Source of the DNA: Catajapyx aquilonaris
Taxonomy: Eukaryota
Assembly (NCBI GenBank): GCA_000934665.2
Contig: JYFJ02003745.1
Coordinates: 1-38,292 of the forward strand
Direction of reading: 5' to 3'
DNA: 38,292 nt
The notes under the pieces are model-generated. The model searched no databases. It worked only from the letters and a program-made list of their open reading frames with translations, and was not told the DNA's origin. Each line of letters begins with the position of its first letter. The stretch's first letter is position 1. A program made the position numbers and the translations under genes. Shown one piece after another: positions 1 through 38,292 of the stretch.

Positions 1-803
1 AGTCTTGATTTTTGGACACAGCCCACCAGACGCCTAGTTCCGCTCAATCTGGCCAGATGGCGATGTCTGTGCATGGCCATTAATGCAGGGTACTGTACCT
101 TGCATGGTGCATTTTCTAGAATTCTTTTACTTTGGCCCCATCATTTGTAGACACCCTGTATTTGAGGATTTTGGTTTTTTGACTGCCTCGAGGTCAAAAA
201 CAAAACAAAATGAATGGTCACTATGAGTTACGAGTGACCTAAGGAACACGAAAATGGCCATGAAATTCTATGGACAGAAATAAAAGTTGATTTTTGTTGA
301 ATAGTGTTATAAAATGTTATATGACCACCAGTTGGTACTCTCCGACTGCCATAAGAGTGAACCTTTTGGGAAATCCTTCCGCGTTTCCATAGCAATGTCA
401 ACAGAGCAAGGTGGCCAGACATGGAAATTCTTCGCAGCTTATAATCCTGTTTTTGGATTATTTTAAAATGGTTAACATCAGATTCGATAGCATGAAGTGG
501 TAAATGGTCCTAGCATGGTACTTAATTATAATGGTTCAAGTGAAGGGCTCCAAATACGTCTCTACAGGCGCCAAATTCCACCAGGTAAAACACCCCGATC
601 TGGCAACAAAAGCAGGTACAGATAAATCAAAACATTTTACTCTACATCGTATTCCCGAAACCGGCCATTTCTTTTGTACAGTTAAGGTCCACTCTTATAG
701 TAGTCGGAGTATAGTCTCAAAGTTATTAGTTAAGCAGTGTGATATTCTGGCAACTCTACTGTAGCAAATGCACAAACGATGGGGTAATAGGAATAATCAT
801 GAC

Positions 804-2452
804 CAGGGCCCTGCAGGGGGGGGGGGGGNCAGCCGACAGAAACTTACTGGGAAAAATACCCAATCCCAATGGCGTCTTAACACATTAGGGCCGAATCATT
901 TCTGGAGGCCCCATTTCAATAGTGACTTATAATTCCCAAATTTTGGCAATAATAATAATAATAAGCCAATTTGGGGCCCCTATTTAGGTTGGGGACTCGG
1001 GGCCCTATAATTCAATACCGGCTCTTAAATGGCAATTTTTTCCAATAGAAATTCGCCAATTTGGGCCCCCCTGTTTCAGTCGGGGGCTATTGGAGCCTCT
1101 CCATATGCAAGGATTCGATCAGACATTCAGACTTGCCCAAACACTCACTAATTCTCTCACCCTGAAAATGCAACCACTCAAGATGTGGGGAAAAGGAAAA
1201 GGGCTTGCCTACATAGAGTACAGTTCTGTTTAAAGGGGAACTAGCCGAAATTTTGAAGGCCTTAAAATGAGCCCTTGGCGAATATTGTTTCTGGTTAGTA
1301 AAAGTGATCAAAACCCAATGAACATAATTACGTACATCAAAAGACGGAGGAAGACGAGGAGAATGCAACAATATAGTTAGCTTTACTCGAATATGTAACC
1401 AGAAAACCGTGTGTCATCATTCCATCGGTCACATATCTCATAATTTGGGCCCCCTAAAATTAGTGATGAATCTGCAAAACATCCCTCATATTTTACCTGG
1501 TTTCAAATTGAACATAACCTTAAACCTTAGAGCTTATGGTGGTCAAAACTCATGTCACGAAATATGACTGAAGTTACGCAAACACATCACTAATAATTAT
1601 CGGAGTCCAAGTTCTTGGACATGTGACTGAGCATGTGATGAATATAGAACGAATGGCACACGTTTTTCTGCTTACATTTTTGAGGAGAATGTGTTAATTT
1701 CATAGTTCCATTTTCTAGTCTTTTTACTTCATTTGTTTACTGGGTTTTGACCAATTCCACTAACCGAAAATGTCCTTCCAAAAAAGGCCTCAATTTAGCA
1801 ATTTCCCAAATTCGCGAATTTATCCCTCCTCACGGTATTGAGCAATATGGATGAAACTTGATATTTAGCATTATGGAATGGTTGTGCACTTCTGTGTTTA
1901 TTTCCACCAAAATCCGAGAGGGTCAAGCAATGTTTCGTCCCACTTGATTCGGAATGACCCCAAGATTTTTTCGATGACTTTGGTTCTTTGACAGCCACAA
2001 TTAACGTTGAAGACGAAATTCAGACAGAGTGATAGGTCATTATGAGTTACCATGACCTAAGGAACATAGGGCTACAAATGGCGATTAATTTCCAAGAACA
2101 AAAATGTTGATTTTTGTTACATATTGTAATTATTATAAATGCCTCCTGTCGGGCATTAAAACCCCTAATTAATTAAGATACTATGTGTGCAAAGGAGCCA
2201 TGACATTGCAATAGTAGGGGCTCGGTTCCCCAATACCCTATTTGTGTGCATTTATAGCCCTTTTCCTCTTTTCCGCATCTCGACTGGCTGCATTTCCAGG
2301 GTGTGCATATTGTTCTGTGCTTGTGCAAGGGAAATCAGTTGGCTACCTACTGGCGCATCTCATTGACTGACTTTGTACATTTTATGTCGTTATAAGAAGG
2401 GGCCTCTAACATGATCCTGCCCCGGGCCTCAGACAAGCTCTGCAGGGCCCTG
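804..2452. mobile_element. Non-autonomous hAT-like DNA transposon carrying a nested repeat
   Basis: TIRs CAGGGCCCTGCAG (804) and CTGCAGGGCCCTG (ends 2452). Perfect 8-bp TSD ATCATGAC at 796-803 and 2453-2460. Repeated GGGGCCC subterminal motifs at about 900-1090. Confidence 0.75.
1234..2130. mobile_element. Interspersed fold-back repeat, family shared with about 170-330 and about 19160-20090
   Basis: Shared motifs GAGGAGAATGC, ATGTAACCAGAAAA, TTGATTCGGAATGAC and TATGAGTTAC..TGACCTAAGGAACA; the last occurs at all three loci. Internal imperfect inverted arms. Boundaries approximate. Confidence 0.55.
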
Positions 2453-2469
2453 ATCATGACTGTTAAACT

Positions 2470-2715
2470 CGAAGCAGGTTGGCATGGTGGATAAGGCGTC
2501 CGACTGCTAATCGGGAGGTCCTGGGTTCGAATCCCGGGGCCGACGATCCTGACCTGTGGTTTTCTGTGGTTTCCCACGTTCACCCCAGGAGAATTCCGGG
2601 ATTGCTTCCTAAAATAATAGGCCACAGCCGCTTCCTTCCTTCCCTATCCTTGGAGGTTGAAGAGGCAATACCGGGCCAACCTCTCTCATATCAATAAATT
2701 ATAAAGTTAAACAAA
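2470..2715 (+). mobile_element. tRNA-derived SINE, family A, near full-length
   Basis: Pol III A-box-like TGGCATGGTGG and B-box GGTTCGAATCC. Body ends GGCCACAGCCGCTTCCTTCC followed by an A-rich tail. Further copies at 5521-5740 and 12483-12596. Confidence 0.85.
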
Positions 2716-2776
2716 ATATACATATTGCCCGAGTCACTCTTTCATTGCCCATGTTGTAATCAGGTGAAGTCTACAC

Positions 2777-3007
2777 CAGAGCTTCCCAAACTGTTGGTCG
2801 CGACCCCATTTGGCGTCGCGAGGGACGGCAACAAACTATATCGTATTTTAACAAAATCATTCTCTCTCTGGAAAAATATGCCTGTAAACGAGAAATTTTA
2901 TTAATTTATAAATGATTGCCACTAACAGATGAAAATTGGAAGTAGGGGTCGCGAATTTTACGAGACGATTTTCTGGGGTCACCAACGAAAAAGACTGAGA
3001 AGCCCTG
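2777..3007. mobile_element. hAT (Buster/Charlie-like) MITE
   Basis: Ends CAGAGCTTCCCAAACT and AGACTGAGAAGCCCTG. 8-bp TSD GTCTACAC / CTCTACAC (7 of 8 match). Subterminal GGTCGCGA motifs. Confidence 0.7.
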
Positions 3008-3024
3008 CTCTACACTCTCTACAG

Positions 3025-3310
3025 CAGTTGTTCTCAAACTTTTTGGGCCGCGGAACCCTATTTACCTCATAATTCTTTCGCGGAACCCTGAACACTTATC
3101 TTAACTCATAATTTATGCTAGGAATACCTATAAGTATTTTTATTGTTAAATGGTAGGGCAAGGTTATGTTAATTTTTTTTTCAAGGCAATGATGCAATTG
3201 TTTTTTAGGTACAAAATTTTATTTTTTATATTTTCCAAATCTTTTGCGGAACCCCTACGCTGGTGTCACGGAACCCTAGGGTTCCGCGGAACACAGATTG
3301 AGAACCGCTG
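3025..3310. mobile_element. hAT (Buster/Charlie-like) MITE
   Basis: Ends CAGTTGTTCTCAAACT and AGATTGAGAACCGCTG. Perfect 8-bp TSD CTCTACAG at 3017-3024 and 3311-3318. Repeated CGCGGAACCC subterminal motifs. Confidence 0.8.
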
Positions 3311-3352
3311 CTCTACAGTATAAGTAAATCAACGAATGGCAAGAGGACTGAC

Positions 3353-3447
3353 CTTTTCAACATGAAATCTGGAGAGAAGGCTGCTAGAAATATTACTGCT
3401 GCGGCGTCTGCGACCAGCACGGTGAACCTGAATCTCCACCATTCCAC
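3353..3447 (-). CDS. Candidate 95-nt internal exon of an unidentified gene
   Basis: Minus-strand acceptor ctccttttatcttgtcctgacag| and donor AAG|gtcagt. Two of three frames are open, e.g. GMVEIQVHRAGRRRRSSNISSSLLSRFHVEK. Lies in non-repetitive sequence. Confidence 0.35.
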
Positions 3448-4171
3448 CTGTCAGGACAAGATAAAAGGAGACATGTCATTCCTATGGAATAGCTTTAGCA
3501 GGCAATCAGGACACTTCCAAATCTCAGTTCTGCCACTGAAGACCTGCCTCAGTGCCACTTATTTCAGATTTCCCTTTACCTGGCCATCTGTATGAATTGA
3601 GCATTTTTGACTAGCAACGTCGACAATGAACGTTACGATAACGTTCTGCACAGTATCGGTACGTGTTTGACTAAAATATTAGGGTCGTATCGTAGTGCTG
3701 TATCATATCGTATCTAGTATATACTGTATACGATGGCAAATCAATAAGTAACGCACAATAATTTGTTTCGAGACAAGTTTAATGTCAATAACAAATGTTT
3801 TATAGGTGACAGCAAGGAACAGTGTTGGGCTATATTTCAACATATAAACCGTTTCTGTGTATGAATTTGTCTCACCCTGGCACAAGGTTAAAGATGCCAC
3901 GATTTTAGAGCTCCGTTTTTGCTATAACTTACGGCCTTTTTTTCAACGGAGCAAAGAGACGAAAGTCGCTCTGCGTAAGGTCAGGTCCATGTCCCTTTGT
4001 CAGGCCCCTTTGTGCATCAAAAGAGAACCAACCAGCGAAAACGAGCCAGCAAAGATAGCGAATGTGTTAGCATGATCCACGCTTATCCCCATATAATAAT
4101 AGCCTTATTTTTTTCGCCTCCGGAACGCTCCAGAACAGCCCACGGACAGTTATACTACGTTCTGGCGTTAT

Positions 4172-4469
4172 CACCTGCCGAGGCATTTTGCAGCGATTTC
4201 TCACCTGAGACCGCCATGAGACATTTCGGAGCCTCGACAAGTGGCGACCCTACCGGACCAAGGTTGAACTTTATAGGTACGAAAGGGGGGGGGGGCTACA
4301 TGATGACCCAACATGGCCGCCGGCGCCCATGTTGGGCCCCCCAATGTAGCCCCCCCTTTCGTACCTATAAAGTTCAACCTTGGTCCGGTAGGGTCGCCAC
4401 TTGTCGTGGCTCCGAAATGTCTCATGGCGGTCTCAGGTGAGAAATCGCTGAAAAACGCCCCGGCAGTGG
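4172..4469. repeat. Near-perfect palindromic fold-back/MITE-like element, arms about 140 bp
   Basis: CAGCGATTTCTCACCTGAGACCGCC...GGGGGGCTACAT is mirrored by ATGTAGCCCCCC...GGCGGTCTCAGGTGAGAAATCGCTG, centre near 4320. ORFs on both strands share the same peptide, confirming the symmetry. Confidence 0.9.
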
Positions 4470-5104
4470 GGAGGTGGGAGTGACCTAACCTGTCTTCTAT
4501 AACCATGCTCCAGAAGCAGGATAACCGCCATGAGTGCCGTCTCCCCCTAGGGTGGGGGAGGCACCCATGTAGGGAACCCTGTCCAGAAGAAGGGCCCTTA
4601 GTGAGTGCTGTGCCACCTTTTGGTCACGCCGCAATTTTCCCTTCCCACCACCTATTTCCTTTCCCGCCAATACAGACCCCTGGTGAGTGTTGCCACCTTC
4701 TCATCACGGCACTAAATCATCAGGACGGGGGGAGTAGTGGCTGGGGTCCCCTGCCTTACCGCCAATTTCCTTTCCCGCCTAAACTCCTGAGCGCCAATTT
4801 CCTTTTAATACCGCCGGAAGTCCTTGCCGCCATAAGCCCTAGCTTACCGCCACTTTCCCTTCCCGCCAATACAGGTCTGCCAACTGATTCAATATGAGCC
4901 TCAGAATATTCAGAAAGCTGTCATAGAAGCTGCTACTTTCAGCCCCACTTTCTAACTATGCCGCCATCTTGGATCCGGATCTAGCTACCTACCGTATTAT
5001 GATTTTCAGCGGATAGCTTAGACTTATTTGGCGACATCGCATGAACCTCCCGGAGCAAGCAAACAAGATATCAGCGGTGGGATCAGCAGGGGATTGGAGG
5101 TTGG

Positions 5105-5270
5105 CAAAGCCACAATAACGTTCGTTGGCCTCCGCCGCCACAAGACGCAGAGTACTGTAAATGTTGCGAATACGAAACCCAGAATAATCGCCCAGCTCCG
5201 CTTCCGCTCCGCATTACCTAAAAATATGCAGGGCGACGAACCCTCCCTGGCGGGGCCACAGCAGATGACA
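5105..5270 (+). repeat. Interspersed repeat family B (CAAAGCCACAATAACGTTCGTTGGC)
   Basis: The same 25-mer and downstream homology occur at 12725-12900 (+) and about 36500-36685 (-). Confidence 0.75.
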
Positions 5271-5329
5271 GTGGAGATAATGGATACCCCGTGATAAGCC
5301 TCCTTCAGCTTTTTAGGGGATCATCTTTT

Positions 5330-5514
5330 AATTGACAGACTTTAATCATTGCCTGCGCTGTGATGGATTTTGATTGTGGGAGGAAACGGGAGAATCCCCG
5401 AGAAAACCCACGCGAACACGGAGAGAACCCATTCAAGCATAGACTCTGTCCGATCCGGGGATCGAACTCGGGACCTTAGAGGTGGCAGGCTGCGGCGCTA
5501 ATACTCCTCCACCC
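5330..5514 (-). mobile_element. tRNA-derived SINE with a V-domain/Meta-like conserved core
   Basis: Minus strand: tRNA-like head with B-box GAGTTCGATCCCC, then GTTCTCTCCGTGTTCGCGTGGGTTTTCTCGGGGATTCTCCCGTTTCCTCCCACA, which resembles the recalled V-SINE central domain. Confidence 0.65.
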
Positions 5515-5520
5515 AACAAC

Positions 5521-5740
5521 CGAAGCAGGTTGGCATAGTGGATAAGGCTAATCGGGAGGTCCTGGGTTCGAATCCCGGGGCCGGCAACCTTGACTGTGGT
5601 TTTCTGTGGTTTTCCACGGTCTTTCTAGGATAATTCCGGGGTCGCTTCCGCATAATAGGCCACAGCCGCTTCCTTCCTTCCCTATCCTTGGAGGTTGAAT
5701 GGCAAAATGCTGGGCCAACCTCCTTAAATATCAATTAAAG
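5521..5740 (+). mobile_element. tRNA-derived SINE, family A, copy 2
   Basis: Colinear with 2470-2715, with a short deletion in the tRNA head. B-box GGTTCGAATCC is intact. Confidence 0.85.
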
Positions 5741-5962
5741 TGTCGCCCAACAGATGACAGTATTGTTGCGGTACCATAAAGCCATACACTCCTACAGCAT
5801 CACCTACACAAAGGGCAACTCCATCCCTCATGTTGCCGCGTCACTCAAATATGTCCGTATCAGCTATTATTATTATTATTATTATTATTTTTTATTAGCC
5901 TCAATCATAGCCTGCTGGATCCGGATCCAAAAGTCTTAGTAAGTTGATTGACATAATGTCAT

Positions 5963-6363
5963 CCCAGCCTATGCCATGGACGATCAACAACTCGCAGGGG
6001 TTAGCAGCATTTCCCTGGATGAACCTGTCTTCTCACAATCATGGCCAGCTGTATGTGGCACTGTCCCGGTCTCGCAACCCAAGTCAGGTCAAAGTGTTCC
6101 CTACTCCTACTGCTCAACACGGAACATTGCTCTCCAACAACAGAGTGTTTACACAGAATGTTGTATATCGCGAGGTTTTATGAAAACTTTTCTCATGTCC
6201 GATTCAGGAACTGCACAGTATGTCCCTTGATTCAATGCCACTCAATTTTTCAACCCCGTCTTACGACCAGCTATACACGAGCCCTCTTATTCAATTTTTT
6301 CATTACCATTCATTCTTCCTCATTATTGCAGGTTTTGCCAAATTTTGGCTACGGGTGCGCTAG
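5963..6363 (+). mobile_element. Helitron 3' fragment: frameshifted Pif1-type helicase C-terminus plus 3' terminus
   Basis: Motifs PAYAM/TINNSQG, EPVFS, HGQLYVALSR and TQNVVYREVL* of Helitron RepHel. Hairpin GCCAAATTTTGGC (6337-6349) lies 10 nt before CTAG|T (6360-6364). Confidence 0.85.
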
Positions 6364-6369
6364 TTGATA

Positions 6370-6500
6370 AATAAGCTTCTGGGTTTTTTTTTGTGGACGA
6401 ATGGCAAAACGCCCACCCAAATTCACACAGACATGGCAGAAGTGTATGGGAATACCTGCACCTTCATGCAGTCGCAGATGTGTGCAGACCTGACCATGGA
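6370..6500 (+). pseudogene. Mariner transposase N-terminal HTH remnant
   Basis: FLWTNGKTPTQIHTDMAEVYGNTC matches the mariner N-terminal pattern FLxxxGxxPxxIHxxMxxVYG. Confidence 0.6.
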
Positions 6501-6708
6501 CCTGAACTTTCGAGCGGCTTTCGTCTCTTTGCTCCAGCGAAAAAAGGCCGTATGGCAAAAAACAGAGCTCTAAAATCGTGGCATGTTAACCGTGCCACGG
6601 TGAGGCAAATGCATCAACAAATGTGGTTCATTGAAACTTATGTTGAAAAATAGCCAAATATTGTTCCTTGCTGTCACCTATAAAACAGTTGTTATTGACA
6701 GTAACCAA

Positions 6709-6945
6709 GGAGACGAAGTGGCCCTGCGGTAACGTATATGCCCACGGATTTTAAGGTCCCGGGTTCGATCCCAGCCCGGGGTTCCCCCTTCATCTCGTGT
6801 AGAGTTGGGCCATCTCTGGCTTCGTCTCGGGTGGAATTTCCTTAGACATATCCACCCGGGGGAGTTCATAAAATGACATTAGCAACGACATTGCACTGCA
6901 GTTTGCACATCCCCTCCTGTCATCCTGCCCGGGCCCTGGCGTTTC
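6709..6945 (+). mobile_element. tRNA-derived SINE, family C (3'-truncated)
   Basis: B-box GGTTCGATCCC. Body homologous to the reverse-strand copy at 30102-30429 (CGTCTCGGGTGGAATTTCCTTAGAC, TTGCACATCCCCTCCTGTCATCCTGCCCG). Confidence 0.8.
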
Positions 6946-7011
6946 GCAAAATGGTTCCGATATGTAGGCTACATATATCTAATGTACAATTGAGTAAGCA
7001 CTAGCCCTACG

Positions 7012-7078
<67 letters not shown>
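7012..7078. repeat. (ATC)n microsatellite
   Basis: About 22 perfect units. Confidence 0.97.
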
Positions 7079-7307
7079 CAGGCCTGCGAAATAATACTTT
7101 TATTTTTTCTGCACAATTTTGTGTTTCGAATGTCAGGACCGACGAACCTTCGCTGCTGACAGACCCTGGAAACTTAAGACTACTTCCCAGGTACATGAAA
7201 TATCACCATCTTTTGTACGTCATCAGGTCCAATGTATAGGCTACTGTATATGAGTAATAATAAAGGTCCGTGCCATATAACTCGTAAGGAGTTCATGCAC
7301 TACCCGG

Positions 7308-7372
<65 letters not shown>
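7308..7372. repeat. (ATT)n microsatellite
   Basis: About 21 perfect units. Confidence 0.97.
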
Positions 7373-7373
<1 letters not shown>

Positions 7374-7560
7374 CAGTGAAACCTGCCCATAAAGGACCCT
7401 GGATACAGCGGAAACCTATCCATTACGGAATTTCTTCCGGGAATGAGCATATGCATAGGGCATACAATGTATTTTTGACAGGATATAGCGGAACCTGCCC
7501 AACGCGGAAACGGAAGGGATTTTTGGCTCCCTTCAGAGAAAATCCCTGTTCATAGCGGAA
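7372..7560 (+). mobile_element. Left end of a pogo/Tigger-like Tc1/mariner MITE
   Basis: TA|CAGTGAAACCT start with repeated AGCGGAAACCT/AGCGGAACCTG subterminal motifs. Matching right end not found. Confidence 0.5.
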
Positions 7561-10355
7561 ATCAAAAGGTTCGCATTATATCCTGCGAGTCACAAAAATA
7601 GAAACCACAGCCTGGTTATATCGGCAATTCCAGGTGGCCTCTTGAGTAACCCTTTTTGGACCACGTGTGTCTAGTAATTTCTGGAATTGCTATCTTACAA
7701 ACATTTAGTGAAAGGAAAAAAGGATATCAAGGTGGGGTGGGGCACGACCAGTCCCCCGGGATATTGTCCCGGGGAAAAGGCCTGGAGTGAAACAGCTAGG
7801 CAACGGATTTCTTAGAGTGAACAGACACGCCCCCCCGGGCGAACCAATGGGGTCGCCTGTATGACTGTGCGTCACAGTGAGGTTGCCAGGTGAAATATAA
7901 TAAATGTAATTGACGGTGTATTTTAAAAAGGAATTCGACCGATATCAATTATTTGGTTCTGACATAATTTATGAACACTAAAGCATTATTTAGAATAGCG
8001 TTATTAGTTACTAACGCGAAAAATTAAAATCAGCAACCTTGCCACATGGGGACTACTTGCAAGGCGAGAGACAAAAGAGCATCGGGATCCGTGCCCGCGT
8101 AATTTCGAAGCATTGTTCCAATCCAAGGCAACGGTGTTCGAATCTATTCTTTTCACTTCTTTTCGGCGCGCATAAGCACCATCGGAATAAGGTGTCCGGC
8201 TCTGGCGGAGGGATACATGTTGTTATGGTGCCAAAGTGGTGGGGGGGGGGAGAAGTTGGGGAGGAGGGAGGAGGGAGGAGAGAAGTTTGTTTGGGGGCGG
8301 GGCCATGGGCCCAGCAGTTCACTCTAAGAAATCCATTGCCTTTAGCAGAGTACAATGCATGATGGGCGGAAGCAAAAGGAAAAGTCACATGACATATGCT
8401 GGCAGAAAGTATAGAGTGAAACGAATGGGGGTAATCAAATATGCACCGAGATAAAGGTGATGCAAGGCAGCATCAGACTGCATTGAACTGTAGGATGTTT
8501 AGACATAGTAAAACCGGTACGGTCACTCACGCATATGCCCCGGGTTTGTAATATATCTTTTGAAAGAGAGCGTCATTATCTACACAAATGCAAATAAAAT
8601 CAATAAAAAATGGCATTTTTGAATAAAAAATGTATTTTTCAGGCCTGCTTTCTCATATGACCATACTTTGACCAGGTGTATCTCTTCTTTGAATGCAGAT
8701 ATTAATGGTATTATTTGTCCTTACAACATGCCCTTTAACAACGTTGTACATAATTGGTTTCATTTGTATAACCTTAATAATAACTCCATAATAAATTGCG
8801 TACTAAGTGAATTTGCAGCAAAACAAGCACTTTTGGCGATTTTTTTGAAGATGACTGTACCAGTAAATTACGGCATTGTGCATACCGAATTTTGATATAA
8901 TTATATAATAGAACCCATGCTACTTTGTTATACAAAAAATAACTATTGAATATCTAAAATGGCTTCTTCGAGAAAATATTTATAAGAAGTGTGCTATATT
9001 GTAGCACAATGACGAAATTTGTCATCTGAAAAAAATTGTATCTCACTTACAAAAAGTATGCACCGGGTTTTGACGCCACCTCATTTTAAAACCTGTCTGT
9101 CCGTGTAAAATAAAAAATAAAAGGGAAAAATAAAAAATTGGGTTTTTGAGAAAATAATTTTTGAAATATGCGTGTTTTCGCTTGTTGCCATATTTTCACC
9201 TCGCATATCTCAACTACACGCGGAGCTAGCAAAGGTTTTATTGCATAACCTTTAGGGGGTCACCGAGTATGTCACAAAATATAATCGGCATAACCGTCAC
9301 GTTTACCATAACGCCGTAATAAATTGCGAAATATGCGAATTTTGACCAAAATATGAAATGTTGGAGATTTTTTTGCAGGTGACTGTACCATTAAATAAGG
9401 TAAATTTATGCATTACATAACAGCGTGTTATTCTAAAAGCATGAGTTTAAAATTTCATGTTGGTTTTCAGAACAGTTCCCGAGATATACTCATTGAAAGC
9501 AATGGAAAAAGTGCACCTTCCCGTGAAGGTTATTTTGGTACGCCTTGAAAGACATATTAATATCTCGATAACTAAATTTAATCTCGTAAAACTGATTGCT
9601 CCATAAGGGTTCAATTGGATGTGGGTTTCACATATATATATTTTTAAAAAATCGAAGACCATGACTGGGCACCCTCTGTCTGGATTGAAATGGAACCACC
9701 CTACTACGTAGTAAAGAGCCTACATCATGGTTTTCAGACCTGAAGTACAGCCGGCTGCACTGTACCTTAACAAATTAAAGGCCCTGCACGCTTGAAACTT
9801 ACACTATTCCTTTTTGACCATGCACTATTCCGCGACTATTCCTCTTAGGAACCTATTAGAATGCCACCAGCCGGGAACTGGCTTGATATGACCATTTCAA
9901 AATAGTAAATAGACATGTTTACCGAAGAGCCGAGCACGGAGCACCACGTGGTCACTTCTTCCCATCCGCGCGCCGTCTTTGACACTATCTATATTATCGA
10001 TAATCGATATTATGCCGTCAAGGTCCGGCGCAAATGATGAATGGGGTTAATTTATTGAGAACGTTTGAAAACATCAACACTTTTACACTTGTGCATTACG
10101 TATCATGACATGCTATAGGGGGGGGGGNNNNGGGGGGGGGGGCCTGCCCCCCCTGGCCCCCCTAGTTACGCCAATGCGTATTTTCCCCGAAATCAGCATC
10201 AAAAAATACACAAGAAACACCTCTCACATTGAAGAAAAAAATTTCATTGCAGGCCTGTGTTGTTATTGTTGTTGTTGTTGTTATTAACATTAACCTTGGC
10301 TCGTAAAAATTTAGTGTGCTTTAGGCCTACTTATTGATTTTCTCTTGTATATATA

Positions 10356-10850
10356 CGAGGGCTGTTCGAAAAAACATGAACTTTTTCTATACAGACTCTA
10401 TAGCTCAACTTGCAACATTTTAAGCACTGTCCCCTTGAAAGTAGTTCCCTCTACCTTTTATTCCATTGTTGGAATGCTTCCTGGAACGCACTTTCTGTGA
10501 TAGCGCGCAGTGCTCTTGTAGCATTGTCCTGAATCGCCTCTATGGTTCGGAAATATTTCAAATTGGTTTTAAGTTTTGAATATTGCAAAAAGTCTGCACG
10601 GAGAATAGGGTAGATTGGCACAACGGATGTCTGATGTAGCCAGATAGCTGATGACTAGGAGCGATGTGTGAGCCGGCGCATTGCATTGGAACAATATCAC
10701 ACAATTTTCCACAATTTAGGCCTTTCCTAGGCACAGAAGCGTGCCCTCAAACGGACTAAAACATTCAGGTACAATACTGTTTGTCTGCCAATATGACAAC
10801 ATGGTCCAAATTCATAAAGAAAAATACCAACTTGTCCAGGGCTGTTGGCA
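10356..10850 (-). pseudogene. Decayed mariner element: 3' TIR plus transposase catalytic-region remnant
   Basis: TA|CGAGGG terminus at 10354-10361. Minus-strand remnants GIFLYEF..QTVLYLNVLVRLR and NAPAHTSL (HDNAPAH motif region). Confidence 0.65.
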
Positions 10851-12091
10851 TGGAATGACCCAGGTCCTAAAGTGAAGTAAAAAGTTTGAAAGGAGCTGGA
10901 ATATAAATATGAAACATGGATTGTTATACAAGTAGTAGTACCGGTGTAGGAAAAATTCATCGAGCATGCACACGTCTTATAATTAATATTATGTGAAAAA
11001 ATGCCCTTCACGTATTGGGTCGCAGAGCTATTAAATATGAAAGAAAATATCCGATCCATCTATTTTAGATTCTGTAACCCATTTTCATTAGGATTGGATC
11101 TGGGTCGAGGCAATGGAAACCGGTCACGAATCAGTGCTATATTATTCTAGGAGACTTATAAATACTGCAAAGCAACCTTCAATGATTGCTACATCCTAAT
11201 CCAATACGAGATGGACAGATCTTCCACTGGCATGAGAGTCGGAAATGAATTTCTTGCCAATGTTACGTGGAGTTGTAATAAGGATAAGGCACTCTTTCTG
11301 GGCCAAATGAGGCCACCTTCAGGAACATACATTTTCCTACATCCACCTATTATGTAAATTAATGAGATAGTTTTATGATTTGAAAATTCGAAGCTTCCCC
11401 TTACCCCTTTAACGAAGACGACGAAAAAGTTTTATAAATATTGTGGCATTTTTTTCGTATTTTAAAACAGTTCTGTGAAACTGGCATGATTCTCAACCCG
11501 GTTTCTATAATGATGTCATTTTATCTGCTTGTGTCGTAAGCTAATCTTACGTGTTAAGATTGTTGTTGGATTTTCTCGGTATTAAATGTAAACACTTCTG
11601 GAATTCATACTGATTTTAGACAGCTTTACAACCATACAATACTTCTGTAAATTAACATATAATATCTTCGTAAATGAATGATGATTAACCCAGATATGCC
11701 TGGAAAGGTTTTTGTTGAATTCTTGGACTTTTTTTTTGTTTCTATTAGTTCATATTAGTTCCCAAAACACAAAAATCGAGATAAAACATTCTTCTGAATT
11801 CTTGTTTGCGAGAAAATGGCCCGTTCCTTGTCTATGAACACCCTCTAGATGGGTTTCTGGACATGTCAAAAATACTAGTCTTGGTCCCCTCTATTACCCC
11901 TGAAAGTGTTTACAGATAGAGTTCCAGGGAACATCTTGTATAAAATGCCTGGTGTTTTTAGGCAAAGTACGAAGTATCTGTTGTGTTATTACGTACATAA
12001 TTATACTGTAGGCTACTTTGCCTACAGGCATTCTATATAATGCCTATGCCCTAGCTATGCATTATACAATTTATAATATACTAATGCCTAA

Positions 12092-12209
12092 GGGCCAGTT
12101 GCACCGACCTCAGTATAACAGGTATAACTTAGAACCTCGGGTATATCAAGAATTGCCATAGCAATCATTGTTGGTCAACAATGATTGCTATGGTCGGTGC
12201 AACTGGCCC
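12092..12209. mobile_element. PIF/Harbinger-like MITE
   Basis: 18-bp TIR GGGCCAGTTGCACCGACC. TAA TSD at 12089-12091 and 12210-12212. Confidence 0.8.
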
Positions 12210-12482
12210 TAAGCATTATGTAGGATGCCTAAAGGCAAAGCGGCAAAGTATAGAATAATACCGCCAGTGATATTGGGCCCTTGTTCGGCAGTGGGCAAGC
12301 CCGACAACTGGCCACGTCATTTCGCTGCGGTGAAATTGGCTGATGCCTTTTGGTTTCTGATTTAATTAGCTGCGGTCACAGTTCAAATGGTTGCCAAGGG
12401 AGACGCATCCTCCGTGCATCACCAAATCGTTGGAAATGTCAAATAGATCAAACGCGAGAGCACTATTAATGATAAATAATTA

Positions 12483-12596
12483 TTCCCAGGGCCGGCGATC
12501 CTGACCGTGGTTTTCCACGCTCCCCCCCCCCAGGATAATTCCGGGGTCGCTTCCGTACAATAGGCCACAGTCGCTTCCTTCCTTCCCTATCCTTGG
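12483..12596 (+). mobile_element. SINE family A internal fragment
   Basis: GGCCGGCGATCCTGACCGTGGTTTTCCACG...ATAGGCCACAGTCGCTTCCTTCCTTCCCTATCCTTGG matches the copies at 2470 and 5521. Confidence 0.8.
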
Positions 12597-13779
12597 CCCC
12601 ATCAAATGGTGGTATTCCACCCCCACCCCCCCTCCTAATGGAGCGCCGATTCTCCCAATGGGGTATAAAAACAAAACAAACAAACAAACTATTAATGATA
12701 AATCAGCGCGAGCTTGGATCTAGACAAAGCCACAATAACGTTCGTTGGCTTGCGGTGCCACAAGGCGGACAGTAATGTTTCGGATACACAACCCACACCG
12801 TGCCTGGTAGGGCCACAAGACGGACAGTACTGGTGCGGTCACGCCAAAGTCATACAGATGACACATACACAACGGGCACACAACAAAAAGTGTCTGCAGC
12901 AAAATGACTCGGCAGCGAATTGACCTTTGGCCAATTGTCGTACCTCTCCACCGCCGAACAAGGACCCAAGCATCATTGAAAGGAATATTCTGAACTTTGT
13001 CGGTTTGCCTTTAGACATTCTATAAAATGCCTACATTCTACAGAATGCCAGATTTCGTACATTGCCTGTAACACATATAAAATGAGTCCATATGACACCA
13101 TAATTCCCCAGTGAATTCAATGCAACCAATAACGACACAAAAAAATGTGGCGAGAAGGAGTTTCTCGCGCGCTTGTCAACAGACCAAAAGTTCCGATCAG
13201 CCCCTGGACACTTCTATCCTAGCCAAACACTCGTACCCTAAATCCCCGTTCATGTGGTTGCGGGCCGTCCATAAATTACGTAGACAGGACGTAGACAATT
13301 GTACATGAGTGTACACTGTACTGTACATCAAGGGGGAGGAGGTGTCACCATTGTATATGTGTAGGTACAGCACTTTTGTAGTAGGATTTGTGATTTTGAT
13401 CGCGGTTAATTAACCGATGACAAGGTCGAAGAGGGGAGTGCCAGGCCAATTGTACTGTATATGTAAATAGTAAAAGGCGGGAGGAGGGAGGGGGGGTGCT
13501 GGAATTTTCCGACGAGTTTGAGGAAAATTGGAGGAAACCCACACAACCATAACATGGCTATAACCTACAGGGGTTGGACAGAATAATAATAGGCCCCCCT
13601 GGAAAAAGCTGTTGAAATTTCGCGTCTGTTTTATTCGAAAACTGGAAAGGTTGCAAAGATGACTTTCACCTAGTTTGGAACCTCTGTCGATGTACATTTG
13701 TCACGGTATGCAGATAACGCAAAAATCAGAGAAACAAACCCCTCCCCCCCCCCCCCCCCCCNACCCCATATTTGACCAA

Positions 13780-14260
13780 AGTGTCCCACCATTTTCATTG
13801 AAAACAAAAACAGTTACATACATGAACTTTACTGAAGTTTGAAGCTCCATCGATGTCACTTTGTGCGGTATAGAGATGGACCAAAATTACCGACAGGGAG
13901 AGGGGGAAAAGTAGAAACGGCACCCCCCTTCCCCGGCACTGCTTGAATGCAAACAATGGAAAATTTTCCTCCCACTGCTATAGTTAATGCTAACTAACCT
14001 AACTTAGCAATACCAGTGCCAAATATGGTACTGATAAGTTAGTACGTAGTGGGACGAAAATTCGACCCAAACTTACTATACATTATTTTGTCCAACCTCT
14101 TCTCGGCCGGGGAAGGGAGAGTGCATGATTTTCCCCCGCCCCCTGTAGGTAATTTTGGTCAATCTCTAGATACCACACACAGTGACATCGATAGAGATTC
14201 AAAGCCCTGTAAAGTTCACATCTGTAACTGCTTTCGTTTTCAAATGAAAAGGGGAGTGCA
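13780..14260. repeat. Diverged inverted-repeat element
   Basis: CATCGATGTCACT..GACCAAAATTACC..GGGGAAAA is mirrored by TTTTCCCCC..GGTAATTTTGGTC..AGTGACATCGAT. Confidence 0.65.
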
Positions 14261-15654
14261 GTCTACCCAGTGGTAACCTTGACACTTCAACTCTCGGGAC
14301 ACGTAACTTGTACAGTATTGGTACTTTCTAAGCATATCTGTGCAGACAACATTACTGTCTAACATCGGAATTGAACGAGTCGTTAGCTTGATATTTAGGC
14401 CACGCCCCCATTTTCCCGTAAATTTGCCGAGTAATGACATTTTGGCGGTTCCGTGCATACCCAAGTCCCAGGTCAAGGTTCTGAGCCAACTTATTCAACG
14501 GTATAGTAGCCTACGTATTTATTTTCGTTCGGGACTCTGGGGATTTTCCACTGCTAAGGGAGACACTCTTGTGTGTGATATGTTATCCGTACATTCGAAT
14601 TAAGCGATATTTCACTTGCTAGAAAACCTGAATATTAGGCTACTGGGGGTTGTAGAATGGCCCAGGACGGGCACCCAGGACAAGATTATTTCCTAGATAC
14701 ATCACATATAGGCTAAGGACGCCACTGTGTTTAGTTTATTTACTCCGGACACCGTAATGACGCCTCCTATCCAAAAGTGATGTAGTGCTGAATTTTTATG
14801 GCCTGGAATATGCCAAGGAATACCTGCGTGCGGGAGTTACTCACTACCCTGTGTACATATGACCTTGAAAGTTTGTAACATAATAATCCTTGCATTTACA
14901 GTTGACTACTTTACAACAGTGCGCAGAAAACCTAAGTGGCATGTTAAAACTGCCATAAAGCCAGAACATGATAATAATAATAATAATGATGACGATGATG
15001 ACAGCATTTCAATGTAAATAACATGCTAGTGTATAAAGTCTAGATTAGCTCCGAATATTGTTAAAAATGGTGGTAGTTAAGTTTTGAATTACGAGAGTTG
15101 AGCTGTTGAGCAGAGGGTGAAAAGGATGTGATACATTATACAAAATGTAGGTAGGCGGTTTAGGGTGAGTTCAGAGTAAGATATGCAGCGTCAAGGCCTT
15201 GTTAATGGTACTTACCCAGGTAAGGGGAAATGAGAGATTCTAGGCAGGATGAGAGGCTGCTGTTTTATCTTCTGTTGATGATTCAGAAGCAAGGAAAAGA
15301 ACTAAGAAATACCGTAGACCTATGTGAAGAGAATGGAGACTTCCAAGGTGATCAGACTCGTAGCCGCGACTGGACAGAATATACTTTCCGGCTTGTTCCA
15401 TAGCTCCATGCCCAATGCGATTGCCAAAAGAGAGGCAACGAGGCTGGCTGGCATAGCCTACATATCGATCCCGAAGTCGCAGCAGACACACACATACACC
15501 CATACCCACACTAACACATACACACACACACACACCTTTACCGGCTCGATTTTCTCTCCTTCGCGTCGCTCCCTTAGGAAGGGGGGAGGGGATCGCACAT
15601 TTATGGAAACACATTTAGGGGGTCGCAGTTGGTAAAAGGTTGGAAACCACTGGC

Positions 15655-16240
15655 CTAGAGAATAGACCGAAAATGGTCCCCTCCAGCATCCAAGCACTTT
15701 TGCATGCGAGTCTGCATATTGGCGTATACAGGGTGTTCCAGATTCGTGGGTCACTTTTTGATAACTGATATCGCCCGATGGCTATTATTTTTTGTAGCTT
15801 GTTGTGCCCCTCTCCATGAATGGGGCACATGGTTAGGGACATAACAAGCTACAAAAAATCATTGCTATCGGGCGATATTAGTGATCAAAAAGTGACCCAC
15901 GAATCTGGAACACCCTGTAGATGTGCTAATGTGACATCAGAATGTCAGCAAACTCCCTCGTTATAGGGGCTAGAGGGCGTCAATATATTGTTCTGGCGGG
16001 ACTTAATCTTGTATACGTGCGGCCCTTCAGTAAACCCCACAAGAATAAATCAGGTGGCGTCATGTCTGGTGATCTGAGCCAGGACCTTGGGTGACCGATT
16101 CATTTGTAAAAATCTGTGGCCTCCAAGATCACCAGACCTGCAGCCACCTTATTTCATCTTGTGGGGCCAATGTGACTGTAGACTCGCAAACAAAAGTGCT
16201 TGGATGCTGCAGGGGACCATTTTCGGTACATTCTCTAGCT
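15655..16240. mobile_element. Fold-back Tc1/mariner-derived element with two inverted copies of the SPDLxP motif region
   Basis: Outer arms CTAGAGAAT..CCGAAAATGGTCCCCT.CAGCATCCAAGCACTTTTG and their reverse complement near 16190-16239. WPPRSPDLQPPYFILWG on + (about 16117-16167) and SPDMTPPDLFLWG on - (about 16035-16075). Confidence 0.65.
15729..15917. mobile_element. Tc1/mariner MITE nested in the element at 15655-16240
   Basis: TA|CAGGGTGTTCCAGATTCGTGGGTCACTTTTTGAT ... ATCAAAAAGTGACCCACGAATCTGGAACACCCTG|TA; almost wholly palindromic. Confidence 0.88.
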
Positions 16241-16446
16241 AGCTAGACATTGTTTGGCAACATACAAGGCATGTTAATTTTCATCTGGAACTGTACAGTA
16301 CGAGTATAGTTAAAAGCCAAGCAGAAACTTCCTGAGCCAACCTCTCAGGAATATAGTGGCACGAAGGATGTCTTTGCTCAATGCATTCTGTTCAGATCGC
16401 TGTGGCAAAGGAAGTCCAGCATATTTCAAATCTGCAAGAGATTTGC

Positions 16447-16740
16447 CTATACCATGGTCATGACCTTATCTTCAAGGTAAATCAGGGCCTGGTTGTACAT
16501 GGCAAAGGTATAGTTGAGGTGAAGTGTAGGATTTTCAAGCCTGTGCCTGTGTAGAATATCTTCCGTCATGGAGTCCCGGAAATAATTCCAAAGGGTACAG
16601 GGTGTTGATGGTGAGCAGGAAGTGATGATGATGGCAAAAAGATTCCTGAGGGCAGAAGGAGATGTGGCAGCAGCTTCTTGCAAATTGACATCCCAAATGT
16701 GATCCCCTTCCAGTAGCCCCCTTCTTTGACAAATGACGGT
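16447..16740 (-). pseudogene. Helitron RepHel fragment (region between the Rep and helicase domains)
   Basis: CQRRGLLEGDHIW..LQEA..PSALRNLFAIIITSCSPSTPCTLWNYFRDSMTEDI matches the Helitron pattern GLLxDDxxW..EA..PxxLRxLFAxI..CxPSxP..LW..MxEDI. Confidence 0.85.
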
Positions 16741-17316
16741 CGATGTTCCCCGGTTCCCGGTGGGAGAGGTTGAAGGTGTAGGAAGCGGACCACAGATGGC
16801 AGGCAAATGACGGTTGGCGTTACAGGCGGACAGACAGACAGATCACAAACGGCTTTATTTATTTCATATAACTTGTCACATAATTTATTTATAATTTTGC
16901 GTAGCCTAGTTTTTTCGGTTTTCTCTCAACTTCACTTTTGTTAGATACGCCCTTTTTCGAGGGAGGGGTTCAATTGTTCTGATGGGCCATTCCTAATCGG
17001 AAATACATTGCTGCTCAGAGCTTGAATGAAGGAGTCAGTTTGATCTAATAAGCTTACTAGTAGCGTTGCCAGTGATACTTTTATTAGGATACCATTTAAA
17101 GTACCGTACGGTAAATGTACAAAAGTAACTGCTTAAAATAAGCAGCTTAGTGCTTACAAATATCCGTAGCAATGGGACAAGCACTTTGGAAGTTTGGATC
17201 ACCCTGCTGTGTATCCTGTTCCAAGACGGGCCTAAGCGTTTTAACTTTGCACTTTGTGAGAAGTCGAGTTCGGATTTTTAGGCAAATGCCTATTTACCGC
17301 ATTACCTCTCATCTTG

Positions 17317-17816
17317 CGGCACGCCGGTATAAAACGAGGTCGACCAGCATGCCGGTATAACCCGGGGGTGGCCGGCATGCTGCAATAACCGAGGTAGATT
17401 TTCGTAATTTTGATTCTTGCCAAATTTTTTGGAATGCATCTGGTACCATACTAAAATAATGTTACAATGAAAATGGGCGAGTGTACAAGCTGTGAGAATA
17501 TGCAACTTTTGTTGCACGGTGGATATAAAAAATGTAGATTGTGTGACCAATCCCATCGTCAGCCTGCTTTGACAGGGGAACTCCCTGCTTCAACGTACTG
17601 TTGAAATAGAGATTATTGCCAGAAAATGTGCCTTTTTGATACCCTTTACGTGAATTTTGCTTTTCCGGCAGGGAAACGTCAAGTTCGGAAAGGATAATGT
17701 AACTTATGTGAAAACCTCGCCTTATACCGGCATACCTCGCCTTATACCGGCATGCCAGTATAGCCACCAGATCAAGCATTTTAAAAAACTGGTCGACCTC
17801 GCCTACACCGGCATGC
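17317..17816. repeat. Inverted-repeat element with repeated TATACCGGCATG subterminal motifs
   Basis: GCCGGTATAA..CGAGGTCGACCAG on the left, mirrored by CTGGTCGACCTCG..TACACCGGCATGC on the right. Confidence 0.55.
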
Positions 17817-17946
17817 CGTGGTGTTGTTTATTTCGCGCTCATTAATTCAAACTGGGAAAAAAGAAATAGTTGAGCCCGTGGCCGTAAGGAGTGTACTGTA
17901 CATTACGGCGCATTACGGGCACGGCACGCGCTGCTATCGCCGATAT

Positions 17947-18043
<97 letters not shown>

Positions 18044-18140
18044 TGCCCGTGCCCGTAATGTACACTCCTTACGGACACGGGCTCAACTATTTCTTTTTTC
18101 CCAGTTTGAATTAATGAGCGCGAAATAAACAACACCATGG
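17817..18140. repeat. Palindromic MITE-like element with an (AAC)n(AAT)n microsatellite loop
   Basis: Near-perfect arms GGTGTTGTTTATTTCGCGCTCATTAATTCAAACTGGGAAAAAAGAAATAGTTGAGCCCGTG and reverse complement. Compound microsatellite at about 17948-18042. Confidence 0.9.
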
Positions 18141-18849
18141 CTGACGGTTTTTGAGATTGCTCAAAAACTAAGCGGATTAGCTGTATTATCTTTTTTGATT
18201 CTAATGGTATAGATGTGTGCCTTTCAGAACGCGCCATTACTCACCGGCCAGAAGTCACGGGAAGTTTAGTTACTGGGGGCCCAAAAATGCCACAAATGGC
18301 CTATTTTGACCACTTTGAGATCATATATCTCAAAATCTGGCCAAAATCTGGCCAAAATCTCAAAATTGAGGCCCGGCTGGTTCGCCAGCGACGGTACTCT
18401 CTTCCTCGAGCGGTCCTCGGACCTGACTCGCATTTCTTGGTTGGACGGGGTGCTTGGGAGAATATCCCACCCCCGTCCCTGGGTTGGACCCGGCATTGCA
18501 GTACAGCCGGGGCCAGCCCTCCTCTCCCCCACCCTTCTCCCCCACCCCTACCTTGCAATCCCACACCTTCCTCTCCTACCCCCGGCTGCCAAGGCTCGAC
18601 TCAGACAGAGCCATACAAGCTGGGTAACCCTTCCTACCAACCAACCAACCAATGGCGACTTTGGGCCCAAACAGGCCTCGGATTCGGATTCAGCGTACCC
18701 AAATTAGTAAAGAACAACAATGAAAACCCACTTAACCAAGGGGTGTATATACAATCTGTTAATCAGTGTAATGGGTAGTGCTGACCTTCTCGGTATTGCA
18801 CGGACCTTTATTTATTTTGGAATTTTTTACATACACAATTATGTTTTTC

Positions 18850-19101
18850 GTCGCAAGTGTCGCAACGCCCTGGTCCACGGGCGTGTGGGGAAGGGGAGGT
18901 TCCCAAGGGAGGGCGCTCTTGCAGACCCTCAAAGCACCAGGCCTTTTCTCTTGGCCCTGGGCAGAGTAGGGAGTGCGAGTCTGCCCGGACATGTCGGGTG
19001 AAAAGCGGAAAAAGTCCGGCCAAGCAGAGGTGACGGGGACGGGATTTGAACCCCGGACCTCCCGCTTGGCTGGCCAGTAGCATAGCCACTAGACCACCCC
19101 C
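18850..19101 (-). mobile_element. tRNA-derived SINE, family D
   Basis: Minus-strand head GGGGTGGTCTAGTGG (A-box) ... GGTTCAAATCC (B-box) followed by a GC-rich body. 3' boundary approximate. Confidence 0.65.
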
Positions 19102-19159
19102 GTTGGTGGACTTGATTATGATGTGATGTTGAGGGTTTTAGCGCACACCTGTAACAGTA

Positions 19160-20090
19160 GGTGAGTACAGTACATCAAATGAACGAGAAATACGAGGAGA
19201 ATGCGCCTGTGGAATTAGTTTTCCTCTAAAATGTAACCAGAAAAATGTGCGCGGCATTCCATTGGTCACATGCTCAGTCGCATGTCCAAATATTTTGACC
19301 CAACAATTAGTGATGTATTTGCGTAAGAGCAGCCATATTTGGTGACAGGAGTTGTGTCCCACACAAGGTTTGATATGTTCAGTGTTAAGTCTGGTTCATG
19401 CATGGCTCGCAAGAAAGTATTCGCAGATTTACCCACTAATTTTCGGGGGGCCAAATTAGTGGACGGAATGCCACGCACATTATTCTGGTTACATTTTTAA
19501 GGAAAACTAATTCCATAGGCGTGTTGTGGTAGCGTAAGTAACAAGCACTTGGGATGTAATAATCACTTGAGATGTATTAATCACAACTAGACACACTTTG
19601 ATCTTGGCGGAGCGGAGGGATGAGAGGGTGTGTGTGTGCAGGATCAGGAGGAGGTTTATTGTCTCTACTGGATCTACAACAAGGCGCATTCTCCTCATCT
19701 CTCGCTTTCATTTGATATAATTAAATATATTGTGTTTATTGGACTTTGACCACTTCCACGAGCCTAAAAAATTCTCCAAACGTTCGCGATTTTCTCCACC
19801 TCACTGTATTGCAAAATATCGTTGAAACTAGATATTAAGCGTTCTGAAATAGGCTGGCATAGGTGTGTACATCTGTGATTTTTTCACAAAAATCCGGGAT
19901 GGTCTAGCAGAATTTCGGCCCGTTTGATTCGGAATGACTCCAGTATTTCGAGAGCTTTGGTTTTTTGAATGCCCCTAGGTCAAAAACAAAGGTTAGACAA
20001 AATGAAATGTCATTATACATTGTATGAGTTACGAGTGACCTAAGGAACAATGACGTGGACAAAATAATATCATGTTGCATAGTGTTATGG
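19160..20090. mobile_element. Second copy of the fold-back family at 1234-2130
   Basis: Internal inverted arms AATTAGTTTTCCT..AAATGTAACCAGAA..GGCATTCC and GGAATGCC..TTCTGGTTACATTT..AGGAAAACTAATT. Shared 3' motifs. Confidence 0.6.
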
Positions 20091-21292
20091 GCGATAAACA
20101 CTGTGATGAGACTGATGACTCCATGGATCAAGGCAGTGGCATGATCTTGCTCTGCTGAGTGTACAAAGATAAGAAACCGCATCATAGACCAGATTGCATC
20201 AGTGAAAGAAGGCGCGGTTGTCATTTTTATGAGTGGTGTCATTTGTCAATTAAAAGATTAATGAATTTTGACTGGTATATTTGAGCCGATTTAATGATAA
20301 ATTTATCTGAAAGATCCAAGATGGGTTTCAGATATGTGTGGACAGAGGCACAATTTCAGTGCTTGCCATATGCGCTATTTCCCGAAGATACGCCTCTGCC
20401 AGACACGCAAATATAACATTGTAATATCGCAGAAACTCGTTCGCATTTCTGGTTTACTGACTTGTGGCTTTGGCACTTCTCAGGTCAGGCGAGAGCGGAC
20501 AGTGATCACAAAAAATTTTGAAGAACCGCAGCGGTATTACGAAAAATGAACATAATGTAAATGAAGCAAAGTGAACCGAAAAGAGTCCAATTTCTTTGAA
20601 ATCAATTTACGAATTATCTTAGTAAAGAGGCGTGGTCAGATAATAAGCGACACCTTCACACAAAATGATACCAAGATTCCCAGGACTGAGGACTTGACCC
20701 TATAGGTTTACCAAGATCTTATTAAACAACCTGTATACATCCTGGAGGTAAGGTAAAATATGATTTGATTCGCCCTGAGACGAAGAAACTTGCCCACGCA
20801 ATTCTTTTGTTATTTCAGAAAGAAGAGACGCACTTGCTCTGGATGTGTCTTGATTAGTTTGGACAGGCAAGAAAATCCCAGACTTTCCTGGGAGTTCTAA
20901 CGAGGCTTCCAATGTCCGGAAGGGATTTGCATAAGCCCATGAATGGCATCTGCAAGAAAAGGGGCCAGCTAGCATGTCGTTTCAATCATACCGAACTGAC
21001 CCTTTTTATATTCCATCTGGCTACAAATTCCCTGTGGCCAATCGTACAGCTTCACCTTGGCAGTTCCCAGATCGAATTATGTAGTGTATATAAGGAAGTC
21101 GTGGACCAAGAAGCTGTCTTTCTGGAGAGCAGATACCGACCGAGGTGGACAAGGCTATATATACGTTACCAGTTAGTATGAACAGCTTTCTCAGGTAAGG
21201 CTTGACGATACCAACTGCAGTTGTACACCTAAGCATTAGAGTAAGAAAAGTAGCGCAATTCAGAATAGGGACTGATTCAGTCAACAACTACA

Positions 21293-21352
21293 TACCCTGT
21301 AGCTCAATTGGCAGAGCACACTGCTGGTCCAGGTTCGAATCCTGGCAGGGTA
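21293..21352 (+). ncRNA. tRNA-like element lacking the anticodon arm (tRNA pseudogene or small Pol III RNA)
   Basis: Acceptor stem TACCCTG/CAGGGTA, D arm GCTC-AATTGGCA-GAGC, T arm CCAGG-TTCGAAT-CCTGG. Only 11 nt (ACACTGCTGGT) between the D and T arms. Confidence 0.65.
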
Positions 21353-21603
21353 TACAAAGGCCTATTACGGGTGCCGAGACTGGCTAATAATAAACTGTTG
21401 TAGCTGCTACTGCAGTACTTCCATTCTGCCGTCCTACCAAAAATGTCATACCAGAACATCACAATAAGGTCGTGTTATCCTCCGAGGTGCCCGGCCCAAA
21501 CGACCTTACCGTAGATTGTGCATATGTGACTTTTTCGCTAGGACGGACGTGTTTAACTATTGCTTCTTGGATTGGGACTGCGTACTCCTTTGTCTGTTCC
21601 AGG

Positions 21604-21678
21604 ATGGCCGCCTGTTACCTGCTTATCTTTTGGATTATTTGTGGACATGGATGGGCCTTTCCTAAGGCACCTGAAGAG
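21604..21678 (+). CDS. Coding exon 1 (signal peptide) of a candidate secreted prepropeptide
   Basis: Acceptor tcctttgtctgttccag|G then ATG. Encodes MAACYLLIFWIICGHGWA-FPKAPEE (hydrophobic core, G-x-A cleavage site). Phase-0 donor GAG|gtcagt. Confidence 0.65.
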
Positions 21679-22283
21679 GTCAGTTGTTAAACATTATTTT
21701 CATCTGCCTTATACAACCTCAAGTGCATTATTTGGCCCAAAACAAGTAGTGTAATGTAGACTACGAGTGTTTCATCTTTTTGAATCAAGTGTGCTGCTTG
21801 TTCTATCTTGCATTATCATATTACAAGATACAGTAAGCCGCCGTATATGGACTGCCACGTGCGTCTAGGGGCACCCAAATGTTGTCGTATATTTGTCAAT
21901 TCGGCACTTCTAACCCTTACATTTTACATTTGTATTGGGTCACGTAATCCGAGAGGGAATAGTGACGAACTTAGATGTTAGAAATACTGTACCTTATTCT
22001 GTATGGTGTGTTAAGTAACTCAATCATTGATCAGTTTACTTGTAACTACGATATAGGGTTTCCGAAGGTTTGGCGCCTTTTCCATGTTAATCAATTATTA
22101 TCTAAATGTCTTTCGAGGAATAACTTAAATATATTATGTAATAACTTTAGATATTGTGCATATGAGTTCATGGGGAAAATATGTATAGGTAAACATCAAT
22201 ATCATGACCTTTCCTTCACCTAACATACTGCCAACATGGAAGAGACTCACATTTAGTTTGTCATTACTGGGTGGCTGGTGTAG

Positions 22284-22700
22284 ATGGAAATGGGATTAAC
22301 GGAGTCTGCGGTTGAGCTTCTTGAGCGTCCATGGGCATTCTTGCATGGTAGACGGCCTGCTTCTGCATCTGACTTCCTGATGACAGACAATGCCAGCAAC
22401 GATGGCTCTTTCCAGATGGAAAAGAGAGGATTTTATGACAAGCGTAATTTGATGGAAACCGCACCAGAATTGCTGGCCCCAATGGAAGCAGTGGTAGCAG
22501 CAGCAGCAGCGGCGGCGGCGGCGGCGTCAGTGGCGGAAGAAGAAGACCAGCAGCAGGAGGAGGAAGGGAAGAGAGAGCAACAGCATCAGCATCAACGCCT
22601 AGGCAAGAAAGAGGAGGCCTTCAAGAGGAATAACTATTGGCGCCACATCAGCACCAATCCTCTATTCAGCGAAATTTCTTTGCCCCTCAGGTCCCCCTAA
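22284..22700 (+). CDS. Coding exon 2 of a candidate neuropeptide/peptide-hormone precursor
   Basis: Preceded by gtgtag| in phase 0, matching the exon 1 donor. 138 codons with GRR, KR, KR, GKR, GKK and KR sites and an acidic/poly-Ala spacer. Confidence 0.6.
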   Translation: MEMGLTESAVELLERPWAFLHGRRPASASDFLMTDNASNDGSFQMEKRGFYDKRNLMETAPELLAPMEAVVAAAAAAAAAASVAEEEDQQQEEEGKREQQHQHQRLGKKEEAFKRNNYWRHISTNPLFSEISLPLRSP

Positions 22701-24028
22701 AATTCTTGTCAATTTGATTCCTTTTTCAACTTAAGTATAATGTGGGTGGTCAGCTATTCATCATTTTCTCCCTGTACCCTTAGCACTCATGATTGTGTCT
22801 ATATCTGTATTCCTTGGCAAGAATAAATTCTCCGTGTTTAATATTTCTGCACTCGAAAGTCTTGATATCCTCATCAAAACATATCTGGTGGAGGGGGGGG
22901 GGGTGTGACGGGGGGAGTCTCTCTTACCTATTATTTGACTAATATTTTCAAGTAACATACGGGTAGTTTCTGTATGGTTTTAAAAATTACAAAATAATAT
23001 GGCGACATCAAGTGAAGAAGTAGCGCCGAAAACTGTGTCGATAGCAGCATATGTATAGCATCTCGTGAAACAACTCTTGCAAAAACTGCTACTTACTGTA
23101 CTAGTGCTACTAGTACAGTACCATTACTATTACTATAACTTTACTGTTACTTTGCTCTTGCCATCGATCTGTCGATTAGGCTAGGTGGGCTCCCCCAATG
23201 AGTGTCAGTATTTTCCAAAGATTAACTTCAAGAGCCTTGTTTTCGCTTTTATTTCAATTTAATTTTGATTTTGGGAAAAAAAACTTGCTCTACCCTTTCA
23301 TGCCTCTGGTACACAAGATTTCTTGATCCAGATTAGCCGCTCCAGGGTCCCGCAACGGGCATAATCATGTTCCGGAACAGTGTTTGAGATGAAGTATCGA
23401 CAGCCTTTCCCATTAACAGTGTGGTGACATCAGGATTCTCACCCGGATTCCCAGCCAGTCCGAATAGACCACAAGGCACAAGTTAATAATCCCCAACCAG
23501 GATATACCCTTCAACACTTTCAGGCCACAACAGGATCTTCCCTTATCCTGGGGCAGGCGCGTGACCCCCCCTCCCCACTCCCTCGCTTTGTTGTCTTCAG
23601 TTATCGTTAATTTTGTTCATAAGCTTAGGTATCATGTTATGCAGCGTCTCGTCACTCCCAGTGACATGAGTACATAAGTACATTGCTCCCCCCCCCCCCC
23701 CCCCCCCCCCCCGGTGAGCTTAGCTCTGCTCCCTCTCTGAGGCGGTTTGCCACGGCGGCGCTAGTATCAGTACCGAACGGGCAGCGCCTTACCTAGCGGG
23801 AAATTGTGAACCATTTCAGTCGACTCCGATATAGCGTCTGGGGACAGCGGAACCTCACAGCTATCCGGCCAATCAGAGACGGGCACTCCCCAGCGCCACA
23901 GGAGAAGTGGTGGCATACTTTCGTACTTCTTACAGTACCGAGATACAGTATCTGGAAACGAACTCAAGGATGGACATGTCGTAGCCCCATAGCGAACTTG
24001 AGCACTTCATAAAATGTCTACTGAAATT

Positions 24029-24315
24029 GAAGCCCTTTCGGCAAATAGGGCACATGTCAGGAGAAAATCGAGAAAAACGCACAGCTTGGTAAATGACCAG
24101 TGCCCTTTATGCCGATAATATGCAATTCGGCTCACGTGACATGTGCCCTTGTTGCAAAACAGCCTAATCTTCAAACCTCATTTTCAGCTGTGACAAATCT
24201 TCCTTTTGATGCACACTTTTCTCAGGACCTCAGAAACAATCCCCTCTGTCATTTAGTGATGATAACTCGAATGTTCCAAAAGAGTGACATGTGCCCTTTT
24301 TGCCAAAAGGGCTTC
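24029..24315. mobile_element. Sola1-like MITE
   Basis: TIR GAAGCCCTTTCGGCAAATAGGGCACATGTCA and TGACATGTGCCCTTTTTGCCAAAAGGGCTTC. AATT on both sides (24025-24028, 24316-24319), consistent with an AWWT TSD. Confidence 0.65.
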
Positions 24316-27300
24316 AATTGGACACATGCTGTAGTGCAATCCAGTTCCAGATTAAGCCGCGCCCCCTGGCACGATTTTTCATACGAGGGCAATAGGGGAC
24401 GCCACCTCCACTAGATAATACCTCCATGGTGAATAACATGGTCATTGTCAATGGCCCATATTCTAATACTGCCACAAAGCAACATATCCGCTACATAGAT
24501 ATTTCACACAAATATTTCACAAAAACAGGATTGGCGACGAATGAATCACTCCGTATATGCTATATCTGTAGTGTGACTGGTGATCGCCTGTAAATTCATT
24601 ATTAGGTAATTAATAATATCCAAAACATCGTAAATATGTAGAGCATCGATATATTTTTTATTTGAAAAGGTAGGGAAAAAATTTGGCACTGAGACAGTAA
24701 TAAACGGTTAAGTGTCAATATACTTATTCTACACAAGAGAATAAGGGCGCGTGCACGCGGCAGGCGACTATCACCTGCATGGTTTCCAGTATCCTGAGTG
24801 TCATAAACGGTCTTCGCCAGCTCTAAATCATAATTTTAAGAGTGTGCGCACTGCAGAATAGACAGAGGAATTCATTTTTTGAATGTGGGCGACTAATATT
24901 ATAATATATTATTGTCCATGAAAATCTGATTGCACACCCGCAGGATGCACACGCCCAAATATTGCGGAGATAGACAACACCAAACTAACTGCATAAACTT
25001 CTCCCTTTGAAATCTCATAAGGAGACAAGTCATGTCTACAGCAAATATATTGTCGGTCTGTAATGTTGTCTGTCGCCTTACATATACATCATCACTTCTA
25101 TCATGCGGAAAGATTTCAGCTACCCACATGACAAAAGAAATTTGTTAATGCAAATTGATGCGTTTCTGATATCTGCAGCCAAAATCCAGTTTTATATAGG
25201 CTACCGGTACACATTCCCATGTGGGGCAGGTGAAGTATTACCAGCAACCGCTGATATTTTTCTCCAATTTAATGGAAGTTTTTATGTTTCCATGTTAGGT
25301 ACTAAGCTTATCAAAACTGATATAATATGCCAAATATTTTAGGATTAACTGATGTATTCTAGCGCTATCCAACCATCATGATACTAGCTCAGTGAAGGCA
25401 TCCTTTTAAGCTATCTTTGACAGTTGTATAGAGCCAAGACATTATTTTGTGTCCGAAACTTTTTTGGATGTATATTTTGCTTATTACATTACACTCTTTC
25501 ACGATATCTCTTCGACCCCAGGTGGAAGCGAAGACATGTCTTTAACTACTTACTACCAATATTAAATTTTCATTGTTGCAACTAAAATATTTGCAGTTTT
25601 CATAAATACTACATTCAGTAATATTCATAACTAGTACAAAAATAGTCGCAATTTTAATAAATCTGAAATCATGCTAATTTCTTTTTTTATTTGCACTAAA
25701 TTAAATCTGCATGCTTGTAGGCTGTAGGCTTACAAGAAAACAATTTTGATCCGGAACTGATACCCAAAATCTCTTACTCCTAGCCTTGCCGGCTGCGTTC
25801 TGTATAGGCTACGGTGCCGTAGCCTGCATGGATGTTGGGATACGTGCTGCAACACATTTAAAATATTTCATGTCACAATTTGCAGAACTGTCACTCTGTC
25901 AGAGTCACTATAGATTTCAAGAAATTGTGGCAATTTTATATCTAAAAAGTTCATTATCCCTTACCATAGTCATTTTGCCAACACCTTTCTAGGATATTGT
26001 AACTGCCTCAGTCGAAGAATTGCTTGACAATCACCTCGTCCTGACTCGTCAAGAGCTGAATATTATTATTATTATTATCATCATCAATCTACCAAATATT
26101 TCATATAGGGTCTGTCGATGAGCTAGAAGTTAGCATTCCTACTACTACGCGCCGCTCCCATCGGACCCATCCAGTTGCAAGCAGGAAGTTGATGAGATTT
26201 TTGAGTGATGGATACTGCAATGTCCATTGCTGTTTTTCAGTCAAATCCGACACTATGATGAAGTAACTTTTCCAGAAATAATGGGGACATCTCAGCTACA
26301 CATAAATGTGCCAAGTCAAGTTTTTCGACTTACTGTAATTAACGCGAATTAACGAGATTTTTGAGTGCCACTAAACTCGAGAGGGAAGTGACTCCCATCC
26401 ACACATTATTGTTCGAGTCACACTCATCGTCTGTCAGACTCATCGGTATACAGTGCTTACAGCGTTACTTCTCAAAAAGGGGATTAGCCCTCCACTCCCC
26501 ACCAGACCCTGTGGGTCGCGACTGGTACCCTGAATGATCAAAGGATCCTACCAGGTAAGGTCTATAGAAGATAATAGGACATCTGTTTTGTTTTAGGCAC
26601 TAATTCTTTGGTGTTCATGCACAATAGCATGAATTAGGCAAGTGAAATGTTGAATTACAAGAGGAATAATAATCAACTTAGATGTAGGGGCGACATATCA
26701 CAAATGCAATATATTTGTTCATTTCAAATGTGCACAGCTAGGGGGAGGTTGGAACCTCCAGAATTTTTTATTTAGATTCCATTGCAACGATAGATTGTGA
26801 CCTATTTTTAGGGTCAACTGTTGTAAACTAAAATATGACATTCAACTCGTTTTATATTGACTGCTTTATACTATACTACCGTATATGCAATGTGTGATAT
26901 ACCATGAAATGGGGTGTGGCAATGTGCAATAAGGCCAATAACTGTATAGCCTACTCATTTTTATCATTAAATGAGAGGCTTAATTATTATTATAACAAGT
27001 GCCCATCCCAACAGATGGCATTAGGTGGCACGGGCTCCAACCAAGCAAGCTTATCAAATATCAGTTTTGGGCTTGGTTGAACCCTTCTTAGACCGTGGTT
27101 GAACTGCTGCCTGGAAACACATTTCAACTGGGAAAGTGAAAGAAAAATGAAAAATCAAATAATTATTGTCAATGATAACAATTATTAAAACCTTCCCTTT
27201 CCTGATATTTTTCCCGGATGAGAAATGTTTCCTAGGAGCGGTGCAACATGGTGAGCAATATGTGACTCTAAAAATGAATGGCCAAGTTTTGTACAGTGGT

Positions 27301-27785
27301 AAATAAAAAGACAAATCGTCCATACTGAAAAATAAAGGTGTTTTTTTGACTAGGCTGATTTTGTAGGACGAATTCATAGTCCGAAAGGATCATTTTCTGT
27401 AGAGTGCCTTTCGTTAGATCCAGCGAGATAATAATTATTACCGTTTACCTTTACGCGAGCCTGCTTTCAACATTCTGATTTATGTCCTGTTATTGCATCA
27501 TGAGGCTGATCATATAGCTGATTTTGCGTGGGAACGCAAAATCAGCTATATCCGACAGTAAAAAAAGAGTTTAAAGTGACATTGGATTCTCCATGTTGTC
27601 TTCTACCTAGTACCCGTCAAATATGGTGTAGCACAGCCACATGGAAATGGGTGAAAAATGGCTCCTAAGCAAAAGCAGCTAGATCCAAGTTTGTGTGCAT
27701 ATCAAGCCAGCTCCAATGCGATAATTTTTCCATACGGTTAAATGTGTTAAATTTAGTTTTTTAAAAATCCATATGAAACATATAC

Positions 27786-29787
27786 GGGCAATTCCATGTG
27801 AACGTGATCACCTTTTGCACGAGAAAATTTGTCCGTCGACGAGTGTGGGATATGTTTATGTCCAGGTCACGTTAGGACCTTTCCCACAAGGATTTGGTCC
27901 GCTGATGCGTGGTTGCCTGTCTATAGGCGCTAAATGCACTGGGATCACAGTTAGAGGCGCCCCCTATTACATTTACCTGACAACGTAAATCCATGATGTA
28001 ATACTTGTTTCATGTGTGAAATTGTCTCCTCTTTCCGACAAAAATAGTCACTTTCCTATAGCTGTGCAAATTAATGTCACAAAGCGAGATCTTTGCAAAC
28101 AAATGACATTTTCAAAAAAGAGCCAAAGTCAAATGTCATTACATTGATATCAAAACACACTTCACAGTGTCCTCTATCAGTGGTACAAACGGAATTTTGG
28201 AATACGAAATGGTTACGGAGCTATAGGTACTGACGTGGAGCGCTGCGCTCGTGGCCAAGCCCCCAGAATGAACAGGAGCGGTCCACCTAGGTCCGTCTTC
28301 ATGTCTCAGGAAGTGCACGCTTCTCCTTTGTGTTCAATTCACTTAATAATATAGGGGCCGTCCATAATCCGCGCGGACAGATTTTTTCACTTTTTTACCT
28401 CCCCCCCTCCCCTTTGCGGACAGAAGCGGACAATTTCTTACCTCCCCCCCTAAAAATTGCGCGGACATGGCCTCCTTGACCCCCCCCCTGCCCCCGCTTC
28501 GCCACACTGAAAGTGTTATTTTCGATATATTGGTATTTTTTATTTTTTGATATCTACACACAAATTCCTTTTTTCAGAGCCATTACGGTATATTTGAGAG
28601 GTCTGACTAAAAAAACGGCCGTGTCCTTAATATTCATTTGACGTTTATTGTCCGCGNCCCCCCCTTCACTTGTCCGCGCGGATTATGGACGGCCCCATAT
28701 GGTAGTTATATAGTTTTAGTATATCTAGAAATATAGTTCCAAATAAATTTGGTCAGCTACTGGGCAATTCCACGAGAACGTGATCACCTTTTGCACGAAA
28801 AAATTTGACCGGTCAAATTTTTTCGTGCAAAAGGTGATCACTTATCGACGCGTCGATAAGTGTGAGATATGTTTAGGTCCAGGTTAGAACCTTTCCCATA
28901 AGGATTTGGTCCGCTGATGCGTGGTTGCTTCTCTACAGGCACAAATTGTACTTTGATCACAGTTAGATGTATTACATTTACACGATGTAAATGCATGATG
29001 TGATACAAGTTTCATGTGTGAAATCGTCTCCTCTTTTCGACAAAAATGCTAACTTCCTGACAGATGTGCAAATTCTTGGCAAAAAATGAGAATTTTGCAA
29101 ACAAATGAAATTTTCGAAACGAGAGCCAAGTCAAATGTCTTCACATTGATATCAAAAAATTCCGCATAGTGTCCTCTATCAGCCATACAAACAGAATTTG
29201 AGCATACGAAAGGGTTACGGAGCTATAATCACTGACGTGGAGGGGTGCAGGAGTGCAATATATTCCATTATAGTGAAAGCAAGGGGCCCGTATGGATCCG
29301 CAAGGAATTCCGTACAGGCCTCAACAGTGAACATTCATTTGGACTGTGACTAGGAACGAATAGAGGAATGAACACACAAATAAAAAGTAGACTTCATGTT
29401 TCTTTATTCTATCTAATCAAGCATATTTTAATATTTAACACTTGACACTTGTGAAAATTTAAGTTATTCTTACTATTCTATGGTAATTTTTTTGGAACTA
29501 TATTTTCTTAAAGTGAATTAAACAGAAAGGACAAGCGTACACTACCTGAGACATGAAGACGGACCTAGGTGAGCCTCTCCTTTTCATTCTGCGGGCGTGG
29601 GCACTCGCGCAGCGCTCCACGTGATCCAAGTGCAATATTAGCGCCTGTAGATAGGCAACCACGCGGCATCAGCGGACCAAATCCTTATGGGAAAGGTCCT
29701 AACGTGACCTGGACCTAAACATATCTCACACTCATCGACGGGCAAATTTTTTCGTGCAAAAGTGATCATGTTCACGTGGAATTGCCC
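27786..29787. mobile_element. Sola2-like non-autonomous composite element with an internal second left arm at 28762
   Basis: Long TIR beginning GGGCAATTCCA.GTGAAC.TGATCAC at 27786 and ending 29787. 4-bp TSD ATAC at 27782-27785 and 29788-29791. About 27786-28240 is repeated at about 28762-29240. Confidence 0.7.
28354..28696. mobile_element. PIF/Harbinger-like MITE nested in the Sola-like element
   Basis: 26-bp TIR GGGGCCGTCCATAATCCGCGCGGACA. 3-bp TSD ATA at 28351-28353 and 28697-28699. Confidence 0.75.
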
Positions 29788-29790
29788 ATA

Positions 29791-31031
29791 CGAGGGGAGT
29801 TCATAAAGTTCGCGCCTTTGGGTTGAAGGAAATGAGAGAAACAGTTCAAATTGCACACATGTATTAGTCCTTCTCTCTATATTAATCCAGCAAAGCCACA
29901 CATTTTTCCCAGCGATACACGACTTGTGGGACACAATTATTGCCCAAGTCGACACTTTCCGCTTGAAAATTGTTTTCAACCTTCGTGATCACACCCTCGT
30001 CGCTTTCAAAATGCTTCCCACACAGTGCTTCCTTCATGTGGCGAAAGAGGAAGAAGTCTCCAGGGGCGAGGTCTCGGGAATACAGCGAATGGGGCAGAAT
30101 ATTAATAATTGGGTGATAGGCGTACCCCTAAGGGTTTACTGCCAGACATTTATTGAGAGATGTTACAAGATGGGATCCTATTATTGACGCGCCCGGGCCC
30201 ACGGGCAGGATGACAGGAGGGGATGTGCAAGTGCAGTGCCTTGTCTGAAATGTGGTCGTTTTGTGAGCTCCCCCGGGTGGATTAGTCTAAGGAAATTCCA
30301 CCCGAGACGAAGTCAGAGACGACTCATGAACTCTGCACGAGATGAAGGGGGTGTCCCCGGGCTGGAATCGAACCCGGGACCTTAACATCCGTGGGCGCAT
30401 ACGTTACCGCAGCACAACTCCGCCTCCCGATGGGGCAGAATACTGTACCCCAACTGGCCAGCAAGTGCCACAGTTGCATGGGCATAATGAGCAGGTGCGT
30501 TGTCGTGCACACCTTGCGTCACCATTCCTCGTCTCTTCCGCTTGATCTGGTGATGCAGGTTTTACAGGAGGTGTTGATAAATTAATACTGCCCTGTGATG
30601 GTCTGACCTTTTAGTGCCTAATGAGTCGTGATAAAATCCGCGGGAATAAAAAAAAACCACTGAGCATAACCATCCCAGATGATGGCTGCATTCTGGCCTT
30701 CTTCGGCCGTGGAGAGTTTTGAATGTTTCCACAGCTTGTTCTGTAATTTGGTCTCTAGGTCGTAGTGGTACACCCAACATTCGTCCATGATGACGAGTCT
30801 GTTGTAAAAATCGCCATCTTCGGAGAGGAACATCGCCAACTTTTGAAAACTTTTTTCGAGGGCAAAGTGTTTACTTCGGCAATAATGGTGTCCCACAAAT
30901 CGTGCATCGCTGGGGAAAATGTGTGGCTTTGCAGAATTAATATAGAGAGAAGGACTAATACATGTGCGCAGTTTGAACCGTTTCTCTCATTTCCTTCAAC
31001 CCAAAGGCGCGAACTTTATGAACGCTCCTCG
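29791..31031 (-). mobile_element. Decayed mariner element with a disrupted DDD transposase
   Basis: TA|CGAGGGGAGTTCATAAAG ... CTTTATGAACGCTCCTCG|TA. Minus-strand motifs IMDECWVYHYDLETK, HDNAPAH and YSRDLAPGDFFLF. Confidence 0.9.
30102..30429 (-). mobile_element. Full-length SINE family C inserted in the mariner transposase
   Basis: 13-bp TSD ATGGGGCAGAATA at 30089-30101 and 30430-30442. B-box GGTTCGATTCC. Homologous to 6709-6945. Confidence 0.88.
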
Positions 31032-31033
31032 TA

Positions 31034-31185
31034 CTATCGGGTTCAAATACTTTTGGCAACTTTATCCTGGTCTCGAAGCAACCCTTCACACGCACGCACA
31101 CACACGCACCTCCTTAACGTGGGGTCTGTGCGAAGGGTTGCTTCAAGACCAGGATAAAGTGGCCAAAAGTATTTGAACCCGATAG
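31034..31185. mobile_element. Tc1/mariner-type MITE sharing the TA at the mariner's right end
   Basis: TA|CTATCGGGTTCAAATACTTTTGGC ... GCCAAAAGTATTTGAACCCGATAG|TA; arms about 55 bp. Confidence 0.85.
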
Positions 31186-31610
31186 TACATGATAGTGTCT
31201 CATGAGTGGTCGAATCAGCATTTTAACACTCTCCATATAATTGTTAAAAAATAATTTCTGTGGAAAAATCCAGCTAAATATAAACTGACCTCCAAATTTG
31301 TGGTTAAACTACCAATCCACGATTTTCAAAACTTACATTAAAAATGCAAAAAAATGCCATCTCCTGACTCCCCCTATCACAACCCTATCAGCTACTCTCA
31401 GTTTGCAACAGTTTCCAAATGACAGGGTTTTCTCCTCTCCTGTACAATTTCTTATTATGGACTTAAGCTGCTTTTGCTTTCGAGCTCATTCTGTTATTGG
31501 GTTGCAGTTTAGCTTTAAAATGCATGACAATGTTTACTCTTTAGATGAAAAATATCATGACTTGCGTGGTGGGATGCATGCCAGCTGGTATATTTTATTA
31601 TTAATTTATA

Positions 31611-32087
31611 CGAGGGCAGAGTATAAAAATGATTTACACCGTAACTTTTTTTGCCTCAAATACAGGGGCCATGCATGTCGGAAGATAGTCACATATTATT
31701 GATAGAATCCTCCTGGAGCCTATTGGATTGGCATCACAGGTGTGGCAACCTCTCCACACTCTCCAGGAACCACTTTCTGGAGGACCACTGGACAACTGCT
31801 CCCAGTCAACAATGTCCCTGAAAGCATCCAAATCCGGATCCATGAAAACACCTCTTCGCCGACGCCAATTCGAGGACATTGTTGACTGGGAGCAGCTGTC
31901 CGGGAGTGGGTGTGCCGCCCCACCAAAAAGTGGTTCCTGGAGGGCCTGGAGAGGTTGCCACACCCATGAATCCAGTGGATTCGGCTCCAGGAGGATTCTA
32001 TCGATAATGTGTGCCTATCTTCCGACCCGCATGGGCCTGTATTTGAGACAAAAAATTAAAGGGTAAATCATTTTGATACTGCCGTCG
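31611..32087. mobile_element. Mariner-derived fold-back MITE
   Basis: TA|CGAGGGCAG ... CTGCCGTCG|TA. Arms about 200 bp, containing mariner C-terminal-like coding remnants (MKTPLRRRQF.., VREWV..KKWFLEGLERLP). Confidence 0.8.
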
Positions 32088-32698
32088 TACCTTGCGTTTG
32101 AAATCCATTATCTGAGTCTAACGAGGCTTCGAAGACCAAAACGTCCTCGGACGATCATAAATAATTTCTCCTGAAGGTTTCCTGATTAGTTAATAAACAC
32201 TATATTGCAGGCTTCTGTACAGATTCGAATTTTCTACTTGGTACGGTATTTTGTTATGAGTTTGAAAAACGTTTTAAATGTCTGGGTTATGTAAGTAGCC
32301 TATATTTTCACCTGCTCCCTATTATGACGTTAACGAGAGGATGAATGGATATGTGAATTGCACAGTCAAATGCATAATGTGACTGATCATCCGCCCAGCA
32401 CAATAAGTAGGCTATATGGTGTATAAACGTACAAATTCCCTCGCAGACCTAGTTTAAGGAATAGGCTACTTTTGCACAGCATTCACTTCTGGCACTTATT
32501 GGAGACTCTTATGTACTACGTAAAGATAGGTCAACAAAGGGAAAGTGAAAGAAAACAAAACACTTGATGAGGATGCACTTTCTAGAAAGTATTGCACTAC
32601 ATTATCCTACCTGCAATTTTTAGATATTTTAAGCAGTAAAACTGACGAAGACTAGCCATTTTCTGAGTTATCTGTGGCCAGACGAAAACTGACTGAAG

Positions 32699-34117
32699 TT
32701 ATAGTGAAAAGTAGCTGAGAAGTTGTGAGGGCTTTACGCTGCTAATAGCTGCATTTTGCAAGAAGGGAGACCCATAGGCGAGCTTGAGAGGAATGTTGAC
32801 TCCTCCTCCTCCTTGCTCCACCGTGTTGTGGCCAAACTCATATTCTGAAGAAGTTACAGAAGTTGCTGGAGATGCTGAGAAGAAGCCTTGCTGCATTCCA
32901 GAAGGGATACCGTACTCATCTCTGGCCAGTAGTTGCACATGCTGCACCTGTTCTGGAGAAGGTGTAGCATCCACCGGTGCAGGGTCTGACGCAAACTGTG
33001 CCATGTTCGGGGATAACGTAACGGCATTTTGCTCCTGACCTGGCTGGTATGAATGTGGAGTGCTGTTCTCTGGCATCTGTGCTGGTGGGAGATAGGTAGG
33101 CCTGTGTCCTGCTGATTGACTTTTCCCGGGTGACGTGGCCTCCTCTTTGGCTAGTTGCAATGCAGCGGCGAAAGCATGGACACCGTGGTCTGTCGGCTGC
33201 TGATATTGCGGTACACCGTAACTGTACCCCCTCTGCTGAGACTGATGTTGAAAAGTCTGGATGACTTCAGGAGCGGAATATGACTGGCTAGTTTGGGAAG
33301 GAGCATTGTAAGAGGAGCTAACCTGGTGGGATTGGCTTGCTTGGGGTGCACTGTATGACTGGCTAGCCTGAGGTTCAGGAGAGTAAATGGGCTGGTGCCT
33401 TGACTCAGGTACTGAGTAAGATTGACTAACTTCAGGTGTAGAGTAGGATTGGCTCACTTCAGGTGCACTGGATGGATGTGATGTCATTTGAGGTTGTTGG
33501 CTGCTAGGATAATATTGCTGGACAGAAATTCCATGTTGAGGCTGTTCATGGTGCCCGTTGTAATTATGCTGCCCATTGCTCTGGTGTCCCTCTCGTTGAC
33601 GAGGAATCTGGTAAGCACTAGCAGGCAGACTGTAACCTATACTGCTTTGCTGCTGGTACCGATTAACTTCCACAACATCCTGTTGTCTCTGTTGACTGCT
33701 TCCCTGTGAATATAGAGTCCGAGTAGGAGCAGTGTACGACTGGCTAGCCTCAGGATTGGCTTGCGATGAACTCGGTTGTCCATATTCAGTGCTAATTTGT
33801 TGAGATTGCACCAAAGAAATGGGGTAAGGAGACGAAATCTTGGATGAGGCCGGAGATATTTCATTCAGGCGAATGTCTTTAGAAGAGCTGGCCATGTCAA
33901 AAATGTTTCCAAAACTGCTCTCATGTTCTGCAATGATGCTTTGCACCCGGCGTAAGAGCTCAACATCGACGATATCGCCAAGACCGGGACTGTCTTCCTC
34001 GATGATCAGGGTCGAAGCTGGCCTATTGATGACAGATTGACTCCTTATTGGCCCGTATCCGGGTGATGGAGGCTCTGCAAAGGCTGTTGCCGTCAGGACA
34101 GCAAGGACCAAGGTAAT
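32699..34117 (-). CDS. Terminal coding exon of a secreted low-complexity (cuticle/extracellular-matrix-like) protein
   Basis: Open frame of about 470 codons. Phase-0 acceptor tttcag| at 34118, then ITLVLAVLTATAFA-EPPSPGYGP: the end of a signal peptide followed by an EPP..YGP start typical of insect cuticle-associated proteins. SQSYxxP repeats. The TTG start in the ORF track is probably not the true start. Confidence 0.88.
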   Translation of the reverse strand: MTLVLAVLTATAFAEPPSPGYGPIRSQSVINRPASTLIIEEDSPGLGDIVDVELLRRVQSIIAEHESSFGNIFDMASSSKDIRLNEISPASSKISSPYPISLVQSQQISTEYGQPSSSQANPEASQSYTAPTRTLYSQGSSQQRQQDVVEVNRYQQQSSIGYSLPASAYQIPRQREGHQSNGQHNYNGHHEQPQHGISVQQYYPSSQQPQMTSHPSSAPEVSQSYSTPEVSQSYSVPESRHQPIYSPEPQASQSYSAPQASQSHQVSSSYNAPSQTSQSYSAPEVIQTFQHQSQQRGYSYGVPQYQQPTDHGVHAFAAALQLAKEEATSPGKSQSAGHRPTYLPPAQMPENSTPHSYQPGQEQNAVTLSPNMAQFASDPAPVDATPSPEQVQHVQLLARDEYGIPSGMQQGFFSASPATSVTSSEYEFGHNTVEQGGGGVNIPLKLAYGSPFLQNAAISSVKPSQLLSYFSL

Positions 34118-34186
34118 CTGAAACTGGAGGCCAATCTGACAGTGTATTTTTTTTAAATTATATATACTGTAAATGTATAGTATATA

Positions 34187-34215
34187 CTAGCAGGTAACTC
34201 GGCGTTTCCCGGGTG
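34187..34215 (-). mobile_element. Helitron-like 3' terminus in the intron
   Basis: Minus strand CCCGGGAAACGCCGAG (imperfect hairpin)-TTACCTG-CTAG|T. Confidence 0.5.
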
Positions 34216-34840
34216 TGTTTTGATTGTCGTGGTGGTATAGACAGAAGTAATTCAGCAATAATGAAAAAAATACACTGCGTAGGGGTAAGGGGCCATTTCG
34301 TTTTCCTCTTGTTAGAAAATGCCTGAACGCAGCAATATAAGGAAAGTGAATGGTAACACATTGAACATTTACCTACTAGATTCCGCAATGAAAATTTGAA
34401 CAAAATATAGGAAAAAGCACAAAATTGAAAAAGTGAAGACACAATTTTTTTCAGTTTCACAAAAAGTGTTCCTAATTTCCTAACCTGCGTTTTAATGGGA
34501 GGAAAGGTGTTTAAAAACATTTCTAAATTTGTGAATGCTTCAAAATGCTCGATTAATAACAATACAATGAAAACTGGTTTATCTTCACGATGAAAATGAA
34601 AAGTTTTCCAGATTTGCAAAAAATAAAATTATGCCGTTGAATAATGACTTGATCAATACAATGGGAAACACTACGAAGTGTTGTGAACAATTTTACTCCT
34701 CTAGAAGTCCCTAAATTAATTTCCAGAGACCGCCTTAAAAACTCGAAATTAGAGTAGGCCTATCGGCCAACTGTTAGGCTGATTTAATTATGAAATACGC
34801 TAAAATATACGGAACAACAACCTTGAGAACCGCGCCAGAT

Positions 34841-35505
34841 GAATTTGCTGAAATCTTCGTACTTTGCGAGAAATGAATTTATACTTGTTAGCGGCTTTTT
34901 GACACTTCGGAAATATCCCAAAGGACATGGTGCGGGTTCTTTACAGAAAAGTTGAACCAGATGGATTTCGATGAAACTTGGTCAGTTGATAGAACTTTAC
35001 CTCAGGATCAATTCTTCTGAAGGTCGAAGAAAATCTACGGTGCCGTTTGGCCGCTAGAGGCGCTCAAAGTTTGAATTTCAAGTGGGTCCTATCGGGTTCA
35101 TTTTCACATATGTTGTAAAGGTTCATAACCTGAGTCGAATGAGCCATATAGTTGATTTTCTGTGACAAACCATTTAGCACTTATAATCCCACTCAAGGTC
35201 CAACAAGGTCCGATGTTGAACCCTATGGCGCATTTAGCGGCCTATGGTTTGTCACATTCGACTCAGCTCATGAAACTCTACAGCATTTGTGAAAATGAGC
35301 CCGATAGGAACCACTTGAAATTCCGACTTTGAGCGCCTCTAGTGGCCAAACGGCAAAGTATATTTTCTTTGCACTTCAGAACAATTGACCCTGGGGTCAA
35401 GGTATATCAACTGATAAAGTTTCAGCCAAATCCATCTGGTTCAACTTTTCCCATAAGGGCCCCCACCGCAAAAAGCCGCAAAGTACGAAGATTTCAGCAA
35501 ATTCA
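34841..35505. repeat. Large diverged fold-back element, arms about 300 bp
   Basis: GAATTTGCTGAAATCTTCGTACTTTGCG and CGCAAAGTACGAAGATTTCAGCAAATTC. GAAAAGTTGAACCAGATGGATTT and CTAGAGGCGCTCAAAGT are each mirrored. Confidence 0.85.
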
Positions 35506-35703
35506 AAATGCGTAGGGTCAGCGGAGTAAAATATGGCCTCCCCATTGACAGAGGATACGGTTGTGACCTTGACTCAACAATAATTTTAAAATACATATAT
35601 GACTGTTTTCATCACTCCTTTGCCGGATTGACTCCTTGAACTACTCCATCCTTATTGATTATTTTCTCAGTAACCCCGCACACGGAAATTCATGCTATTT
35701 TCT

Positions 35704-36555
35704 CGGGATCCGGACTTTTCGCCCCCGCCGTTTCGCCCCCTGCATATTGGCCCCGTGACATATTCCACTTTGAAGCATTCGGCTGGGCATTTCTAGAGAA
35801 GTGACCTGGCCTTGTGTGTAGCCTGTCAACGGCGGGGGCGGGCGCTGATTGGCTCGCTGTTTCGTGCCTGATTTGTAAAATGAAATTTTGCGGTCTTCTG
35901 CTTGGGTCACAGGGATGGAGGTGCGCTTTGTGTTGGTGATTCTGTATGGCTTTTTGTTACCGCAACAGTACTGTCCATTCCTGTGGCCCTGCCAGGCACG
36001 GTACGTCGTTCTTCTTTCCTTATTCTTACAGTGAAGCACGGGAAGCTTGCAGCCCATTTTTGAAGCAATTTTTCGACAGTTTTTCAATCTGACACTAGCA
36101 AAAAACTTACACAGATGCACATGTGACCCACCACAAATGCAGATGAATGTCACAATGAAGTACCTCGGGGGTAAATGAGCCGCATGCAGTGGAGTTTCCT
36201 GCCACTGCCACCTTTGCACACGTGTAATGGCTAAAATTAATTCGCATTGTTGTGGGATAAGTCGGAGAAGACTTGCAACGATACACCGACAGGCGGGATC
36301 CGGACGTTTCGCCCCCGGCGTATTCGCCCCCGTGACATATTTCACTTTGAAGCATTCCGCTGGGCCTTGTGTGTAGCCTGGCAACGGCGCGGCGGGGGCG
36401 GGTGCTGATTGCCTGATTTATAAAATGGAATTTTGCGGTCTTCTGCATAGGTTACAGGGATGAAGGTGCTCTTTGTGTTGGTGATACTGTATGGCTTTTT
36501 GTTGCCGCAACAGTACTGTCCATTCCCGTGGCCCTGCCAGGCACGATACGTCGCC
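35704..36555. repeat. Direct duplication (about 35704-36008 and 36295-36553) overlapping repeat family B
   Basis: Both copies begin CGGGATCCGGAC.TTTCGCCCCC and end GTGGCCCTGCCAGGCACG.TACGTCG. Confidence 0.8.
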
Positions 36556-37569
36556 CGTGCGTGATATGTTTAGTTTTTGCGGAGCGATAGCGGAGCTGGG
36601 CGCTTATTGTGGGTCTCTGTATCCGCAACATTTGCTGTCCGTCTTGTGGTGACGCAGGCCAACGAACGTTATTGTGGCTTTGCCCACCACGACGAATATG
36701 TCCACGCACGGGCGACGTACCGTTGGCTGGCAGGGACGAGAACGGGACTTGCGGGATGGTCCTGGGATACCATGTGGGGGACGTCCGCAGTACGTCGTAG
36801 GAGGACGTACGGCGCACGTCCCGATTATCCGGGATGAATCTGTGATTTAAGGGACGTCCGCGGGCGGTCCCGAGGTGTCGAGGACATTTGTGTTGTGTGG
36901 GTAGTCGCAGAATGAAAACTGTCTTAAAAGGACACTCCACTCAAAATACAAGTTGAACTCTAAAAATCGGGCAAAAAATCATGATTCCGATTGTATAATC
37001 AGTTTTTCTGAGAGACGAACGGTAAGGCCAGGGTGAAAGCTGGAAGTGTGTTCGAAAACCGCGCTCGGCGCAGGTGGCGGAACTAGGCGCGGGGATGCGG
37101 ATGACGCGAATTAAAGGTGCTTAACGTGCTTTCCCCCCGTCCGAGCTAAGTGATACCTTCTCCGCACCGTTGGGGCATCTGACTGCCTCGTTAGCCTCCG
37201 TATCACGTCGCGCACTCTCTTTTTCCATGATATTCGGTCCCGGAACAGATTCACGGGACTGCACCGTCATGGAATAACCGCGACGTGTTTGAGAATAGCA
37301 GCTAATGTGTGTTAGGGCCCAGAAGATTGCTAATGACTCTGTTTCAATGACTCATTCCAATTTGAAGCACTATTGGTGTATCCCAGGCTACATCATTAGT
37401 CATTTTGTTGTTAAACAATTACGCGTAGCACGCACTGACCTAGTCGAGGGCCGTGTCATTAGCAGTTACTTGTAGCTGCTAGAAAATCGCGTTTAAGCCC
37501 CATCCCGGCGTGTGGTTTGCCGTCTGGCCGCCAGATGGGGTTTTGTTGCCACCACTCGCTGAGCGGGAG

Positions 37570-38250
37570 ACTATTATTTGACTCGCTTTGCGAGCCGGTG
37601 GGGCTCCGCCCCCCCGGACCCCCCCCCGTGGGGCTTCGCCCCACTTGCGCGCCTTCGCCGCGGTGCCCGTATTCCGCCTAATCCATCCGGTTACAGAAAT
37701 CAGTGACGTCACCGGTAGCGATGAGGAGTTTCCGAACGTGCCCTCTCTGACGTATCGTTCAAAACAGCGCTTGGGATGACAGGTGGGACCATCTGTGACG
37801 TATCATTCCAACGGCTGGTTTGAGTGACGGCTGGTGGAGAGGAGTTGCTGGGCCATTGTTCTCGGGGATCCGGGGGAGTTTGCGGATACATAAATTTCGC
37901 GATGTCGGGTTTGCGTCTACATTTAATTTGGCGATCTCCAAAACGGCTGGGAATTTTTCGATTATGAGGATTTTTGGCATCGGTATACCGGAAGCTAGAA
38001 ATGCAACGGTGCAAGTCCGAGGTCTCTGCGACGCCGGGAAGTGCGAAATCTTTTTCATCTCCTCCTCCTCCTCCTCCTCGGATTGGGGCTTTATATATAT
38101 TAGACTCGCTTTGCGAGCCGGAGGGGCTCCGCCCCCCCCCGGACCCCCCCGTGGGGCTGCGCCCCACGTGCGCGCCTTCGGCGCGGTGCTCGTGATCCGC
38201 CTAATCCATCCGGTTACAGAAATCCATCCGTTTACAGAACCCGTGACGTC
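37570..38250. repeat. GC-rich element with two direct copies of about 140 bp (about 37578-37712 and 38103-38252)
   Basis: GACTCGCTTTGCGAGCCGG.GGGGCTCCGCCCCCC..GGACCCCCC..GTGGGGCT..GCCCCAC..CCGCCTAATCCATCCGGTTACAGAAATC occurs twice. Confidence 0.8.
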
Positions 38251-38292
38251 ACGGTCCACAAAGGTATGACGGTATGAGAATGCGCCCTAGCT

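What the first reader, a model, noticed from the sequence alone, without database searches (positions are those of the whole stretch)
21604..22700. Hidden two-exon gene encoding a candidate neuropeptide/peptide-hormone precursor
Seen: a 76-nt exon with a strong acceptor and a GAG|gtcagt donor encodes a signal-peptide-like MAACYLLIFWIICGHGWA/FPKAPEE. A 605-nt GT..AG intron joins it in phase 0 to the 138-codon ORF at 22284, which is preceded by an in-frame TAG that doubles as the acceptor. The 163-aa product has GRR, KR, KR, GKR, GKK and KR sites. Established: prohormone convertases cut at KR/RR and a preceding Gly gives C-terminal amidation. This would predict ...ELLERPWAFLH-amide, GFYD, EQQHQHQRL-amide and a C-terminal NNYWRHISTNPLFSEISLPLRSP. 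Inference: the LLERPW segment after the signal peptide and the terminal xxPLR recall HanSolin-type precursors (GQPLRW-amide) as I remember them, but the WG amidation end is absent here. It could be a divergent family member or an undescribed peptide gene. The exon 2 pyrimidine tract is weak.
Basis: partly seen in the sequence, partly recalled or inferred. Interest (0 to 1): 0.82.

Follow-up and report, generated by a model that had tools for sequence, protein, structure and literature searches.

The report
Unannotated spliced gene for secreted propeptide

Summary
A 472-letter contig from a second study (run X5) ends its fit to exon 2 at 22282. Its remaining 132 letters lie as about 77 and 55 letters in the two bins that hold the 76-nt exon and a further upstream exon. 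I infer that both junctions are used, although the joint rows were not printed.

The gene therefore has three exons. An untranslated leader behind a TATATAA box carries an earlier in-frame ATG at 21178, which adds six residues and gives 169 aa.

The product has a signal-peptide-like start, six dibasic sites (1.89 expected) and three Gly-dibasic amidation sites (0 of 20000 shuffles reach three).

No homologue was found by Pfam, a word search, phmmer over 1.84 billion proteins or a metagenome scan.

The HanSolin idea fails, because the defining GQPLRW-amide end is absent. KR-GFYD-KR fits the achatin tetrapeptide pattern, but as a single copy and with an unlisted third residue.

Verdict: a real, expressed, orphan propeptide-type gene. 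A neuropeptide role is plausible but unproven, and achatin membership is tentative.

The parts
21087..21093 (+). TATATAA, a candidate TATA box about 30-50 nt upstream of the first transcript letters seen
   Evidence: Read. An in-frame TAA at 21091-21093 closes the frame upstream of ATG 21178. The promoter role is inferred only.
21137..21194 (+). Exon 0. This is the part seen in the X5 contig; the true start may lie further upstream. It holds the 5' leader and the first in-frame ATG at 21178, coding M-N-S-F-L plus two bases of an Arg codon. It ends CAG|GTAAG.
   Evidence: Sequence. About 55 letters of X5 record 12 fall in bin 20942-21475 (0.53 x 534 / 5.13). Frame checked. The start 21137 is computed, not printed by the tool.
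21195..21602 (+). Intron 1, 408 nt, GTAAG...CCAG. It contains a tRNA-like element at 21293-21353.
   Evidence: CAG is shared by 21192-21194 and 21600-21602, which explains why the exon 1 piece measures 77 rather than 74-76 letters.
21603..21678 (+). Exon 1, 76 nt. It holds the hydrophobic core and the predicted cleavage site of the signal peptide (...GHGWA|FPKAPEE).
   Evidence: About 77 letters of X5 record 12 fall in bin 21476-22009 (0.74 x 534 / 5.13). Hydropathy.
21679..22283 (+). Intron 2, 605 nt, GTCAGT...TAG, with a weak pyrimidine tract
   Evidence: X5 record 12 stops fitting at 22282, that is, at the acceptor plus the two letters AG shared with the end of exon 1 (table 8).
22284..22700 (+). 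Exon 2 coding part, 138 codons plus stop. It holds the propeptide with sites GRR, KR, KR, GKR, GKK and KR.
   Evidence: X5 record 12 lies on 22282-22483 with 0 other letters. Its other 138 letters fit the masked Ala/Glu/Gln repeat 22484-22621.
22428..22439 (+). GGA TTT TAT GAC, coding GFYD between KR and KR. This is the candidate achatin-like tetrapeptide.
   Evidence: Pattern taken.
22302..22355 (+). End of the first predicted peptide, ...ELLERPWAFLH, followed by G-R-R. The predicted product has a C-terminal His-amide.
   Evidence: Processing is inferred from the general rules of prohormone convertases and amidation.
22569..22604 (+). EQQHQHQRL followed by G-K-K. The predicted product is amidated and may carry N-terminal pyroglutamate.
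   Evidence: Inferred; KK sites are used less reliably than KR (recalled).
22629..22697 (+). C-terminal 23-residue peptide NNYW...SLPLRSP, behind KR
   Evidence: It shares only P-L-R with the HanSolin consensus.
22822..22827 (+). AATAAA, a candidate polyadenylation signal 122 nt behind the stop codon
   Evidence: Read. No transcript end was seen.

Best explanation
This is a real, single-copy, expressed gene of an animal, possibly an arthropod. It has at least three small exons: about 21137-21194, 21603-21678, and 22284 to about 22850.

The mRNA is translated from ATG 21178 into a 169-aa preproprotein. The steps below are inferred, not shown:

1. A signal peptide directs the protein into the secretory pathway. 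It has an n-region with Arg, a 13-residue hydrophobic core, and small residues at -3 and -1. It is cut after ...GHGWA.
2. Subtilisin-like prohormone convertases cut the disordered, cysteine-free propeptide at its six dibasic sites.
3. A carboxypeptidase trims the basic residues, and Gly-extended ends are amidated.
4. The predicted products are a 28-residue peptide ending WAFLH-amide, the tetrapeptide GFYD, EQQHQHQRL-amide, EEAF, a 23-residue C-terminal peptide, and acidic spacers.

GFYD is the only product that fits a known family pattern, that of achatin: G-aromatic-x-D between dibasic sites. If it belongs there, Phe2 would be converted to the D-form and the peptide would act on an achatin-type GPCR.
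For: Shown:
- The sequence anatomy is as described, and the frame stays open across both junctions for 169 codons.
- The DNA run X1 has a collinear contig over 20236-23523 at depth 28.1, the level of unique sequence, so the locus is single copy. It has no repeat or paralogue in the window.
- X5 record 12 (472 letters, depth 5.13, another study than the likely source) fits 22282-22483 with record letters 139-340 and 0 differences. 132 further record letters lie beyond 22282 but not on the adjacent DNA (table 8).

Inferred: - The X5 bin sums give 55.2 letters in 20942-21475, 77.0 in 21476-22009 and 201.9 in 22010-22543. With the 138 masked letters, 55+77+202+138 = 472.
- The figures 77 and 55 are what exon 1 and exon 0 predict once the shared CAG and AG at the junctions are assigned.
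- X5 does not behave like plain genomic DNA. Its depth relative to X1 is 0.18 on this contig, but 0.0096, 0.0046, 0.0015 and 0.000025 on four high-copy repeat bins.

Propeptide build:
- There are 6 dibasic pairs against 1.89 in shuffles (P=0.0043).
- There are 3 Gly-dibasic sites; 0 of 20000 shuffles reach three. It is the only one of 135 window ORFs with three.
- Hydropathy peaks at 2.4-2.8 over residues 7-12.

Weak lead:
- The named language-model neighbours at 0.78-0.79 are galanin, spexin, diuretic hormone, PYY, neuromedin-U and PBAN precursors.

Achatin pattern, from paper passages:
- Achatins are tetrapeptides with an aromatic D-residue at position 2. Known forms are GF[G/A/W]D, GFGN and GFGE (tick), and the family occurs in a spider and in priapulids.
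Against: - The two joints were not in the printed part of table 5 (58 rows were not shown), so splicing rests on piece ends and arithmetic from one contig of one run. That run's kind is not on record.
- A single 132-letter piece at 21421-21552 would give the same bin sums, though it has no splice donor.
- No signal-peptide program was available.
- No relative was found anywhere, so conservation of the frame or of any peptide is untested.
- Dibasic clustering as strong as this occurs in 3 other ORFs of the 135.
- The three top language-model neighbours (0.83-0.85) are unrelated, and all scores are under the tool's 0.9 line.
- For achatin: there is only one copy, whereas the family is described as multi-copy. 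Tyr at position 3 is not among the listed variants. A four-residue match is weak and was noticed after the fact.
- RR followed by Pro, and KK, are poorer convertase sites (recalled).
Confidence: 0.6

Rival explanations
1. The gene is real and its product is secreted, but it is not a neuropeptide. It would be a precursor of gland, gut, immune, venom or seminal peptides, or a small secreted acidic protein, cut by furin-type enzymes in a non-neuronal tissue.
For: The same anatomy (signal peptide, acidic spacers, dibasic sites) is common to such precursors (established knowledge, recalled). The tissue of run X5 is unknown. No orthologue was found, as is usual for fast-evolving secreted proteins. 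The neighbouring gene candidate at 32702-34186 is also a secreted-looking low-complexity protein.
Against: Three of the six glycines of the mature part sit directly before a dibasic pair. That points to amidation, which is typical of regulated-pathway peptides. The KR-GFYD-KR unit fits a neuropeptide pattern. The named language-model neighbours are neuropeptide precursors, though this is weak.
Confidence: 0.2
2. The transcript is real but non-coding, or it codes only by accident. The 169-codon frame, the hydrophobic start and the basic pairs would be chance products of a GC- and GCN/GAR-rich exon.
For: The window holds 48 frames of 100 aa or more with no Pfam match in any. The opposite strand of exon 2 carries a 118-aa frame. 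Three other ORFs show equal dibasic clustering. No homologue exists in the searched libraries.
Against: The frame stays open and in phase across two junctions. The first ATG of the transcript part seen opens it, with no ATG in the 41 leader letters before it. The Gly-dibasic count is unique among 135 ORFs, and 0 of 20000 shuffles reach it.
Confidence: 0.1
3. The protein is a divergent member of the HanSolin family.
For: The last peptide of the precursor contains P-L-R and lies at the C-terminal end, where HanSolin lies in its precursors.
Against: The family's conserved end, GQPLRW-NH2 (GMPLRF, GLPLRW), with its amidation Gly and RR, is absent. The protein stops at ...PLRSP. Its length of 169 aa lies outside the 88-139 aa range. 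No sequence match to anything was found.
Confidence: 0.03
4. There is no gene. The X5 contig would be an assembly chimera or would come from a retrocopy or deletion allele in DNA.
For: There is one contig from one run of unrecorded kind, and the joints were not printed.
Against: The piece ends fall on a GT..AG intron border to the letter. The piece sizes fit two predicted exons. X1 depth over the exons (24.9-32.3) equals the flanks (about 28), so no extra exon-only DNA copy is visible. The X5 to X1 depth ratio varies by about 400-fold between repeats, unlike a DNA library.
Confidence: 0.04

Closest known systems
Achatin / achatin-like neuropeptide precursors (GFAD, GFGD, GFFD, GFWD, GFGN; GFGE in a tick)
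   Same: A tetrapeptide starts with Gly, has an aromatic residue at position 2 and ends in Asp. It is bounded by KR on both sides and lies in a secreted, cysteine-free precursor with acidic spacers (pattern).
   Different: There is one copy only, whereas the family is described as a multi-copy peptide. Tyr at position 3 is not among the variants I saw listed. The precursor also carries two candidate amidated peptides. There is no detectable precursor similarity, and the receptor and the D-residue are untested.
HanSolin precursors of insects
   Same: It is a small single-peptide-type precursor. The last peptide lies at the C-terminal end and contains P-L-R.
   Different: It lacks the conserved ...PLRW/F-NH2 end, the amidation Gly and the RR behind it. 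The protein is also longer than the 88-139 aa range.
Generic invertebrate multi-peptide prohormones, such as the lineage-restricted 'neuropeptide-like precursors'
   Same: It has a signal peptide, KR/RR/KK sites, Gly-dibasic amidation sites, acidic and poly-Ala spacers, small exons, and the signal peptide on its own exon.
   Different: No family can be named, and no orthologue was seen in 1.84 billion representative proteins.

Membership tests
HanSolin | C-terminal hexapeptide of the type GQPLRW-NH2 (GMPLRF, GLPLRW), with an amidation Gly and a following RR (or KR/R) | tested here: not met
   The protein ends ...SLPLRSP-stop, with no W/F, no Gly and no basic pair. Definition from passages of PMC7179676.
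HanSolin | The peptide lies at the C-terminal end of a precursor of 88-139 aa | tested here: inconclusive
   The position is met, because the P-L-R peptide is the last one. The length is not met: 169 aa, or 163 from the second ATG.
HanSolin | Sequence similarity of the precursor to known HanSolin precursors | not tested
   No HanSolin sequence was at hand from a tool. phmmer over 1.84 billion representatives gave only 2 hits, both tandem-repeat artefacts.
Achatin | Tetrapeptide G-aromatic-x-D/N/E released by flanking dibasic sites | tested here: met
   KR-GFYD-KR at 22422-22445. Pattern. Tyr at position 3 is not among the listed G/A/W forms.
Achatin | Several copies of the tetrapeptide in one precursor | tested here: not met
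   There is one copy in 169 aa and no further copy or paralogue in the window. This is a usual trait rather than a strict criterion.
Achatin | D-amino acid at position 2 of the mature peptide | not testable with these tools
   This needs peptide chemistry. The requirement is stated.
Achatin | An achatin-type GPCR in the same genome that responds to the peptide | not testable with these tools
   No genome is held for this window.
Secreted prohormone / neuropeptide precursor (generic) | N-terminal signal peptide | tested here: inconclusive
   By inspection and hydropathy only. The n-region has Arg, the core of 13 hydrophobic residues has 9-residue means up to 2.8, and Gly and Ala sit at -3 and -1. 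No SignalP run was possible.
Secreted prohormone / neuropeptide precursor (generic) | Excess of dibasic sites and of Gly before them | tested here: met
   There are 6 dibasic pairs against 1.89 expected (P=0.0043). There are 3 Gly-dibasic sites, reached by 0 of 20000 shuffles and unique among 135 ORFs.
Secreted prohormone / neuropeptide precursor (generic) | Expression in neurons or endocrine cells, and detection of the mature peptides | not testable with these tools
   The only transcript-like evidence is one contig of run X5, whose tissue and kind are unrecorded.
Secreted prohormone / neuropeptide precursor (generic) | Conservation of the peptide and its cleavage sites in related species | tested here: inconclusive
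   No relative was found. However, the libraries did not even return this protein itself, so the species and its kin seem to be absent from them.

The most novel reading that the evidence does not exclude
The gene would be a single-copy achatin-type neuropeptide gene, producing G-(D)Phe-Tyr-Asp, in an arthropod lineage where this D-amino-acid signalling system has not been described. It would co-encode two new amidated peptides (ending WAFLH-amide and QRL-amide) on the same precursor. That would extend the family to a new sequence variant and a new precursor layout. The arthropod origin rests only on language-model neighbours of the neighbouring ORF. My belief that achatin is unreported in insects is recalled, not checked.
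Probability: 0.2. Interest if true: 0.6.

Novelty: new member of a known kind. Interest (0 to 1): 0.5.

Why it matters
Short peptide-hormone genes are routinely missed by gene finders because their exons are tiny and only a few residues are conserved. Here a gene of this kind appears to be absent from the very large protein libraries searched, yet it is transcribed.

If the peptides are real, they add an orphan signalling precursor to this animal. GFYD would be a directly testable new ligand for the achatin receptor family, one of the few systems known to need a D-amino acid.

If the product is instead a gland or immune peptide, the gene is still a new secreted peptide precursor. It would matter less for neuropeptide evolution.

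Tried and rejected
- **Pfam.** On the exon 2 product there were only low-complexity matches below the cut-offs. On 130 other window ORFs there were none at E<=0.001. Of the six other ORFs, four had no match and two had weak sub-cut-off matches (E 0.03-0.07).
- **Word-index protein search with P0002.** 121 candidates were scored, and none reached E<=1.
- **phmmer of P0002 against 1,835,955,588 representatives.** There were 2 hits (E 3.5e-07 and 1.7e-06). Both are long tandem-repeat proteins matched in 8-9 stretches and were rejected as artefacts after reading them.
- **Metagenome scan.** 490 pattern matches were found, and none was confirmed.
- **Whole-genome search.** No genome is held for this window.
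- **Earlier findings of the scan.** Nothing was returned.
- **Sequencing runs.** No RNA holder is listed. I make nothing of the parts of the laid stretch without X5 cover.
- **Species identification through the 495-codon neighbour ORF.** No hit among 8000 candidates. The Atlas neighbours are all arthropod but score under 0.9, so this is a lead only.
- **Literature.**
  - 'GFYD' anywhere in the text: 71 papers, and none of the 20 listed concerned neuropeptides.
  - Six short strings of the protein: 0 papers.
  - Supplements of PMC6188537 and PMC7828734 gave no achatin precursor sequences.
  - One paper asked for by DOI is not held.
  - Searches were poorly aimed and gave nothing useful.
  - bioRxiv supplements, and supplements of the neuropeptidome papers that I did not open, may hold this sequence.
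- **Other families considered from memory and dropped for lack of any match.** Myomodulin (LRL-amide), EFLamide/TRH-type (FL-x-amide), myosuppressin, pyrokinin.
- **Joined protein.** I did not send the spliced protein to any outside tool. All searches therefore used exon 2 alone (138 of 169 residues).

Full report
**1. The observation**

Reading the window and translating it confirms every coordinate of the finding.
- ATG lies at 21604.
- A 25-codon stretch runs to 21678 and codes a hydrophobic start followed by FPKAPEE.
- GT lies at 21679 behind GAG.
- TAG at 22281-22283 lies directly before ATG 22284.
- A 138-codon frame runs to the stop at 22698-22700 and carries GRR, KR, KR, GKR, GKK and KR.
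- The intron is 605 nt and joins the exons in phase 0.
- The window is eukaryotic in style, with 38-52% G+C.

Pfam finds nothing in this window. None of 130 other ORFs matches at E<=0.001. Six more ORFs had no match or only weak matches below the cut-offs. The window also holds many microsatellites.

**2. Is it more than chance?**

Length alone is not, because the window has 48 stop-to-stop frames of 100 aa or more. The internal pattern is more telling.
- In the predicted mature part (145 aa), 12 of 17 Lys/Arg sit in pairs.
- There are 6 dibasic pairs against a mean of 1.89 in 20000 shuffles (P=0.0043).
- Three of the six glycines directly precede a pair, and 0 of 20000 shuffles reach that.
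- Against the window's own 135 ORFs of 70 aa or more, dibasic clustering ranks third, so it is not unique.
- It is, however, the only ORF of the 135 with three Gly-dibasic sites.

**3. Transcript evidence**

The look-up of sequencing runs listed four DNA-type runs of the probable source sample (X1-X4). It also listed one run of another study, X5, of unrecorded kind, which holds 22% of the sampled words. I laid X5 and X1 on 14000-30000.

X1 has a collinear contig over 20236-23523 at depth 28.1, which is the level of unique DNA. The only break is at the masked Ala/Glu/Gln repeat 22484-22605. The locus is therefore single copy and not a repeat. A self-search of the window agrees.

X5 record 12 is a 472-letter contig of depth 5.13.
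- Its letters 139-340 fit 22282-22483 without a difference.
- 138 letters continue into the masked repeat.
- 132 letters continue upstream of 22282 but do not fit the adjacent DNA.
- The end at 22282 is the acceptor plus the two letters AG that the intron end shares with the end of exon 1 (21677-21678).

The X5 bin sums show where the 132 letters lie.
- 0.74 x 534 / 5.13 gives 77.0 letters in bin 21476-22009.
- 0.53 x 534 / 5.13 gives 55.2 letters in bin 20942-21475.
- The third bin gives 201.9 letters, which is the printed piece.
- The total is 55+77+202+138 = 472.

Caveats on this evidence:
- The joint rows themselves were among the 58 rows of table 5 that were not printed, so this is an inference from one contig.
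- One 132-letter piece at 21421-21552 would give the same sums, but it has no donor site there and would match the predicted exon size only by accident.
- That X5 is RNA-like follows from its depth relative to X1. The ratio is 0.18 on this contig, against 0.0096, 0.0046, 0.0015 and 0.000025 on four high-copy repeat bins. A genomic library would give one ratio.

**4. A third exon**

The 55 letters pointed me upstream. The sequence shows TATATAA at 21087-21093. It also shows an exon ending CAG|GTAAG at 21194/21195.
- The CAG is repeated at the acceptor (21600-21602). This explains why the exon 1 piece measures 77 letters (21600-21676) and the upstream piece 55 (21137-21191).
- This exon carries an ATG at 21178 in frame with 21604. 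It adds M-N-S-F-L and an Arg codon split AG|G across the junction.
- The product therefore has 169 aa.
- There is no other ATG in the 41 leader letters seen, and an in-frame TAA lies at 21091-21093.
- AATAAA lies at 22822-22827, 122 nt behind the stop.

**5. The product**

The start has the three parts of a signal peptide.
- A short n-region with Arg.
- A 13-residue hydrophobic core, with 9-residue hydropathy means up to 2.8.
- A c-region, GHGWA, with small residues at -3 and -1.

No signal-peptide program was available, so this rests on inspection. The rest of the protein has no cysteine and looks disordered, with a poly-Ala tract and acidic Glu/Gln spacers.

Applying the established rules of prohormone processing gives these predicted products:
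- a 28-residue peptide ending WAFLH-amide
- a spacer
- GFYD
- a long acidic spacer
- EQQHQHQRL-amide
- EEAF
- a 23-residue C-terminal peptide

The rules are convertase cuts at KR/RR/KK, carboxypeptidase trimming, and amidation of Gly-extended ends. All of these steps are inferred. RR before Pro, and KK, are weaker sites (recalled).

**6. Relatives**

None was found.
- Pfam gave only low-complexity noise.
- The word-index search scored 121 candidates, none at E<=1.
- phmmer over 1.84 billion representatives gave two hits. Both are tandem-repeat proteins matched in 8-9 stretches, that is, artefacts.
- A metagenome scan confirmed none of 490 pattern matches.
- The libraries did not return the protein itself, so the species appears not to be in them. 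The blank therefore says little about conservation.
- The language-model search placed six neuropeptide precursor families (galanin, spexin, diuretic hormone, PYY, neuromedin-U, PBAN) among its named neighbours at 0.78-0.79. The three best hits (0.83-0.85) are unrelated and all lie under the tool's 0.9 line, so this is a lead only.
- Neighbours of the 495-codon ORF at 32702-34186 are all arthropod low-complexity proteins at 0.76-0.88. This is a weak hint at the phylum.

**7. Comparison with known families**

HanSolin: according to passages of PMC7179676, HanSolin precursors have 88-139 aa. They carry the peptide at the C-terminal end, and the peptide ends in GQPLRW-NH2 (or GMPLRF, GLPLRW) before RR. 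Here only P-L-R and the C-terminal position agree. The aromatic residue, the amidation Gly and the basic pair are all absent. The defining feature was tested and is not met.

Achatin:
- The passages I read describe a tetrapeptide with an aromatic D-residue at position 2.
- It is usually present in several copies and has the forms GF[G/A/W]D or GFGN.
- Other reported forms are GFGE in a tick and GFGD in abalone.
- Reference precursors exist in a spider and a priapulid.
- The receptor is activated only by the D-form.

KR-GFYD-KR (22422-22445) fits the core pattern. Against membership, it is a single copy, it has an unlisted Tyr at position 3, and it was noticed after the fact. The receptor, the D-residue and orthology could not be tested. 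I therefore say that it may work like an achatin, but I do not file it as a member.

**8. Verdict**

I rate this at about 0.85-0.9.
- That it encodes a secreted propeptide processed at dibasic sites is likely.
- That it is a neuropeptide or peptide-hormone precursor rather than another secreted peptide precursor is plausible, and I rate the combined statement at 0.6.
- I give achatin-type identity about 0.2-0.25.

In print, I found no trace of the sequence in main texts ('GFYD'). Supplements were searched for only two papers, and for achatin terms rather than for this sequence.

Noticed in passing
window 21293-21353 (+), inside intron 1: A tRNA-like element scores 46.8 bits against Rfam tRNA (gathering score 29), but ARAGORN does not call it. 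It is probably a tRNA-derived SINE head or a tRNA pseudogene.
   Followed up: partly
window 2474-2545 (+): tRNA-Ser (anticodon GCT) is called by ARAGORN and by Rfam at 34.7 bits.
   Followed up: no
window 32702-34186 (-): A 495-codon open frame begins with the end of a signal-peptide-like stretch (...LVLAVLTATAFA). It continues as a Gln/Ser/Pro/Tyr-rich protein with 27-nt tandem repeats at 33405-33465. It has no Pfam match above cut-off (one weak sub-cut-off match, E 0.074) and no homologue among 8000 candidates. Its language-model neighbours are all arthropod low-complexity or cuticle-type proteins. It is probably a second unannotated secreted-protein gene whose first exon lies upstream.
   Followed up: partly
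window 15602-19339 and 27884-30000: These are high-copy repeats. X1 word depth is 3000-27000 against about 28 for unique DNA. There are many variant joints, and some copies are present in X5 at very different relative levels.
   Followed up: no
window 22264-22620 (-): A 118-aa frame lies antisense to exon 2. It is a by-product of the GCN/GAR-rich repeat at 22484-22605, which read laying masked as a repeat.
   Followed up: no
window 24744-24902: A whole 159-letter X5 contig (depth 2.3, no differences) lies 2 kb downstream of the gene. It could be an unrelated transcript fragment or a further exon of something; this is not resolved.
   Followed up: no
window 7012-7078, 7308-7372, 17947-18042: Perfect trinucleotide microsatellites are present: (ATC)22, (ATT)21, and (AAC)12 followed by (AAT)20.
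   Followed up: no
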